Notes under the pieces: generated by a model
Database searches by the model: none
What the model saw: only the letters and a program-made list of their open reading frames with translations
What the model was told of the DNA's origin: nothing
Made by a program: the position numbers and the translations under genes
Virus record (IMG/VR): IMGVR_UViG_3300010167_000010
Location: 224,001-288,000 of that record
Origin: a virus
Lineage: Duplodnaviria > Caudoviricetes
Strand: one strand, 5' to 3'
Length of the DNA stretch: 64,000 nt
Part shown: positions 1-64,000 of the stretch, piece after piece
Layout: each line of letters starts with the position of its first letter
How positions within the stretch are numbered: position 1 is the stretch's first letter

Positions 1-74
1 TAATTTTAAAGAACTCAGTGGTATGACAAGTTAATTGGAAGACACAAATATTTATTTTGTGTGTACTAATTATT

Positions 75-689
75 ATGAAAAAAACATATAAAAATTCAAG
101 AGAATGGGTTTGCGATGTTTGTGGATTAAAATTTTTTGGTCGTGCAAAATTATTACAACATAAAAAAGAAATTGGTCATAAAAGAAACTTAACTTTTGGT
201 ACCGATATTCCTTTTAAAGGAACTTGTAATTTTTGTGGTTATTTAAGTACATCAAAATATGGTTTAACAAATCATATAAATTGTTGTAAATTAAACCCAA
301 ATAGAAAAGATGGAAATTGGAAAGGAAGAAAACATAAAAAAGAAAGTATTGAAAAAGTAAGATTAGGTTTTGTTAAAAGTGGAAAATGTAAAACAAACTT
401 TAATAAAATTGGATGTAATTATATTGATAAATTAAATAAAGAGAGGGGTTGGAATTTACAACATGCCTTAAAAGGAGGTGAATTCACTATATGTGGATTT
501 TATTTAGATGGTTATGATTGTGAAAAAAATATTGTTTTTGAATATGATGAAGAAAAACATTATTTGAATTATGAAGTTAATTTATTACAAGAGAGAGATA
601 TTAAAAGACAAAATAGAATTATAGAAAAATTAAATTGTGAATTTTGGCGATATAATGAAAAGAAAAATGAATTATATCGTGTAAATTAA
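75..689 (+). CDS. Putative free-standing homing endonuclease (two Zn-finger-like motifs + PD-(D/E)xK/Vsr-like nuclease domain)
   Basis: CDVC..H..H and CNFC..H..C motifs; NUMOD3-like WKGRKH; C-terminal FYLDGYD..IVFEYDEEKH..RDIKRQ. Start moved to ATG 75, which follows CTAATTATT. Lies next to a tRNA gene. Confidence 0.65.
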   Translation: MKKTYKNSREWVCDVCGLKFFGRAKLLQHKKEIGHKRNLTFGTDIPFKGTCNFCGYLSTSKYGLTNHINCCKLNPNRKDGNWKGRKHKKESIEKVRLGFVKSGKCKTNFNKIGCNYIDKLNKERGWNLQHALKGGEFTICGFYLDGYDCEKNIVFEYDEEKHYLNYEVNLLQERDIKRQNRIIEKLNCEFWRYNEKKNELYRVN

Positions 690-695
690 AATTAT

Positions 696-780
696 GGCCG
701 AGTGATGTAATTGGTAGTACATAGCAGACTTAAAATCTGCCGCCCGTAAGGGCGTGAGGGTTCAAGTCCCTCCTCGGCCA
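696..780 (+). tRNA. trnL: tRNA-Leu (anticodon UAA)
   Basis: Acceptor GGCCGAG/CTCGGCC + discriminator A; anticodon stem GCAGA/TCTGC with loop CT-TAA-AA; long variable arm GCCC-GTAA-GGGC; T arm GAGGG-TTCAAGT-CCCTC. CCA not encoded. Confidence 0.96.
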
Positions 781-784
781 ATTT

Positions 785-1018
785 ATGGGATTTAAAGTAG
801 AATTAAAAGGATTTCCAGGAGTTGGATATTATACAATTAGATTAGAAAATGGACTCACCGTTTGTTACTTAGGAGATCCGAAGAATCAAAAAATAGAACT
901 AGTTTGTGAAAATTCGTTTGAAGCTAAAGAATTTTGTACAAAAAAGTTAAAAGAAAAATTAAAAGGATTATTAAAGAAGAACAAATATGCCGATGATAAG
1001 CCCCTCAATAAAATTTGA
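785..1018 (+). CDS. Hypothetical protein
   Basis: 77-aa ORF in a tightly packed + strand run. Confidence 0.6.
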   Translation: MGFKVELKGFPGVGYYTIRLENGLTVCYLGDPKNQKIELVCENSFEAKEFCTKKLKEKLKGLLKKNKYADDKPLNKI

Positions 1019-1229
1019 TGCTGAAAATAATGTAATAATAAGTTCTAATGGAGCTTCTATTTCATTAGACGATCTTAAATTACAGGGTCCAATGGGTATT
1101 CATATTAAAAATGAAAACGGTGAATATGAACTTACTTATGCTTTACATAAAATTAAAGAAATGGAAAGTGAAATTACAAGATTAAAAGCTGAAAATAAAT
1201 ACTTAAAAGAAAATATATTATTTGATTAG
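987..1229 (+). CDS. Hypothetical protein with short coiled coil, ends ILFD
   Basis: 80-aa ORF, operonic overlap. Confidence 0.65.
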   Translation: MPMISPSIKFDAENNVIISSNGASISLDDLKLQGPMGIHIKNENGEYELTYALHKIKEMESEITRLKAENKYLKENILFD

Positions 1230-1239
1230 GAGATACAAT

Positions 1240-2082
1240 ATGTCATCATATTATATAAAAGAAATAACTAAAAATTGGGAAACTGGTCCTTATTATTATC
1301 CAAATAGTATAGAAGAAAAAGATCTTCCACAAGAACAGTGGACTAAAGGATATTGGTGGGATGAAGATATTGGAGAAATTTATTTTGAAAATGATTCACA
1401 AAAAGCAATTTGGATGGCATTACAAGGACAACTTTCAGATGGAAATTGGGAAAACAGAAACGTCGATTGGAGATTTTGGACTCAACTAAAACCAATAATT
1501 GATAAAAATAAATTAGGTTGGAAAGTTAATGGAGATTATATCCCATACGGAGAATGGCCAATAGATATTTACGAATTAGAATGTGTTTGGGATGAATATT
1601 ACGAAGTAGCAAAACATTTTTCTGGAAATACTAATTATGAAAAAGAAAATTTTAATGACGATATAAATCAAGTTGCCAAATCAATGGGCATATCACTACG
1701 ACCTATTGGTTATATTGATCAAACTGTTTCTGATACAATAAAAAAATATGAAGAGATAAAAAATTCAGATTGGTTTGAACAAGCATATAAAAATAAAAGT
1801 ATTTGTCCTAAAGAAGAATTAGATCAAATTCCGATGCGCATCAAACTTCTAATGGAACGATGCGATGCTGGAAAACATGTTTGGAAAGAATATGATGACA
1901 ATCAATGTGTAGATGATTTAAGTTTTGAACCCATTGGTTCAATAACACTTCAAGGTTATATTGGTGGTGTACCACGTAGAAGAGGTTGTGTTATTTGTGG
2001 AAAGATAGAAATTAAAAAAGAAGAATGGGTCGAAAAAACTCATCCAAAAGGAACTATAACTAAAATTATAGTAGGAGAATAA
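1240..2082 (+). CDS. Hypothetical Trp-rich protein with C-terminal C..H / CxxC motif
   Basis: AGGAG SD upstream of ATG 1240 (ORF track starts at TTG 1222). Confidence 0.75.
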   Translation: MSSYYIKEITKNWETGPYYYPNSIEEKDLPQEQWTKGYWWDEDIGEIYFENDSQKAIWMALQGQLSDGNWENRNVDWRFWTQLKPIIDKNKLGWKVNGDYIPYGEWPIDIYELECVWDEYYEVAKHFSGNTNYEKENFNDDINQVAKSMGISLRPIGYIDQTVSDTIKKYEEIKNSDWFEQAYKNKSICPKEELDQIPMRIKLLMERCDAGKHVWKEYDDNQCVDDLSFEPIGSITLQGYIGGVPRRRGCVICGKIEIKKEEWVEKTHPKGTITKIIVGE

Positions 2083-2084
2083 AT

Positions 2085-3284
2085 ATGTCAGATAAAAAAA
2101 TGGCTTACGTCGTTGAAATAAAAGACCTCGAACCAATAGAAGGAAAAGATAGAATTGTTTTAGCTTCATTTACGAATTCAGGTTGGAGAGTTATTGTTCA
2201 GAAGGACCAATTCCAAATTGGAGACAAAGCAATTTATGTTGAAACAGATTCTATTCTTCCAATGTGGGAAGAATTTCAATTTCTAGAAAAGCGATGTTAT
2301 AGTACAAAACGAAAAGGATATCGTATTCGAACTATGAAACTTGGAGATGTATATTCTGAAGGTATTTGTTTTGATTTAAAAGGTTTTTATGGTCCACCAG
2401 GTTCTAAAATAGGTGTTCCAATTGACGCACCTCTTGATAGGGACTTAACTGAAATATTAAAAATACGAAGAATTGAAGATGAAGTTCCTCAAGATCCACC
2501 ACCAACGAAATCTAAATTTCAAAACTTTGTAAATAAATGGCTTTATAGATTATTTAGATTTAAATTTAAGAGATACGGTTTTATTGCTCAAGATTTTCCA
2601 TCTTATTTAATTAAAACAGATGAAACACAAGCACAATCTATTCCACAATTATTTGAAAAAATGAAAGGAAGAGATGTTTATATAACTTTAAAAATGGATG
2701 GTCAGTCTGTAACTATGGCAAATTATAAAGGAGTATTTTCTATATCTACTCGTAACAGAATGATTTATCAAAATAAGATTAAAAAGGCAGCAAGAGTATT
2801 AATTCCTAAATCAGCAGATTATTTTAGACAACATAATGTTCATGCATATCTTGCAGCAAAATACAATATTCCTCTTATTTTAAGTAAATATGATAATGTA
2901 GCAATTCAAGGTGAATGTTGTGGTCCCGGAATACAGAAAAATAGAATTGGATTAAAAGATTACGAATATTATATTTTTAGTTTCTTTGATATTTCTAAAA
3001 GAGAATATTTTAGCGGCCAAAAAATGATGAATTTTTGTTTAGAGAATAAGTTAATTACAGTTCCATTTATTGAAATGAAAACTTTTAATTGGGATTCTAT
3101 AAAAGAATTAGAAGAATATGCTCAAAGAGATTATGCTAGTGGTACTCCAGCTGAAGGTATTGTAATTAGGGGTTATGAACATTATAATGAATATATGCCA
3201 CAACCCCATAATAAGATGCATGCAATGTGTTCACTTAAGATGATTAATCCAAAATTTAAATTAAAATATCAGCAGGACGAATAG
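2085..3284 (+). CDS. ATP-dependent RNA ligase (DRB0094/Rnl2-like, N-terminal tRNA-binding-like domain)
   Basis: N-terminal LEPIEGKDRI..WRVIVQKDQF..YVETDS; nucleotidyltransferase motif I KMDGQS, III IQGECCGPGIQKN, IV AEGIVIR, V SLKMINPKF. Confidence 0.9.
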   Translation: MSDKKMAYVVEIKDLEPIEGKDRIVLASFTNSGWRVIVQKDQFQIGDKAIYVETDSILPMWEEFQFLEKRCYSTKRKGYRIRTMKLGDVYSEGICFDLKGFYGPPGSKIGVPIDAPLDRDLTEILKIRRIEDEVPQDPPPTKSKFQNFVNKWLYRLFRFKFKRYGFIAQDFPSYLIKTDETQAQSIPQLFEKMKGRDVYITLKMDGQSVTMANYKGVFSISTRNRMIYQNKIKKAARVLIPKSADYFRQHNVHAYLAAKYNIPLILSKYDNVAIQGECCGPGIQKNRIGLKDYEYYIFSFFDISKREYFSGQKMMNFCLENKLITVPFIEMKTFNWDSIKELEEYAQRDYASGTPAEGIVIRGYEHYNEYMPQPHNKMHAMCSLKMINPKFKLKYQQDE

Positions 3285-3886
3285 TGGAATATAAATCTAA
3301 TAAAACTATTTATATTCAGAATCATCGTAAACCTAAAGCAGAAAGAAAAGAATTCGACTTTTACGCTACTCATCCAAAAAGTGTAATATCATTTTTGGAT
3401 GAGTTTTTAAAAGGTCATTCAATAAATACAGCTTGGGAACCTGCTTGTGGTAATGGGAATATATCAGAAGTTTTAAAAGAATACGGAATTAATGTTCATT
3501 CAACTGATTTAGTCAATAGAGGGTATGGACATGCATTTTTTGATTTTTTAGAACCGCAATTAGTATCACCCCAAGTTGATGCAATTATAACTAATCCTCC
3601 GTTTATATTAGCAGAACAATTTATTAAGAGAGCAATAGAATTAAAACCGAAACGATTTGTAATAATGTATTTAAAACTTACTTTTTTAGAGGGAAAGAAA
3701 AGATATAAATTATTTCAAAAATATCAACCATCAGAAATTTATGTTCATTCGTCTAGGCAAGGTTGTTCTCCTTTTGGGGAAACAGATTTTCAAAATGGTG
3801 GAAGTGTAGCTTATGCGTGGTATGTTTGGAGAACAGATAGAATGGGCCCAGCTCATCCTTATTTATTTTGGCTTCCTCCAAATTAA
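3284..3886 (+). CDS. DNA amino-methyltransferase (probably N6-adenine)
   Basis: DFYATHP, WEPACGNG (SAM binding), IITNPPF catalytic motif, YAWYVW. Confidence 0.88.
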   Translation: MEYKSNKTIYIQNHRKPKAERKEFDFYATHPKSVISFLDEFLKGHSINTAWEPACGNGNISEVLKEYGINVHSTDLVNRGYGHAFFDFLEPQLVSPQVDAIITNPPFILAEQFIKRAIELKPKRFVIMYLKLTFLEGKKRYKLFQKYQPSEIYVHSSRQGCSPFGETDFQNGGSVAYAWYVWRTDRMGPAHPYLFWLPPN

Positions 3887-4123
3887 ATGAAAAGTTATAA
3901 TGTTAAATTTTCTTTTAAAAATTATCCAATAGATAATTTAAAAGAACCGTATAATAATTTTAAAGGGTGTAATTTTACTAATATATGTATGAATTATAAA
4001 CTTCCGTTTGATGGATTAATAATAGAAGAATCTCTTCTTTGCGTTCATCAAGTTTATTTTTCTAATGATAAATGTGGATTATATTTAGAAAAACCAATTT
4101 TTAAGGAAGAATTATTTGATTAA
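3887..4123 (+). CDS. Hypothetical protein, ends ELFD
   Basis: 78-aa ORF abutting the previous stop codon. Confidence 0.6.
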   Translation: MKSYNVKFSFKNYPIDNLKEPYNNFKGCNFTNICMNYKLPFDGLIIEESLLCVHQVYFSNDKCGLYLEKPIFKEELFD

Positions 4124-4590
4124 AATTTAACGTTTTCACCTAAATAATTTATTTGATTTATGTTTTGAAATGATGCCATTTGATAATAATCTTCATCTAT
4201 TTTTATAATTAAACTTTTATCTTGAAGTTCTTCTGATAATTGAAATATACTTCTTTCACCTAATAAAAAAACGAAATCAAACCAATTTTTCCAAGCTTCT
4301 TTATAGGCATTAATTTCATCTTCTGTAAATGCTTCTTTTAATTTAGCCTTTTTAAAAAAATAATGAATCAAATTAAGATTTACGAAATTGTTATATTTAT
4401 TGATAATTAAATTAAAATCTAAAATGTCTAATCTTTTTTTAGATATTGGAGTCATATCTCCTGTCATTACTGTTTGTGCATCTTGTAATGAAAGACCTAA
4501 ATTTCCTAAAATTTCTAAAGGATCTATATCATTTAACTTTTTTCTTAAAATTTTTGGATCTATACTTTTAGCTATTTTATTAATGTCCAT
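4120..4590 (-). CDS. Hypothetical protein
   Basis: 156-aa ORF preceded by the CTAATTATT-ATG motif. Confidence 0.75.
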   Translation of the reverse strand: MDINKIAKSIDPKILRKKLNDIDPLEILGNLGLSLQDAQTVMTGDMTPISKKRLDILDFNLIINKYNNFVNLNLIHYFFKKAKLKEAFTEDEINAYKEAWKNWFDFVFLLGERSIFQLSEELQDKSLIIKIDEDYYQMASFQNINQINYLGENVKF

Positions 4591-4624
4591 AATAATTAGA
4601 TTTTTTTTAAGTTATTGAAATTTT

Positions 4625-4640
4625 AGTTAATTTATATATA
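4625..4640 (+). promoter_or_regulatory. Representative of motif B (AGTTAATnT, extended -10-like box 6-7 nt before ATG)
   Basis: AGTTAATTTATATATA-ATG; also at 7806, 10271, 12893, 17925, 33334(-), 62646. Confidence 0.6.
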
Positions 4641-5210
4641 ATGGCGCATAGTATATCAGCAGCTACTGGAAAAGGTAAAAAGAATGACGAACTTTATACA
4701 CCGCAAATATTAGTAGAACCAATAAATAAATATCTCCAATTATGGGCTAGAAAATATAAAATATATCCTACTGTATTATGTCCTTTCGATAATAAAAAAT
4801 CAGAGTTTGTTAAATTATTGAAAAATTGGAATGTTAAAGTAAAATATGGTCATATAGAATCTGGACAAGATTTTTTTACTCACGATTACGGTGAATGGGA
4901 CATATGTATAAGTAATCCACCATTTAGTAAAAAATTAGAAGTATTTAAAAAATTAGATGAAATAGGAAAACCTTGGGCAATGATTTGTAATGTTATGATG
5001 TGGAATTATCACGAAATTGTAGATTACTTTATAGATAATGAGCCTGAACTTCTTTTCTTCAATAAAAGAGTAAGTTTTGATGGTAATCCTTCATCTTTTG
5101 GAAGTCATTATATATGCCGAAATTTATTACCAAGAAAGTTAATATGTGAATCATTAGAGAACAATAACGCTGGCAAGTACTTCGTACCCAGTGGAATGTA
5201 TACTAAATAA
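4641..5210 (+). CDS. Second DNA adenine methyltransferase-like protein
   Basis: NDELYTP, LCPFD..SEFVK, GQDFF, ISNPPFS. Confidence 0.85.
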   Translation: MAHSISAATGKGKKNDELYTPQILVEPINKYLQLWARKYKIYPTVLCPFDNKKSEFVKLLKNWNVKVKYGHIESGQDFFTHDYGEWDICISNPPFSKKLEVFKKLDEIGKPWAMICNVMMWNYHEIVDYFIDNEPELLFFNKRVSFDGNPSSFGSHYICRNLLPRKLICESLENNNAGKYFVPSGMYTK

Positions 5211-5227
5211 AATAGGAGAAAAACAGG

Positions 5228-6262
5228 GTGAAGAGATTAGTATTTTTATTATTGGTTATATTTTGTTTATCAAGCTGTAGTAACAGATCAGATAGACTTT
5301 ATATTTTTAACTGGACTTATTATATTCCACAGAGCATTCTAACTCAATTTGAGCAAGAATATGGTATTCGTATTATATACGATGAATATGCAAGTAATGA
5401 AGAAATGTATGCTAAATTAGTTGCCTCACGAAGAGCAACATATGATATAGTATTCCCCTCAGAAGATTATGTAGAAATTATGATGAGAAGCAATATGCTC
5501 TCAAGATTAGATCATTCTAAACTTCCAAATTTAAGATATATAAATCCAAGAATCCAAGCTAAATTAACATTTGATCCAGGAATGAATTATTCAGTTCCAT
5601 ATTTTATGGGAACAGCTGGAATTATTGTTAATACTTTACAAGTACCAGAATTTCCAAGAAGTTGGAGTATTTTTGCTGATACTACTTTAGCTGGTAGAAT
5701 GACGATGCTTGATGATATGAGAGAAACTATGGGTGCCGCTCTAATGTATTTAGGTTATTCAGCAAGCACTAGAAATGCTGCAGAAATAGAGAGAGCAACA
5801 GAACATATCAGAAATGTATGGAGACCTAATTTAGTTCGCTTTGATGCAGAAGCTTTTGGTAAGGCTTATGCAATGGGAGATTTTTGGGTAGTTCATGGTT
5901 ATCCAGAAGTTGTGTTTGAAGAGATTGCAGATAATCCAGAATTATTTTTTAATACTTATTTCTTTATTCCAGAAGAAGGTGGAACATCTTACTTAGACAG
6001 TATGGTAATTTTACGTAATGCTAGAAATAAAGATGCTGCTCATAAATTTATAAATTTTATTCATAGACCAGATATTTATGCACAATTTGTAGATTCGTTT
6101 AATTTTCCAGCAGACTTAAATTTAGGTGCAATAGAATTAAAAGAGGGTTGGGCTATGTTTGAATTAGAAGATATTATTTATAATGAATTAAAATATTGTT
6201 TAGGAGAGTACTTAGATCTATACACCAATGCTTGGTTTAATAGAATACGTCTAGGCCTATAA
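5228..6262 (+). CDS. potD: Spermidine/putrescine ABC transporter substrate-binding lipoprotein
   Basis: Signal peptide with lipobox LSSC; LYIFNWTYYIP, YASNEEMYAKL, YDIVFPSEDY, YSVPYFMGTAGI, MLDDMRE, PEEGG..YLDSMVI, AHKFINFI; AGGAG SD. Confidence 0.92.
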   Translation: MKRLVFLLLVIFCLSSCSNRSDRLYIFNWTYYIPQSILTQFEQEYGIRIIYDEYASNEEMYAKLVASRRATYDIVFPSEDYVEIMMRSNMLSRLDHSKLPNLRYINPRIQAKLTFDPGMNYSVPYFMGTAGIIVNTLQVPEFPRSWSIFADTTLAGRMTMLDDMRETMGAALMYLGYSASTRNAAEIERATEHIRNVWRPNLVRFDAEAFGKAYAMGDFWVVHGYPEVVFEEIADNPELFFNTYFFIPEEGGTSYLDSMVILRNARNKDAAHKFINFIHRPDIYAQFVDSFNFPADLNLGAIELKEGWAMFELEDIIYNELKYCLGEYLDLYTNAWFNRIRLGL

Positions 6263-6732
6263 TGAAAAAGAAAATTGCTACTCGAGTAATAATTCATAAT
6301 CCAATAAAAAATTCTGTTTTGGCTTGTCATCCGACCGGCCGGAAATGGAAAAGTAGAGACGGCGGGATAGCTACCGGAGTATATAATATTCCTGGCGGCG
6401 AGATTGATGAAGGAGAAGATAAACTTGAATGTATAATTCGAGAAGCAAAAGAAGAAACTGATTTAGATTTAAAGAAAAGTAATTTAAAATATTTAGGATT
6501 TTATAAATATTCAGAATATAAAGACTTACACTTTTATTACTATCCAATTGAAGATCTAGAAATATCTAAATTAAAATGCGAATCATATTTTGAAAATCAG
6601 GATGGAAAAATGCTTCCTGAAATAAATGGTTATGAAATGTTTAATTTAGAGTCTGATTTAGAAATGTTTTTTCCCGTCTTACAGAATGTCTTAAAAAAGG
6701 TTATAAAAGATTATCCAGAATTATTTAATTAA
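6262..6732 (+). CDS. NUDIX hydrolase
   Basis: Nudix box GGEIDEGEDKLECIIREAKEETDL. Confidence 0.9.
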   Translation: MKKKIATRVIIHNPIKNSVLACHPTGRKWKSRDGGIATGVYNIPGGEIDEGEDKLECIIREAKEETDLDLKKSNLKYLGFYKYSEYKDLHFYYYPIEDLEISKLKCESYFENQDGKMLPEINGYEMFNLESDLEMFFPVLQNVLKKVIKDYPELFN

Positions 6733-6741
6733 GAGAAATAT

Positions 6742-7806
6742 ATGTTTAATTTTGGCCTGAAGGAGAAAGAAAAAGTGAGCACGAACAGAGTTGTTCAAAA
6801 AACGCATCAGGGGAATTTTAAAAGTCCTCAACCCCAAACACCACCACCAAAACCTAGCAATAGAAAAATATCAGAATCTACTAAAACGTTTTTATCAAAA
6901 CATATGTTTATTGGTTGGATAGGTTTATTTATTTGTTTATGTGTAATTGCAGGATTTATTTTTGTCGGTTATAATATTATTGGAAGTGTCAAACAAGATT
7001 TTATAGAATTAAAATTAGAAACAGATAATCTTGTCGGTACTTGGAAAAATTCATTGGACGATTCGTTCGATTATTATAAATCATTACAGAGAGAAGAGGG
7101 CGCAGCAACAGCATTCAGATTATTCGGCCAAAATGCTATAGAAACATTTTATAGAAATAGACCTCCCTTTGGTAATTCTAGAAGATTGACTAATTCTGAA
7201 ATTGCAACTGTATTAGATTTAATTTGGAATTTATCTCGAAATGATAATTTTGTATTATCTGATCCAACATTAGCTTTAGCTTATATGATTGTAGAATCTG
7301 GTTTTGGCCCGACTGCAGTATCGCATGCGGGCGCGATGGGATTATTTCAATTTATGCCTTTTACAGCTGACGCAATGATGAGAGAATATTTTCCAAATGA
7401 ATATGATGAACGAATGAGAAGAAATATATTACATAATCCTAGAAATAGTATTTTATTTGATCCAGTGTGGTCTACACGATTATTTTTTGCTCATTACGAT
7501 TATTTATTCCGAATACATGATCATGCATTTGGTAATTCTGATTATGCAATAGAATATATCGCTTTAGCTTATAATGGTGGTCCAAATAGAGACACTATGG
7601 TTAGATTCGCTAGAGATAATAGACATCCAGATCAATTTGTTGCAACAGGTTTATGGCGCGGAGATGGAAATTCTTATAGATATGATCGCCTTATAAGACA
7701 GTGGTATGATAGATATAGACATGCTTGGGATGAAAGAAGAGTATCAATGTTAGAAGAATTTAATTATAGAGAAATAGAAATACTTATACTTTTTGATGTA
7801 GAATAA
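6742..7806 (+). CDS. Membrane-anchored lytic transglycosylase (SLT domain)
   Basis: TM helix at about aa 55-80; IVESGF, AGAMGLFQFMPFTA and ALAYNGG SLT motifs. Confidence 0.88.
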   Translation: MFNFGLKEKEKVSTNRVVQKTHQGNFKSPQPQTPPPKPSNRKISESTKTFLSKHMFIGWIGLFICLCVIAGFIFVGYNIIGSVKQDFIELKLETDNLVGTWKNSLDDSFDYYKSLQREEGAATAFRLFGQNAIETFYRNRPPFGNSRRLTNSEIATVLDLIWNLSRNDNFVLSDPTLALAYMIVESGFGPTAVSHAGAMGLFQFMPFTADAMMREYFPNEYDERMRRNILHNPRNSILFDPVWSTRLFFAHYDYLFRIHDHAFGNSDYAIEYIALAYNGGPNRDTMVRFARDNRHPDQFVATGLWRGDGNSYRYDRLIRQWYDRYRHAWDERRVSMLEEFNYREIEILILFDVE

Positions 7807-7820
7807 GTTAATTTATATTT

Positions 7821-8123
7821 ATGAGATTAGAAGGAATATGGAATATAGAATATGTTCAAAAATTAGGCATTCTGGATCATTGTAATGAAATTAAAGTTAT
7901 TAATGATGAAATTATAAAAGCAAAAAATGGAGTCGGTACACCTCTTTTGATAAAAGAATTAAATGAATCTTTTGAAAAAGAGTGTATGGATTTATTATTA
8001 ATTTTATCTACTCATTTTGGGGTATGTCAACATATTACTTATAATATGGATAAAACTACCCCCCATAGAAATTTACTTGATGATAGATTAAAAAAATTCA
8101 AAGAAAAGGCCCTTAATGATTAA
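7821..8123 (+). CDS. Hypothetical protein
   Basis: 100-aa ORF preceded by the AGTTAATTT motif. Confidence 0.7.
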   Translation: MRLEGIWNIEYVQKLGILDHCNEIKVINDEIIKAKNGVGTPLLIKELNESFEKECMDLLLILSTHFGVCQHITYNMDKTTPHRNLLDDRLKKFKEKALND

Positions 8124-10272
8124 ATTACTTTCTCTAAATATAGAGAATTTTATGAACATAAAATCTGCCCAATTTGACTTTGATAAAAATATTATTATTT
8201 TAAGTGGTAAAAGTGGGCAAGGTAAATCAGCTGTATTTGACGCGATAGCTTTATGTATTTCTCAAAAGAAACGATCATCAACATATTCAGAATATGTAAA
8301 ACAAGGTTGTACCCATTCTAAAATTGTGCTTGATTGTATTATAAATAATGAATCAGTAAATTTTAATCTTCAAATAAATTTAATAAGAGGAACTCCTTAT
8401 CAAATGGAGTTAACTTATAAAGGAGAAAAATATCATAATACTGAAGCTGATGCAATATTAAAATCTTTTGATATAGAATATTATAGTGATATAATTTTTT
8501 CAATGCAATCAGACGATTATAGAGATATAACACAATTAAGTCCAACACAACGATCTCATTATTTACAACGATTATTAAATTTTGATTTTCAAAAACAGAA
8601 AGAAAAAATAAATAAAAGTTTAGAAGAGTTTAAAATTCAATTAACTAAAATTTCTACTGATATTTCTATTAAAGAACAATTTATAAAAAGAGAAAATGAA
8701 GAAAAAGAAGATTTGATAGAAATAATTTTAACAGATTCTGATATTAAAAAGTTACAAAATAGAATAATAGAAAAACAAGAAAAAATAAATTTATATCAAA
8801 AAAATCAAAACCAAGTTAATGAATTAAACAGTCAGAATAATAAAATATCTAATGAAATTTTACAATTAAATTTAAATAAAAATAAAATAAAGAATAAAAT
8901 AAATTTAATAAAAGAAAAAAAAGAACAATTTGAAGAAACAGAAAAAAAACTTATCAATACAAATAGTGAAATATTATCTTTAGAAACTAAAATTGAAGAT
9001 TTAATAAATCGTTTAGAAAAAAATGAATCGAGTGCATTTGAAGATAGGCAGGTCGAGTTTGAAGCAGCTAGACACATAACTTATTATAACAAACTTTTAA
9101 ACGAATACAAAAATTATGCTGTTTTAGAAGAACAAGATAAATGCCCAATGTGTGGTCAACAATTACAAGAACATTTACAAGAAGAATATAAAAGAATATT
9201 TTTAAATAAAGAAGATTATATTCACGGCTCAGGAAATGAAACTTTTACTGGTTCTACATTTAAAGAAAAAGTAGAAAGTATAACAGAATTATTACAAAAA
9301 TATACTACAGAAAAAGCTGAATATGAACTTAAAAAAGAATTACATCTTACACTAAATACTACACACGAAAAAGATAGAATAATTTCTGTTACTAAATTAG
9401 AAAAATTAAAAGAAGAAAAAATTATATTAGAAAAACAATTAAAAATTATAGAAGATAATTTTGATGATTCTTTAGATTTAGATTCAGAATTAAAAGTTAT
9501 AACTACTGAAATAAGTAATAAAAATAAAAAATTAGAAGAAATAGAAAAAGAAATAAATAATTTTAAAGTAGAAGATGTTACTCTTTTATCTAATGAAATA
9601 GTAAATGATACTAACATTATAAATAAATATTTTTCTGATCTTAAGATTAATGAGGATATTAAAAAACGAAATGATAAAAGATTAGAAAATATCAAATTAT
9701 TTGGAAGAGAGATAGAAAAGTTTAATTCTGAATCTAAAAATATAATTTCTGAACAAAATGTTTATGAGGATGCTCTTAATATATTAGAAAAAACTTTACC
9801 AAATTATATGGTAGTAAAGACATGCTCATCTTTACAAACAGAAATGAATACTTTTATTCAATCTATTTTTCCAAATTATGAAGTTCAATTAATCAATTCT
9901 AAAAAAGGATGCGAATTTTTTTATACTAAAGATAATACTATTGTAGAAAATACTAAGAAAAGAAATAATGCTTGGATAAATTCTAAAATGAGTTCAGGTT
10001 TTGAAAAAGCTCTTTTAACTACTTCGTTTAAAGTATCTCTTGCACAATTATATGGAATAAATATATTTATTGGGGATGAATTAGATGGAGCAGCTGATGA
10101 TGAATCTTCTGAAAAGTTTTTTGAAGAGCTTATAACTAATAATAATTTTGATCAATTATTTTTAATATCACATAAAAAGTTTATATGTCAACTTATTTCA
10201 GATAATGCTGAAAATAGTATTATATATACGGCTAATCAAGGAAAATTTACTATTACAGAAAATATTGATTAG
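8116..10272 (+). CDS. SbcC/Rad50/gp46-like recombination ATPase
   Basis: Walker A SGKSGQGKS, long coiled coils, Zn hook CPMCG, signature MSSGFEK, Walker B IFIGDELDG, ISH. Confidence 0.92.
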   Translation: MIKLLSLNIENFMNIKSAQFDFDKNIIILSGKSGQGKSAVFDAIALCISQKKRSSTYSEYVKQGCTHSKIVLDCIINNESVNFNLQINLIRGTPYQMELTYKGEKYHNTEADAILKSFDIEYYSDIIFSMQSDDYRDITQLSPTQRSHYLQRLLNFDFQKQKEKINKSLEEFKIQLTKISTDISIKEQFIKRENEEKEDLIEIILTDSDIKKLQNRIIEKQEKINLYQKNQNQVNELNSQNNKISNEILQLNLNKNKIKNKINLIKEKKEQFEETEKKLINTNSEILSLETKIEDLINRLEKNESSAFEDRQVEFEAARHITYYNKLLNEYKNYAVLEEQDKCPMCGQQLQEHLQEEYKRIFLNKEDYIHGSGNETFTGSTFKEKVESITELLQKYTTEKAEYELKKELHLTLNTTHEKDRIISVTKLEKLKEEKIILEKQLKIIEDNFDDSLDLDSELKVITTEISNKNKKLEEIEKEINNFKVEDVTLLSNEIVNDTNIINKYFSDLKINEDIKKRNDKRLENIKLFGREIEKFNSESKNIISEQNVYEDALNILEKTLPNYMVVKTCSSLQTEMNTFIQSIFPNYEVQLINSKKGCEFFYTKDNTIVENTKKRNNAWINSKMSSGFEKALLTTSFKVSLAQLYGINIFIGDELDGAADDESSEKFFEELITNNNFDQLFLISHKKFICQLISDNAENSIIYTANQGKFTITENID

Positions 10273-10298
10273 TTAATGTAATAATATAGGAGTTTATA

Positions 10299-11279
10299 AT
10301 GATTATTACTAGAGCACCCTTCAGAATTTCTTTTTGTGGTGGTGGTTCTGATATACCTTATTTTTATAAAGAACATGGACCTGGTGCTGTTGTTTCAACA
10401 TCCATAAATAAATATATGTATTGTTCAGCACACCCATTATTTTTTAATGATGGATATCTTCTAAAATATAGCGAAATAGAAAATTGTTCTGATGTAAATA
10501 AAATAAATCATAAAATTATTAAAGAAGTATTTAAAGATTTTGGAATTAAAGGGATAGATTTTAATTCTTCAGCTGACATTCCAGCAGGTACTGGATTATC
10601 TTCTTCCTCTGCATTTACTTGTGCTATTATTCAATTATGTTCTGCATTGACAGAAAGATATTTGAAAAAAGAAGAAATTGCTGAAATGGCTTTTAATATT
10701 GAAGCTAATAAATTAGGTGCACCAATTGGTAAACAAGATCAATATGCTTCAGCTTTTGGTGGTTTAAATTATATAGAGTTTGGAAGAAACGGTCACGTTA
10801 TTGTAGAAAAGTTATTTATTTCAAAATTTGGTTTAGAACGATTACAAAACAATTTAAAATTATTTTATGTTGGAATGCCAAGAGATACGAATAAAGTTTT
10901 GTCTAAACAAAAAGATGAAGTTAAAAAAGACATAAATAAAATTAAACAACTTCGAGATATGGTAATATTAGCAAAAGAATTAAAAGACGAATTATTACAA
11001 AATAATATTGATGCTATGGGTGATTATCTTCATAGAAATTGGTTATTAAAACAACAATTAAACGGAGATTCTAAAAACGATTTAATAAATGAAATATATT
11101 TAGAAGGATTAAATGCAGGTGCATCTGGTGGTAAATTACTAGGTGCCGGTGGAGGTGGATTCATGTTATTTTATATAAAAGAACAATATCATAAATCTGT
11201 AAAAACTAAATTACAAAAATATTCAGAATTAGAATTTAAATTTGATTTTAAAGGTACTCAAACTATATTTTATGATTAA
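10299..11279 (+). CDS. GHMP-family sugar kinase, HddA-like (D-glycero-D-manno-heptose-7-phosphate kinase family)
   Basis: RAPFRISFCGGGSD, IPAGTGLSSSSA, IGKQDQYASAFGG, GGKLLGAGGGGF; AGGAG SD. Confidence 0.88.
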   Translation: MIITRAPFRISFCGGGSDIPYFYKEHGPGAVVSTSINKYMYCSAHPLFFNDGYLLKYSEIENCSDVNKINHKIIKEVFKDFGIKGIDFNSSADIPAGTGLSSSSAFTCAIIQLCSALTERYLKKEEIAEMAFNIEANKLGAPIGKQDQYASAFGGLNYIEFGRNGHVIVEKLFISKFGLERLQNNLKLFYVGMPRDTNKVLSKQKDEVKKDINKIKQLRDMVILAKELKDELLQNNIDAMGDYLHRNWLLKQQLNGDSKNDLINEIYLEGLNAGASGGKLLGAGGGGFMLFYIKEQYHKSVKTKLQKYSELEFKFDFKGTQTIFYD

Positions 11280-11970
11280 ATCTATTCCTAAAATAATCCA
11301 TTATATTTGGATGGGTGATCAATCTAAATTAGAAAAATATTCTCAAAATATTGAAACTTGGAAAATCAAAAATCCAGATTATAATTTAATTTTATGGGAC
11401 GAAACACAGTTTTTAAAATATGACAATGCTAAGTTTTATATAGACAGAGGTTATTTTTCACAAGCTTCAGATTTAATGAGATTTAGCATATTAAAAGATC
11501 ACGGCGGTTGGTATTTAGATACAGATGTTATTTGTCATAAATCTTTAAACGATTTTTTAAATAAAGAATTTGTTATAGGTTATTCAGCTTTTAATTTTAT
11601 AAATTTTACTATAATTGGTGCAGTTCCAAATAATGAATATATAACTGAATTATTTAATTGTTTTAATAAATATACTATCCCTACTGAAAGATTAGAAATA
11701 GAATTAAATTATAAAAATAAAAAATACATAATACCAAATTCGAGTGATTTTATTGGGACTAAGTTTTTAGAAATATATGATCCCAATTTTAAAGCTTACC
11801 CAGAAGATTATTTTTTAAATAATGACGGAAATAAACAAATAACACATAATACGTATTGTGAGCATATATTAGAAAAAATAGAAATATTTGATAAAATAGA
11901 TATTTCTCAATTACAAAAATCTAATATGACTTTAAGAGACATCAAAGAATATTATATGAAAATGGGTTGA
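11272..11970 (+). CDS. Glycosyltransferase, GT32/DxD sugar-binding family
   Basis: IPKIIHYIWMG, SDLMRFSIL..GGWYLDTD. Start likely ATG 11272. Confidence 0.85.
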   Translation: MIKSIPKIIHYIWMGDQSKLEKYSQNIETWKIKNPDYNLILWDETQFLKYDNAKFYIDRGYFSQASDLMRFSILKDHGGWYLDTDVICHKSLNDFLNKEFVIGYSAFNFINFTIIGAVPNNEYITELFNCFNKYTIPTERLEIELNYKNKKYIIPNSSDFIGTKFLEIYDPNFKAYPEDYFLNNDGNKQITHNTYCEHILEKIEIFDKIDISQLQKSNMTLRDIKEYYMKMG

Positions 11971-12003
11971 AATAATCTTATATAATATTATAGGAGAAAT
12001 GTT

Positions 12004-12582
12004 ATGAAAAAGTATTTTATTTTCTTAATTTTAATTGTTGTCGCATATTTTTGTTTTCTTTTCTATTCTACAAATAATAAACAAGAACAAATTATTATAT
12101 CACATAATGTAATTGAACGTTCATTTCCAGTTTTTAGAATGGCTTCATATCAAATTAATTATACTGGAAGAATCTATGTAAATGGAACAGATAGAATTGT
12201 ATTCAATATTCCAACCGGTGGGTATACAGTTCGTATAGATTATGATGCAGAAATTTTAATTGGAACTAAAACACATCCTCGTGTCAACATGAGAGATAAT
12301 ATAATAGAATTAGATTTTACAGATGTAAGATTAGAAGTATTAGCTGTTACCCCGACTAGAATGGAATTAGTAAATAGTGGAGTATCTGGGTGGAGATGGG
12401 TAAGAGGCGGCGGTATACCAATTCAAGCTGGATTATTCGACCCTTTTATTGAAACTATAAATAATGCCCCTGAAGTTTTAAATTATAATGAAGAAATACA
12501 ACAACGAGCTTTAGAAAGTTTAATTCAATCTTTTTTAGATTTTTATTCAATATTTAATTTTGAGGTAGAAATTGTCAATTAA
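12004..12582 (+). CDS. Membrane-anchored exported protein (DUF4230-like)
   Basis: N-terminal hydrophobic anchor; pattern IDYDAEILIG..A.ESL..F...F.FEVEI; AGGAG SD. Confidence 0.6.
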   Translation: MKKYFIFLILIVVAYFCFLFYSTNNKQEQIIISHNVIERSFPVFRMASYQINYTGRIYVNGTDRIVFNIPTGGYTVRIDYDAEILIGTKTHPRVNMRDNIIELDFTDVRLEVLAVTPTRMELVNSGVSGWRWVRGGGIPIQAGLFDPFIETINNAPEVLNYNEEIQQRALESLIQSFLDFYSIFNFEVEIVN

Positions 12583-12907
12583 ATTAGGAGATAAATTTTA
12601 TAAATTCGAATTATTAGATAAAAAAGATAATTATGATTTTAAATTATATTTTGTAACTTATATTGTAACCCATAAAGATAATGTTAGATGCACATTACAA
12701 AATTCTGTTACATTAAAACATCGAATAAGTTTATTAGATATAGATAAAATAAAAGAAGAATATGGGACAAATATGGAAGAAGCTTTTCGGCTCTTTGAAG
12801 AAGAATGTGATTGGAGAATTAAAGACTATTATGATAAAATCAACGAATATAAAGATAAGCTTTATGAAGCTTTAGAAATTACTTTAAAAAGTGTTAATTT
12901 AAAATAA
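12572..12907 (+). CDS. Hypothetical protein
   Basis: 111-aa ORF, GAGG upstream of TTG. Confidence 0.65.
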   Translation: MSIKLGDKFYKFELLDKKDNYDFKLYFVTYIVTHKDNVRCTLQNSVTLKHRISLLDIDKIKEEYGTNMEEAFRLFEEECDWRIKDYYDKINEYKDKLYEALEITLKSVNLK

Positions 12908-14239
12908 ATGAATAACAATATACAACTTCCAAACGAATTTTCTTGGATAGATTTATCAAATAAAGCCTTTACTGATGCTTTAGATTTATGTCTTAATTCT
13001 CAACGAAATCTTTTTATTCAAGGAAAAGCTGGAGTAGGAAAATCGCAACTTATTAAAATAATAGCATCAATGTGTAAAAATGTAGTAGTATTAAGTACTA
13101 CCGGTACAACTGCAATAGAATTATGTTCAGATCAAATAGCAGCAAAAACTATTCACTCATTTTTATCTATTCCCCCGAGACCAATATTTGAGCATTCTGA
13201 TCTTCAATTTATTAGTAATAAACATCGTCAAATATTAAATAAAGCTGAAATAATAATTATAGATGAAGTATCAATGATGAGTAATAATCTTTTCGATTTT
13301 TTATGTAAAAAAATATTATATAAAAGATACGATAAACAAATACCTAGGATGATTTTATTTGGTGATGTAATGCAATTACCACCAGTCATAGAAAACAATC
13401 AAATAATTGTAGATTTTTATAAAAATAATTATAATGGAAAAATTATGTTTTTTAATAGTGATTCTTTTAAAGATTTAAACTTTAAAACTGTTATGTTAAG
13501 AAAATCTTTCCGACAAAAAGATGAAGAATTTGCTGAACGGCTATTAGAAGTTGGGTTTAGAGATCATACCCAAGAAACTCTCGAATATTTTAATCAAAAA
13601 GTAATGTCTTTAAATCAATATGAAAAAAATATTAAACAGTATATGTATATGGCTCCAGCTAATAGAATTGTAGATAAAATGAATGAAGATTATATTAGGC
13701 AATTAAAGGGAAAAAGTCAAAAATATAAAGCTGAAATGTCTAAAACTTATCCAAAAGAAAAAGCTGCCAATAATGACAATGTAGAAATAAAAGTTGGCTC
13801 ACAAGTAATGTGTGTAACGAATTCTTTAGATACAAAAAATTCTGAATTAAATTATACTAATGGGATGATTGGAGAAGTTCTTGATTTAGATCTAACAAGT
13901 GTAACTATACAATTAGCAGATGGTACAACTAGAAATATTGGACGAACTACAATATATCATTATGATTTACAATTAGATTCCGCAGGTAATATAGAATATG
14001 TTCCAACTGGATGGTATAAACAAATAGATTGTAAAATAGCTAGAGGAATTACTATTCATAAAAGTCAAGGAAAAACATTAGATAACGCCTATATATCTTT
14101 ACAAAATTGGACACCTCCAGGTTTAGTATACGTTGGTCTTTCAAGACTTAGAACTTTTAATGGATTGGGTTTATCGAGACCACTAAAAGAAAGTGATATA
14201 ATAGTTAATCAAGAGTCGTACGATTTCTTAACAAATTAA
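12908..14239 (+). CDS. PIF1/RecD-like SF1B DNA helicase
   Basis: QGKAGVGKS, TIHSF, IIIDEVSM, FGDVMQLPPV, SFRQKD, TIHKSQGKTL, YVGLSR. Confidence 0.93.
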   Translation: MNNNIQLPNEFSWIDLSNKAFTDALDLCLNSQRNLFIQGKAGVGKSQLIKIIASMCKNVVVLSTTGTTAIELCSDQIAAKTIHSFLSIPPRPIFEHSDLQFISNKHRQILNKAEIIIIDEVSMMSNNLFDFLCKKILYKRYDKQIPRMILFGDVMQLPPVIENNQIIVDFYKNNYNGKIMFFNSDSFKDLNFKTVMLRKSFRQKDEEFAERLLEVGFRDHTQETLEYFNQKVMSLNQYEKNIKQYMYMAPANRIVDKMNEDYIRQLKGKSQKYKAEMSKTYPKEKAANNDNVEIKVGSQVMCVTNSLDTKNSELNYTNGMIGEVLDLDLTSVTIQLADGTTRNIGRTTIYHYDLQLDSAGNIEYVPTGWYKQIDCKIARGITIHKSQGKTLDNAYISLQNWTPPGLVYVGLSRLRTFNGLGLSRPLKESDIIVNQESYDFLTN

Positions 14240-14249
14240 AGGATAAATT

Positions 14250-14675
14250 ATGGGAATAGAAGAAGACTTTGTTGAAGATAAATCAATACCAGTTTTTTCT
14301 GGTTATGCAATTAGAGTACGATTACCTGATCAACCAAGTTTAAGTCCTCAGGGAAAACATATTGTAATTCAAGGTGAACCACAATATGATGCTTGTTTTA
14401 CTATTACATTTCCAGAATGGGCTCACAAAATTTATATGGGTAAAAATCAAGAATTAGAAGTTTTAGGTGCTGATTTAGAAAAAGATATGATAGTATTATT
14501 TAATAATTATCATGCTAAAATTTGGGAAATAAATAAAGAACAATTATATCATGGAATGATGACTCAACAAATAGAAATAGGTTATCCTACTTCTGAAAAA
14601 ATACCTCGATATAAATTTACTAAAAAATATTTAGATAATAATATTGAATGGAGTTATGAAGTAATTTCAAAATAG
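14250..14675 (+). CDS. Hypothetical protein
   Basis: 141-aa ORF with AAGGA SD. Confidence 0.7.
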   Translation: MGIEEDFVEDKSIPVFSGYAIRVRLPDQPSLSPQGKHIVIQGEPQYDACFTITFPEWAHKIYMGKNQELEVLGADLEKDMIVLFNNYHAKIWEINKEQLYHGMMTQQIEIGYPTSEKIPRYKFTKKYLDNNIEWSYEVISK

Positions 14676-14685
14676 AATTACTTCA

Positions 14686-14697
14686 CTAAATAATATG
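14686..14697 (+). promoter_or_regulatory. Representative of late-type motif A (CTAAnTAw(n)-ATG)
   Basis: CTAAATAATATG; 16 similar copies directly at start codons across the window (see findings). Confidence 0.7.
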
Positions 14698-17025
14698 AAA
14701 ATTTCTATTATAACTCCAGTTAAAGACATAAAAAAATCTTTTTTAGAAGGTGCTATTCATTCTGTATTAAATCAATCATTTGAAGATTATGAATTACTTA
14801 TTATTTATGATAAAAATGATAATAAATCTAAAGAAGACTTAGAAGAATATAAAAAATTTAAAAAAATTAAAATTTTAGAGTCTCCTGGTAACGAATTAAC
14901 TACTGCATTAAATTTTGGTATAGAAAATGCTGAAGGTGATTTAATTGCTCGTTTTGATGCAGATGATATAATGTTATCTGAAAGACTATTATTACAACAT
15001 AATTTATTTGAACAAAATCCGCAGCTTAATTTATGTGCTGGAGATGCAGCAATTATTGATGATACTTCTAATTTAACTGGCTCTGGATTATTATCTACAC
15101 CTAATTTAGAAAGATTATATGAAAGATGTTGTATAGTTCATCCAACTGTAATGTGGAGAAAAAAATATTTTAATGATAATAATCTAAAATATAGAAAAGA
15201 ATATGAACATGCAGAAGATTATGATTTATGGTTCCAATATATTAAAACTTCTAACCCAACTTATATAGCTATAAATAAACCTTTAATTCATTATAGATTA
15301 AGAAGTAATAATTCTACAGCTAAAAATTTTCAAAAAGGAAAAGAATGTAGTAGAAAAATTTTAAAAGATAATAATGTAACTCCTTATGTATCTGTTATAT
15401 TTATTGGTGAAGAAAGTAACAAGCAAGCCAGTATTGATTCTTTAGAAAATGGAAATTATTTTAATTATGAAATAGTAAAAACTATGAATGAAGCAAAAGG
15501 AAAATATATTTCATTTTTAAAATATAAAAATGCTATAAATAGATTAGATAGACAAATTCAAATATTGGAAAGAGATAAAAAATTAGTTGGTGTAGGTTCT
15601 TTTATAAAAACGGAAAAAGGTACATTTTTTTATACTTCAGAACCACATGTTATAGAATCTGAATTATTAAAAGGTCATATTGTAATAGAACCAGGAACTT
15701 TTACTTTTAGGAATGTATTAAATCTTCATGGTGGATTTTCTGATGATAATATATTCAGCTTTTATTGTAGTTTATTAGAATTTGGAAAATTAGGAAATTG
15801 TCCAGAATTATTAGTAGAAGAAAAAAATTATAAACCAATACCAAATGATAATTTAGTAGAAAGAATTAAATTTGCTAAAAGTAAATATAAAGATATAATA
15901 AATATTGTTCATCTTAATATAACGTCTGAAGGAAATATTTCTGGTGTTGATAGATATATTAAAACTTTAGAAGATAATTATCCAAACTATGTTAGATCTT
16001 CTCGAATTACATTTGTTTCATCTAATAAGATTGAATGGAAATTAAACCCATACCATACTTTAATTTATTATAATCCAGATAAAACTAAATTAGAAAACTT
16101 ATACGATCAATTTTGGGATAATCTTGCCGACTTATTTACTAATAGACATAACTTAATTATTCAATCTAATTGTTTAAATCTTTATTCTTTAATAACTTAT
16201 ATTAAAAGAAAAATTAGATGTGTGCATTTATGCGCAATGCATTGTGTTCCTTTTAGGGAAGTTATTAGATTTGATAGAAAAAAATATGAAGAATTAAATA
16301 TTTTATATGAAGATATTAGTAAAGATTTTATAGAAACTCCAGAACATATTGCAGCCTTATCATTAGCAGATCATGTTATTTTAAATACTAAAGATTCAGA
16401 ACAATATTTTAATAGGGTAGGATTTTTAACTCCTTATACTGTTATCCATAATGGGATAGAAAAAATAGAACGTAAACAACATAATTCTGAATTTAAATTT
16501 ATATTTGTTGGTCATGGTTCGCCCCTTAAAGGACTTGACCAATTATTACCAATTATAGAAGAAGTATCTCAAACACATAAATTTAAAGTAATTTGGGTTG
16601 GTAGTCCGGACCAAAAATTATTAGAAATAATTAAAAAGAAAAACTTGCCAATAGAAGTTAAAGGAGTTATTTCACCAGAAGAATTAAATAAATTGTATTC
16701 TGAAGTAGATTGTTCTTTAATAGCTTCAGCTTGTGAAACATGTTCTTATGCAGCAATAGAAGCATTAAGTGCTGAATTACCAATTATATCTACAAAATCC
16801 CCAGGGCTTACAGAAATAGTAGAAAATGTTGGTCTTTTAATTGATATAGATAAATCTGGAATATTAAATAAAGATCAATATAAAAAAGCTATGATTAGTG
16901 TTTTAGAAAATGAGCAATTAAGATTAGATATGTCAGCAGCATCGCTTAAAAAGTATCAACAGTATTCAGTTAGAAATTTAATCAATAATTCAGTTAAGCT
17001 TTATGAAGAATTATTAGGAAAATAA
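14695..17025 (+). CDS. Multidomain glycosyltransferase (N-terminal GT2, degenerate middle GT2-like region, C-terminal GT4/GT-B)
   Basis: ISIITPV..SVLNQSFEDYELLII, ARFDADD, HPTVMWR, AEDYDLW; later SGVDRY, IHNGI, FVGH..KGLD, ETCSYAAIEALS. Confidence 0.88.
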   Translation: MKISIITPVKDIKKSFLEGAIHSVLNQSFEDYELLIIYDKNDNKSKEDLEEYKKFKKIKILESPGNELTTALNFGIENAEGDLIARFDADDIMLSERLLLQHNLFEQNPQLNLCAGDAAIIDDTSNLTGSGLLSTPNLERLYERCCIVHPTVMWRKKYFNDNNLKYRKEYEHAEDYDLWFQYIKTSNPTYIAINKPLIHYRLRSNNSTAKNFQKGKECSRKILKDNNVTPYVSVIFIGEESNKQASIDSLENGNYFNYEIVKTMNEAKGKYISFLKYKNAINRLDRQIQILERDKKLVGVGSFIKTEKGTFFYTSEPHVIESELLKGHIVIEPGTFTFRNVLNLHGGFSDDNIFSFYCSLLEFGKLGNCPELLVEEKNYKPIPNDNLVERIKFAKSKYKDIINIVHLNITSEGNISGVDRYIKTLEDNYPNYVRSSRITFVSSNKIEWKLNPYHTLIYYNPDKTKLENLYDQFWDNLADLFTNRHNLIIQSNCLNLYSLITYIKRKIRCVHLCAMHCVPFREVIRFDRKKYEELNILYEDISKDFIETPEHIAALSLADHVILNTKDSEQYFNRVGFLTPYTVIHNGIEKIERKQHNSEFKFIFVGHGSPLKGLDQLLPIIEEVSQTHKFKVIWVGSPDQKLLEIIKKKNLPIEVKGVISPEELNKLYSEVDCSLIASACETCSYAAIEALSAELPIISTKSPGLTEIVENVGLLIDIDKSGILNKDQYKKAMISVLENEQLRLDMSAASLKKYQQYSVRNLINNSVKLYEELLGK

Positions 17026-17026
17026 T

Positions 17027-17377
17027 ATGGATTTAAATGACTTCAAAGAAGATTTAGGAATAGAATTAAATAAAGAAACTAAAATACGATCAGAAAAACG
17101 ATATACTGTTGTAGTAGAACTGGTTCATAAAAATAAAAGATATGCTTTCAATTCTGGAACACCAATAATAGATCCAGAAAAAGCAAAAGAAAGTGTATTA
17201 TCTAAAATAAATTTTAATATTACTGATGATGATGATTTGATAACTTTTAGATGTATTGAAATTATTTATGCTACTGTACCAATTGAAACTGTGCTTACTG
17301 GTACAAAATATGAGATGCAGGCAATTGCATCTAAATGGTTATCTCCTGAAGAATTAAAAAGTTTAATTAAAAGCTAA
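17027..17377 (+). CDS. Hypothetical protein
   Basis: 116-aa ORF with AGGA SD. Confidence 0.7.
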   Translation: MDLNDFKEDLGIELNKETKIRSEKRYTVVVELVHKNKRYAFNSGTPIIDPEKAKESVLSKINFNITDDDDLITFRCIEIIYATVPIETVLTGTKYEMQAIASKWLSPEELKSLIKS

Positions 17378-17388
17378 ACTAAATATAC

Positions 17389-17925
17389 ATGAGGCTACAA
17401 GAACTTCACCCACAAGGTAGAAATAAAGAATTCGCTAAAATATGGAGTCAATTAGTTTATGACGAATATGTACCAAATAGAAAAGGTTCTAATGCTCCTT
17501 ATCATACTCATCCACAGACAGTAGAACAGATAGTAGATGCTTATGGAGGTTCTAATGAAGAATCTATTGCAGCGCATTGTCATGATATCGTTGAAGATAC
17601 GCCTATTAGTGTTAGTAAAATTAAAGATTTATATGGAGAAGATGTTGCAGAAATAGTTGCAGAACTTACTAATTCTAAAGATTTAGACGGTATGAAAAAA
17701 GAAGATTACATGAATAAGAAATTAATATACTTATCACCAGAAGCTCTAACAGTTAAAATAGCTGATATGCTTCATAATCTTCTTGATAAACCTAGAAAAG
17801 AACAAGTTGAAAGAATGAATAATAATATTCAATTTTTAAAACGTAATAGAAAAATTACTAAAGAAATACACCAAGACCTTGTAGATGCATTTGAATCTGG
17901 ATACGAATTGTTTAAAGCTAAGTAA
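17389..17925 (+). CDS. HD-domain (p)ppGpp hydrolase-like protein (Mesh1/SAH family)
   Basis: RKGSNAPYHTHP, AAHCHDIVEDT, VAELTN, VKIADMLHNL. Confidence 0.85.
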   Translation: MRLQELHPQGRNKEFAKIWSQLVYDEYVPNRKGSNAPYHTHPQTVEQIVDAYGGSNEESIAAHCHDIVEDTPISVSKIKDLYGEDVAEIVAELTNSKDLDGMKKEDYMNKKLIYLSPEALTVKIADMLHNLLDKPRKEQVERMNNNIQFLKRNRKITKEIHQDLVDAFESGYELFKAK

Positions 17926-17960
17926 GTTAATATAAATTAAAATGATTATGGAGATTATAT

Positions 17961-19115
17961 ATGTCAGAGTTAAAATTTAGTGATTGGTATATTGTAGATG
18001 CGCCCAAAAGTGCCGATGAAGTTTATGGTCAAGAAACTATTGTAAATCATATTAAAACTAAACAAAAAGATCAATCTTTTGATAAGTCTACGCTTTTTCA
18101 GGGAAAATTTGGATCTGGAAAAACTATATTAGCTAAAATATGGGCTAAGTCTATTGCATGCAAAAATTGTAATAAAGATGGAGAACCTTGTAATGAATGC
18201 CCAACGTGTCAAGCTGTAAATAATGAAACATGGGATAGAGATGTTGTTTATTTAAATGGGGAGCAAATGTCAGCACAAGAAGTAGATAATATTTTAGATA
18301 AATGTTTTATTACACCAGCAATTAGGGATAGGGCCAAAGTATTTATAGTTGATGAAACTCAAGGATTATCTCCAGCAGCAATTCAAAAGTTTCTAGGTGC
18401 AACACAATCTCCAAAAAAAGGTTTCTTTTTCGTATTTACTGCAATGTCAAAACTTCAGGGAAAAAATCCGGGCGCTTTAATGTCAAGATGTAAAGTTTGG
18501 AAAATGAAAGAACCAAAAAATGAAGAAATATATCAATATCTTGGTTCTATAGTAATAAAGAAAAAATTACAATGTCCAAAAGAATTTTTAACTAAAGGTT
18601 TACAATTTATTGCTGAAAACAGTCAAGCATCATATAGACTAGCTATTCAAATGTTAGAGCAATGTTATGATAGTAAAATATTTGATATTCAACAAATAAA
18701 AGAAACTTTTGGAATAGAATCTTATGATGATGCCGCAGCTGTTTTAACTGATATATCTAATGGTAATGTAACTGAAGCAGTTTTTAATTCTATTATTGGT
18801 TCAGATTATCAAGATAAGTTTGGTTTACTTATGAAAATAATTGGTGATGCTTCAACGTATCAAACATTTGGAACTAGTTTTGTTGATGAAACAGAAAAAT
18901 GGAAATGGAAATATCCAGCACAAGTAGCATCTGGAGTACACTTTAATGAGCTTTGTAAAGTATTTTCTCGTTTAGCTCAAAATGCTTATATAAAACGTGG
19001 TGAATGGCAAATGGAAATATCTAAATTTTTATATGATATTAAAGAACAAAAAAATTTAGTAAAAGGTGTAACAGAAGAAAAAAAAGTTGTTAGACGAGCC
19101 ATTGAAGTAAAATGA
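17961..19115 (+). CDS. dnaX: Clamp-loader ATPase, DNA Pol III gamma/tau-like
   Basis: VYGQE, Walker A GKFGSGKT, C4 Zn motif CKNC..PCNECPTC, VFIVDE, SRC motif, R.AIQMLEQ. Confidence 0.85.
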   Translation: MSELKFSDWYIVDAPKSADEVYGQETIVNHIKTKQKDQSFDKSTLFQGKFGSGKTILAKIWAKSIACKNCNKDGEPCNECPTCQAVNNETWDRDVVYLNGEQMSAQEVDNILDKCFITPAIRDRAKVFIVDETQGLSPAAIQKFLGATQSPKKGFFFVFTAMSKLQGKNPGALMSRCKVWKMKEPKNEEIYQYLGSIVIKKKLQCPKEFLTKGLQFIAENSQASYRLAIQMLEQCYDSKIFDIQQIKETFGIESYDDAAAVLTDISNGNVTEAVFNSIIGSDYQDKFGLLMKIIGDASTYQTFGTSFVDETEKWKWKYPAQVASGVHFNELCKVFSRLAQNAYIKRGEWQMEISKFLYDIKEQKNLVKGVTEEKKVVRRAIEVK

Positions 19116-19510
19116 AAGAACCTCTTTATGTGCTAATAGCAGGTAGTAGAAATATTCCAGAAAATTTCGATTATTTTTATTTAATAGACGAATTATTAAA
19201 AGTACTTACAGTAAATAAAAAATGGGATTACGATAAAATTATAGAAATATGCGGAACAGCAAAAGGTGCTGATACTATTGGAAAAAAATGGGCATTAGAA
19301 AGAGGTTACGAAGTTATAGAATTTCCAGCTGATTGGGATAAACATGGTAAGGCTGCAGGACCAATTCGTAATGAAGAAATGGTTAAGTTTATAAAAGATA
19401 AAAAACAAAATATAGTAATTTTATTTTGGGATGGTACTAGTTCTGGAACTAAAAATACATACGATTTATGTAAAAAGTATGAAATTAATTATCATCTTTT
19501 TTCCGTTTAG
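19112..19510 (+). CDS. SLOG/DUF2493 (YspA-like) protein
   Basis: IAGSR, GTAKGAD, FPADWDKHGKAAGPIRNEEM, FWDGTSSGT. Confidence 0.88.
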   Translation: MKEPLYVLIAGSRNIPENFDYFYLIDELLKVLTVNKKWDYDKIIEICGTAKGADTIGKKWALERGYEVIEFPADWDKHGKAAGPIRNEEMVKFIKDKKQNIVILFWDGTSSGTKNTYDLCKKYEINYHLFSV

Positions 19511-19640
19511 AACTATGTTTTAAAAATTGTTTTATATATATCAATACTAGACTAAAAATATCTGGTCTAGTATATGATTCTACATTATTTAAATCTTTTT
19601 GAAGTTTAAGAAGCTCTTTATAATTTTTATCCGTTTCCAA
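19485..19640 (-). CDS. Small hypothetical protein (51 aa, TTG start), not in ORF track
   Basis: Hand translation METDKNYKELLKLQKDLNNVESYTRPDIFSLVLIYIKQFLKHSSKRKKDDN*. Overlaps the stop of 19627..20058 and fills the gap. Confidence 0.4.
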   Translation of the reverse strand: METDKNYKELLKLQKDLNNVESYTRPDIFSLVLIYIKQFLKHSSKRKKDDN

Positions 19641-20058
19641 TCTTCGCCGCCGTCTCTGTTATAAATTGATTTAATTTGTTACAATTGATTCCATATTTTA
19701 TTGATGATACTTCATCGTCTTGTAATAATTCTTTTATTTCGTCCCATTTTTTATGTTTAATATATTTAAAATAATAACATAAGGCAATTTGAACCGTTTC
19801 TTTAAATGATTCTCTATCTGGAAACTGTACAGTTCTGCCATTTATAGTCTCTATAAGCTCAGCAAATAATTCTGATCCCAATAAATTATATATCTCAACT
19901 AGAACCATTTGATCTTCATTTTTAGAAGCTAGTCGCAAATAATGAAGTTTAATTAAATCTTTAATTACTTCTTCAATAGGGTTTTCTTTTAAAATAGTGT
20001 TTATCTTTTTTTGAAATAAAGATTTTTCTTCATTAATTATAAGTGTATCGTTTTCCAT
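19627..20058 (-). CDS. Hypothetical protein, weakly Mor/C-activator-like
   Basis: LLGSELFAELIETINGRTVQFP resembles the Mor-family core; possible C-terminal HTH. Confidence 0.45.
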   Translation of the reverse strand: MENDTLIINEEKSLFQKKINTILKENPIEEVIKDLIKLHYLRLASKNEDQMVLVEIYNLLGSELFAELIETINGRTVQFPDRESFKETVQIALCYYFKYIKHKKWDEIKELLQDDEVSSIKYGINCNKLNQFITETAAKIGNG

Positions 20059-20093
20059 TATTTAAATAGTTTTGAATCTAATTTCTTAAAATC

Positions 20094-22730
20094 TTAAGTA
20101 GCTTTTAGATAATTTTTTTGTATAAGTATATTATCTCTATTGCTAAATATAATATCGAACTCATTTTCACATTCTAATTTTTCTTCTAATGGTTGAGCAT
20201 ATACATTTATTGTAACCAGATCTTCTAAAAGTACTTCAATATTATCAGCAATAGAAATTAAATTTTGACTAAATCTAGTTTTTTCTATTAGGTCTTCTCT
20301 CTGACTTTCATCAGTCATAAAATGTAAAGGAATAATTAAATGACCATTAGCATATTGAATAGAAAGTGGATTATTATAATTTTCATTAAACATAATTTTA
20401 CAATTATCTATGAATTGAGTATTTACTCTATAACATTGTTGTCCTAATATATTTCTATTAAAATTAAATGAAAGTTGTTCTTCTGGTGGGATATCATCTT
20501 TATTAAATATTTTATTCTTTCCGTTTTCATCTACAAATAATGGTCTATGTTCATAAGGTTCTATATTAAATTGTTTCATTTGATAAAAATATGATGGGGA
20601 AACAATTCTATCTATAAAATTAAATTGTGCTGTTCTAACTTGTTGATTAAAGAAAAATTCTGAAAAACTATTAAAAAAGTTAACATCAAAGAAATTAGAA
20701 TAACTTCTTTTTTCACTTAATACTCTTTGCTTTTCTTCGTCAATAACTAAAATTTCAGCTTCTTCTAAAGTTTTAACATTTTGTAAGTCAGTTCTTTCAT
20801 CTAATAAAAATATTGATTTATTTTTAGTTGGAAACTCTCTAAATAAAACATCTACTCTTATAACGTAAGGATGTTTAACTTTAAAATTCTTAAAGCCAGC
20901 ATTCAATTGGTTTTGAGCAAATATTTTATCAAATTTAAAAGGAAATGCTAGTAAAGTTCTTCTATCATTTATAATTACATTATTTCCACTCTCTTCTCCA
21001 ACTTCAATTAAAATAGTTGGATTTAAACTAGCTTTAGTTCTAGCTTCTAAAAATACTTGTGTAAATTTATTAAAAGAAAAATTTTGAGCAATATTTATTA
21101 TATCAGATTTAAAATATGGTTTATTAAAATCGGTGTTAAAAATACTATACTTAGCTAATACTTCTGGCATTATACTATTTCGTATTTCAACTTCAGTTAA
21201 AGAATCAGGTGTATTTACTATTACGTTCGGTCTTATTTCTATAAAGTTTGGTTCAATATAATCGAATGAATCATTAGGTGATTTCATATCTTGAAAAGCT
21301 TTTATAAGAGGTTCTATTAAACCAGATTGGGGATTAACTATTTTTTCTCCATTTGATCTAATTGCTGTAATCAATAAAGTACTTCTATTCATACTTATTT
21401 CTTGTAATACAGAATTTTCTATATTAGAAACAAAACTATCAAATAAAGGATCTGCACCATAAGAATTTGTAGTATAAACATCTGACTGAAATACTTTACA
21501 ATGTAATAAATTTATTGGACTATTTTTTAATATTTGTTCATAATAACTAGCTCTTGTTGCAATGGAATAAGATTGTAAATAAGATGGTGGTGCATTTACT
21601 CTTATATCATCTTCATTTTCTATATCTTTACCACCCATTATTGGAACAATATTTGTACAAGATAAAAAGTTTGTCTGAACATTAAAACGATGGTCTACTT
21701 GTGCAAAATCTGAAGGAAATATCATTTGAGTTATTTGAAATCTCTCAGCAACATTTCCATTTAATCCTCTTGTTTCTAAATACTCTACAGATATATTAGC
21801 ACCAGGTGGTAACATTCGACCAGTAATCCCATCACCAAATTTAATTAAAACTCTATTTTCATTATTTAATATTAGTGCTTCAAATACTCTATCGTATGGA
21901 CCAGCCAATCTAATATTTTCAATTTTTTCCCAAACTTCGGTATTCATATCAGTCTGTTGGCCATTTATAAGTTGTCTAGGTGTTACTTTAACTTTAAAAA
22001 ATTGTTCAGAAATTATATTACTAGCATTTTCTATATTTATAGCATCAATAGAAAAAGATTCGAATCGAGTTCCTCTTGCTGTTCCAAATTCTACTGTTAC
22101 TTTTTCACCTTGAATTACTGGAACTTTTAGATACTTAATTCCATTCCAACCGCCAGCTTTTATAAAGTCGCTATATTTAATTGGATTATTTCTAATTGCA
22201 CTAAACGGTTCTTTTAATGCTCTAGACTCGACATCTTCAAAAGAAATATAAGAAACACCTCTATTAGTTTTAAATATTGTATCTTTAGGAATTAAATAAT
22301 TTAAGTCAGATGTCCATGGAACTAACGCACTTCTTTCAGTAAAAGTTGCTTGAGGATTTTGAATTAAATCATCAAAATCTGAGGCATGATCCAAATCAAA
22401 AAATGTAACACCAAAGTTTGGTAATCTTTCTATACCGTTTAAATCAGTATGGGATATCACAATATAACCAATAGAAGACTTAGGTAAGGCTCTTTTATAA
22501 GCTATTAAATCAGCTGAGTGTGTAAGTGACGACATGTTTCTAGCATTTCGCCACTTCTTTTCATTATATAGATATTCTAAATATCTAGCTATTTCTGAAT
22601 TACCCTCTGAAATTACATCTAATAAATTACCAATAGTTCCTACACCAAGAATATTAGCCCAGTCTTCATGAATTTGAAGACGTTGTGTCATTCTTTGTTT
22701 GATTGATAACTGGTCAAACCTTTTACTCAT
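20094..22730 (-). CDS. Baseplate wedge protein (T4 gp6-like)
   Basis: LIAYKRALPKSS, IKFGDGITGRMLPPGANISVEYLETRGLNGN, GGKDIENEDDIRVNAP. Confidence 0.85.
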   Translation of the reverse strand: MSKRFDQLSIKQRMTQRLQIHEDWANILGVGTIGNLLDVISEGNSEIARYLEYLYNEKKWRNARNMSSLTHSADLIAYKRALPKSSIGYIVISHTDLNGIERLPNFGVTFFDLDHASDFDDLIQNPQATFTERSALVPWTSDLNYLIPKDTIFKTNRGVSYISFEDVESRALKEPFSAIRNNPIKYSDFIKAGGWNGIKYLKVPVIQGEKVTVEFGTARGTRFESFSIDAINIENASNIISEQFFKVKVTPRQLINGQQTDMNTEVWEKIENIRLAGPYDRVFEALILNNENRVLIKFGDGITGRMLPPGANISVEYLETRGLNGNVAERFQITQMIFPSDFAQVDHRFNVQTNFLSCTNIVPIMGGKDIENEDDIRVNAPPSYLQSYSIATRASYYEQILKNSPINLLHCKVFQSDVYTTNSYGADPLFDSFVSNIENSVLQEISMNRSTLLITAIRSNGEKIVNPQSGLIEPLIKAFQDMKSPNDSFDYIEPNFIEIRPNVIVNTPDSLTEVEIRNSIMPEVLAKYSIFNTDFNKPYFKSDIINIAQNFSFNKFTQVFLEARTKASLNPTILIEVGEESGNNVIINDRRTLLAFPFKFDKIFAQNQLNAGFKNFKVKHPYVIRVDVLFREFPTKNKSIFLLDERTDLQNVKTLEEAEILVIDEEKQRVLSEKRSYSNFFDVNFFNSFSEFFFNQQVRTAQFNFIDRIVSPSYFYQMKQFNIEPYEHRPLFVDENGKNKIFNKDDIPPEEQLSFNFNRNILGQQCYRVNTQFIDNCKIMFNENYNNPLSIQYANGHLIIPLHFMTDESQREDLIEKTRFSQNLISIADNIEVLLEDLVTINVYAQPLEEKLECENEFDIIFSNRDNILIQKNYLKAT

Positions 22731-22765
22731 ATTTATTTAGTTAGTAAATGGAAAAGACGATAATT

Positions 22766-24409
22766 TTATTTTAATTTTGGTAATTGCACTTCAGAATTCC
22801 ATTCCCAAGTAGTATTTAAGTCCCACCCTAACGTATTTCTAATAAAAGTTTCTGTTAATGGTAATTGTAATAAAGACCCGTGTCTAGAACCAAATAAATT
22901 AGATGCAAAACTATTTTGTACATTACCGCTTTCTCTGGCTCCAACTATTCCTCCATAAGAATCTGAATCAATATTATTACTTAAATCTATTATTGAAAAA
23001 CAATTTCTTACTAAATCAGTAGACCATTGCATTATTCCAATTATTCCACCGATAATGCTATCTTTACTTCCATTATTTATATTTGTTTTAGAATAACAAT
23101 TTTCTATTCTAGTACTTCTATCATTAGATATCCCAACTATACCGCCTATTGAAAATGCATTTTTACTAGAAATATTTATTATTACATAACAATCTTTTAT
23201 AGTAGTATCTTTAACAACCCTACCAATTATTCCACCAATTTGTAAATTGGGGCTCCAATTATCGGGAGTAATAATAATTCCAGAAAAACTACAATTTTCT
23301 ATTGAAACTTCATAAGAAAGTCCAAATAAACCACCTGTTATAGCTGATGAATTAAGTTTGCCATTTATTACGTGACAATTTATAATATTAGTTTCTTCTA
23401 AAGTTGTTGAAAAACAAGCCGCAGAAAATCCAGTAAAATCGCAATTATCTAAAATTAAATTTTTTATAGCGCCGCCAGCTGCACATTGTTTAATAAAAGC
23501 TACTTCATTATCATGATCTATAGTTTTTAAATTTTTAATATATTTATTATTTCCATTAAATGATCCAGTAAATACACTATCCCAACCTTCTAAATGGCTT
23601 CCAATTGGAGACCAATTACTTTCTTCTGTAATTGCTAAAGTTATATTATCCATTAAAATATAATGATCACTTAAAACCCAATTACCGTGGCCAATTCTTT
23701 TTAAATCTTGTTCATTAAATATTTGCCACGGATCTTCAGAAGTTCCAGAACCAAAAGTTTCTATTTTTTCTTCTTTTAATATTTTAATATTTTCTTCAAT
23801 ATCAAATATACGCTCATTCATAGATGTCATTAATTCTTTTATATCTTTAATATCATTTCGTACTTCATTTACATTATATTCTATAAATGTATTTACTAAT
23901 TCTTTAAAATTTTCTATGTCAAGTTCTACATCTTTTAATTTTTCTTTTACTGCTTCTTTATCTTTATTATGTGTTTGCTTTAAAGAATTAAGATCTTCTC
24001 GTAATTTTGTATATTCTTCTATAAGCTCACCATTATCTTCTAAACTATAAATTTGTTGTTGTAAATCTAATAATAATTGATCTAGATCTTCTTCAAGAGC
24101 TAATATTGCTTCTTTTAATTCTTTTTTAGTAGTTGCTTTTTCTACCGCTACTTTAATTTCAAATATATCTGTTTCTAATTCATTTAATTGACTTTCAATT
24201 ACTCTTAATTTTCCGTTCTTTTCATCAAATAAAAGATTTAATTTTTCTTTAATAGAATGTAATTCATTATTTTCTATATCGTTTTCTATAAATTTAGAAA
24301 TACTTCTCAAAGAAATGTTTTTTGTTTCATTATTTTGAACTAATGGTAATATTTCATTACCACTTAATTCATTAGCCATTTCTAGTTGACTAATTCTTTT
24401 AGGTTCCAT
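22766..24409 (-). CDS. Putative tail-fibre/appendage protein: N-terminal attachment motif, coiled coil, C-terminal GLUG-type beta-helix
   Basis: RISQLEMANELSGNEILPLVQN; heptad region; GSGTSEDPWQI, FTGSFNGN, repeated IGGIIG/IGGIVG. Confidence 0.7.
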   Translation of the reverse strand: MEPKRISQLEMANELSGNEILPLVQNNETKNISLRSISKFIENDIENNELHSIKEKLNLLFDEKNGKLRVIESQLNELETDIFEIKVAVEKATTKKELKEAILALEEDLDQLLLDLQQQIYSLEDNGELIEEYTKLREDLNSLKQTHNKDKEAVKEKLKDVELDIENFKELVNTFIEYNVNEVRNDIKDIKELMTSMNERIFDIEENIKILKEEKIETFGSGTSEDPWQIFNEQDLKRIGHGNWVLSDHYILMDNITLAITEESNWSPIGSHLEGWDSVFTGSFNGNNKYIKNLKTIDHDNEVAFIKQCAAGGAIKNLILDNCDFTGFSAACFSTTLEETNIINCHVINGKLNSSAITGGLFGLSYEVSIENCSFSGIIITPDNWSPNLQIGGIIGRVVKDTTIKDCYVIINISSKNAFSIGGIVGISNDRSTRIENCYSKTNINNGSKDSIIGGIIGIMQWSTDLVRNCFSIIDLSNNIDSDSYGGIVGARESGNVQNSFASNLFGSRHGSLLQLPLTETFIRNTLGWDLNTTWEWNSEVQLPKLK

Positions 24410-24419
24410 TATTTTCTCC

Positions 24420-24674
24420 TTAAACTATTAAATAATTAAAATTTTCTGTAATTAATCTTTCATCATTTTCTGTTAGCAAAAATGAATGAGATATCTGGCT
24501 TAAGTTTAAAAAATTTATCCACTCCTCCCCATCCCATCTCTGTAGAATCCCATCTTTTAAAGTTACAGCATTTAATCTGTATTTTTGACTAGAATTATAA
24601 TCTGGAATGATTGAATATGGTAAATTAACTTCAGCTACCAACTTTACTTGTCCATTTAAAATTTGATAAACCAT
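24420..24674 (-). CDS. Small virion-associated hypothetical protein
   Basis: C-terminal LLTENDERLITENFNYL repeat; CTAAATA motif upstream. Confidence 0.6.
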   Translation of the reverse strand: MVYQILNGQVKLVAEVNLPYSIIPDYNSSQKYRLNAVTLKDGILQRWDGEEWINFLNLSQISHSFLLTENDERLITENFNYLIV

Positions 24675-24778
24675 ATATATTTAGATAGAAGCAAGTTGTA
24701 AAATTTTAAGAAAAAGGCCTATTTTTAAGAAAGTTATGTTATTAAATTATAATTTTTATTATTAAAATAAAATAAAAT

Positions 24779-25855
24779 TTAAACAGATCTATATTCGTAT
24801 AAATCTTTATCTAATACTGAATAATCTACTGTATAACCAATATCTTCTAAACTAGCAATAGTAAACTTGCTCATCCAAGAATTTATAAAAGATGAACTAG
24901 TAAAAATTTCAGTAGATAATTGTCTTCCTCTATTATCTCTAATATCAGTCCGTTGGGCCCAATGGGAAAGAGCACTCCCACCAGCATTTACCATTGTAAC
25001 ATTTTGATCTAATGTTGGATGAATAGGAATATTTCCAGTTTGATTCATAGTTTCTCTATAAGCCTGTCGACCAATATTAGCAGTATAAAATGGATTATTG
25101 GTGTTTCCTGTTCCAATAAAATTAGTTCTTCCATTTAATCTTCTTCCTATATTTGAGTTTAAAACAGTAATAAAGTCATTAAAACCTGGAATTAAATTTC
25201 CTATTCCAGGTAAATTACTAAAAAGATCTATTAAAAATCTTTGATCTAAAAGTCTTGGCAAAGTAATAACACCCAAAAAGGGTAATGATTCGACGATTCT
25301 AAAATCAGCATTCCACAGTGCTCCTAAACCTAAAGCATGTAAACATTCATGAATAGCTAAATTAAAAAATGATTCATTGGGATTATTTGGATTAAAATGA
25401 TTAGAAGAAAATTTAATAGAGGCTTCCATCGGAGTCATATAACGATCATTACTACATAAGTCTATAATATCTATTGCTTCAATTATTTTAGTAAAATCAA
25501 AATTAGTTTCAACATCAGCAGTATTTCCTGGACCAGCTTGTCCAATAATACCTGGCATAAGTTGACCAAAATATATTTTTATTTTTAAATTTCTTTTTTC
25601 ATTCGAATATCTTAATCCAGTTACAGCTTTTTCAAAATATTTCTTCATATCTTGAATACAAGTATTATAAAAATGACTATTAGCATAAGATTGTGTTATC
25701 GGGTCGTTATTATATATTATTTCTATACTAAAGTTATTTTGAGGAGGTTGTTCTATATAAGGAATAATTTCATAGAATAATTTATTATCTATCTTATCTA
25801 AAAACCGAGTATCATATCTTACAAGTTCGCCGTTTTTATTTTTAAATACTTTCAC
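24779..25855 (-). CDS. Zinc metalloprotease, leishmanolysin (M8)-like
   Basis: IGQAGP, IHECLHALG (HExxH), GGSALSHW, SKFTIASLEDIGYTVDY. Confidence 0.78.
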   Translation of the reverse strand: MKVFKNKNGELVRYDTRFLDKIDNKLFYEIIPYIEQPPQNNFSIEIIYNNDPITQSYANSHFYNTCIQDMKKYFEKAVTGLRYSNEKRNLKIKIYFGQLMPGIIGQAGPGNTADVETNFDFTKIIEAIDIIDLCSNDRYMTPMEASIKFSSNHFNPNNPNESFFNLAIHECLHALGLGALWNADFRIVESLPFLGVITLPRLLDQRFLIDLFSNLPGIGNLIPGFNDFITVLNSNIGRRLNGRTNFIGTGNTNNPFYTANIGRQAYRETMNQTGNIPIHPTLDQNVTMVNAGGSALSHWAQRTDIRDNRGRQLSTEIFTSSSFINSWMSKFTIASLEDIGYTVDYSVLDKDLYEYRSV

Positions 25856-25867
25856 AATAATTAGTCA

Positions 25868-25899
25868 ATAAAAAAGGCGATATTATAAAAATATCGCCT
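25868..25899 (-). terminator. Rho-independent terminator after the tail sheath gene
   Basis: AGGCGATATT/AATATCGCCT stem, 5-nt loop, followed on the - strand by a T run. Confidence 0.85.
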
Positions 25900-25920
25900 G
25901 TAATTTTATTTTAATTTCAA

Positions 25921-28635
25921 TTAAATTTGTGGAAGATTTTCTAAAATTAAAGTAACAGTTTCACTGAATACATTAACTCTAATATCAACCTTCATAACAA
26001 AGTTTCTTTGAGCCTTAGTCATTGGAGTATTTTGTCCAGTAATATCACAAGTTGCCATTGCCCAAATTGGTGATGAACCACCCGTTCTTCTAGCTAAAAT
26101 ACTTTCAACTTGAGTTTGTCTTAATCCCATCCAATATTCGTTTATCGGTTTCATAATTTGTGGTCTCATTACATTATCTCTAATTTCTCTCTTAACAAGT
26201 TGGAAAGATAATGAGTGTCCTAAGAATGACCAGTCAGATAAGAAATTTGGATCTTGTGTAGTTTTTTGAGATACAATCATTAAACCATCATCAGATGTAA
26301 ATACGATTGGGTTAATTCCCTTAGTATCTAAAGTTTTTGTTGCTTCATCTTCAAATTGATATCTTGATCTTAATACGCTTCTCTTTAATTGTCCACCTAA
26401 ATCACCGGCAATATTATACCAAGCTGGTGCCCAACCACCGTATTTTCTTTCTACAATTCTCATTAAGTTACATCCAATATCACCTACTGGTTGACACCAA
26501 TACTTCTTAAATGTAATTGGATCATACATTTCAAATTCACCACAATATTGTGCATTAGAACGAGTTGCAACTCTTCCTGATACAATTGCTCTTTGTGCAA
26601 TTTGATCTGTTACTACACCTTTATTATTAGGTGTCATAAGTTTTGGAGAGATAACAGCAGCTAATTCTTGTTGTTGACTTATTGTTGCTAAATCACCTTT
26701 GAATTGTTCTTGACCAGTTAATTCCATAAAAATATAAACGTCATCATATTCTGGTAAAAGAGCTTCTTGTAAACCTTCTCTGATAATTGGACCAAATTCT
26801 GGTCTCCATGCTCCACCTACTTTTTGTTCGAGTAAGTTCATAGTTACGAGAAGAGTCATATATCTATCACCTTCAATAGTGAAACCTCTTTCAGTAAATA
26901 TATTTCCATCACCGTCCATATCGAAAGGATCTACAATTCTTCTATGTGTCCAAAAACCTGTTCCGTCTAAATCGTCTGCATCATCGCCGAATTTCTTTAA
27001 TACTCTAACTTCAATAAATGATACGTCATCGTCTTGAAGTATTTCTGGGAAATAAATATTACTTCCAAATGAGTCAACACCTCTTTCATCAAGAGAACCA
27101 GTAAACTCACCGCCAGATGTTCTTCTGCCAATATAAACTTCTTCTGAACAACCAACTGTTAAAGCATTAAACCAAATATTTTTTGGTGCACTATCACCAG
27201 TTGACATCCCTCTTACGTATGCGTTTGGACCATCTTGACCAAACTTAGCAATATACTCTTCTTCAGTTAAAAGATGTTTAATAGATGTTGCTGTTTCAAC
27301 ATAAAATATTTTATGGAATAAATCATTATTAGTAACATTAATTATAGAATTTTGACAAGTAAAGTATTGTGTTGCAAATTGTCCAGTAACAACACTATGG
27401 AAAGGTGTTGCACCTTCTTCATTTAATTGACCAATATAAGCAACTCTTTCTGGTCTAGCAGGATCAAAGAATGCAATAAATTCATTATCTAAAACTGCTT
27501 GTCTTATAGCTTGTTGTTGATCTTGTGGAATTCCAGAAGGCATTTGTACTACAAGTCTTCCAGTATTATCGAACTCAGTTCTATTAAATGGTGCATAAGC
27601 GAATAATCTATCATATCGATATTTATCGTAACCCATCATAGAAATACGAATATCAGTTGGAATTTCAGTTGGACCTTTTTGCATAAAATAACAATATGTG
27701 TCATTTCTTAAAGTTACTAAGAATGTAATTATATCTTGTAAACCAAATGGGATATTATAAGTTACACTACCAACTTGAACAAAACCGTCAACTAAAAGTT
27801 TCATTAAACTAGAAAGCATTGGTTGCGGATTACTTTCGTCGCCGTTTCCAATTACTAATGCATCATAATTTACTTGACCAATAAAATCTCTTAATGGGAT
27901 TCTATCATCACCCATATTATATTTAAATCCAAAATCTGCCATAGAAGCTGTTTGGCTTGAGAATGACCAGAAATCACCGTCATTATCTCCCCAGAAAGTT
28001 TTGACTGTCCCAACGCCAGAAACTAAACCGTCTCTCATTACGTCATAATCAATATCAGTTACATTTAATCTTCTATCTTTAGTTAAGATAAGAGCACTGT
28101 TATCATCTTTCTTAAATTCAAATACTCCATATCCAGGTTCACCAACATCTGGTGTAAAATCTTCTAGTTCAGGTGCTTGTATAATTATTCTGGTAAGTCT
28201 GTTACTAAAGTCAGCATTGAACATATGTTCTCTACCAGGTTCGACTGCTACTTTATAAGCGTTACCAACATTGTCAGCTAATTCTTGTTTATCAGATATA
28301 TTATAAAATTTATAAAGTCCGTTTTTTGTTACATAAAAACCACCAAGGTATGATGGATATGCAGCACTAGTTCCAGGAGGCGCAGATATATATAATGGAT
28401 ATTCGTCATTGAAGGCCTTTGCTTCTACAAGATCTGGCCAATGTGCTGAACCTACACCACCTAATGCATCAATCGCTTGTGCACTACCTTGTGGAAAATA
28501 AGTTGGTCTTTGATTTCCTTTAGGAGCTCTACAAACCATGTACCCATTGAGTGGGCTCTCAGCTGTTGATAAAACAAATGAAGAATCTATATCTATAAAT
28601 TTTAATCTCCAAGATCTTCTATTATTAAATGCCAT
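25921..28635 (-). CDS. Tail sheath protein (large, with insertion domains)
   Basis: C-terminal GGWAPAW..G.LK, LDTKGINPIVF, SQKTTQ..SDW, CDITGQNTP..RNFVMKVDIR; AAGGAG SD. Confidence 0.85.
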   Translation of the reverse strand: MAFNNRRSWRLKFIDIDSSFVLSTAESPLNGYMVCRAPKGNQRPTYFPQGSAQAIDALGGVGSAHWPDLVEAKAFNDEYPLYISAPPGTSAAYPSYLGGFYVTKNGLYKFYNISDKQELADNVGNAYKVAVEPGREHMFNADFSNRLTRIIIQAPELEDFTPDVGEPGYGVFEFKKDDNSALILTKDRRLNVTDIDYDVMRDGLVSGVGTVKTFWGDNDGDFWSFSSQTASMADFGFKYNMGDDRIPLRDFIGQVNYDALVIGNGDESNPQPMLSSLMKLLVDGFVQVGSVTYNIPFGLQDIITFLVTLRNDTYCYFMQKGPTEIPTDIRISMMGYDKYRYDRLFAYAPFNRTEFDNTGRLVVQMPSGIPQDQQQAIRQAVLDNEFIAFFDPARPERVAYIGQLNEEGATPFHSVVTGQFATQYFTCQNSIINVTNNDLFHKIFYVETATSIKHLLTEEEYIAKFGQDGPNAYVRGMSTGDSAPKNIWFNALTVGCSEEVYIGRRTSGGEFTGSLDERGVDSFGSNIYFPEILQDDDVSFIEVRVLKKFGDDADDLDGTGFWTHRRIVDPFDMDGDGNIFTERGFTIEGDRYMTLLVTMNLLEQKVGGAWRPEFGPIIREGLQEALLPEYDDVYIFMELTGQEQFKGDLATISQQQELAAVISPKLMTPNNKGVVTDQIAQRAIVSGRVATRSNAQYCGEFEMYDPITFKKYWCQPVGDIGCNLMRIVERKYGGWAPAWYNIAGDLGGQLKRSVLRSRYQFEDEATKTLDTKGINPIVFTSDDGLMIVSQKTTQDPNFLSDWSFLGHSLSFQLVKREIRDNVMRPQIMKPINEYWMGLRQTQVESILARRTGGSSPIWAMATCDITGQNTPMTKAQRNFVMKVDIRVNVFSETVTLILENLPQI

Positions 28636-28710
28636 ATTTTATCTCCTTATTTTGAGCTTTTTTCATTAAAATTCTCCTATATAAAATTTAGTAAAGTAAT
28701 TAGTCATATC

Positions 28711-30384
28711 TTACCAATTCTTTTTTCCTTCTGCTGGATAATAAATTGGACTCTTAAAGTTTTTAGGGTCCTCTTCATAATCAGCTCGTCTCTTTGCATT
28801 ATCGGCATATAGATTAGTCCTCATTTTTATATAATCTAAAAAATCATCTTCTCTTTTTCCAAATTTTTTCTGGTACCATTTATCTTGCATTAATTCATCT
28901 AATACTTCTTCCGGGCCCATTCCACCTTTCCAAAGTTCTATAATATCTTCATCCATTTCAGTATTAGCATGTGGAATAAAATTACATGTTTCTGTATCAG
29001 TATTTATACTAACATCACTTCCTAATAAAAAATTATGAAGAAATCCTTTCTTTTTAGTTAAAGATTCATGTAATATTCGAAGTTCGTCTGTTATATCTTC
29101 TCTATTGTTAACTCTATCAAAATAATCTTCAAATTCTTCTTCAGTAATTTTTCCTTCATCAACTAATTTTTCTAATTTATCAAATAAATCCATTCTGAAT
29201 TTATCATCACCTTTGAAAAATTTTCTTATTGAACTGCCAGCTTTACTTCTAAATTGATTAGTTGGGAGATATTCTTGATATTTTGGATCATCTTTAAAAT
29301 ATTTCATAAGTATACGATCAACTTCTTTTGAACCAACATAAGACCTAGCCGTAGCTGTCCCACTTGATCGTATTACTTCACAAATTTCTTCATCTGCTAT
29401 ATCAGGGTCTCCTAATGATTCTTCTAATTCACCTGTAAACTTACCAACTGTTCCATCATATATTTTATCGAATATTGATTGTGTATTTGTATCTCTTCTA
29501 AACTTTCTGGCAAACTTATTTCGTTCATCTGTTTTATGATCATCATCTAAATCATCTCTGAATTTATGATATGCTTTTTTATATGCTTCTGATCCCTCTG
29601 GTTCATGTCTAACCATAGGTCTATCTTTATTTTCTATTTTACTCCAACCTTTATTTCTAGGATCACCTAAATCATCAATAGAGTCACTCAATCCTGAATT
29701 ATTTACATCATTAAAAAATAAATTTCCTAAAGTACTTCCTATATTATTTCCTGGTCTTACACCACGAGGAAGACGTGATACAGCAAAATCATTTATCGCG
29801 CCTTCTTTTATATTTGGTTTCCCCCAATTCTCTGGTACTTCTTGAGGATCTTTTCTCCCGGGATCATTTTTACCTTCTTCTGATGCAGACCATTTTTTTA
29901 AGTCGTCAAATACTGAACTACTTTGAGTTTGACCAATTCCAGTTTCAGATAATCTATTTGGAATACAATGAAATAAAGTATGTTTTGGAAACGGACCAAA
30001 ATCTTCTAATAATTGAATATCAGTTCCATAAGTTTTATTTTCACTTAAAACTTTAACAAACGGACATCCTAATTCTTGTTCTCCAGGGTCTGTTACATCT
30101 GGAAGAATATTAGGTGTTGGTTGTCTTCTAGCAAGTGGTCCTAAATTCCAATGAGAAAGTTCTGCTGGAGTTGTAGCTTGATCTATTTTTTGTATAGGAG
30201 GATTCATTATATAAACTTGTGATTCGTCTGGTGGAACATCTTTCATTTGTTGTATATGACTATTTTCTGGCATATTTATTTGACCAGGAGTTACAAAATA
30301 AGCAACATTCATCCCTTGTGGTGGAATAAAACTTATAGCCTTTAAAAAATCTTCTATATTATATTCTTTATTAGTTAAAAACAT
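28711..30384 (-). CDS. Hypothetical, probable virion/internal head protein
   Basis: 557-aa charged protein in the structural block; AGGAG SD; several (I/L)xE motifs. Confidence 0.6.
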   Translation of the reverse strand: MFLTNKEYNIEDFLKAISFIPPQGMNVAYFVTPGQINMPENSHIQQMKDVPPDESQVYIMNPPIQKIDQATTPAELSHWNLGPLARRQPTPNILPDVTDPGEQELGCPFVKVLSENKTYGTDIQLLEDFGPFPKHTLFHCIPNRLSETGIGQTQSSSVFDDLKKWSASEEGKNDPGRKDPQEVPENWGKPNIKEGAINDFAVSRLPRGVRPGNNIGSTLGNLFFNDVNNSGLSDSIDDLGDPRNKGWSKIENKDRPMVRHEPEGSEAYKKAYHKFRDDLDDDHKTDERNKFARKFRRDTNTQSIFDKIYDGTVGKFTGELEESLGDPDIADEEICEVIRSSGTATARSYVGSKEVDRILMKYFKDDPKYQEYLPTNQFRSKAGSSIRKFFKGDDKFRMDLFDKLEKLVDEGKITEEEFEDYFDRVNNREDITDELRILHESLTKKKGFLHNFLLGSDVSINTDTETCNFIPHANTEMDEDIIELWKGGMGPEEVLDELMQDKWYQKKFGKREDDFLDYIKMRTNLYADNAKRRADYEEDPKNFKSPIYYPAEGKKNW

Positions 30385-30393
30385 TTATTTCTC

Positions 30394-30954
30394 CTATTTT
30401 GTTCCTGTTGGTGATCCAACCCAAGATACTTCTCTTTGTGCACCAGCTTTTAAAGCATCTGAAGTATGTTGTACTACTTGAGATTCTTTATCACTTTTTT
30501 TACCTGATTTTAATTCAGCATCTAAATTATCCCAATCATTACTATTCATTGGTTTTCCTAATTTCCAACCATTTTTTTCTAATTGTTTTCTATAATCATG
30601 TGATTCATTTTGGTCCATATAAAGATAAACATTAAATGATGTATCCTTTTCATTTTTAAAATCCTTAAAAGATGGGGGATTTATACGTGTTGAAACAGCT
30701 GTAACTGGTTCTGTAAAAGATCTTATATGTCTAGGATCTCCATCAATAATAAAAGCTTTACGTACTTCATTTGTTTTTTCCGCTACTACTAATAAAGCAT
30801 CTGATGCTTTAAATTTTATTTTATATTTATTAAAAATTGGAATAAATCCACTTATTATATCATTTATATTATCAGAATTTTCTCTTAATTTAATACCACC
30901 AAAAGGTTCACTTTCTTGTAATTTTTGTAAGTAATCATCATTCCAATATTTCAT
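30394..30954 (-). CDS. Hypothetical, probable internal head protein
   Basis: N-terminal KLQE..KLRE motifs. Confidence 0.6.
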   Translation of the reverse strand: MKYWNDDYLQKLQESEPFGGIKLRENSDNINDIISGFIPIFNKYKIKFKASDALLVVAEKTNEVRKAFIIDGDPRHIRSFTEPVTAVSTRINPPSFKDFKNEKDTSFNVYLYMDQNESHDYRKQLEKNGWKLGKPMNSNDWDNLDAELKSGKKSDKESQVVQHTSDALKAGAQREVSWVGSPTGTK

Positions 30955-32186
30955 TATTTTTTAACCCCTTCAATAAAAGCTTGGGGATCATCAAAACATG
31001 CTGCAAAATCTTTAAAATTAGCATGAGATATAATTGAAGATATTTTTGATTCTTCTTCTTTATTTTCTTCTTTATTTTTCATTGCATCAGAAATAACTTC
31101 AGTTGCACCTTGTAAAATATCTACTGCTGCTCCCATCCCCATTCCGGTAAGATTGCCAGCGACACCTTCTAAATCTTTATAAACACCTGCTTTATCTAAT
31201 AATTTATCTAATAAATCATTTCCTTTTGCAGAAGTAACATCATTTGGATTTTCTTTTGCCCATTGAATGTCAGATAAACATCTGACTAAAAAATTTAATT
31301 TATGGGTATTTTCTTTACTGTTCCATTCTTCTACTGCTTTTTGATCTATATTATCTTTATTTAAATTTCCCATAATAGTAGAACCATGCTTAAAAGCTGC
31401 AGCAGCTATAGCTTGGTCGAATTGAAAAACAGTATCATTAGCTATTAAAATATCTTTATCTACACCCATAGATGTTGCCATTCCTGATGGTGCAATAACC
31501 ATTTGTAATTTTGGATATGCAGTTCGCAAACCTGCAAAAGTTCTACCAAATGCATAATTATCATCTTTAATTTTATTATGACCATTAGCTAATAATGAAC
31601 ATATTTTAGTTCCAGACATTCCCCAATATCCTGTCGTTGCACAGTCTAATGTGGATACGTTTGCAATTATCATATTTTCCATACTAAAATTTTGTAATTT
31701 ATTAGCATTAACTTTATTTTTATCATTAAGAATTTCTTGAATATTTGAATCAAAAGTATAATTACTAAAAGCCTTATTAGCGTCTGCAATAAGTGGATTC
31801 ATAGGAAATACATATAAAAAAGAAGCATTTTGACCAGCTTCACCTTCGTTACCTCGTTCAACAGTTCCACCAGTTTGTGTTATATTAGTTTGTTTAAGTT
31901 CATATAATCTATCTTTACTAAAGTCTACTCCAATTTCAACTTCAAATAAATGATTATATTCTGCATGGGCAGCACTTTCAAATCGATCAATATTTTTATC
32001 TTCATGTAAAAAAATAATTTTTTTAGTCTTATAATGTTCTTTTAATACTGGTATAAGCCGATCTAAATCATCATAATCTTCACATAAAATCGCAAATTTT
32101 TCATTTTCTTCTTTTAATATTTGTTTAATCTGGCGGGTACGAAGATATTCATTACCCTTTCCAAAACATATGATAGCTGTATTCAT
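30954..32186 (-). CDS. Hypothetical protein, probably virion-associated
   Basis: Start re-assigned to ATG 32186 (MNTAII), which follows CTAAATATT and removes the overlap with the upstream gene. Confidence 0.7.
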   Translation of the reverse strand: MNTAIICFGKGNEYLRTRQIKQILKEENEKFAILCEDYDDLDRLIPVLKEHYKTKKIIFLHEDKNIDRFESAAHAEYNHLFEVEIGVDFSKDRLYELKQTNITQTGGTVERGNEGEAGQNASFLYVFPMNPLIADANKAFSNYTFDSNIQEILNDKNKVNANKLQNFSMENMIIANVSTLDCATTGYWGMSGTKICSLLANGHNKIKDDNYAFGRTFAGLRTAYPKLQMVIAPSGMATSMGVDKDILIANDTVFQFDQAIAAAAFKHGSTIMGNLNKDNIDQKAVEEWNSKENTHKLNFLVRCLSDIQWAKENPNDVTSAKGNDLLDKLLDKAGVYKDLEGVAGNLTGMGMGAAVDILQGATEVISDAMKNKEENKEEESKISSIISHANFKDFAACFDDPQAFIEGVKK

Positions 32187-32197
32187 AATATTTAGTT

Positions 32198-32926
32198 CTA
32201 ACAATTCACAATAATGTGTTCTTGTTGCCAAGTTAAGAATATTTCTATAGTAGACATTATCAGATTGGGGATAGAGAGCTTCAATTTTTTATCACAACTT
32301 AATAAAACTTGAGGAACTTCAATCTCAAATAAAGCTAAAAATTGACTATTTTCTTCAGTAAATAGTTCTCTTAAAACTTCTTCTAATTTGTCTGGCATTA
32401 ACATAGTATAAAGTTGATAATATTCTATATTATCTATAATATATTCTATTGCATCTGCATATATTTGATTATCAAATTTATCATAAGATGGACCAATTGC
32501 TTTTAATACTAAAGGGTGAGTAGTATATTCTTTTCTAAAACAAGCTTCCCAAGCTTCTTCTTCTGTAGACCCATCATCGATATAAATTAATTTATATTCA
32601 TTATATCGTCTCATGATTAAATCTGCTATTGCTTCTTCATTTATTATTTCAAAATCGTAAACATAAGAAGATACATAAGCAATATAATAATCTTGAAATT
32701 CTGCATCTGGGAAAATTTCTTTTTCATCTTGAGTTAAAAGTTTAGTTATATGCTTTACGATAAATTTTGTTATTTTTTCTTCACCATCACTTTCTATAAC
32801 AAAATTATATTTATTCATAAAAGCAAAATAAAATTGCATCGAAATTAAGTTTATATTATGATGTAATTTTACTAAATTAAGTTTATCAGTTTGAAGCTGA
32901 TACATTTGTTGTTCATCTAATTCCAT
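32198..32926 (-). CDS. Hypothetical acidic protein
   Basis: 242-aa ORF preceded by CTAATTATT. Confidence 0.75.
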   Translation of the reverse strand: MELDEQQMYQLQTDKLNLVKLHHNINLISMQFYFAFMNKYNFVIESDGEEKITKFIVKHITKLLTQDEKEIFPDAEFQDYYIAYVSSYVYDFEIINEEAIADLIMRRYNEYKLIYIDDGSTEEEAWEACFRKEYTTHPLVLKAIGPSYDKFDNQIYADAIEYIIDNIEYYQLYTMLMPDKLEEVLRELFTEENSQFLALFEIEVPQVLLSCDKKLKLSIPNLIMSTIEIFLTWQQEHIIVNC

Positions 32927-32940
32927 AATAATTAGAGAGT

Positions 32941-32973
32941 TTGAACAATAATGATAAATGTCTTATATTATAT
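32941..32973 (+). promoter_or_regulatory. Sigma70-like promoter (motif C) with no downstream + strand gene
   Basis: TTGAAC-17 bp-TATATT, same architecture as the promoter at 49241. Confidence 0.5.
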
Positions 32974-32992
32974 AGGGAGAGGTGTGCCTATT

Positions 32993-33319
32993 TTACGAGT
33001 CTGGTGACGTAGGAATTCGATCTCTTATATATAATCTTACATCTGAATTAAAAAATAAAATATCTGCAATGAGACCAATTTGAATTGTGTCACCACCAAT
33101 TATATAAATTTTTCTTTCCCTATCTTCAAATACTAGAAATGAATTTGGCATTACTCTGACTACTGTGTGACCAGTTAAACTTTCCCCAACTCTTATAGGT
33201 CTCCAAACATTTGGACTTGTTTCTAAATCACATTGACCTCGAACCTCTGTCACAGTATATTGTGCAAAAAGTAATGATACCGAAAATATAAATAAAATTG
33301 TAAATAAAATTTTTCTCAT
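32993..33319 (-). CDS. Small secreted protein (FecR-N-like beta domain)
   Basis: Signal peptide ending SLLFA-Q; VTEVRG..WRPIRVGESL...VRV.PNSFL. Confidence 0.6.
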   Translation of the reverse strand: MRKILFTILFIFSVSLLFAQYTVTEVRGQCDLETSPNVWRPIRVGESLTGHTVVRVMPNSFLVFEDRERKIYIIGGDTIQIGLIADILFFNSDVRLYIRDRIPTSPDS

Positions 33320-33362
33320 AAAAATAAATTAACTCCGTATTATAAATAGAAGACTAAATATT

Positions 33363-33845
33363 ATGACGTACGACTTCTGGCAAAAAACTGGGATGATAAA
33401 ACCTTTCACATCAATAGAACAATTTGAAAAATATGAAGCTGATTTATGTAAATTGCCAAAATTAGATATGTATGCTAACACAGCTCTAAAGAAAAGCAAA
33501 ATTAAAAAAGGAGTAAATATATTATCAGAAAAATTTGATAGTTTTGCCGAATTTACTTTAGTACAATATATGAGATTGATAAAAGGATATGTTGTAGAAA
33601 GAAATAAAAAAATGTATTTTTTAACTTATGTAGATCAAAATGGAAAAGTATGTAAATTTTATCCGGATTTCGTAATCAATGGAAAATTTGCTGAATGTAA
33701 GGGTAAAATGTCAGATAAAGATCTATGTAAATTACAACAATGCCCAGAAGTAGAATGGTATTTTCAATCTGAAATAGAGATAATGTCTAAAGAATTAAAT
33801 AAAGCTTTTCCTGATTGGCGCTCTGAGTTTATCCAAACTAACTAA
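33363..33845 (+). CDS. PD-(D/E)xK endonuclease (T7 endonuclease I/TnsA-like)
   Basis: FDSFAE, FYPDFVINGKFAECKG. Confidence 0.75.
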   Translation: MTYDFWQKTGMIKPFTSIEQFEKYEADLCKLPKLDMYANTALKKSKIKKGVNILSEKFDSFAEFTLVQYMRLIKGYVVERNKKMYFLTYVDQNGKVCKFYPDFVINGKFAECKGKMSDKDLCKLQQCPEVEWYFQSEIEIMSKELNKAFPDWRSEFIQTN

Positions 33846-33851
33846 TTTATT

Positions 33852-36800
33852 ATGGCAACGCAGCACCTATATTATTTCTTAGTAATCAATAAAGATATAC
33901 AGAATTGGAATACATTTGATTTACCATTAAGTGATAATTCGGTATTTTCTAATGGTTGGCTTGACCAACAATTTCTCACAGATGAAGAATTAAAAGATTT
34001 TAATAATAGATTAAAATATCAACAAGGTATTTATTATAAAAATCAAGAAGTAATAAATATTACTGGTGATGATCCAGATGATCAACTTCAACAAAATTTT
34101 GAAATAAAACAAGATGGTTGGTATGAGATAATGTTAACATCAGCTGGCGGTGGTACGTCTGAATCTGAAAATTATTTTAATCATGATCATATTTATTGTT
34201 GGTTTAGAGAACATGTTGCTACACTACAATTTATTAAATTTTATGGTGATTATTCTTGGTTATATTTTGAAGAACAAACTAATGGTACTATAACTGTTTT
34301 TAAAGGTACATATCGTTGTACCAATTTTGTTTTAATGTTAGATTATGAAGGAAAATGTGAGGGTTTAACTTATGCTAATAAACCAGCTTATAGACAAAAT
34401 GCAGACGGAAGCTTTTCTTCGGATATTGAAAATCACGGTAATTTTTTACAATTTATAGATAATTTAACTGTTCATCAAAATGCTAATAGATATCCCGATA
34501 TATTTTTACCCTTCAGAGCTGCAGTTAGAGCTACAGATGGGACTATTATTACACCAGCTAGACCAGAAATTAGAAATTTTAGAAATTTAACTTTTGAGTT
34601 CGATGAAGAAACTGAAGTTAAAGAAAATTTTGCTTATTCATTTTTATATTTTGATAGACAAGTAGATAATACTAAAGAATTATTTAGAAAATTATTTTTT
34701 ACTGGAAGAATTCGCGGACAATTTAAAGCTAGATCAAAAGATACAGATTGGCAATTAGACTCAAGTAGACTTCAACAAGGAGTATCTTTTGTTCAAAATG
34801 TAAATTCAGCATGGTCAGCAACTAATGAGACTGTTTATTTAAGAAATTGGTATATTCATGATGCAATGAAATTTAATCATAGTGACCCCTGGAACAATTT
34901 TTCCGAGGGTGAAAATAGAATTTTAAGTCAAAATAATCCTACAATAAATAATGCATATTATCCTTTACCAGAAGGCTCTGGGACATGGATTCAACATTAT
35001 AATCCAAACCCAATAATCTTAAATGTCATAGGAGATAAACCTTTAAGATATGGCGGCAACGGTGGAATGTTTCATCGATTTTTAAACTTAGAAAAATCTA
35101 CTTTAAGTTTTGGTATTGGAAAAAATGGATTATCATTTTCAGATTTTTGGGTTATTGGAAATACTAATATTGATAGATACGGAAGATTTAGTGAAGGTTT
35201 AACATCCGGTGCTGGATCATATGTTCAATTAATTGAAAATGATATTACTGTTTTAGTAGCTGGTGGTGGTAGCGTAGCAGGACAAAATGGTGGATACGCA
35301 TCTATAAATAATAGGGATGGGAGGGGCAGTAATGAAAGAGGAGTAGTGTTTAATCTTTTATTACCAGAAGAATTTCAACATAGATTAGGTGGTATGGGAG
35401 ATAATTTTAGTCCTCCTATAGCAAGTAATCCAGATAATCCACAAATTGGGTTTAATTTAAATAGAGAAATAGAATTTGTTTCGCGGGGAAAAGATGGTCG
35501 ATTTTTATATAATAATTCTGAAATTTTAGGAAATGGTTTAGGTGGTAATGGTGCTGGAATATTTAGAACTTTAACAGGTTTTAATTATTATAGAAAATCA
35601 GAATCTGGTCAATTTATAATGAGATATCTTGGCCCAAAATCTTCTGCAACATATTATAATATTTTAGATTATGATGTTACTCCAACTAGTGATATAGCTA
35701 ATATTTCTTTAGATACAAATATTAAAATTCCAGCAGCAACTACTTTAGAATATAAATTTTTATTTAGACAAAATATGGGAATTGATCCTGGCGAAACTAT
35801 AGTTGTTATTGATAGAGATGAAGAAAAATTAGTAGATGATGAAAATATTCCAGAAACATATTTAAGTTTGGCGGGATTTGCTGAACAATATCCAGGTACT
35901 TTTGTTCTTACACAAATAACGCCTAATATTCAAAAATTATCTTTTGTATCTATAAATAAACATATTAAAATTTTTATAGAAACAAGACTACGTCATTATA
36001 GGGTTTTTTATAAAGATCATGATGATATAAGAAGTATTGAAGGAATTCCACAATTTGGTGAAAGGGCTGGGAGAGAAATCGATTTAATAATAACTTTTAA
36101 TAGACCAGACGTAAATTTAGATATTCAAGCTTTAACTTTATATGGAAATTTAAGATTTGGTTTGCAGACTGGGGATATACAAAACGTAACTTCAACTTAT
36201 AATCATTTAAGAAGAGAACAAAGAATTTCATTTATTATGCCAGAACATGATGTAGAACTTCTTATAGAAAATAATATAAAAACGATTTATAAACTTACAA
36301 TGACTCCTAGAAATGCAATAAACAGACCAGCGTCTGGAAATTTACCAGCATTACAAAATGGTATTATTAGTGGGATTCAATGGGGTTATAATATTCATGA
36401 TATAACAAGTCCACTTGCTGATATAGATACTGAAGTTGTTGCAGGACAACAAATTTATGTGAAACTAACTTTACATAGAAGAACTAGAATAGATAGATAT
36501 CAAAGTACTTTTCCAGAAGGAACAATAATTGAAAGAGAAGGTATGAATCTTCAATCTAATCAATTTTCTGATAATGAACAATGGTTTTATTTTAATATGC
36601 CTGAAAGATCTATAAATATAGATTTATTTCTAGAATTAAGAACTTATAAACTTATTTTAATTCCAGATAGATATAGACGTTTAAATCCTTATTCGTTTGA
36701 TGGTAGGGAAGACTATGAACCTGGTGAACGTGCTAATATTATTTTTGAAATAGAAAATTATTATAAATTATCTGAAAAAGGTGGTTTAATAATAAATAAT

Positions 36801-38585
36801 ATTAATTATCCAATTGATTTGAATGATAAAAGAATGCAAATTCAATGTATAGTTAGATTTGATACAGATACGAGAGCTAATGGATATTTTGTTGATTATG
36901 TAGATAATGATAGAATTAGATTTCCAAAAGTAGAATCAGTTCAATTTAATATTATTTTTAGAAATTCTGATATACAAATATTTTTTGATTTAACTTATTT
37001 AAAAAATTCTACACTTTTTTGTTGTGGACAAACAGTAACATCGAACGTTAGAATTATTGTTCATAGTATTTTAAGATTAATGATAGCTGGATCAAAATCT
37101 GGAGATGGTGGAAAGGGGACTGATGGAGGCCCAACACCTAGAAGATCAAACTCCCAATGGCACGGCGGCGCATCGGCCGCAAATGCACTAAGTGGAAGTT
37201 TACGAGGTTTAATGGGGGGCGCTGGTGGAAGCGGATTTATTGGGGGAGATGGTGGTGCAGGTGTAGATGCAGCTGGAGCTAGATTTTTCGTTGTTACTTG
37301 GCAAGGATTTTTACCTTATGATTTAAGAATTTTACAAGAAGATGGCGGTGGTGGTGGCCCAGGTGGCCACGGATTTATTGGTGGGGGCGCGGGTGCTGGT
37401 GGTGGTCAGGGCTCTGCGTCATGGTCTGGAAATGGGTTTAAGGGTGAAGACGGTAGATCTTTTTTACATGATAATAATTTAACAGAAAGTAATAATCATT
37501 CTATATGGCGCGGTGTTTTAGTAGATTGTTTGATAGAAATTGAAGAAGGAATTATTTATATTGCAACCGGTGGTAATGGTGGAAATGGGAGTGGTGGTCC
37601 TGGTGTAGATCAAGGTGAATGGGGAAATTCGGGGGCCGGAGGCGGAGCCGGCGGCCCGTCTTATTTTTATTCACCTACTACTAGATTTGTTATTTTAAGT
37701 CATAATCCAATATGCGCTACTTTTCTAAATAAAAGTGAAGGAGAGGGTACTTCTTTAGTTAATCAATTTAATTTATATCAACAACATTCAACTTTAAATT
37801 TTGATATGGACTTAAATCAATGGAGGAGACAAGGTTTAAATAGAGAAGTATCAGTTGCAGAGTTTTCTGCAGTTAGACCAAATGCACCAGATGATTTTTA
37901 TAAAGGTATTATAGCTTCTGGAAGTAGGGTCGGAAGAATGATTTTTCAAAAAACTCAAAAAAATGGGTCACATACTCAACAACGTGAATGGGGGAATGTA
38001 CCACCAGTATTATTTAATTCTCCTGTAGCCCAACTTTCTCCAGGAAGAAATACATTTTTAGTAGGAGATGAAAGAAACTCAAATTTTATGATATGGGGTG
38101 TTGATACTACAAACGAGCCAAGATTTAGAGGTTATGGTTTTGGTGGTGGCGCAGGACCTGCGCCAATTCCGACTAATCCAGGAAATTGGTATTTAAGTTG
38201 TGAATTATATGGTGATAATTTAAGAATGATTACACAATTTAATTTAGCTATAGGTGGAAGACGCGGGTTTTTCCCAAATTTATTATTTATTGGTGGTGCA
38301 CTTCAAACTCAACGAATATTATTACAACAAGCAGCAAGTAGAATCCCAAGTCTATATGTTTATAATGAATTGACAAGAAATGTTGCATTGAATCAAAGAA
38401 TTGATTGGGCTTATAACGTTGGTTTTGAATATGGGGGCGACTTAATTCCATTTAATGGTGGTGGTTGTAGAATTATATTTTTAGGAGAGAGAAGAAATAA
38501 TATTGCAATTAGTCCAACACAATTAACAGGAACATTTACTACATATAATTATGCAACAAATCAAATTCCTCTTAATAACTTTTAG
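33852..38585 (+). CDS. Large Gly-rich structural/tail-fibre-like protein with central beta-sandwich repeats
   Basis: 1577 aa; GGxGG tracts; repeated F.MP..(D/S)(V/I) segments; CTAA motif upstream. Confidence 0.7.
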   Translation: MATQHLYYFLVINKDIQNWNTFDLPLSDNSVFSNGWLDQQFLTDEELKDFNNRLKYQQGIYYKNQEVINITGDDPDDQLQQNFEIKQDGWYEIMLTSAGGGTSESENYFNHDHIYCWFREHVATLQFIKFYGDYSWLYFEEQTNGTITVFKGTYRCTNFVLMLDYEGKCEGLTYANKPAYRQNADGSFSSDIENHGNFLQFIDNLTVHQNANRYPDIFLPFRAAVRATDGTIITPARPEIRNFRNLTFEFDEETEVKENFAYSFLYFDRQVDNTKELFRKLFFTGRIRGQFKARSKDTDWQLDSSRLQQGVSFVQNVNSAWSATNETVYLRNWYIHDAMKFNHSDPWNNFSEGENRILSQNNPTINNAYYPLPEGSGTWIQHYNPNPIILNVIGDKPLRYGGNGGMFHRFLNLEKSTLSFGIGKNGLSFSDFWVIGNTNIDRYGRFSEGLTSGAGSYVQLIENDITVLVAGGGSVAGQNGGYASINNRDGRGSNERGVVFNLLLPEEFQHRLGGMGDNFSPPIASNPDNPQIGFNLNREIEFVSRGKDGRFLYNNSEILGNGLGGNGAGIFRTLTGFNYYRKSESGQFIMRYLGPKSSATYYNILDYDVTPTSDIANISLDTNIKIPAATTLEYKFLFRQNMGIDPGETIVVIDRDEEKLVDDENIPETYLSLAGFAEQYPGTFVLTQITPNIQKLSFVSINKHIKIFIETRLRHYRVFYKDHDDIRSIEGIPQFGERAGREIDLIITFNRPDVNLDIQALTLYGNLRFGLQTGDIQNVTSTYNHLRREQRISFIMPEHDVELLIENNIKTIYKLTMTPRNAINRPASGNLPALQNGIISGIQWGYNIHDITSPLADIDTEVVAGQQIYVKLTLHRRTRIDRYQSTFPEGTIIEREGMNLQSNQFSDNEQWFYFNMPERSINIDLFLELRTYKLILIPDRYRRLNPYSFDGREDYEPGERANIIFEIENYYKLSEKGGLIINNINYPIDLNDKRMQIQCIVRFDTDTRANGYFVDYVDNDRIRFPKVESVQFNIIFRNSDIQIFFDLTYLKNSTLFCCGQTVTSNVRIIVHSILRLMIAGSKSGDGGKGTDGGPTPRRSNSQWHGGASAANALSGSLRGLMGGAGGSGFIGGDGGAGVDAAGARFFVVTWQGFLPYDLRILQEDGGGGGPGGHGFIGGGAGAGGGQGSASWSGNGFKGEDGRSFLHDNNLTESNNHSIWRGVLVDCLIEIEEGIIYIATGGNGGNGSGGPGVDQGEWGNSGAGGGAGGPSYFYSPTTRFVILSHNPICATFLNKSEGEGTSLVNQFNLYQQHSTLNFDMDLNQWRRQGLNREVSVAEFSAVRPNAPDDFYKGIIASGSRVGRMIFQKTQKNGSHTQQREWGNVPPVLFNSPVAQLSPGRNTFLVGDERNSNFMIWGVDTTNEPRFRGYGFGGGAGPAPIPTNPGNWYLSCELYGDNLRMITQFNLAIGGRRGFFPNLLFIGGALQTQRILLQQAASRIPSLYVYNELTRNVALNQRIDWAYNVGFEYGGDLIPFNGGGCRIIFLGERRNNIAISPTQLTGTFTTYNYATNQIPLNNF

Positions 38586-39360
38586 TTTTATAAAGTTCTA
38601 CTATTTTTTCTTGAGTTTTTTTATCAAAATTATGAAGATGTTGTTTAATAAGATTTAAATTTGAATCAGAAAAATCATCAATTTTATTACTTATTTCTTT
38701 GGCAAAAACAAAGTTTTCTTTTTCTGTAAATTTACTTAATACTTGTTTTTTTAAATTTTTTGTTTGAATTTCTTTTTTATATGTATCAAAATCATTCTCT
38801 AATTTTTTTATAGAATTATCAATTAAATATTGTATTTCATTTTTTAACTCATCTATATTATTTTTAAAAAAATAAAAATAGGCATTATTTAAAAATATTT
38901 TAGAATATTCATCAGAAATTGATGTTGGAAATTCTGAGTTTTCAAAAAATATTTCGTAATCTATACCAAATTTTCTAGGAAGCCAATTATCTCTAGGTTC
39001 TTTTTTATATCTATTATAAAGAATCTCTTTTTCTGATGGTAGCATTAATATCATAAATTTAATTAAAGAATCTTTAAAAATTTCTGAAAAAGCTTTTATT
39101 AGTAAATCGTTTTCAGAATAAAGATTTAAGTTTTGACTTTCAAGAAAAAAACAATCGAAACAACTTAAAAGTTTATTTTCCTTTTTAAAATATTCGAGCA
39201 TAAAACGTTGTCTATTATTCCAATTTTCTTTTAATAGATTCTCATCATCTAAAACAGCAATATCATCTTTATATATTTCTTTCAATTTTCTTATAGTAGT
39301 AGATTTCCCTGAATAGGGGCAACCAAATAATATAATAATAATTTTTTGATTTTCTTCCAT
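38572..39360 (-). CDS. P-loop kinase-like protein
   Basis: IIILFGCPYSGKST Walker A. Start probably ATG 39360. Confidence 0.7.
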   Translation of the reverse strand: MEENQKIIIILFGCPYSGKSTTIRKLKEIYKDDIAVLDDENLLKENWNNRQRFMLEYFKKENKLLSCFDCFFLESQNLNLYSENDLLIKAFSEIFKDSLIKFMILMLPSEKEILYNRYKKEPRDNWLPRKFGIDYEIFFENSEFPTSISDEYSKIFLNNAYFYFFKNNIDELKNEIQYLIDNSIKKLENDFDTYKKEIQTKNLKKQVLSKFTEKENFVFAKEISNKIDDFSDSNLNLIKQHLHNFDKKTQEKIVELYKTKSY

Positions 39361-39383
39361 AATTATATAGTTCACTAATTATT

Positions 39384-40226
39384 ATGATAGATTTTGATAA
39401 AGTGAATAAAATAAATAGAAAAGTCTATAATGGAGATACTTTACAATTAGATAATATTATTTCTGTTGAATTTAGAATAGATTTAATAAATAATATTTTA
39501 AAAGAAGACGATTTTTCTATTTTCTTTTCAAAAAATACTGAACAAAAACATATATCTCATATAGAAAGAATAACTAATGGATTACCGTCTGAATTTTATA
39601 TTACTGATTTTTCTAATTATAAAAAATTACCTACTAAAGGAATAAAAACAAATATTACAGGAAAAAATCTTTTACCATATATATCTAAACTTCTTAATAA
39701 AGAAAATTTTTATATAAATAATTTTTTTTATTTTAATCACTATGATTCTATAAATTTAAAAGGAGAACATCAAGATAAGTATTATTATATTGATATAGAC
39801 TTAGATAATAAAAAATTAAAAAAAGGACTAGGTTTAATTAATAAACGTTTTTATAATAAAAATTTTATAAGTGAAATTCTCCGATACGATTATAAAACTT
39901 TAGAATTAAATAAAATTTATATTTGTCACAATCATTATGATATAAATGACACTTATATGTTTCCAATATTTGAACAATATAAACCATGGCAAATTTTTTA
40001 TTATTTTACACCAGATGATTTAGATAATCCAAAAGAATGCCTTTTTGATGGTAGACAGTGTATGTTAGCTACTAAAGAACTTTTTATTAAATATTTTGGA
40101 ACAGATAATTTACCAGAGTATTCTGATCCAGAGAATAGAGAAAAATTTAATCGTTGTTATATTAGAGAAGCACAATGGTATTGGGAAAGTATACAAGCCG
40201 GAAAAAATGTTTATAATTCTATATAG
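39384..40226 (+). CDS. Hypothetical protein
   Basis: 280-aa ORF preceded by CTAATTATT. Confidence 0.7.
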   Translation: MIDFDKVNKINRKVYNGDTLQLDNIISVEFRIDLINNILKEDDFSIFFSKNTEQKHISHIERITNGLPSEFYITDFSNYKKLPTKGIKTNITGKNLLPYISKLLNKENFYINNFFYFNHYDSINLKGEHQDKYYYIDIDLDNKKLKKGLGLINKRFYNKNFISEILRYDYKTLELNKIYICHNHYDINDTYMFPIFEQYKPWQIFYYFTPDDLDNPKECLFDGRQCMLATKELFIKYFGTDNLPEYSDPENREKFNRCYIREAQWYWESIQAGKNVYNSI

Positions 40227-43200
40227 GAAGAAATTCTGGAAAATATCTTGTAACTATATCAAAATTATCAAAAACAGAAACAAGTGAGATTGGATTATTA
40301 TCTCCATCTTCCATAATTCTAATTTGTGGCCTACCAATATAAAGAGCATTAGCAACTAAAAATTCTTGTATTTTAGCCGCATCCTCGGTCATATCAAATT
40401 CATTTATAAAATTTTCTGATAAATAAGGAATTATATAAATTGAATTTTCTTCAATATTAGAATTTCTTGTAATTAAAACATTTGTGTCAACTACTCTTAT
40501 TACAGATATTTTTCCTATACCAGAATCTGCCATATATATTAAATATTTATTTGTTATATTAAGAGGTCTCCACCATAATAGATAAATATCATCATATTTT
40601 TCTGCAACAATAGTTTGTCTTGGATAAGAAGTTATTTCTTTTGGATGATCAAAAGGTTCTTCATTTAATGCTAAATGTAATTGATTAGAAACATCTTTTT
40701 CACCATGAATTTTTGTCATCATATCATAATCAGTTGGAATATGAGAACCATAAAGAGCAAATCTATCAATTGTTGGTCTATGAATAATAATATCTGATTT
40801 AGTATTTACATTACTTATAATACCTCTAATACCTAAATCACTAGTTTGAATAAAACCATCAACAACTAAACCGCTAACAAAACCATTTACATAACCAAAT
40901 ATATATCTATTACTTAGATTACCCCATCTATTTCCACTTGTTCCACTTGAAGCTCCCCAGGTTGCTGACCAACGTTCAATACTTGTTAATTCACCACTTA
41001 TTATGCCTCTTTCAGCTATTCTTCCATTTACAATACCAGAAATAAATACATTATCAAAATAAGTGAATCCTGGTGATAAAGCCCCTGTTCCCATTGCAGC
41101 AGCTTGATTATAACCATTAAATGTTGCTGTACCAAAATGAGTAAATAATCCAGAATAATCGCCGTATTTTTTATTTCTAATAGCTTCATTAGATAAAATA
41201 ATACCAGGACCACCATTATTTCTCCATAAATTATTAGCTTCTGTTCCTGAAGCTCCAGAGAAATGATTAGAATCTTGATATATTTCCATAATAGCTTGAT
41301 TACCATAGTCTAAGTTTATATCTGTTTCTGTATACTGATAAGCTAATGAATCATAAAAACCAAATAATGGTTGATGGTCAATAATTTGTCCTTGAATATT
41401 TCGTATTGGTACAAGAGCACCACTATTTTCAGATATAGTTGTAGTAACATTTCCTGGACCAATCCCAATAGTATTTTGATTTCCTGAAAGTGATGGAACG
41501 TTAACCCTAACATTATCAATATTTACTTCATACTCAGTTGGTTCTCTTGTAAAATCTATACCAATAATATCTCCAATAAGTATATTACCATCTGAACCTG
41601 TTGGAGAATTTTCGATCCATTCAGGGAAAGTTATAAAAGCCCTATAAGTAATAGTTACAGAATTAGAATTAGAAGAATCGTTTGCAAAACCAGTATTTAC
41701 AGTAGCACTAACAGATGAATTAGATGTTCCACCATTAAAAGTAATTGGATTAGGAATTGATATATTTTCTCCAAAAGAAATATTTCTATTAGAATTATGA
41801 TGTTGTAAAATAATATTTCCAGGTGTCCAGGCTGGTTGTTGTTTTAATTGGGCTATATAAGTTGGTGGGACTTCTGGTATATCTGGGATTGGTGGATCAA
41901 CATCAGGATCTCCTGGAATAAATGGTGATCCTGGGTTCGTTTGTATAATATCTAATTCTAATGGAATAAAAGTATTAGTAACATCAAATATTTTTACTAT
42001 ATTAGGATATTCTGGAATTAAAACAGTTGCTCTTCCATGAACTGACACATCATTATGCCCATTAACTGTAGTCATAAATCCAGATAATGTTCCGTTAACC
42101 CGACCACTAATATTTAATGCTTGAGTTCTTCTAATAGTTCCAGATATCCACTCATCTTCAATTGGTCTAATGTATTGATCATGTTTTAATTCGATTCCAC
42201 TTGTTAAATCAGCTCTAATAATTTGTTCACCTAAATCGAAATAATTTCTATATAATCTTAAACCAGAAATTGGTCCAATATTATTTATTCCAGATAAATT
42301 AGAATGAATTTTTGTATTTATATCTTCGCCTTCGCGTTGGCCTTGCCAAATACCACTATAATTAAAATCGTGAGTACCAGAAGAATTAAATCGATATTTC
42401 ATGAAATTATTCCCATGCATATCTGTTTTTACTAAATTAAAAGTTCTATATTCATCTCCTACGTCTGGGCTTCCATCTGCAGGCCACCATTCGCTTACAC
42501 CTTCAGAATTAGTTCGATATTCACCGCCCCAACCCCAAGGATTATCCATGTAAGTCATCATTGTAACTGAGTGAACGCCAGAAGTTAATCGAGAATCTAC
42601 ACCAGCTGATATATTCATTCTATGTAATTCATTTAATTGTTGTTCAGTAAATCCCATTACTTCTTCACGAGATTCTTGTTCGGTCATATAAAAATGAGCT
42701 GTCCACTTTACTCCTGAAAAATGTTCTACATTAAATAAACTTGGATCTTTAGGTCTCCAATAATCTACAACTGAACTTATATTTTGTCTATTAAGAATAT
42801 AAGTAAATTTTGGTTTATATTGATAATCTTTATTAGTAAAATTTTCAGGTTTATGGATCGGTCTTATTTTTAAAGTCCAACCAGACGATATCTTATGTTT
42901 TTCAAAACCAAAAGCTGAATATTCTCCATTATATTTTATGTTTGCTTCTAAATGAGAAAATGATTCAGAACTATTTTTTAATATAAGTCTATTATTTATA
43001 TCATTTTTATCAAAAGGATAATTTGGTCTAAAAGTATAAAAACCAGTTGAAGATCTATCATATTGTTTATATTTATCTATAACAGTTAAATCAGCATTTA
43101 TTGAATGAGTATCTATATCACAATTTTCTCTTATATAAGATAATTTTGAAATAATATCGTAAAGAATACCTTCAACAGATTGGGAAGCAAATGATGATTG

Positions 43201-46200
43201 ATATATCATCACTCCTGGGATATTAGGATCTTCAATTATTACTCTATCATTGTCACCCATCATATCTGAGTGCCACCATCTATTATAAGTATTAGAACCT
43301 AACCAAAGATCTTTTCTAAAATTAAAATAATTTGTATTTCTATTTTCTTTTATATGGCTAATTGGCCATGCAAAAGGTCTTCCTCTTGTTGTAAAAACAT
43401 TTCCATCATTAAAAGGCACTTCAAATTGATAGCCGCCTTCTCTAGTACCCGTATCTCTATTGAAAAATGAATGCGATTTTTGTATATAAATATTTTTTGC
43501 TGAATCATTTGCAGATTGTACTCGAGTATCTGGGGCAGGTAAACTTGTTTGAATATAGTGATTAGAAATACCTTCCGCGTTAAATCCTCCTTGTTTAGCT
43601 AACCACCAAATATAAACTCTGTGAAAATTTCCATTTGAAGTTCCACCATTACTATTTATTAGATTAAGCCAATCTTGTTCTGTTACATAATTACCAAATA
43701 ATTCATTATTTATATCTATAAAATTAGAATGATATGCTTCTGCGGAAGTAATATCTCTCGTTATATTATTTATAACATTAAATCTTCTCATAGCACCCAT
43801 TTGACGAAGTATCCCACCTTCATCTAAACAAGCGTTTAATTTTTCGTATTTATCTAATTGACTTTGAATTTGTAAACCATGAATACCTTTTGGCATTGTT
43901 TCATAATCTGAACCAAATAAAGCTCTTTCTATTCTTAATAATCTGTCTTGTGTTTCTTTTGCTGCATAATTTAATAAACCAATATTTGTTTGAAATACTT
44001 GATATTCACCACCTGTTGTATTTCCATAACTATCTCTTACAACATTACTAAACATCATATTTATTTCTTGAACAATATGTTCCCATTCACCTCTATGTCT
44101 TATATTACTCGCATTAATAGAAGCGTATTGATAAGATGTACCGCTTATTGGGATGTAATTTATTGATGTTGTACCATCTCCATTATCTACTTCAATTTCT
44201 TGTGGTGGAAATATATGTCTAATAAAATCATTTGGTAACCATTTCTCTAAACTAACATTTCGAGGATCTGTTAAATCACCACTTGTCATCCAATCTCTTG
44301 CTAAAGTAGTAATTCTTCTATTATTTTTATTTAAATCAGAAGTATAATTAAAAAATCCTACTGGTACTTCGTGTAAAGTTTTAAGTGCTGATCTTGGTGT
44401 TAAATATAAACCAGATGGATTTTCTTGAGTTCTTCCTTCAATATAATTTCCATAGTGATAATCTATAGTTTCATTTGTCCAAGAATTGAACTCAGTTATA
44501 TTTTCATCTGCAGTAGATGGGGCAACTAATTTAGGAGCAAACTCAGCTAATAAACCAACAATTTGATTATCAAAATCATATTGCCAATCTATACTTCTTT
44601 GATTTAAAACACCCGAGGCCCAATTTGTTACAATTCTTTTTTCAGTTACAAAATTAACTGTTTGAGCTCCCGTTAAATCTGGATCCCAGTGTGGACCATA
44701 AATAACGTTATGTTGTTTTCTATATCTCCCAGAAATTGGGGAGTCTTGTTTAATTTGTATTTGTGAAGCACCTGACATATTTAATATCCAAGATGTTTCA
44801 TCGTTTATCCCAGTAATGCCACTATGCATTTCACCAAAAAATAAAGTATCTTCAGTTACTAAATTTTGGCCATCTGTATGTGGTTTCCATGGAAAATGTT
44901 CTACCAATTGATTCAAAAATAAACTATGATATTGAACAGGTCTTCTTCTAATAAATATTTGAATTAAAAGTTGTCTATCAGGCCTTCGTCCATGTGGCCA
45001 ACATAATCCTAAACATTGGCTATTTGGAATATCACTCGGGCCACCTGGTTTAGTTGCCATTCTTAAATACCAAGAACCTAATACTGGATCAAAGTTTATT
45101 ACCCATTCAAATCCACACCACAACCCTTGTCCATTAGTATAAAAACCAGGTGAAAGATAAACGCCCATATCTACATTATGAATACCTACTGGTCCTTGTC
45201 TTGGAACTTTTGCAACTATATCATAATTTTCTATATTTCGACCTTGTCCATCAATATGCGCACCTAAATTTACTAAGTAATCAATATTAAATCTAATATT
45301 AGTGCTAACATAATCCATTGGATTAAGGCCTTCTATTTGTGGATCATAAATAAAATTAAAAGACATTTGAGGCCAAACATATTGCATATCATCTGGTGCA
45401 CCCTCTTGATTATAATTTATTTGAGAAGATACAACACCATTTTGTGCACTATAAAATACATCTTTAAATTTAAAGTAACCACCAATTATAGAATTTGGAC
45501 CAGAATCAAAAGTAAAATTGCCATCAATATCTACCCATGGCCCTGTTGGGTTTCCATCTGGAGAATATAAATACATTCCAGTATGCATTGTAGTTCTTAA
45601 TAATTGCTCAAAATTTATTGCACCACCACTTACTTTATGTATTTCATTTATATTTATTTCTATAAACCCCGGTTCAACTATTATTCTATCAGTTTCTCTA
45701 TCGGTATATGCAGGTTTAATAGTTCCGATAGCATCGAATTTTTTAAACATTCGAGGATATCTACAATCTACTAAAACTCTATTATAATCTAAAATTATAC
45801 CAACTTTATATTCAAACGAGTCTGCTGCCCCCTCATGTGTTATAGCACCATTTGCTAAATAAAGTTCTTTACCAAAATCTTCAACATTAAATTGAAAACC
45901 GCCTCTTATTATATTCCCTGAAGCGTCTTTTATTTGCTCACCTTCTAAAATACCTAATCGATGACACAATACATTTGTATCACAATATTCTTCTAAATCT
46001 ATTTCATCGTTTTCATTTGGCTTAGCTAAAAAGGCTCCAATTGGACTTCGTTGTGCACTATTTCTTAATAAAATTTCATCTGAAGTAATAACGATACCAA
46101 TTGGTCTATTATTTAATTCTTCTATTTTAACAAAAATTAATCTATCTGCATTTTGATTTTCATATTTTATCAATCTATTATTTGGATCAGAAGGTGCAAT

Positions 46201-46938
46201 TCTAACATCAAATTGTGTAGAGTCAATCATACCTCTAACGTCACCAGCTGGCTGAACTTCAATAACTATTTGTTGTTGATCTAATAAATCAGCTTTTCTA
46301 GGAGCATCTGCTAGTCTTCCAACTGAAATAATATTTGCACCATTATAATAAGCGTGTGTAATATCAATAGTTAACCCACCCGGTTTTCCAAAGTTATCGT
46401 CTGGATGATTTGATACATAAACTGGTTTACCAATATCATCTTCGTAATTCCAAACATATCTAACTTTATTTCCAGATGTATCTGTAATATAAGGTGGATG
46501 AAATATATTTTCTCGAGTATCATTTAAATCATATTCTATTTGACCCCGTGATAAAATATGTATATGATTTAATATATTAGGAAAAGTTGGATTTACAACA
46601 GCATTACCTGGTTCTAATGCAATACCAATACACCATTGATATTTTCTAGGATTAGTTGGTACTACTGCGGGGTCAGCTGAACTTTGTACGATAGCATCTA
46701 AGTCTTCAAATAAACCAACTGAAACTGGTTGTCCTCTTTTAATATAAGCTTCATTTGGAAGAATAACTTCGTTATTATCTTTTACATTATTACCAACTTC
46801 ATATACTGACAATGGGACAACCCAATTTGATGGTTCATCTGAAGCTATTTTATATCTTAATTGTTTAGACTTTTCATTTATCCAAATATTTCCTGGCTGA
46901 TTTAATCCATTTAATGATACATCAATTTTATCATTCAT
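40219..46938 (-). CDS. Giant structural protein (tail/baseplate/fibre-associated)
   Basis: 2239 aa, rich in Asn/Gly/Ile, poor in Lys; CTAAATAAT motif upstream; lies in the structural block. Confidence 0.7.
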   Translation of the reverse strand: MNDKIDVSLNGLNQPGNIWINEKSKQLRYKIASDEPSNWVVPLSVYEVGNNVKDNNEVILPNEAYIKRGQPVSVGLFEDLDAIVQSSADPAVVPTNPRKYQWCIGIALEPGNAVVNPTFPNILNHIHILSRGQIEYDLNDTRENIFHPPYITDTSGNKVRYVWNYEDDIGKPVYVSNHPDDNFGKPGGLTIDITHAYYNGANIISVGRLADAPRKADLLDQQQIVIEVQPAGDVRGMIDSTQFDVRIAPSDPNNRLIKYENQNADRLIFVKIEELNNRPIGIVITSDEILLRNSAQRSPIGAFLAKPNENDEIDLEEYCDTNVLCHRLGILEGEQIKDASGNIIRGGFQFNVEDFGKELYLANGAITHEGAADSFEYKVGIILDYNRVLVDCRYPRMFKKFDAIGTIKPAYTDRETDRIIVEPGFIEININEIHKVSGGAINFEQLLRTTMHTGMYLYSPDGNPTGPWVDIDGNFTFDSGPNSIIGGYFKFKDVFYSAQNGVVSSQINYNQEGAPDDMQYVWPQMSFNFIYDPQIEGLNPMDYVSTNIRFNIDYLVNLGAHIDGQGRNIENYDIVAKVPRQGPVGIHNVDMGVYLSPGFYTNGQGLWCGFEWVINFDPVLGSWYLRMATKPGGPSDIPNSQCLGLCWPHGRRPDRQLLIQIFIRRRPVQYHSLFLNQLVEHFPWKPHTDGQNLVTEDTLFFGEMHSGITGINDETSWILNMSGASQIQIKQDSPISGRYRKQHNVIYGPHWDPDLTGAQTVNFVTEKRIVTNWASGVLNQRSIDWQYDFDNQIVGLLAEFAPKLVAPSTADENITEFNSWTNETIDYHYGNYIEGRTQENPSGLYLTPRSALKTLHEVPVGFFNYTSDLNKNNRRITTLARDWMTSGDLTDPRNVSLEKWLPNDFIRHIFPPQEIEVDNGDGTTSINYIPISGTSYQYASINASNIRHRGEWEHIVQEINMMFSNVVRDSYGNTTGGEYQVFQTNIGLLNYAAKETQDRLLRIERALFGSDYETMPKGIHGLQIQSQLDKYEKLNACLDEGGILRQMGAMRRFNVINNITRDITSAEAYHSNFIDINNELFGNYVTEQDWLNLINSNGGTSNGNFHRVYIWWLAKQGGFNAEGISNHYIQTSLPAPDTRVQSANDSAKNIYIQKSHSFFNRDTGTREGGYQFEVPFNDGNVFTTRGRPFAWPISHIKENRNTNYFNFRKDLWLGSNTYNRWWHSDMMGDNDRVIIEDPNIPGVMIYQSSFASQSVEGILYDIISKLSYIRENCDIDTHSINADLTVIDKYKQYDRSSTGFYTFRPNYPFDKNDINNRLILKNSSESFSHLEANIKYNGEYSAFGFEKHKISSGWTLKIRPIHKPENFTNKDYQYKPKFTYILNRQNISSVVDYWRPKDPSLFNVEHFSGVKWTAHFYMTEQESREEVMGFTEQQLNELHRMNISAGVDSRLTSGVHSVTMMTYMDNPWGWGGEYRTNSEGVSEWWPADGSPDVGDEYRTFNLVKTDMHGNNFMKYRFNSSGTHDFNYSGIWQGQREGEDINTKIHSNLSGINNIGPISGLRLYRNYFDLGEQIIRADLTSGIELKHDQYIRPIEDEWISGTIRRTQALNISGRVNGTLSGFMTTVNGHNDVSVHGRATVLIPEYPNIVKIFDVTNTFIPLELDIIQTNPGSPFIPGDPDVDPPIPDIPEVPPTYIAQLKQQPAWTPGNIILQHHNSNRNISFGENISIPNPITFNGGTSNSSVSATVNTGFANDSSNSNSVTITYRAFITFPEWIENSPTGSDGNILIGDIIGIDFTREPTEYEVNIDNVRVNVPSLSGNQNTIGIGPGNVTTTISENSGALVPIRNIQGQIIDHQPLFGFYDSLAYQYTETDINLDYGNQAIMEIYQDSNHFSGASGTEANNLWRNNGGPGIILSNEAIRNKKYGDYSGLFTHFGTATFNGYNQAAAMGTGALSPGFTYFDNVFISGIVNGRIAERGIISGELTSIERWSATWGASSGTSGNRWGNLSNRYIFGYVNGFVSGLVVDGFIQTSDLGIRGIISNVNTKSDIIIHRPTIDRFALYGSHIPTDYDMMTKIHGEKDVSNQLHLALNEEPFDHPKEITSYPRQTIVAEKYDDIYLLWWRPLNITNKYLIYMADSGIGKISVIRVVDTNVLITRNSNIEENSIYIIPYLSENFINEFDMTEDAAKIQEFLVANALYIGRPQIRIMEDGDNNPISLVSVFDNFDIVTRYFPEFLPI

Positions 46939-46953
46939 ATTATTTAGTTTCCT

Positions 46954-49209
46954 TTAGAACATTTCATCACTACGTACAGGAATTAATGTAGATTGTTTAG
47001 TAGAATGCCATTTTCCATCAGCTCCTAAATAAACTGCCCATGAAGGTACAACTTCTTTATTATCGGTAGTCATATCGTCTGTAATTTCTCCTAAACCTAT
47101 TCCATAACTTATAGTTTCTCTGTGATATCTTTCATCATATACTGTATTAGGTTGATTAAAAGAATTTTTAGCATCATATTCTTTATGTAATTGATATAAT
47201 CCACCAGCATTAACATTATATTCTTTATCGTCTGAATTATTTCTGCCAATCATTCCATTATATACACCAAAATTTTGTATATGTGTAATATAATAACATA
47301 AATTCCAACGTAAACCTTTTAATTGAGATTCTATTTCTCGTAATGACCAAGGATTAGTTGATGGATTATATGATGTTGGTAAATTAATTGTATCTATTCT
47401 TTCTTTAATTAAATCTATATTTCCACTATTTACAATTAAAGTATTTAAGTCTATAAGTTCTTTAATTATATTATATTCTATTTGAGATGGATTATTTATC
47501 CAAGATGTAATTTCATAATGTGGTTCTTCAGCATCTAAATTATAATCTATATTTGTTGGATCACCTATTACATCAGCATTTGTTCTATAATTTTTAAATT
47601 TATGGCTTCTAATTGATGGTCGAGTATCAACAGTAACACGTCTATCATTTAAACCTCTAGGATAACCAGCTTCTTCATTTTCTGAAACAGCTTCATTATC
47701 TGGTTTTCTACCTCCAGCTAATTCTTTAATCATTTTCCAAAGTTCATCTATTGTTGGAGATATAATACGACCATTCATTATTAAATTTCCATCTTTTGGA
47801 ATTAAGATTGGAAAATCGTTATAATCTTCTGAACCTTTTCTAGATTCTGGATCAAACCAAACTTGGGGTGGAGTATCTAATGCTTCTGATGTAAAATGTG
47901 GGGTATCCATTCCATCAATTTGCAATTCGAGTGGCTCAACAGGAAGTGCACCAATTCTACTATGTGGATCATCTGCATTTTCTATAATAAAATCCATTTG
48001 TTGACGGAAATTAAAATTGCCTTGTCTAGTTGGTAATAATGTATCTCTTAGAATATCTACTGATGGAGTTGTTGATGGTAAATAAGGTCGCGATGCTCTT
48101 GCTAAATCGCGAGCTGCTATTGCTCCTTCTGAAAATAATTTATTATATCTTTTAAAATCACCTGTTTTAGTTAACATTAAATTTTCGTGAATAACTTTAG
48201 CTGATTTATTTAGAGATTGATCGAAATCTCTATAATCTATATAATCGGCAAAGAAAGAACATTTAATCCAAACATAACAATGTTCTAATAAATATCTTAA
48301 TACTGGGTTTATATGAAGAACTATAATCCCATTACATGAAACAAAATCGTTAACTTCATTTTGCGTTAAATTTATTCTAGCATTATAATATTTCATTAAA
48401 TTTTGCCAAACATTAACAGAAGAATAATTTACACAAAGTCCATTATAAGCTCTAATTTGATAAGTGTCAACATTCGTGCTATCATCATATTCACCAAAAA
48501 GAAATCTATCTTCAAAAGCCCTATCTCTATTAGATAAAATAATGTCTGCACCATCAACATTTCTAGAAACATAATCTTCTTCAACTGCAATTTTCCAAGG
48601 ATAGGGATAATCAGCCCAAGTATTTGGTTCTTCTCTATTTAATGGAACTAATACTGAATTATTATAAAAATCGAAAGATGTTTGTGGTTTTAATGCTGCA
48701 TCTTTATCCCATATTTTAAATCCTCGTGACTTAAAAAAATCTAAACTATCAGGATCTTGTGGGTTTAATAAAGTTAACAAATTTCCTATATCTGTTTGCG
48801 AAGCATTTCTTATATATGTAGTAACATTCGCTGGATTTAAATGTAATGGTTTAACTCTTTTATCAAATTTTGGTAAACAAATATCAAAACCAGATTTTGC
48901 CCATTGTTCAAATGTTGTTCCACCATCTCCAGGTGAGTCTTCTTTTATTAAATCTCTATAACCTAATTGAAAACTAGGAAATCTATAAATATTTTGATCA
49001 AATACTATAATATTATGTTGTAATTCTAAACCCATAGACTTAAATGAAGATTCAGTTGCATTTTTTACATATCTGGTACACAATCTATTTGCAGCATCAG
49101 TAAAAAACATCAAATCAAATAGAGAAACTTGCATTGCAACAGGTCTATAGTTACTTTGTGATAATGGAACCTTCCATTCTCTATATAAAGTTATCGGATT
49201 ATTAGCCAT
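46954..49209 (-). CDS. Hypothetical structural protein
   Basis: 751 aa; CTAACTATT motif upstream; co-oriented with the giant protein. Confidence 0.65.
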   Translation of the reverse strand: MANNPITLYREWKVPLSQSNYRPVAMQVSLFDLMFFTDAANRLCTRYVKNATESSFKSMGLELQHNIIVFDQNIYRFPSFQLGYRDLIKEDSPGDGGTTFEQWAKSGFDICLPKFDKRVKPLHLNPANVTTYIRNASQTDIGNLLTLLNPQDPDSLDFFKSRGFKIWDKDAALKPQTSFDFYNNSVLVPLNREEPNTWADYPYPWKIAVEEDYVSRNVDGADIILSNRDRAFEDRFLFGEYDDSTNVDTYQIRAYNGLCVNYSSVNVWQNLMKYYNARINLTQNEVNDFVSCNGIIVLHINPVLRYLLEHCYVWIKCSFFADYIDYRDFDQSLNKSAKVIHENLMLTKTGDFKRYNKLFSEGAIAARDLARASRPYLPSTTPSVDILRDTLLPTRQGNFNFRQQMDFIIENADDPHSRIGALPVEPLELQIDGMDTPHFTSEALDTPPQVWFDPESRKGSEDYNDFPILIPKDGNLIMNGRIISPTIDELWKMIKELAGGRKPDNEAVSENEEAGYPRGLNDRRVTVDTRPSIRSHKFKNYRTNADVIGDPTNIDYNLDAEEPHYEITSWINNPSQIEYNIIKELIDLNTLIVNSGNIDLIKERIDTINLPTSYNPSTNPWSLREIESQLKGLRWNLCYYITHIQNFGVYNGMIGRNNSDDKEYNVNAGGLYQLHKEYDAKNSFNQPNTVYDERYHRETISYGIGLGEITDDMTTDNKEVVPSWAVYLGADGKWHSTKQSTLIPVRSDEMF

Positions 49210-49240
49210 AATAGTTAGTTGTAGAAGTTTTAATTACATT

Positions 49241-49273
49241 TTGAACGCTATATGTTAATTTCTTATATAATAT
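49241..49273 (+). promoter_or_regulatory. Sigma70-like early promoter upstream of TopIB
   Basis: TTGAAC-N14-TCT-TATATAAT immediately before ATG 49274. Confidence 0.6.
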
Positions 49274-50977
49274 ATGAATATGAGTAAACAAGCACGGTTC
49301 AAATCACTACAATCAAATGGTCCAGTATTCCCCAAAAAATGGGAACATAAGGGCTACCACGCGGCTGGAGAAAAGCTTCCCCTTCTTGCAGAAGAAATGG
49401 CTTGGAAAGCAGCTCGTTTTATTGGTTCAGATTATGAAAAAGAATGTTTCGCATCTGATTCTAATATGTGGAAATGCTTTTATCCAGAATTGACCAAATC
49501 GCAACAAAAATTATCACATGCTGATTATATTGCGATGATGAGTGGTATGAAGGCAACACAAGAGATTTTAAAAGAAGAAAAGAAAGCTCTTTCAAAAGAA
49601 GAAAAAATAGCAATTAAAAATGAAAAAGAAGCTCTTAAAGAAAAATACGGATTCGCAATTCTTGATGGTGAAAGTGTTCCCCTTTCCGGATATATGATTG
49701 AAGAGTCAAATTGGATTTTAACTCGCGGTAAAGATCCCCGAAAATTTTGTTGGAAATATGCTGTAGAAAAATCTGATGTTACTTTGAATATTGTAAATGG
49801 AAAACCAGTTTCAGGATTTAATTGTATTTCTGATAATACAGTTATTTGGGTAATGCGATATAAAATTAAATGCGGAAGACCTGAGATGAAGGCTTTTATG
49901 GAGCTCAATAAAATTATTGCTTTTGCTCCTTCTGTTTCAGTTCGTCAAGCTAATAATTCTGGAAAATTTGATAAATCTAAAAATATTCTTAAAAATTGGA
50001 ATAAAATTCAATCTCAAGTTCTTGCTGATGCTACCGATTGTTCATTAAAGAAAAATCCTAAGCATGAAGCACTTATCGTGTATCTTATTCAAGAAACTGG
50101 TATTCGTATTGGTGGTGAAAAAGATGAACGAAGAGCTAAAACTTATGGAATGAGTACTCTTGAAAAAAGACATATAACTCTTGGTTCAGATTTTACAGTA
50201 ACATTTGATTTTCTTGGAAAAGATAGTGTTCCTGAAACGAGAACAATAATTATTGATGAAAATGTTTGGTATAATCTTGAAAGTCTTTTAGCTTGTAGAG
50301 ATACAAATGAAAGAATATTTAATAATGATATAGACGTTAATGGTTACCTCAAGAAAATACATCCTGGTGCAACAGTTAAAAATCTTCGTACTGTAAAATG
50401 TAATGAAGTTTTGGTAAAAAATCTTAAAACAAAAAAAGTTACAAAAACAAATACTGAGGCCGAAAAGCTTAGAGCAATATTTGAAGCAAATCTCGAAATT
50501 GCAAAGACAATGAATCACCAAAAAAATATTGGTAAAAATCAAAAAGAAGGTGAAGTAAAAATTGCTGAAAAAGTTCAAAAAGCGAAAGCTCGTGTAAAAG
50601 AACTTAAGAAAAAGCATAAAGAGAAAATAATTAAACTTGATACTCAGGTAGCAAAAATTAAAATTGCTTTCAAAGGCATGAAGATATTAAAAGAAAAACT
50701 TGCCAAAATTGAAGAAACAAAAATTAAAATGATTGCTCAAATGGAAAGAGCAGTAATGAGCATTGAAAAAACAGAATTTGCTCTTGACAAGAAAAAACTT
50801 ACTGCGGATATTGCTTTGGGAACTTCCCTTGCAAATTATGCTGACCCTAACGTAATATATTCTTATTGCAAATACGTAGATCTCCCAATTGAAAGAATAT
50901 ATTCTGCTAGTCAGAGAAAAAATCTAACTTTTGCTGAAAGTGTAGATGCAAATTATTGGATAAATTACCCAAGTTAA
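49274..50977 (+). CDS. DNA topoisomerase IB, large eukaryote/thaumarchaeal type
   Basis: Catalytic pentad motifs GIRIGGEK (R), FDFLGKDS (K), KNLRT (R), MNHQK (H), IALGTSLANYADP (Y); N-terminal SLQSNGPVFP and KYGFAILDG core motifs; coiled-coil linker. Confidence 0.92.
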   Translation: MNMSKQARFKSLQSNGPVFPKKWEHKGYHAAGEKLPLLAEEMAWKAARFIGSDYEKECFASDSNMWKCFYPELTKSQQKLSHADYIAMMSGMKATQEILKEEKKALSKEEKIAIKNEKEALKEKYGFAILDGESVPLSGYMIEESNWILTRGKDPRKFCWKYAVEKSDVTLNIVNGKPVSGFNCISDNTVIWVMRYKIKCGRPEMKAFMELNKIIAFAPSVSVRQANNSGKFDKSKNILKNWNKIQSQVLADATDCSLKKNPKHEALIVYLIQETGIRIGGEKDERRAKTYGMSTLEKRHITLGSDFTVTFDFLGKDSVPETRTIIIDENVWYNLESLLACRDTNERIFNNDIDVNGYLKKIHPGATVKNLRTVKCNEVLVKNLKTKKVTKTNTEAEKLRAIFEANLEIAKTMNHQKNIGKNQKEGEVKIAEKVQKAKARVKELKKKHKEKIIKLDTQVAKIKIAFKGMKILKEKLAKIEETKIKMIAQMERAVMSIEKTEFALDKKKLTADIALGTSLANYADPNVIYSYCKYVDLPIERIYSASQRKNLTFAESVDANYWINYPS

Positions 50978-50985
50978 TTATGAAT

Positions 50986-51432
50986 ATGAAAAATTGGAAA
51001 TACAGTTGGAAAAGCGTAACAGACAAAGATTATATAGACTCTATTATGATCTTCTGGAAGTTTTTTAAAGAAAATTATCAAAATGTTTTCGTTTATAATG
51101 CTTGCCATTATGAAATTCGTTTAATAACTTTAAATATTGGAAGAGGAAAAGAAATTCTTTCTTCAGAAGCTGCTTCCAAATCTACACAAAAAGATGAACA
51201 TCATCTTGTAGAAGCAAAACAATTTCTTGATGAATTTAAATACTGTGTTGATAACAAAATTGAATTTACAAGAAAGGATGCAAAATCTTGGCTTATTAAG
51301 GCTAGAAATATTTACGTTACTAAACCAGAGCACAATATTTTACATTCTAAAGTTTTCAAAGATTATAGAAAAAATAATCCGACAGAGAATATAATAAAAG
51401 TTTTAGAAAAATTTGGAATTATTTTAATTTAA
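50986..51432 (+). CDS. Hypothetical protein, possibly HNH-like
   Basis: DEHHLV..YVTKPEH motif. Start likely ATG 50980 or 50986. Confidence 0.55.
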   Translation: MKNWKYSWKSVTDKDYIDSIMIFWKFFKENYQNVFVYNACHYEIRLITLNIGRGKEILSSEAASKSTQKDEHHLVEAKQFLDEFKYCVDNKIEFTRKDAKSWLIKARNIYVTKPEHNILHSKVFKDYRKNNPTENIIKVLEKFGIILI

Positions 51433-51460
51433 TTCTTATATTTTATTAAGAGGAAAGAAA

Positions 51461-53896
51461 ATGATTTTAGACAACAAGAATTATAATATTGAAAACAATT
51501 TGGAAACTGAATCTAGCGAATTTGAAATTGCTGCTAATGCAAAAATGTTTGATATATTATCAAATAAAATTTATGAAGATCCAATCAGAGCAGTAATTCG
51601 TGAGCTTTCCTGTAATGCTATCGATGCTAATATTGAAGTAGAAAATATTGAACCATTTAAAGTTTATCTTCCAACCCAAAATTATAAATCTTTAATTATT
51701 GAAGATAACGGTATAGGCATGACCCATGAAGATGTTATGACAGTTTATAAATCTTATGGAAAATCTACTAAATCTAATTCTAATAAGGTAATTGGTGCAT
51801 TAGGTTTAGGCGGGAAAACACCTCTTGCTTATACTTCACAATTTATTTTAGAAACTGCAAAAGATGGAAAGAAAAATAGTTATATAATTTTTAAAGATGA
51901 AGATGGTATTCCAAACGTTACTTTAACTTCTTCAGAAGATACTGATATTTCTGGAACAAAAATTGAAATGATTGTTCGTAATGAAGATATCGATCTTTTT
52001 ATTACAGCAGCTATTAAAACTTTTGTTTTCTTTGATAAAATGCCGATAATTATGAGAGGAGAAGACGAGTTTTATAGAGTAATATATCAAAAATTTAGTA
52101 ATACTATGGAAATAGGAAAGGCTAAATTAGCTTTTGATGAAGCTAGATTTTTATTAAAGAATGATTATATTTCTAATGAAAGCAACGGTGGCGATATTAT
52201 TATTCGTAAAATATTAAATAGCTATAATAGTACACATGGAATTATTATGGGACAAGTTTATTATTCAGTAAATCCTAAAGCAATTTTAAGAGATGGTTAT
52301 GGAACAGCTGCTGAAGAAGTATTAAATTTTCCAAATTATAGTAATTATTCTGGCATAAGAAAAGTTATTCATGTAAATCTTGGTGATGTATCTTTTCAAC
52401 CTTCACGTGAAGTATTAAATTATAATAAATCTACAATTGCTTTACTTCAAAATAGATTTTATAATCATTTTGAAAATTATATCGTAAATATGGAAAATTA
52501 CAAGGATCCAAAAACTTTCTTGAAGAATTTTTCTAAAATAAATTATGCAAAAGATGTAGTAAAAATCTCTACATGGGATGATACAAATCAAGATGTTTCT
52601 TCTATAAGAGATTTATATAAAAATGTTATAAATTATTTGTATTCTGAAATTGATCAAAAAGAAGCAAATTATTATATTAAGCAACGCCATAATGGAACTT
52701 GGGAAGTACAAGCTATAGCTCAAGACAGCGCATCAAAAATACAAGACTTAAACACTACAAAAAGTATTTTTTCTGATATATTTGTAGAAAACAAAATAAA
52801 AAATATTATTGTATTAGATGATGCAAATATTTCTGAAAAACTGGATAATTTTCATAAGAAAGCTTTAGAAAAACAAAGATTTTATTTTACTACTCCAATA
52901 AGTTTAAGAAATAAACTTGTTCTTCTTGATAAAACTATAAATACATTATGTGTAACTGAAAAGACAGCAAAAAAATTAAAAGCTTTTCTAAAAATAGATT
53001 TTATAAATTGTTCTAAATTAGTAGTTACAAAAGAAGCTAAAATTAAAACAAAATCTGAAAGAGATACTTCTGCAAAATGTTATAATTATACTGAAAGAAG
53101 ATATGCCGAAATTAATGAAGTATTAAAAATTACTAAGAAAAATAAAGTTACATATGAATGTTTTGAAGGAGAAGTAAATAAGAAAGGTTGGTGGTATACT
53201 CCTTTATTTGATGTAATAAATAAGAGTACAAAAATAAATAAGCAGGCTTGTATTAAAATAAATTATCATGGAAGCTATAATAATTGCAGTAATAGAGTAG
53301 AAGATTTTAATACGATATTTAATATGCTTCCCAGTAATAGACCGCATCATTATTTGGTAGATTGGAATTTCTTTAAAAAATATATTATTGGAAATAAAAA
53401 TTGGGTTCATATAAATGATTATGCAACCAATTTAATTAAGGATAATTTTAATACAATTTCAACTAACGCATTAAATATAATTTTATTTGGTGATTCTCCA
53501 TTTTATAGATCAACTCAAGCTGAGGCATTATTAAAACATGGAACTGAAAAATATCTTAATTTTGAAAATACAGCTTTTGGAATAGAATGTCAAAGAAAAA
53601 TTAATGAATCGTTTAATAAAGAAACTGATATTAGCTTAAATAAAAAGACAGTATCTACATTTCATAATTCTCTTATGGGAATGAAAGAATATTTTAGTTC
53701 AGACAGTTTTAATAAACTATTAAAAGATTTTGAAGAATTAAAATTAAAATTAGAAGCTGTCAATATAAAAAGAGTAAATTATTGTACAGAAATATATGAA
53801 AAATATCCGATGATTATTTATGCATTAAAATCTGATTTCGATAAAGATCACTTAATAAATTATATTGCAGAAAAAGAGAGCTTAGTATTAAAATGA
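51461..53896 (+). CDS. rIIA: rIIA-like protein (N-terminal GHKL ATPase domain)
   Basis: FDILSNKIYEDPIRAVIRELSCNAIDA, EDNGIGM, YGKSTK..IGALGLGGK, FQPSREVL. Confidence 0.88.
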   Translation: MILDNKNYNIENNLETESSEFEIAANAKMFDILSNKIYEDPIRAVIRELSCNAIDANIEVENIEPFKVYLPTQNYKSLIIEDNGIGMTHEDVMTVYKSYGKSTKSNSNKVIGALGLGGKTPLAYTSQFILETAKDGKKNSYIIFKDEDGIPNVTLTSSEDTDISGTKIEMIVRNEDIDLFITAAIKTFVFFDKMPIIMRGEDEFYRVIYQKFSNTMEIGKAKLAFDEARFLLKNDYISNESNGGDIIIRKILNSYNSTHGIIMGQVYYSVNPKAILRDGYGTAAEEVLNFPNYSNYSGIRKVIHVNLGDVSFQPSREVLNYNKSTIALLQNRFYNHFENYIVNMENYKDPKTFLKNFSKINYAKDVVKISTWDDTNQDVSSIRDLYKNVINYLYSEIDQKEANYYIKQRHNGTWEVQAIAQDSASKIQDLNTTKSIFSDIFVENKIKNIIVLDDANISEKLDNFHKKALEKQRFYFTTPISLRNKLVLLDKTINTLCVTEKTAKKLKAFLKIDFINCSKLVVTKEAKIKTKSERDTSAKCYNYTERRYAEINEVLKITKKNKVTYECFEGEVNKKGWWYTPLFDVINKSTKINKQACIKINYHGSYNNCSNRVEDFNTIFNMLPSNRPHHYLVDWNFFKKYIIGNKNWVHINDYATNLIKDNFNTISTNALNIILFGDSPFYRSTQAEALLKHGTEKYLNFENTAFGIECQRKINESFNKETDISLNKKTVSTFHNSLMGMKEYFSSDSFNKLLKDFEELKLKLEAVNIKRVNYCTEIYEKYPMIIYALKSDFDKDHLINYIAEKESLVLK

Positions 53897-54747
53897 TTAA
53901 ACACATAATTACAGATGAAGCAATTTTAATTCCCACATCTAAAGGAGTTATTCAATATCAAAAAGATGATGATCTCTATAATGATATTTTAACCCTTGTA
54001 ATGAAAGAAGATTCTACATTAGAAGATATTAAAAAATTAAATTCTTCTTGTAATTATGAAGATGATGATATAGTTTTTATTCAAGAAAAAAATACAGATT
54101 CAGTAGAAGTTATTTTTAATGGAAGATATCATTTTTTAAATCATACTTTTGTTTCTAGACTTATTCAAATGTTAAAATTAAATGATGGTTTTCAAATGAA
54201 ACACGCAGCTAATTTTATCAAAAGATTATTAAAAAATAATTTTAATTTAACTAATACTTTAGAAAAATTATTAGAAATTGGTTTTTTATATACTCCTTCT
54301 GGACAAATTATTTCAGTAAAAAATTTTGAAAATGAAGGCAAAGGTGTTTTTGCAAAAAAGAGGTCTTTTGCTGAAAAAGATATGATTAAAAAAACTTTCA
54401 TTTTAATAAACCCTGAAGACATTGATGCTCATTTTAATTTTGATCAATATATAGTTTTAGCTAATGTTATGGGCCCTGAAATTTTTGGAGAAAAATATCA
54501 AACATTTCTTAATGGTTCTTGTATAGGTGATGCAGATGAATTATTTAATATATTTAATGTTTTTGAAAAATGCAAAAATAACTATTTATTAAAAGATATA
54601 GAAGATTTTACAAGCTTTAATAAAGAGATAGAAGAAAAATTAGGTGTAGAAATAAATATGAAAAATAGAAAAAGTTCTGAAGTAGTTCTTTCTATATCTC
54701 GTTTAATGAAGTTTAAAAAAATAGTAAATAATATCTTATTTGACTAA
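53893..54747 (+). CDS. rIIB-like protein (divergent)
   Basis: ATGA-coupled to rIIA; ANFIKRLLKN, TPSGQIISVK and LINPEDI resemble rIIB motifs. Confidence 0.6.
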   Translation: MIKHIITDEAILIPTSKGVIQYQKDDDLYNDILTLVMKEDSTLEDIKKLNSSCNYEDDDIVFIQEKNTDSVEVIFNGRYHFLNHTFVSRLIQMLKLNDGFQMKHAANFIKRLLKNNFNLTNTLEKLLEIGFLYTPSGQIISVKNFENEGKGVFAKKRSFAEKDMIKKTFILINPEDIDAHFNFDQYIVLANVMGPEIFGEKYQTFLNGSCIGDADELFNIFNVFEKCKNNYLLKDIEDFTSFNKEIEEKLGVEINMKNRKSSEVVLSISRLMKFKKIVNNILFD

Positions 54748-55501
54748 TATGAAAAGTTATAATTGGAATCCTTTTTCACTTGTAGATAGTCCCACAGGTT
54801 CAGCTGCAGTAGTTTATACATGCGGCTGCCATTTAAGTTGTCCTTATTGTTTTAATCCAGAATTACGACAATTTAATTCAGGTAATTTTGATAAAAAACA
54901 AATTATAAAAAAAATTAAATCTCTTCAAATTGTACCAGACCCAATAGTTAATGGTTCTGAAATTTTTAATACAGTTGAATGGCTTATTATTTCAGGTGGA
55001 GAACCATTAGATGCTCCTAGTAATGAACTTGTAGAAATAATAAATGTCGGGGCTGAAACAGATTTAAGAATTGGGTTTTTTACATCTGGTTATAATATAC
55101 ATCAATTTAAACAGATAATCGATCAAACTGATATAGAATATTTTCATATAGATTATAAAGGTTTAGAAAATGATAAAGAAACTTTAGAATCTATAGAATA
55201 TTTATATGAAAGATTTTGTAGTAGATATAATCATATGTATATTCATATAAATACTACGATAATGAGATCATTTCATACAGAAGAAAAATTATTTGAAATG
55301 AAAAAGAAATTAATGAAAATATTATATAAAAATAAAAATATTCCAATTTTTATAAATAAACCAGATACTTCTGATAGATTATTATTTTGGACTTTAACAC
55401 CTATATCTATAAATCATCAAAACACTTTAACAAAATTAAATTATATTAAAGATGGTTTTTTGGAAGAAGATTTAGATTTTTTAAAAGCAATTGTAAAATA
55501 A
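54740..55501 (+). CDS. Radical SAM protein, NrdG/activating-enzyme-like
   Basis: SLVDSP..AAVVYTCGCHLSCPYCFNPEL (CxxxCxxC), ISGGEP, IDYK. Confidence 0.85.
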   Translation: MTNMKSYNWNPFSLVDSPTGSAAVVYTCGCHLSCPYCFNPELRQFNSGNFDKKQIIKKIKSLQIVPDPIVNGSEIFNTVEWLIISGGEPLDAPSNELVEIINVGAETDLRIGFFTSGYNIHQFKQIIDQTDIEYFHIDYKGLENDKETLESIEYLYERFCSRYNHMYIHINTTIMRSFHTEEKLFEMKKKLMKILYKNKNIPIFINKPDTSDRLLFWTLTPISINHQNTLTKLNYIKDGFLEEDLDFLKAIVK

Positions 55502-55502
55502 A

Positions 55503-57791
55503 TTATGCACGATTTCTTCTAAAAATATTTCCTAAACCTCTGCGTGCTGGTGCAGCAGCTTCAGCTACTTCTGGTGCATTTGGGAAATATTTAAATTCTT
55601 GACCTCTACCTGCATCAAAACTTACTACCCTACCAATTTGTTGGCCTGCTTCATTATAAGCGTTTCCGTCTCTAACAAACATTTCAACTCCATCTATAGT
55701 CATTGGTCTAGCTGTATAAAATCCTCCAGTTTCATTGGGTAATACAAGAATATCTTCATTGCCTCTTGCAGTTGGTAAATTAACTGTTGTCGGTTGTCCA
55801 GAGGTTGCAACTTCATGACCAATCGTGCCAGGTCTAGGATTATTCATAGAATTAAAACCATCTGGCGATTGAATAGCTAAATTACCATTCCCATCACTTA
55901 CAAAATTAATTTCATTTGCAGCTTGTTGTGCTACTTGTTGGTTTACGCCTTGTCTAGCAATTTCATCTGCAATTACATTATCTGGAATAACTTGACCATT
56001 TGCTAAATTTTCACCAATATCAGCTATATTTTTTAATGCCTCATCATTTAATTCTACACCATATTTTTGACAAATTTGATTTAATTGATATGTTTCATAT
56101 GGGTCTATTATAGTTTTTATTGGTTCCATTCCTGGAGGAGTAATATCTGGAACTAATTCAGCTACTATTATTTGAGCTTCATTAGGATCTAATCCATTTT
56201 GTTCAGCTATTTCAATAATAGCATTATTTATTTCTTCAGTACCAGCTCCAGCAGCAACTTGTTGTTCAATTACATCTAAACATTTTGGAACTATGTCATA
56301 AACTGCATCTGATTGTAAACCATCTGCAACTAAATTTCCACATATAGATTCTAATTGTGCTGGACTTATATCCCCACCCTGAGAAATAATTTGATGTGGC
56401 GAAATTCTTTGTTGGGCCCAGTTTATATCAGCTTGTGTTAATTGAACTTGAGTACCATCTGTACGAGTTATAACATCCCCAACGTTTGCTTCTGCTTGTG
56501 CTGCAATAGAATTATGAACTGTACTAGGTGGTTGTGTTTGTGCAGTTAAAGTTTCTATAGAATTCATTGCTTCAGCTTCAGCTGCCGATATTGCGTCACT
56601 AGACGATGCAACAATCTCTGCTGCTTCTGGAATTGCCGCCGCAAATGCGCCTGCTAAAGAAGAAACTCCAGCTTGTAATGCTGCGGAAGCTCCCATCATA
56701 AATCCACCACCAAGTGCAACACCACCAAGAATAGAAGCAAAAGTTTTTAAGAATATTTTACCCTTATCTGATGATTGTAATTTTTTTAATATCCATTGTG
56801 CTATTTTATTTTTAGAATTTTGTAATGCTTCAATAATAGTGTCATATGCTTTTTCTCCTAGTTGACCGCCTTTTTCGGCTCCATATTTTCCAAACTTTAA
56901 CATAAAGTGGGCAACTACAATACCAGTTACAGCTCCTAATAAAATTCCTGGAGGACCAAATGGTGCAAACATTGCTCCAAATTTAAACATTGATGCACCA
57001 TAAGCTAATGGTTTAGCTATTTTAGCAACAACACCACCAATTTTTCCAAGTAAGCCTTTTAAGAAACCACCTTTTTTACCAGCAGGTTTAATTGTATCAG
57101 CTAATTCTTGTGATGCTTGTTTATATGTAACTTGACCATGTAATATTTTAGATTGTAATTCTCTAGCTATATCTTGAGCAGTTTTTTCAATTTCTGGAAT
57201 TGTCATTGCTTCTAATTCTTCTGTTTCTGGAATAGATTCAATTTCAATTTTTCCCATTTCTCTATCGTTATCTAATTTTTGTTCTATAGGTGTTTCAGCT
57301 GGTCTATTTGCTCTATCATCTCTTCTTTTTTGTAATCCAGAACGAATATCGTCACCTGGGGTATCTTTTTTTAATTTACGTCTAATATATGCGGCGTCAT
57401 TTTCTCTATCTTTTCTAGCTCTTTCTCTACCAAAATAATCTTCATCTGATTCATCTGATTTACGAACTAATTTACGTTCTTGTAAATGATTACTATCTTC
57501 AAATAAAGATATTCTAGCATATTCTTCTAATAAACGATTTTTATTTTCTCTTAAATTAAATGACGGGTTAAAAATTTGTTCTTCTAATCTCATCATATTT
57601 ATAATTGCTTCTCTTAAATAAGGCCAATCTTTATCACAAATAGCTGGTGCAATTTCTTTATAAAATTCACTTAATTTAAATTGTGGAAGCCAAGTTCCTT
57701 CGCGAGCTTCTCTTAGTATTTGTTGATTTTCTCTTAATCGAATTTTTCGTTCACGAACTGTTTCATTATTATTTAAAAAATTATCTATCAT
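55503..57791 (-). CDS. Putative internal head/ejection protein with Gly-rich hydrophobic helices
   Basis: N-terminal domain paralogous to 57792..58781; multiple LRE/LQE; hydrophobic FGPPGILLGAVTGIVVAHF and SILGGVALGGGFMMGAS. Confidence 0.6.
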   Translation of the reverse strand: MIDNFLNNNETVRERKIRLRENQQILREAREGTWLPQFKLSEFYKEIAPAICDKDWPYLREAIINMMRLEEQIFNPSFNLRENKNRLLEEYARISLFEDSNHLQERKLVRKSDESDEDYFGRERARKDRENDAAYIRRKLKKDTPGDDIRSGLQKRRDDRANRPAETPIEQKLDNDREMGKIEIESIPETEELEAMTIPEIEKTAQDIARELQSKILHGQVTYKQASQELADTIKPAGKKGGFLKGLLGKIGGVVAKIAKPLAYGASMFKFGAMFAPFGPPGILLGAVTGIVVAHFMLKFGKYGAEKGGQLGEKAYDTIIEALQNSKNKIAQWILKKLQSSDKGKIFLKTFASILGGVALGGGFMMGASAALQAGVSSLAGAFAAAIPEAAEIVASSSDAISAAEAEAMNSIETLTAQTQPPSTVHNSIAAQAEANVGDVITRTDGTQVQLTQADINWAQQRISPHQIISQGGDISPAQLESICGNLVADGLQSDAVYDIVPKCLDVIEQQVAAGAGTEEINNAIIEIAEQNGLDPNEAQIIVAELVPDITPPGMEPIKTIIDPYETYQLNQICQKYGVELNDEALKNIADIGENLANGQVIPDNVIADEIARQGVNQQVAQQAANEINFVSDGNGNLAIQSPDGFNSMNNPRPGTIGHEVATSGQPTTVNLPTARGNEDILVLPNETGGFYTARPMTIDGVEMFVRDGNAYNEAGQQIGRVVSFDAGRGQEFKYFPNAPEVAEAAAPARRGLGNIFRRNRA

Positions 57792-58781
57792 TTATTTACC
57801 CTTCATCGCGGTTCTAGTATTTTTATCTTGAGCTATAGTAGCTGTATTTGCATTTCTTGCTACCTCATCTGCCGCCCTTTGATTTGCACCTTTATTTGCT
57901 GCAGCACTTACAGTATTTTGAAATTGATTTACATTGTTTTTAATACCTTGTCCAAAATTTTGAATTTTATTTTTAACGCCCTTTACTGTATCGAATGCAC
58001 CACCTATCTTATTAGCAAGCCATCCACCACCTCCGCCCATTTGTTTATTAGCATTATTTATTTGATGACCTGTACCAGTATCAACTTCTTTTTTATTATC
58101 TTGTGCAGGAGCAGCTTGATTATTCTGTGTAGCAGCATTATTTTGATTATTTTCGGCAGGTTGTTCTGCACTACCTTCTTGGTTTTGATCTTGGCCTTCA
58201 CTTTGATCAGCTTGTTCGTTTCCGCCTTCTTGGTTTTGTTCTTCTCCATCTTGATTTTCAGAATTTTCTTCTGCAGGTGGTGCTTCTTGATTTTGACCTT
58301 CCTGATTATTTCCTTGATTTTGATTATCAGGTTGTTGATTACTATCTCCACCAGCATTTACTTCATTAGATAAATTATCTAATTCAGTTTTAATTTTATC
58401 AATCATATTTTGAATATTACCAGTATTTATTTCTTCTCGTAATGAATTAGATCTTAAACAAGCTATATTAAAATAATATTCTAATAATCGAGTATTACTT
58501 TTATCTAAATTAAAAGCTGGAGAAAAAATATGTTGTTCTAAAAATTTAAGTTTATTTACAACGGTATCTAAAACTTTCTGTTCTTCTAAATTAAAATGTT
58601 TATAATAAGGTTTATATAATTCTGATAATTTTTTAATTGGGATAAGTTCACCTCTTCTTATTCCCATTAAAGTCTTTTTATAAATTATATCTTCAGTTTT
58701 TTGTTCTCTTACTGTTTTATAAGAATCTGCATACTGAATAAAACTATTTATATTACTATTATAAATATTCTCAAAGTTCAT
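57792..58781 (-). CDS. Putative internal head protein with N/Q/E low-complexity region
   Basis: Shared N-terminal domain, SLREE, disordered linker; AGGAG SD. Confidence 0.6.
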   Translation of the reverse strand: MNFENIYNSNINSFIQYADSYKTVREQKTEDIIYKKTLMGIRRGELIPIKKLSELYKPYYKHFNLEEQKVLDTVVNKLKFLEQHIFSPAFNLDKSNTRLLEYYFNIACLRSNSLREEINTGNIQNMIDKIKTELDNLSNEVNAGGDSNQQPDNQNQGNNQEGQNQEAPPAEENSENQDGEEQNQEGGNEQADQSEGQDQNQEGSAEQPAENNQNNAATQNNQAAPAQDNKKEVDTGTGHQINNANKQMGGGGGWLANKIGGAFDTVKGVKNKIQNFGQGIKNNVNQFQNTVSAAANKGANQRAADEVARNANTATIAQDKNTRTAMKGK

Positions 58782-58789
58782 ATTTTCTC

Positions 58790-59494
58790 CTAATAATTTT
58801 GTACTATAGAACTCATTGGTACCTGTAAATTACGAGGCATCATAGTATTTATTTTTCTTCTAAAATTGATAAACTCTTGGGGAATATCACACCATCTTAA
58901 TGGACATCTTTTCCAACCAACTGTTTCCCAATGTGTAGTTAAAATTTCTACTGTTCTATTATTTCTCGTTAAAATATCTACAACTAATTTTTCTAATGAA
59001 TCCATTGTTGCTGGAGTAAATAAGCCATCCCATGCTGAATGACATAATCCAATTCCAATAGCATGCCAATTATTAGTTCTATTTCTACAAACATCTTCAC
59101 CATATAATCTTCTAGCAAAATCTGTATAAATTTTTCCAGATTTTGGATCATTTTGAGAACTTCCTACATGCCAAGCTACTTCATTTTCTGGCACAACTCT
59201 CATAATTTCACCATCAATGCCAATTAAATATTGATAAGAACCAAAGGCTTGTGCTGATTCAAACCAGCGTCTGTTTGCAGTTGGTGTAGTACCAGGATTA
59301 GCTACCCAATGAATAGCTATAGCCCTTAATTCTCTCATTGCATCACCACGTCTGTTTTGACTACCTCGAGGTAGTAATTGTTCATTTATATTCAATTGTT
59401 TAATCTCCTCTTCTTTTTCTTCATATTCTTCTATTTCTGATTTTTCTTTTATTCCAAATAATATTCGGAATATTTTCATTAAAAAATCTATCAT
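58790..59494 (-). CDS. N-acetylmuramoyl-L-alanine amidase (Amidase_2 endolysin)
   Basis: IAIHWVANP, YLIGIDGEI..VPENEVAWHVG, IGIGLCH, THWETVGWKRCP. Confidence 0.88.
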   Translation of the reverse strand: MIDFLMKIFRILFGIKEKSEIEEYEEKEEEIKQLNINEQLLPRGSQNRRGDAMRELRAIAIHWVANPGTTPTANRRWFESAQAFGSYQYLIGIDGEIMRVVPENEVAWHVGSSQNDPKSGKIYTDFARRLYGEDVCRNRTNNWHAIGIGLCHSAWDGLFTPATMDSLEKLVVDILTRNNRTVEILTTHWETVGWKRCPLRWCDIPQEFINFRRKINTMMPRNLQVPMSSIVQNY

Positions 59495-59781
59495 GCAGTA
59501 ACGTGTCTATTATTATGTTTCTTAAATTCTTTTAAGAATTTTTTCATTAAACGAATAATAATATCTTCTCTATAATGTTCATTACTTTGTTTAAATACTT
59601 TATCAAACTTATCGTCGATATCTCTTCTTAATTCTTTTATTTCGTTAAAAGCTTTATCAATATTATCTTTATTTGATTGATTTATAATAGTCCATTTACT
59701 TGCATTCCAAAAACCAGTTCCTATTAAACCGGCTATCATTATTATAACAGTAACTAAAGATATAATTGTTGATGTGTCCAT
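59491..59781 (-). CDS. Holin-like single-TM protein
   Basis: N-terminal TM helix plus coiled coil, directly upstream of the amidase. Confidence 0.5.
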   Translation of the reverse strand: MDTSTIISLVTVIIMIAGLIGTGFWNASKWTIINQSNKDNIDKAFNEIKELRRDIDDKFDKVFKQSNEHYREDIIIRLMKKFLKEFKKHNNRHVTA

Positions 59782-59782
59782 T

Positions 59783-60349
59783 TTATTTGATTTTCTCCTT
59801 TTTCATCCACCAAAGCAAGAAATCATCAATTTGGCCATCTAATAATTTTGATTTACCAATAGTTGTAGTTCTATATACTCCGGCATCATCATTTCTTTTT
59901 CTATCTTCATTTTCTATTTCGGTTCTTTCTTTTCGTTTTTTAGTAATAATTCCTTCTCTCCAAGCTTCATAAGATGAAGGACCACCTTTTTCACCATCTA
60001 AAGTACCATCTTCTTTTAATGTCCCACCATTAGTCCATTTTTGTAATTGATAACGAACTAAATTGACATTACTATCTTCATTACATAAATCTTCTTTTAA
60101 TCTATTACTTGTAGCTGCCTTAAAAATTTCTTCATTTAAAACTTGTAAAGTTCCAATAAGCTCTTCACTTTCATCTAATTCTTCACCATAATTTAAATAA
60201 ACATTATTTTCTTCTATTTTATCTAAATCAGTTTTTTCTACTAATATTCTTTGATTTTCAGGTGTTGTAGCATTTAAAGAACTAGGTCCTCCATCAGAGG
60301 CTGTTACACATTCATAAATATTTTCAAAAATGTTATTCTTGTTCATCAT
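59783..60349 (-). CDS. Hypothetical, probable internal head protein
   Basis: Start likely ATG 60349 (MMNKNNIFENIYE) after AAGGA; LxE motifs. Confidence 0.6.
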   Translation of the reverse strand: MMNKNNIFENIYECVTASDGGPSSLNATTPENQRILVEKTDLDKIEENNVYLNYGEELDESEELIGTLQVLNEEIFKAATSNRLKEDLCNEDSNVNLVRYQLQKWTNGGTLKEDGTLDGEKGGPSSYEAWREGIITKKRKERTEIENEDRKRNDDAGVYRTTTIGKSKLLDGQIDDFLLWWMKKEKIK

Positions 60350-60695
60350 AATTTTCCTTTGGCTCTTGATTATACCCACCGATATATCCGCCCATTGTTG
60401 AGTTTATTATTTGAATAATTTCTTCTTGGGTTGCACCCCATCCTTTAGAGATCATTTCAATTGCTTCAGTTTTTGAGAAATCTTCATTTAAAACTAAAGA
60501 AACAAAATCTCCAGTTATTTCATCACACTCGAAATCTTTAAAAGAGATATCATCATCTTCATCGAAATCATAATCAGATGATTCTCTAATTTTATCGTTT
60601 AATCTATCATATTTATGAATAAATGATTCTTTTATTGGAATCTTCTTTTCATAAACAGACTCAAAAATTTCATTTAAAGTTTTGTTGTCTTTCAT
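60333..60695 (-). CDS. Hypothetical acidic protein, probable internal head protein
   Basis: TLNEIFESVYE, IKES, IRES; CTAAATAAT motif upstream. Confidence 0.65.
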   Translation of the reverse strand: MKDNKTLNEIFESVYEKKIPIKESFIHKYDRLNDKIRESSDYDFDEDDDISFKDFECDEITGDFVSLVLNEDFSKTEAIEMISKGWGATQEEIIQIINSTMGGYIGGYNQEPKENYDEQE

Positions 60696-60720
60696 ATTAT
60701 TTAGTATTTTATTTTACAAT

Positions 60721-60750
60721 AAATAAAAAGGCCCTGAAAATCAGGGCCTT
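60721..60750 (-). terminator. Rho-independent terminator closing the tail tube transcript
   Basis: AAGGCCCTGA/TCAGGGCCTT stem, 3-nt loop, T run on the - strand. Confidence 0.88.
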
Positions 60751-60754
60751 CAAG

Positions 60755-60850
60755 TTATTTCTTTTTCTTTGGTTTTTGCTTTTGTTGTTTTGGAGCAGCA
60801 GCAGGCTTATTCGTCTTCGCTGTCTTCTTCTTCGCCATCGTAATCGCCAT
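60755..60850 (-). CDS. Unannotated 31-aa Lys-rich peptide overlapping the acidic gene
   Basis: MAITMAKKKTAKTNKPAAAPKQQKQKPKKKK*; GAGGAGG 9 nt upstream; stop codon lies just before the terminator. Confidence 0.6.
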   Translation of the reverse strand: MAITMAKKKTAKTNKPAAAPKQQKQKPKKKK

Positions 60851-61016
60851 TTTCATCTTCCTCCTCTTCGTCATATTCTTCTTCATCGTAATCATCATAT
60901 TCATTACAAACTTCGTCGTATAAATCAGCTAAATCTACTTCAGCTTGTTCTCTACTACCGTCTTTTATAGTTTCAATGATCTCTTCAAGTCGTTCAATTA
61001 ATTCCTCATCTTTCAT
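60807..61016 (-). CDS. Small highly acidic protein (69 aa)
   Basis: AAGGAG SD; over half of the residues are D/E. Confidence 0.8.
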   Translation of the reverse strand: MKDEELIERLEEIIETIKDGSREQAEVDLADLYDEVCNEYDDYDEEEYDEEEEDENGDYDGEEEDSEDE

Positions 61017-61045
61017 ATTAAATATTCTCCTTTATAACTTAGTTA

Positions 61046-61777
61046 TTAGTCTAATCTTTGAGTCCATTCAGTTGGTGATTTCCAATCTGCGTTTTGACCT
61101 AGGTCTAAAGTATTTCCACCGAATTGAGGATAATCCATATCCATAAATTGGAAAGTAACTGTAAACTTATTAGGATCTGTTCCTTCAGTACTAAATGCAA
61201 TACCACCCATTTTTGATACCCAAACGTTATAAAAAGACCATAAAGCTAATGGATTCATTTTACTTCTTGTAGTTAAGTGACCATAAGTATCTTGAATATC
61301 TTCTGGACCAGCGTCAGCTTTTTTTCCTGTACCATTTGGGCTGTTAACTGTTGTTGCATAATATGCGCCGGCAATTGTTCCAACGTCTACTCTTCCAAAG
61401 AATTGTGTTGCATTAGATACACCACCAGTTACTGGATCTACTACTGCCATTAACCAAGCACTAAATCTACGTCTTAAGTCAAATGCAGCATCTTCTCTAA
61501 ATTCTATTTCAAATTGTCTATCTAATACTAAAGTAGCATTTGGTCTTTTAATTGTAATACCGTGATATTTTATTTCATATGTTCCAACTTCAACATCTGG
61601 AATATTAAAAGCTGTTGCTCTAACAGTTATTGGATATGATTGAAATGGGTTTTGATCTGGTTGTCCACTTGCAGATGGGAAGTAAATCTTAATATCATAC
61701 ATTTGGACTAAAAGGTCGGCACCTGAGTTTACTAAACCTCTAATAGGTGCAGTTGTTTTATTTGCATTATAAGCCAT
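61046..61777 (-). CDS. Tail tube protein (T4 gp19-like)
   Basis: ATAFNIPDVEVGTYEIKYHGITIKRP, FEIEFRED..LRRRFSAW, FYNVWVSKMGGI, FTVTFQF; AGGAG SD. Confidence 0.8.
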   Translation of the reverse strand: MAYNANKTTAPIRGLVNSGADLLVQMYDIKIYFPSASGQPDQNPFQSYPITVRATAFNIPDVEVGTYEIKYHGITIKRPNATLVLDRQFEIEFREDAAFDLRRRFSAWLMAVVDPVTGGVSNATQFFGRVDVGTIAGAYYATTVNSPNGTGKKADAGPEDIQDTYGHLTTRSKMNPLALWSFYNVWVSKMGGIAFSTEGTDPNKFTVTFQFMDMDYPQFGGNTLDLGQNADWKSPTEWTQRLD

Positions 61778-61847
61778 TTTTATCTCCTATAAATAAATAG
61801 ATTGTTTTCAAATATTCTTTATAACTTTAAAAATGATACTAACTAAT

Positions 61848-62567
61848 ATGATTACTGATACTAGTTTTATTACTGAATGTTGGCATGCTGAAAAGATAGA
61901 TAATTATAAAGATCTAATGGATTATATGAAACAATTTAAAAAAGAAACTTGGGAACGTATGAATATTATGATAGAAAAACATCATATTACACCAGCTTTT
62001 GAATGTAAAGATTTAGATCAAGAGGAAGAAATTTGGCTTCCAGTTGGAATACATTTTAGAGCCCATCTTTTACGAGCTCGAGATTATGTATCAGAAAGCA
62101 TGAATATGGAGCCTTATATTGATTATGCTATTGGGAACTATACTGAAGCATTTTGTATATTACGACCACATAAACGATTACAAAATATATTCTATAAAGA
62201 ATTTACTGAAGCAGAAGAATGTTACGAAAAGTTTTTTAAGCCGGCAACTTATGAAGCAGCCTTTGGAAAACGAAAGGCAACTTTAATAAAAAGAAAAATA
62301 GCAAAAGCAATGAGTAATCTTGATCCAATAATTATAGCTAAAAGAAATAAAAGTATTTCTAAATATGCAAAAACTAGACCAGAATCTCATAATCAAGCTA
62401 TTTCTAGAGGAAAAATGAAAACAGTAATTCATATCAATACTGGAAAATGTTATAAAAACGCAGGGGCGGCTGCTATTATAACTGGTATTAGTTTAACTTC
62501 AATAAAACAATGTTGTCAAGGAAAAATAAAATCAGTTAAAAATCAACAGTTTGAATATATGTTGTGA
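61848..62567 (+). CDS. HNH-type homing endonuclease-like protein with NUMOD DNA-binding tail
   Basis: EKHHITP..HFRAHLL; C-terminal NUMOD1-like VIHINTGKCYKNAGAAAIITGIS..IKQCCQGK; ATG 61848 follows CTAACTAAT. Confidence 0.7.
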   Translation: MITDTSFITECWHAEKIDNYKDLMDYMKQFKKETWERMNIMIEKHHITPAFECKDLDQEEEIWLPVGIHFRAHLLRARDYVSESMNMEPYIDYAIGNYTEAFCILRPHKRLQNIFYKEFTEAEECYEKFFKPATYEAAFGKRKATLIKRKIAKAMSNLDPIIIAKRNKSISKYAKTRPESHNQAISRGKMKTVIHINTGKCYKNAGAAAIITGISLTSIKQCCQGKIKSVKNQQFEYML

Positions 62568-62626
62568 TCTCTGATTTTGTTTCCTTTTTAAATTTATCTT
62601 TAAAAACGAAAGAGATTTCGAGATCA
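62565..62626. repeat. Long imperfect inverted repeat (hairpin)
   Basis: TGATCTC/GAGATCA outer arms, TTTTTAAA/TTTAAAAA inner arms, 6-nt loop. Confidence 0.6.
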
Positions 62627-62661
62627 AAATTTGATTACACTATAAAGTTAATATAAAATAT

Positions 62662-62976
62662 ATGAATAATAGACAGAAAAAGAAAGAAGGTGCTAGGGTA
62701 CATAACAATACTATGGATATCGCAACAAACATTTTTCCCGTCGGAGCTTGTTCTTGTGAGAAAGGTGAGTTATTTATGTATTTGGCTTCTAATCCAGAAA
62801 ACATTTTTAATATTTACTGTACAAATTGTATCGTAAGAAGAAACTTAAACATTATTGATCAATACACAGATATAAAGCTTTTTTATAATCCATCTTTAAT
62901 ACTTAAAACTTTAGTAGATACTTATGGTGAAGAACAAATAAATAAATTATGGGAAAACAAATGGCAAAAAGAATGA
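62662..62976 (+). CDS. Hypothetical protein with CxC/CxxC motifs
   Basis: CSC..CTNC; AGTTAATAT motif upstream. Confidence 0.65.
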   Translation: MNNRQKKKEGARVHNNTMDIATNIFPVGACSCEKGELFMYLASNPENIFNIYCTNCIVRRNLNIIDQYTDIKLFYNPSLILKTLVDTYGEEQINKLWENKWQKE

Positions 62977-63293
62977 TCGGTTATTTAGAATTTGATTTAG
63001 ATGATCAAAAAAGAAAATCTCGGGAAAATACTATTTATTTTCATTTAAGTGATGACGTAGATAAAAAAATACTTAAAAAAGATGTTAGTGCTTTTATTTA
63101 TAAAGCTGATAACGTTTCACACTTTATAGTTAATGAAGATAATTATAAAAAATATAAAAAAGCTTTAGAAGAAAATAAAGAACATTCTCAAGAAATAGAA
63201 AAATATAAAAAGGAGATTAAATTATTAAAGAAAAATATTGAAGATCATAAAGTAGAAATTCAATCTTTAAGTGATAATTTATTATTTAATTAA
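62949..63293 (+). CDS. Hypothetical protein with C-terminal coiled coil, ends LLFN
   Basis: Operonic ORF. Confidence 0.65.
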   Translation: MGKQMAKRMIGYLEFDLDDQKRKSRENTIYFHLSDDVDKKILKKDVSAFIYKADNVSHFIVNEDNYKKYKKALEENKEHSQEIEKYKKEIKLLKKNIEDHKVEIQSLSDNLLFN

Positions 63294-63482
63294 ATGAAAT
63301 ATAAAATAGATGAAGCAGTATTAAAACAAAATTGGCAAGGAAATGTTGATGTTGCTATAGCAATAGCTCTTAATAATATTGCAAATGAATTATCTCGAAG
63401 AAATGACATAGAATATGCCGATAAAATAAATCACGATGAAGATAAATTTTATTTATATCAATCATTGCAGGAGAAAAAATGA
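63294..63482 (+). CDS. Hypothetical protein
   Basis: 62-aa ORF abutting the previous stop. Confidence 0.6.
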   Translation: MKYKIDEAVLKQNWQGNVDVAIAIALNNIANELSRRNDIEYADKINHDEDKFYLYQSLQEKK

Positions 63483-63649
63483 AAGAATTAAGATTAGGTG
63501 ATATAATTGCTTCTTTTGATAAAACTGGAGCATTAGTTTTTACTGATGCTTATAAAGAAAACAAAGAAATTTGTTGGATAAATAAAATAGGTGTAACAGC
63601 CTTAAAAAAATTTATTGAAGATAATATGGAGGAACAAGATGAAATTTAG
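63479..63649 (+). CDS. Small hypothetical protein (56 aa), not in ORF track
   Basis: AGGAG SD and ATGA coupling; MKELRLGDIIASFDKTG...EEQDEI*. Confidence 0.7.
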   Translation: MKELRLGDIIASFDKTGALVFTDAYKENKEICWINKIGVTALKKFIEDNMEEQDEI

Positions 63650-64000
63650 AAACGGATTTGTAAGCAATAGTTCATCTTCATCATTTATTGTAGTTGGAAA
63701 TGAACCATTACAAATTCATAAATTACATGTAGCTTATGGTGATGTTAAAACATTACAGATACCTCAAACATTTGGTGGGACAGCCGATTGGGAATGTGGG
63801 ATATATAATACATTTATTGATAGATTAAATTGGGTATCACTTATGTGTTATTGTTCATGGTCGCCTAATCAAGAAGATAACGGATGGACTGATATGTTCG
63901 TTGATGTTCTTAAAGAAAACTTAGATTTAGAACATATTAAAATAAATTGGATATATGATGAAGATTATCATGAAGTTTTTACTGCTGATAAAGTTATATA
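63639..64000 (+). CDS. Phage protein of the GFVSNSSSSSF-motif family (truncated by window end)
   Basis: GGAGG SD; MKFRNGFVSNSSSSSFIV. Confidence 0.8.
   Translation, partial: MKFRNGFVSNSSSSSFIVVGNEPLQIHKLHVAYGDVKTLQIPQTFGGTADWECGIYNTFIDRLNWVSLMCYCSWSPNQEDNGWTDMFVDVLKENLDLEHIKINWIYDEDYHEVFTADKVI

What the first reader, a model, noticed from the sequence alone, without database searches (positions are those of the whole stretch)
49274..50977. Eukaryote/thaumarchaeal-type large topoisomerase IB encoded by a tailed phage
Seen: all five catalytic motifs in eukaryotic form (GIRIGGEK, FDFLGKDS, KNLRT, MNHQK, IALGTSLANYADP). Also seen: the N-terminal core-subdomain motifs (SLQSNGPVFP, cf. human LEHKGPVF; KYGFAILDG; TRG.DP) and a long coiled-coil linker before the catalytic Tyr. 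Known: bacterial and poxviral TopIB enzymes are smaller and lack this core and linker; the large type is characteristic of eukaryotes and Thaumarchaeota, and large phages usually encode type II topoisomerases. The gene has its own sigma70-like promoter and visibly uses more CTT/CGT/AAG codons than its neighbours. Inference: an early-expressed, possibly horizontally acquired enzyme relevant to the origin of eukaryotic Top1.
Basis: partly seen in the sequence, partly recalled or inferred. Interest (0 to 1): 0.85.

Follow-up and report, generated by a model that had tools for sequence, protein, structure and literature searches.

The report
Eukaryote-style topoisomerase IB in spirochaete jumbo phage
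A 329-kb T4-like phage, probably of a spirochaete, carries a complete and apparently active "long" DNA-relaxing enzyme (topoisomerase IB) otherwise known from eukaryotes, their giant viruses and some archaea; it is the phage's only recognisable topoisomerase and belongs to a large phage-borne branch that I could not find described.

Summary
ORF 49274-50977 (+) encodes a 567-aa protein. It has all three Pfam domains of long TopIB, the invariant pentad R278/K316/R372/H415/Y522, and a 94-pLDDT model that overlays human TOP1 at full length (TM 0.84), including an 87-residue two-helix linker.

It is native to the phage, not chimeric. Gene order is conserved in 174-kb and 328-kb relatives. The promoter-like motif upstream is conserved in orthologous loci and recurs 15 times in this genome.

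The complete 329-kb genome, which has terminal repeats, shows no type IA or IIA topoisomerase; neither do five other TopIB phage records. TopIB sits directly upstream of an rIIA homologue, where T4 keeps its topo II genes 39 and 60.

In trees, about 50 phage-context sequences form their own clan. It is separate from the archaeal clan and from the eukaryote plus giant-virus clan. The root is unresolved (AU p 0.20-0.57).

The codon oddity is real: 76% CTN leucine codons against about 22% genome-wide. It recurs in 12 of 14 relatives, so it reflects selection, not recent transfer.

A spirochaete host is inferred from a phage FlaB gene. This scan has already reported the same phage branch in at least 7 other genomes. 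I found no paper describing it.

The parts
49241..49269 (+). Promoter-like motif TTGAAC-N15-CTTATATA, ending 4 nt before the ATG, with no Shine-Dalgarno sequence
   Evidence: It is conserved in orthologous loci L002, L096, L098 and L097. It is one of 15 copies of TTGAA-N13-18-CTTATA(T/A)(A/T) in the genome, all on the + strand and 4-57 nt upstream of ORFs.
49274..50977 (+). Long-form type IB DNA topoisomerase gene (567 aa, P0001)
49295..49864 (+). Cap (Topoisom_I_N) domain, residues 8-197; includes R151, the counterpart of human R364
   Evidence: Pfam E 3.3e-22. R151 is invariant in 64 sequences.
49937..50614 (+). Catalytic core (Topoisom_I), residues 222-447, with R278 (50105-50107), K316 (50219-50221), R372 (50387-50389) and H415 (50516-50518)
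   Evidence: Pfam E 7.3e-41. These residues are invariant in alignment A1 and in 123 sequences.
50540..50800 (+). Linker: two long antiparallel helices, residues 423-465 and 471-509
   Evidence: AlphaFold2 model with pLDDT 94-97 in this stretch. His-to-Tyr spacing is 106 residues, against 90 in an animal TOP1.
50762..50956 (+). C-terminal domain (Topo_C_assoc), residues 497-561, with the catalytic Tyr522 (50837-50839) preceded by N521
   Evidence: Pfam E 6.3e-15. Y522 is invariant and aligns with human Y723.
50956..51432 (+). ORF of 158 aa (150 aa from the first ATG) of unknown function between TopIB and rIIA; relatives have only about 30 nt here
   Evidence: There is no significant Pfam match.
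51461..53896 (+). rIIA homologue (GHKL ATPase N-terminus), co-directional and immediately downstream of TopIB
   Evidence: phrog_612 'RIIA lysis inhibitor' at E 5e-85 over the full length. 35% identity to T4 rIIA over 171 aa, E 1e-24. HATPase_c_3. The adjacency is conserved in relatives.
46954..49209 (-). Divergently transcribed 751-aa gene of unknown function; its ATG is preceded by a conserved AACTAACTATT motif
   Evidence: Homologous 790- and 811-aa genes hold the same position in relatives.

Best explanation
The gene encodes a functional long-form type IB topoisomerase. The enzyme would be a C-shaped clamp of cap plus catalytic core that encircles duplex DNA and nicks one strand through Tyr522, forming a 3'-phosphotyrosyl intermediate with the help of R278, K316, R372 and H415. 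The broken strand then swivels under the control of the coiled-coil linker, and the enzyme reseals the nick. This relaxes both positive and negative supercoils without ATP or Mg.

In this 329-kb T4-like spirochaete phage it is the only recognisable topoisomerase. It sits where T4 keeps its topo II genes, directly upstream of rIIA. I therefore read it as a non-orthologous replacement of phage topo II that acts as the swivel for phage DNA replication and transcription. It is expressed from its own sigma70-like promoter, probably before the late genes.

Shown: the architecture, the catalytic residues, the fold, native residence in the phage, the absence of detectable type IA and IIA topoisomerases, and membership of a phage-specific clan. 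Inferred: the enzymatic activity, the timing of expression and the physiological role.
For: - Domains: all three Pfam domains score above their cut-offs.
- Sequence: the protein aligns end to end with human Topo70 (residues 8-555 against 42-582, E 2e-42).
- Catalytic residues: the pentad, plus R151, D317 and N521, is conserved. The pentad is invariant in 64 sequences and in 123 sequences.
- Structure: the AF2 model has pLDDT 94.4 and pTM 0.87 and shows a two-helix linker. Foldseek gives TM 0.84 to the human TOP1-DNA complex 1K4T over about 589 columns. Poxviral and Deinococcus enzymes align over only about 230 columns.
- Native to the phage: the order [giant gene][~790 aa] then [TopIB][rIIA][~280 aa][radical SAM] recurs on 328-kb and 174-kb contigs whose TopIB is 63-64% identical. 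The promoter motif is conserved across loci and shared with 14 other genes of this genome.
- Phage identity: the record is 329,018 bp with direct terminal repeats and 100% CheckV completeness. It carries a baseplate wedge (phrog_219, 7e-17), rIIA, and GroEL, a gp63-like RNA ligase and DnaB.
- No other topoisomerase: PF00521, PF00204 and PF01131 were not found in the complete genome, while the controls rang. PF00521 was also not found in 5 other TopIB-bearing phage records of 133-388 kb.
- Position: T4 has the order 39-60-rIIA.1-rIIA.
- Bacterial host: the phage FlaB is 63-68% identical to spirochaete FlaB in 79 of the 80 best genome loci.
Against: - There is no biochemical evidence. The activity is inferred from conservation alone.
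- Standard Pfam models for terminase, T4 capsid and sheath found nothing in the genome. 'Tailed phage' therefore rests on baseplate, rIIA and other T4-like genes plus a weak capsid hit.
- A very divergent type II or type IA topoisomerase could escape the Pfam models, and host gyrase may also serve the phage.
- The TopIB-rIIA adjacency is absent in more distant members of the clan.
- The rIIA gene next door does not share the TopIB codon bias, so the bias is not simply a property of the transcription unit.
Confidence: 0.8

Rival explanations
1. This phage lineage recently acquired the gene from a thaumarchaeon, an Asgard archaeon, a eukaryote or a giant virus. The odd codon usage would be the footprint of that transfer.
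For: The TopIB gene has the most deviant Leu codon usage of all 164 large ORFs. Its best named sequence relatives are archaeal and eukaryotic.
Against: - In the trees it is not nested in any cellular or giant-virus clade. It lies in a clan of about 40-50 phage-context sequences with long internal branches.
- Identity to archaeal and eukaryotic enzymes is only 27-31%.
- Synteny and the promoter are conserved in relatives that are 52-64% identical.
- The preference for CTN over TTA recurs in 12 of 14 relatives' loci, which points to selection rather than to sequence that has not yet adapted to the phage genome.
- GC content of the gene (0.31) is within one standard deviation of the genome mean.
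Confidence: 0.04
2. The contig is an assembly chimera or contaminant: archaeal or eukaryotic DNA joined to phage DNA at this point.
For: None beyond the unexpected taxonomy of the gene.
Against: - The same gene order appears on independent contigs from other samples.
- Composition is uniform across the junctions.
- A phage-specific promoter motif lies directly upstream.
- The record is closed by direct terminal repeats.
Confidence: 0.01
3. The element is a giant virus of eukaryotes (Nucleocytoviricota), where long TopIB is common, and not a bacteriophage.
For: Many giant-virus MAG contigs in IMG/VR encode long TopIB. The genome is large (329 kb) and AT-rich.
Against: - The genome carries T4-type rIIA, a baseplate wedge, a gp63-like ligase, DnaB, bacterial solute-binding and SLT domains, and a spirochaete FlaB.
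- Genes are densely packed and overlapping, without introns.
- No NCLDV capsid match was found, although that control did not ring either.
- Giant-virus TopIBs fall in the eukaryote clan, far from this protein, and have short linkers.
Confidence: 0.02
4. The enzyme is mainly directed at the host. By relaxing the gyrase-maintained negative supercoiling of the host chromosome, it would shut down host transcription early in infection or escape dependence on host gyrase, rather than act as the phage replication swivel.
For: - Bacteria normally lack an enzyme that freely relaxes negative supercoils this efficiently.
- The gene has a host-type (sigma70-like) promoter.
- Its codon usage avoids TTA, the codon served by a phage tRNA-Leu(UAA).
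- It lies next to rIIA, a host-interaction gene.
Against: No direct evidence exists. The lack of any other phage topoisomerase in six records is explained more simply by a replication and transcription role. The two roles are not exclusive.
Confidence: 0.15

Closest known systems
Eukaryotic nuclear topoisomerase I (human TOP1, Topo70 form; PDB 1K4T, 1A36, 1RRJ)
   Same: It has the same four-part architecture of cap, catalytic core, coiled-coil linker and C-terminal domain. The catalytic pentad R488/K532/R590/H632/Y723 corresponds to R278/K316/R372/H415/Y522. The drug-site residues R364, D533 and N722 correspond to R151, D317 and N521 (human numbering from my own knowledge). The fold overlays at full length with TM 0.84. 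Linker length is comparable (His-to-Tyr 106 against 90).
   Different: Identity is only about 25-28%. The phage protein has no charged N-terminal extension: 7 residues precede the core, against a median of 128 in the eukaryote clan. It is encoded by a phage of bacteria and forms a separate phylogenetic clan.
Archaeal long TopIB (Thaumarchaeota and Caldiarchaeum CsTOP1, PDB 6Z01/6Z03; Asgard Thorarchaeota)
   Same: It has the same domains, a similar size (about 520-560 aa) and no N-terminal extension. E is 1e-38 to 6Z01. CsTOP1 relaxes both signs of supercoil (PMC4824112).
   Different: Identity is 28-31%. The CsTOP1 linker is shorter: 53 aa against 76 in human TOP1 (PMC4824112). The archaeal sequences form their own clan with 100% SH-aLRT support, which excludes the phage sequences. 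CsTOP1 is camptothecin-resistant, so drug sensitivity of the phage enzyme cannot be predicted.
Short TopIB of poxviruses, mimivirus and bacteria (vaccinia/variola, PDB 2H7F, 3IGC; Deinococcus, 2F4Q)
   Same: It shares the catalytic-domain fold and chemistry. These were until now the viral form of TopIB.
   Different: The short enzymes have about 314-346 aa, a small unrelated N-terminal domain, and neither a Topoisom_I_N cap nor a linker. They align with the phage model over only about 230 columns, with TM 0.27-0.32 relative to the query and E 1e-6 to 4e-5 by sequence.
T4 topoisomerase II (gp39/gp60/gp52)
   Same: It has the same inferred job, relieving torsional stress of phage replication and transcription. 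It also has the same map position directly upstream of rIIA.
   Different: T4 topo II is an unrelated ATP-dependent type IIA enzyme. No homologue was detected in this genome.
Rhizobium phage RHph_N46-type 'putative topoisomerase I' (606 aa; phrog_23460)
   Same: It is the only TopIB-related protein that I found in deposited phage genomes, and it shares the Topoisom_I catalytic core.
   Different: It has no Topoisom_I_N or Topo_C_assoc domain. It matches the query over only 18% of its length at 32% identity. I used it here only as an outgroup.

Membership tests
Long-form (eukaryote/archaeal-type) topoisomerase IB | N-terminal cap domain (Pfam Topoisom_I_N, PF02919) | tested here: met
   E 3.3e-22, 79.5 bits against a cut-off of 25, residues 8-197.
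Long-form (eukaryote/archaeal-type) topoisomerase IB | Catalytic core (Topoisom_I, PF01028) and C-terminal domain (Topo_C_assoc, PF14370) | tested here: met
   E 7.3e-41 and 6.3e-15, both above their cut-offs.
Long-form (eukaryote/archaeal-type) topoisomerase IB | Catalytic pentad Arg-Lys-Arg-His-Tyr | tested here: met
   R278, K316, R372, H415 and Y522 align with human R488, K532, R590, H632 and Y723. They are invariant in 64 sequences and in 123 sequences.
Long-form (eukaryote/archaeal-type) topoisomerase IB | Coiled-coil linker between core and C-terminal domain, and a clamp fold | tested here: met
   Helices 423-465 and 471-509 at high pLDDT. TM 0.84 to human TOP1-DNA over the full length.
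Long-form (eukaryote/archaeal-type) topoisomerase IB | ATP- and Mg-independent relaxation through a 3'-phosphotyrosyl intermediate | not testable with these tools
   This needs purified protein.
Thaumarchaeal or eukaryotic subfamily specifically | Branches inside the archaeal or the eukaryotic clade | tested here: not met
   The archaeal clan (100*) and the eukaryote clan (99*) both exclude it. It lies in a separate phage-context clan.
Short-form TopIB (poxvirus/bacterial) | About 310-350 aa with a small N-terminal domain, no cap and no linker | tested here: not met
   The protein has 567 aa with a Topoisom_I_N cap and a linker. It aligns only partly with 2H7F, 3IGC and 2F4Q.
Tailed phage (Caudoviricetes, T4-like) | Tail/baseplate genes and T4-type accessory genes | tested here: met
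   Baseplate wedge phrog_219 at 7e-17. rIIA at 5e-85, confirmed against T4 rIIA at 1e-24. gp63-like ligase at 2e-43, plus DnaB and GroEL.
Tailed phage (Caudoviricetes, T4-like) | HK97-fold major capsid protein and large terminase | tested here: inconclusive
   PF03237, PF17289, PF07068 and PF04984 were not found. There is only a weak tblastn hit of a 653-aa ORF to a myovirus capsid gene (E 3e-4). No structure-based test was run.

The most novel reading that the evidence does not exclude
The phage-borne long TopIBs would be the sister group of the eukaryote plus giant-virus TOP1 clade, with the root among Archaea, as in my site-heterogeneous outgroup tree. Eukaryotic TOP1, with its long linker, would then share a more recent ancestor with a viral enzyme than with any sampled archaeal one. 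That would imply a virus-to-proto-eukaryote transfer, or the reverse, around eukaryogenesis, parallel to the viral origin proposed for eukaryotic topo IIA.
Probability: 0.2. Interest if true: 0.85.

Novelty: new member of a known kind. Interest (0 to 1): 0.66.

Why it matters
The published picture is that long TopIB belongs to eukaryotes and some archaea, while viruses and bacteria have only the short form (PMC4824112, PMC8748870). This window and its relatives show a large, diverse, phage-borne branch of the long enzyme in jumbo phages of bacteria. In the records examined, these phages lack a type II topoisomerase.

This matters in three ways:
- It adds a third major lineage to any reconstruction of where eukaryotic TOP1 came from.
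- It suggests a different solution to the supercoiling problem of very large phage genomes: an ATP-independent swivel instead of topo II.
- It offers small enzymes without an N-terminal extension, probably soluble, for mechanistic work on the TOP1 linker and on TOP1 poisons.

Tried and rejected
- The generic sigma-70 scan of 48900-51600 gave 18 sites against 13.7 +/- 3.6 expected and missed the site in question. I replaced it with cross-locus conservation and a genome-wide motif count.
- The treekit AU test with the PMSF mixture model did not finish within three 300-s calls. I replaced it with constrained IQ-TREE searches and an AU test under LG+F+G4.
- A search for short bacterial TopIBs to use as an outgroup, using the Rhizobium-phage protein as query, returned only that phage family. 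The rooting therefore rests on one divergent outgroup.
- Pfam models for terminase (PF03237, PF17289), T4 capsid (PF07068), sheath (PF04984) and NCLDV capsid (PF04451) found nothing in the genome. For PF07068 and PF04451 the controls did not ring either.
- The candidate sheath gene at 25921-28635 has no match in GenBank phages.
- The 284-aa gene after rIIA shows no similarity to T4 rIIB.
- The other high-CTT genes gave no informative family apart from an AAA ATPase and an HNH domain. This neither supports nor excludes the idea that codon bias marks highly expressed genes.
- The idea that the bias marks the whole TopIB-rIIA unit is rejected, because rIIA uses 26% CTN.
- Six literature searches found no report of long TopIB in phages.
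Full report
**Observation.** The window holds an uninterrupted ORF at 49274..50977 on the + strand that encodes 567 aa. Pfam finds the complete long-form set, all above the curated cut-offs:
- Topoisom_I_N, residues 8-197, E 3.3e-22
- Topoisom_I, residues 222-447, E 7.3e-41
- Topo_C_assoc, residues 497-561, E 6.3e-15

**The protein.**
- phmmer against PDB sequences aligns residues 8-555 with residues 42-582 of human Topo70 in one stretch (E about 2e-42). It then finds Caldiarchaeum CsTOP1 (1e-38) and the Leishmania enzyme.
- Deinococcus and poxvirus short enzymes match only part of the catalytic domain (1e-6 to 4e-5).
- In a 64-sequence alignment the invariant columns include R278, K316, R372, H415 and Y522, which is the catalytic pentad. 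They also include R151 and D317. N521 lies directly before the tyrosine.
- From my own knowledge of human numbering, these correspond to R488, K532, R590, H632 and Y723, and to the drug-site residues R364, D533 and N722.
- An AlphaFold2 model built on that alignment has mean pLDDT 94.4 and pTM 0.87. It shows two long helices, 423-465 and 471-509, between the core and the C-terminal domain.
- Foldseek places the whole model on human TOP1-DNA complexes (1K4T: TM 0.84, about 589 columns). Variola and Deinococcus enzymes cover only about 230 columns.
- The protein starts directly at the cap domain, without the charged N-terminal extension of eukaryotic enzymes. Its His-to-Tyr spacing (106) slightly exceeds that of an animal TOP1 (90).

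**The genome.**
- The window is positions 224001-288000 of a 329,018-bp IMG/VR virus record with direct terminal repeats and 100% estimated completeness.
- Within and near the window lie a baseplate wedge gene (phrog_219, 7e-17), an RNA ligase, a PIF1-like helicase and a clamp-loader-like gene. GroEL, a gp63-like RNA ligase/tail-fibre attachment protein and DnaB also occur.
- The 811-aa GHKL ATPase immediately downstream of TopIB is an rIIA homologue. It matches phrog_612 at 5e-85 over its full length and is 35% identical to T4 rIIA over 171 residues (E 1e-24).
- Standard Pfam models for terminase, T4 capsid and sheath found nothing. A 653-aa ORF gives only a weak hit to a myovirus capsid gene. 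The label 'T4-like tailed jumbo phage' is therefore well supported by accessory and baseplate genes, but not yet by capsid or terminase.
I located it. It is 63-68% identical to FlaB of Spirochaetota, and 79 of the 80 best genome loci are named as spirochaetes. The host is therefore most likely a spirochaete, that is, a bacterium.

**Not chimeric, not recent.**
- On a 328-kb and a 174-kb contig whose TopIB is 63-64% identical, the order is the same. A 2000-2400-aa gene and a ~790-aa gene lie on one strand. TopIB, the HATPase_c_3 (rIIA) gene, a ~280-aa gene and a radical SAM gene lie on the other.
- The 64-nt divergent intergenic region is conserved between loci. TTTTGAAC, a spacer and TCTTATATA end 4 nt before the conserved ATG, and there is no Shine-Dalgarno sequence.
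- The same motif, TTGAAC-N15/16-CTTATAT(A/T), occurs 15 times in the genome. All copies are on the + strand and 4-57 nt upstream of an ORF. The looser pattern occurs 29 times against 8-16 in shuffles. The gene therefore uses one of the phage's own promoter classes, which is sigma70-like and so probably read by host RNA polymerase.

**Codon usage.**
CTT is 61% of Leu codons against 16% genome-wide, the highest of 164 ORFs. CTN is 76% in TopIB against 13-43% in all 17 other window genes examined, including rIIA at 26%.
- The same shift away from TTA is seen in the TopIB genes of 12 of 14 related loci relative to their flanks. Genes directly behind the 15 promoter copies have higher CTN than the background (median 0.39 against 0.22; Mann-Whitney p = 0.002, n = 8).
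- A bias kept in orthologues whose proteins are only 30-64% identical must be selected. It is not a footprint of recent transfer.
- One idea, untested, is that the gene must be translated before the phage tRNA-Leu(UAA) (695-781) is available. The strength of the bias in TopIB alone remains unexplained.

**Sole topoisomerase, in the topo II position.**
- The complete genome gives no match to the type IIA A-subunit (PF00521), to GyrB (PF00204) or to type IA (PF01131), while the control genomes rang.
- Five other phage records with long TopIB (133-388 kb, 72-98% complete) also lack PF00521.
- In T4 the topo II genes 39 and 60 lie directly upstream of rIIA.1 and rIIA on the same strand. Here TopIB holds that position.
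- I read this as non-orthologous displacement of phage topo II by an ATP-independent swivelase. The adjacency to rIIA is limited to the close relatives. More distant members sit among replication and nucleotide-metabolism genes instead: UvsY, UvsW, clamp loader, RecA, DnaB, ribonucleotide reductase and dUTPase.

**Relatives and phylogeny.**
- A search of 1.8 billion cluster representatives found 194 proteins with E <= 1e-30.
- All 11 genomic contexts that I examined for proteins in the query's clan are phage-like. IMG/VR holds further members on contigs of 52-388 kb.
- GenBank phage genomes contain no three-domain TopIB. They hold only a 606-aa Rhizobium-phage protein with the catalytic core alone.
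- An IQ-TREE PMSF tree of 76 sequences resolves three clans. The archaeal clan covers Thaumarchaeota, Thorarchaeota and unnamed groups (SH-aLRT 100). The eukaryote clan has support 99. The remainder are all phage-context sequences, and the query sits there in starred subsets of 8 and 35 rows.
- After adding IMG/VR sequences, the many giant-virus MAG TopIBs fall inside the eukaryote clan and have short linkers. The large non-GVMAG viral contigs join the phage clan.
- All 123 sequences keep the pentad.
- With the Rhizobium-phage catalytic domain as outgroup, the mixture-model tree roots among Archaea and makes the phage clan sister to eukaryotes plus giant viruses (support 100).
- Constrained searches and an AU test under LG+F+G4 reject none of the three rootings (p 0.20-0.57). 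The root, and therefore the direction of any transfer, is unresolved.

**Host lineage.** Topoisom_I_N was found in 1 of 301 Spirochaetota genomes sampled. That single case is a 545-aa protein on a contig with cellular genes: HypF, a ROK kinase, CsgG, omptin and trp genes. It is only 26% identical to the query and falls inside the archaeal clan, 50% identical to a thaumarchaeal protein. The phage gene therefore does not come from its host lineage.

**Literature and earlier notes.**
- Papers from 2016 and 2022 state that the long form is confined to eukaryotes and some archaea, and that viruses and bacteria have short forms (PMC4824112, PMC8748870).
- Searches combining TopIB with phage terms found nothing on long TopIB in phages.
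- This scan itself has already reported the same phage-borne branch in at least 7 other genomes, with follow-ups that reached similar conclusions. My tests here were made independently of them.
- This window adds the spirochaete host, the absence of detectable type IA and IIA topoisomerases, the T4-equivalent map position, the promoter class, the conserved codon bias and the explicit test showing that the root is unresolved.

**Verdict.** The protein is a genuine member of the long TopIB family in every feature testable in silico. It is native to a T4-like jumbo phage of a bacterium and belongs to a deep phage-specific clan. The mechanism is that of the known family. What is new is the distribution and its evolutionary implications.

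Noticed in passing
L094:7526-9163 (G007:C157, a Spirochaetota genome bin): A 545-aa long TopIB with all three domains sits on a contig with ordinary bacterial genes (HypF, ROK kinase, CsgG, omptin, trpE/D). It falls inside the archaeal clan, 50% identical to a thaumarchaeal protein. It is either an archaeon-to-bacterium transfer or a mis-binned contig. It was the only hit in 301 Spirochaetota genomes.
   Followed up: partly
L106-L174 (IMG/VR GVMAG contigs): Dozens of giant-virus MAG contigs encode long TopIB. They cluster inside the eukaryote clan and have short linkers (His-to-Tyr median 69). The 2016 literature that I read lists NCLDV enzymes as short forms only.
   Followed up: partly
P0121, P0123, P0130, P0139, P0147 (N-halves, about 284-309 aa) and P0128, P0136, P0142, P0154, P0213 (C-halves, about 263-268 aa): Many cluster representatives are half-length. 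They match query residues ~3-305 or ~304-567, so they break between R278 and K316. This fits the two-piece phage TopIB reported by another follow-up of this scan. I did not check whether they are truncated by contig ends.
   Followed up: no
genome-wide; in the window at 49241-49269: A promoter-like motif class, TTGAAC-N15/16-CTTATAT(A/T), has 15 copies. All are on the + strand and each lies 4-57 nt upstream of an ORF. Two copies are only 4-5 nt from the ATG, which suggests leaderless mRNAs.
   Followed up: partly
window 49210-49222 (minus-strand sense): A conserved AACTAACTATT lies directly before the ATG of the divergent 751-aa gene and is also conserved in orthologous loci.
   Followed up: no
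window 50956-51432: A 150- to 158-aa ORF of unknown function is inserted between TopIB and rIIA. The 328-kb and 174-kb relatives have only about 30 nt there.
   Followed up: no
L008:361-2181 (Rhizobium phage RHph_N46) and P0290-P0311: A third kind of phage TopIB-like protein has about 600 aa. It carries a Topoisom_I catalytic core (with weak Phage_integrase similarity) behind a ~330-aa N-terminal region with no Pfam match. The family has 22 cluster representatives, on contigs of up to 193 kb.
   Followed up: partly
G000:C1:306495-307349 (L012:1495-2349): The phage encodes a flagellin 63-68% identical to spirochaete FlaB. I used it here only as a clue to the host.
   Followed up: partly
window 695-781 and genome-wide: A tRNA-Leu(UAA) is present, and TTA supplies 72% of Leu codons in the large ORFs. 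A handful of genes deviate strongly towards CTT: TopIB, a 451-aa ORF at G000 318877-320232, an AAA ATPase at 289650-291020, and a putative capsid gene at 211837-213798.
   Followed up: partly
L108, L165, P0168: A small, tight group of long TopIBs on 131- to 189-kb viral contigs branches between the main phage clan and the cellular clans. I did not examine their contexts.
   Followed up: no

Follow-up and report, generated by a model that had tools for sequence, protein, structure and literature searches.

The 31-codon basic open reading frame (ORF) at 60850..60755 of the window, the 64,000-nucleotide stretch of viral DNA analysed here, is probably a real and separately translated gene for a polycationic peptide, with a probability of roughly 0.65, since two related lineages carry a free-standing, strongly conserved 29-codon version of it at the same place. 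The fuller account, in which the peptide would be translated in its own right from the ATG at 60850 by way of a GAGGAGG embedded in the upstream acidic gene, and the ORF would be a diverged counterpart of the 29-codon gene, is favoured a shade less firmly. The window comprises bases 224001-288000 of a virus record that is 329,018 bp long, carries direct terminal repeats and has 28.5% G+C, and the region is identical in other assemblies of the same phage (7 contigs), leaving no polymorphism to be read. The locus is laid out as follows:

61046..61777, minus strand: tail tube gene, 243 aa, first in the transcription unit (phrog_45 'tail tube', E 2.8e-15)
60807..61016, minus strand: acidic protein gene, 69 aa, 37 Asp/Glu, net charge ~ -33
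60860..60866, minus strand: GAGGAGG, candidate Shine-Dalgarno sequence of the basic ORF, formed by two GAG Glu codons, with the ATG 9 nt on
60755..60850, minus strand: basic ORF, 31 codons plus stop, in the +1 frame relative to the acidic gene, with its ATG at 60850
60807..60850, minus strand: dual-coding overlap, 44 nt, where the acidic gene has its final 14 sense codons and stop and the basic ORF its first 14 codons
60755..60806, minus strand: non-overlapping tail of the basic ORF, 52 nt, 17 codons plus stop (A 28, C 12, G 7, T 5)
60717..60751, minus strand: intrinsic terminator, 11-bp stem, 3-nt loop and T tract, starting 3 nt past the stop of the basic ORF
60333..60695, minus strand: next gene, 120 aa, syntenic in relatives, which shows that the basic ORF holds an equivalent position in the different lineages

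The T4 gp19-type tail tube identity of the gene that opens this unit is borne out by profile matches, with phrog_45 in the window joined by PF23849 (Phage_TTP_2) in the tail tube proteins of relatives and by PF06841 (T4 gp19) in one of them, and the acidic gene follows after a spacing of 29 nt. A sequence-only reading of this DNA had described a 69-aa protein with 37 acidic residues that holds GAGGAGG within its Glu codons, an ATG 9 nt downstream that opens another frame with 12 Lys and no acidic residues, and an extension of 52 nt beyond the acidic stop; all of these are present, with the gap between the basic ORF and the terminator stem being 3 nt and not the 4 nt given there. The product has a pI of ~11 and a net charge of ~ +11.5, and the 44-nt overlap holds a short direct repeat (ATGGCGA...ATGGCGA). 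The same reading took the ORF to be a hidden gene that standard gene callers would miss. The gene is supported, by free-standing counterparts under purifying selection, but it is not hidden, with the ENA and Logan assembly gene calls of the same phage listing a 31-aa product at exactly this position. A search of Rfam with 60300-61300 gave no match near gathering scores, and a possible promoter-like motif common to the region upstream of the tube gene and the region after the terminator was not enriched in the window.

Much of the appearance of the overlap is accounted for by chance. Read in the +1 frame, successive Asp/Glu codons (GAN-GAN) give only AAG, AGG, ATG or ACG (Lys, Arg, Met or Thr) and never a stop, so the frame over any poly-Asp/Glu tail is open and abundant in ATGs, the overlap itself proves nothing, and its 14 codons follow automatically from the Asp/Glu codons and carry no information. 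Every relative examined has an open, K/R/M/T-rich +1 frame over its acidic tail, closing 4-28 nt past the acidic stop. The openness of the basic frame past the acidic stop is equally unremarkable, because 26% of the long ORFs in the genome have a +1 frame that remains open for at least 17 codons past the stop, and a Shine-Dalgarno sequence and ATG arise easily by chance inside an acidic tail. Among the 134 GGAGG sites in the genome, 14 precede an ATG-opened ORF of at least 50 aa and most are not starts; GAGGAGG on its own is weak evidence for a start site. Relatives do build the Shine-Dalgarno sequence of the following gene from the GAG codons of the poly-Asp/Glu tail, at L001:4920-4940 and L002:4925-4947, where stop and start overlap as TAATG, and this is counted as support for the use of GAGGAGG at the basic ORF.

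The overlapping half of the window ORF is thus the same phenomenon as the basic alternative frames of GAN repeats in general. Unlike those frames, it extends for 17 codons past the end of the acidic gene, where the sequence matches that of a free-standing gene under selection elsewhere. It is also the sole ATG-started ORF of at least 25 aa with K+R of at least 35% and no Asp or Glu in the six frames of the 329-kb genome, and it occupies the slot where two related lineages have a selected gene of like length and charge. Within the overlap every Lys is encoded by AAG, as the GAA frame demands, and since a Lys codon AAG read one base earlier is a Glu codon GAA, the overlap is cheap in evolution. 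Lys-rich and Glu-rich genes can slide over each other almost free, AAG and GAA being the same letters one base apart, and this complementarity offers an easy way for overlapping genes to arise; it is equally a frequent cause of false 'hidden basic peptide' calls.

The case for a gene is carried by related loci, which a search with the tail tube protein recovered at 59-85% identity from assemblies, metagenomes and viral contigs. A free-standing 29-codon ORF lies at L001:5222-5311 (also in L011) and at L008:3458-3547 (also in L015 and L007), in phages whose tube proteins are 85% (L001, L011) and 67% (L008, L015, L007) identical to that of the window. The gene order there is the acidic gene, an 88-aa zinc-ribbon-like gene, the 29-codon ORF and then the counterpart of the 120-aa ORF, with AAGGAGG placed 6-8 nt ahead of the ATG and a product of 12 Lys, no Asp or Glu and a net charge of +11.5. 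Between L001 and L008, 12 of the 87 sense positions differ, 11 of the changes being synonymous and one non-synonymous, with the peptides identical at 28 of 29 residues (pS 0.70, pN 0.014, pN/pS ~0.02), and the other two frames of the same DNA show non-synonymous changes only. The adjacent 88-aa gene has pS 0.69, pN 0.33 and 56% identity in the same comparison, and the tube proteins are 64% identical. So low a pN at so high a pS, beside neighbours that have diverged this far, is the signature of a translated gene under strong purifying selection, and the 29-codon ORF is not a recent transfer. A strict degenerate DNA pattern of the L001/L008 peptide matched those two alone among the viral contigs, with zero matches in 185,579 prokaryote genomes.

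The gene between the acidic and peptide genes (L001:4938-5204, L008:3180-3446) belongs to a group of 88-101 aa that also follows the acidic gene at L002:4945-5250 and L023:1852-2142, and has a conserved N-terminal part and a CxxC...CxxC zinc-ribbon-like end, with a weak Pfam DZR match (E 0.027). No match to the 88-aa gene was found anywhere in the complete genome to which the window belongs.

The window ORF lies in the same slot of the operon as the 29-codon gene, directly upstream of the 120-aa-type gene in both the DNA alignment and the ORF maps, and it shares the anatomy of that gene, with ~30 codons (31 against 29), 12 Lys, no Asp or Glu, a like charge, a KQK-x-KKKK terminus followed by the stop, and a strong Shine-Dalgarno sequence (AGGAGG 6-9 nt before the ATG). 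The free-standing gene differs in having no overlap, in being separated from the acidic gene by the 88-aa gene, and in encoding a peptide that is 45% identical to that of the window. Measured against composition-preserving shuffles, the similarity gave p = 0.03 for the whole peptide and p = 0.27 for the 17 non-overlapping residues, so that the case for homology is made more by position, architecture and composition than by sequence. An HMM built from the three peptides, and hence partly from the window sequence itself, matched the window site alone in the 329-kb genome (E 3e-11). Between the window and L001 the peptide has a pN of 0.39, compared with 0.12-0.14 for neighbouring genes, at a synonymous divergence of pS 0.51-0.66. 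The selective regime in the window lineage appears to be a different one, with 45% identity there against 28/29 between two much more distant phages.

A rival reading is that no functional peptide is made in this phage, the 5' part of the ORF being the +1 reading of Asp/Glu codons and the 3' part the decaying end of an ancestral gene left after deletion of the 88-aa gene. This reading is consistent with the open and basic +1 frame over the acidic tail of every relative, the low identity to the conserved peptide and the p value of the tail alone, a peptide pN far above that of the neighbours, and the lack of the gene in most related lineages. Neutral decay of this kind was simulated from the L001 tail (d = 0.5-1.6, the genome's base composition, 10,000 runs), a procedure that presupposes an L001-like ancestral gene. 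An open frame persisted in ~25-30% of runs; at the observed synonymous divergence, no more than 2 of the 10,000 combined it with K+R of 45% or higher and a lack of acidic, hydrophobic and Cys residues. Given common descent, the polycationic character would therefore have been kept by selection, and the exact sequence not. Additionally, the retention of exactly 12 Lys, the charge, the near-identical length, the terminal motif and the stop position, together with AGGAGG 9 nt before the ATG, argues against a remnant. We consider a by-product or remnant unlikely, if still worth weighing, and the further alternatives improbable even when taken together.

Across the related phages, the peptide gene is absent at the equivalent position in L002/L012, L003/L013/L014/L029, L022, L023, L026 and L027, and is also absent from lineages with a different operon (L024, L025, L028, L030 and L031). 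A six-frame HMM search of the whole 261-kb L002 record (estimated 79% complete) gave no peptide match. Conservation of the basic frame in related phages, which had been proposed as a check, is thus mixed, with a free-standing version in two lineages and no gene in ~10. From this absence the peptide gene is taken to be accessory or dispensable and the acidic protein to work without it; the resolution of the tail tube tree is too low to place gain and loss events of the gene in order. Profile searching with the three peptides gave 0 matches among 1.84 billion representative proteins, an exact look-up in a 15-billion-protein collection did not find them, and none of the 594 pattern matches from a back-translated scan of viral contigs with the peptide alignment was confirmed. 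Nothing meaningful was found for the peptide in Pfam or PHROGs, with no Pfam match even at E <= 10, the best of the ESM Atlas features scored 0.77 and fell in unnamed clusters, and no phage peptide of such a kind was found described in the literature. The peptides are a new, tiny, lineage-restricted micro-protein family of three lineages.

The acidic protein is a real family in its own right, with its gene placed after the tail tube gene in at least 9 lineages, only 3 of which have the peptide gene. A nine-lineage alignment shows a conserved 40-residue N-terminal part followed by a variable poly-Asp/Glu tail, with the tail of the window protein among the longest. An AlphaFold2 model has helices at 3-18 and 22-40 (pLDDT > 88) and a low-confidence tail (41-69), and the N-terminal part is confidently predicted to be a helical hairpin. 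No Pfam or PHROG family was found for this protein, a PDB sequence search with the family returned designed helical proteins alone, and blastn against GenBank phages gave low-complexity acidic-repeat matches only. The proposal that the peptide is paired with an acidic chaperone fits poorly with this distribution, and in two of the three lineages with a peptide the 88-aa gene intervenes. Both the pairing and the overlap appear to be peculiar to the window genome and not a conserved design. A more elaborate proposal, which we regard as a long shot, is that the peptide and the poly-Asp/Glu tail of its helical-hairpin neighbour form a functional charge pair, in which the acidic protein would hold the peptide or deliver it to the prohead or the tail-tube lumen, the peptide would then serve as a counter-ion for DNA, and the overlap would link production of the peptide with translation of its acidic neighbour and also, by way of the stop lying 3 nt ahead of the hairpin, with read-through to the lysis genes.

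The overlap and its place also invite a reading as a programmed +1 frameshift, by which the acidic tail would be exchanged for a basic one. Tail assembly chaperones are made as frameshift pairs in phage lambda (G/GT) and P2 (E/E+E'), and the window locus recalls these in having a small acidic protein gene right after the tail tube gene and a second frame that overlaps it, here by 44 nt. Unlike those pairs, the shift needed would be +1 and not -1, no slippery heptamer or shift-prone codon beside a hungry or stop codon is seen in the overlap, the downstream frame has its own Shine-Dalgarno sequence and ATG, and no tape-measure gene follows, the next genes being unrelated. Furthermore, in L001 and L008 the peptide is encoded by a separate gene with its own Shine-Dalgarno sequence and ATG, one gene away from the acidic gene. 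A frameshift product, which the earlier reading had offered as its alternative, is barely credible on this evidence.

The peptide gene is usually the last before a terminator and is co-transcribed with the tail tube gene. In the window the hairpin at 60751..60727 is GC-rich, has z = -3.7 to -4.5 against shuffles and is also detected by a terminator scan, and the unit downstream of it holds the 120-aa, 188-aa, membrane protein and amidase endolysin genes. In L008, where the 29-codon gene is likewise the last before the terminator, a hairpin of other sequence follows, with a T-rich tail and downstream sequence as in the window; in L001 the peptide gene is present and the hairpin or terminator is absent. 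Transcription attenuators such as those of trp and his have leader peptides rich in one amino acid, and the window ORF resembles them in being short, dominated by one amino acid and placed beside an intrinsic terminator. It could therefore be suggested that the ORF acts in cis, with a ribosome at its stop covering the 5' arm of the hairpin and favouring read-through into the downstream genes, and slow translation favouring termination. The stop lies 3 nt (window) or ~7 nt (L008) before a strong hairpin, Lys codons make up 7 of the last 11, and an endolysin is encoded in the downstream unit, all of which would suit this role. However, the ORF stands at the end of an operon, folding reveals no alternative antiterminator hairpin, L001 keeps the peptide gene with no terminator, and L001 and L008 conserve the peptide across its whole length, beyond the Lys codons, which points to a product acting in trans. 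A leader role is very unlikely on balance, and it is not mutually exclusive with a role for the peptide itself.

Two observations touch on this terminator and the unit that it precedes. A second copy of the hairpin and T-rich tail (60707-60749) lies outside the window at G000:C1:320854-320898 (82% over 43 nt), preceded by a 77-aa gene with an F-E-x-I-Y tag at its start. Downstream of the window terminator, a 96-aa protein with one N-terminal hydrophobic helix (59491-59781, minus strand) overlaps the start of an Amidase_2 endolysin gene (58790-59494, minus strand; PF01510, E 5e-19), and the two are likely to be a holin-endolysin pair.

Under the favoured reading of the basic ORF as a translated gene, initiation at the ATG at 60850 would use the GAGGAGG embedded in the acidic gene, and the 31-codon peptide would be made on its own, from a diverged counterpart of the 29-codon gene at the 3' end of the same late tail-tube operon. 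In the simplest history, the window lineage would have lost the 88-aa zinc-ribbon-like gene, and the start of the peptide gene would have been remodelled onto the end of the acidic gene, giving the present overlap. The product would be a 3.4-kDa polycation with 12 positive charges, no hydrophobic core and Ala, Pro, Gln, Asn and Thr spacers, presumably disordered. From the operon we infer that it is made late and in large amounts, alongside the tail tube protein, and electrostatic binding to a polyanion is the working model for its action. Given a real gene, nucleic acid is the leading, if tentative, choice for this putative partner, with an acidic protein surface or the poly-Asp/Glu tail of the neighbour as alternatives.

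Small polycations that neutralise nucleic acid include the adenovirus core peptide mu, the protamines and the C-terminal tail of histone H1. The window peptide is similar to these in being short, presumably disordered and ~40% basic with Ala, Pro and Gln spacers, and its late, high-level expression context, if correctly deduced from the operon, would suit a stoichiometric counter-ion. The histone H1/protamine-like character proposed for it from the DNA holds for composition alone, as the peptide has Lys only and no Arg, lacks S/TPKK or AKKA repeats, and has no sequence relationship to these proteins and no Pfam, PHROG or structure-sequence match. The terminase of tailed phages threads naked DNA through the portal, so a peptide bound to DNA would have to reach the head by some other way, and a capsid counter-ion would have to enter the prohead beforehand, e.g. 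in association with an acidic component of the core or scaffold. The near-perfect conservation of residues between L001 and L008 hints at a partner more specific than bulk DNA, whereas the conservation of composition only in the window would point the other way.

The peptide gene is a clean example, supported by comparative genomics, of a ~30-residue phage gene so short that it falls at the limit of annotation, from huge uncultured phages whose genes of this size are seldom examined. Should the peptide prove to be a packaged counter-ion of DNA or to bind nucleic acid, tailed phages would have an analogue of the core peptides found in eukaryotic viruses.

Approximately 9 proteins of this phage share an N-terminal tag consisting of Met, 0-8 residues and (L/I/N)-F-E-x-(I/V)-(Y/F), a feature that neither the acidic protein nor the basic peptide has. 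Within the window the tag occurs on the minus strand at 60695, 60349 and 58781 (the starts of the 120-aa, 188-aa and 329-aa proteins), with further sites in the genome at G000:C1 135163, 137370, 174233, 216475 and 320595, and it is also found in the relatives L024, L026, L027 and L012. The tag has the look of a common propeptide or targeting signal, in the manner of the capsid-targeting sequence of phage T4.

The 120-aa and 188/198-aa ORFs of the window (60333-60695 and 59783-60379, minus strand) are one fused ORF in L001 (5339-6454) and L008 (3610-4749), of 371 and 379 aa respectively, which carries an insert rich in Cys. Two ORFs are present in the window, L002, L003 and L023, the second always in the +1 frame of the first and overlapping it by 11-170 nt; this is either a normal gene pair that some lineages have fused or a site of conserved recoding. 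In L030, genes for response-regulator (PF00072), CheX (PF13690) and Hpt/HATPase_c proteins lie at 2103-4538, directly after the tail tube gene, and may hint at motile hosts, perhaps spirochaetes.
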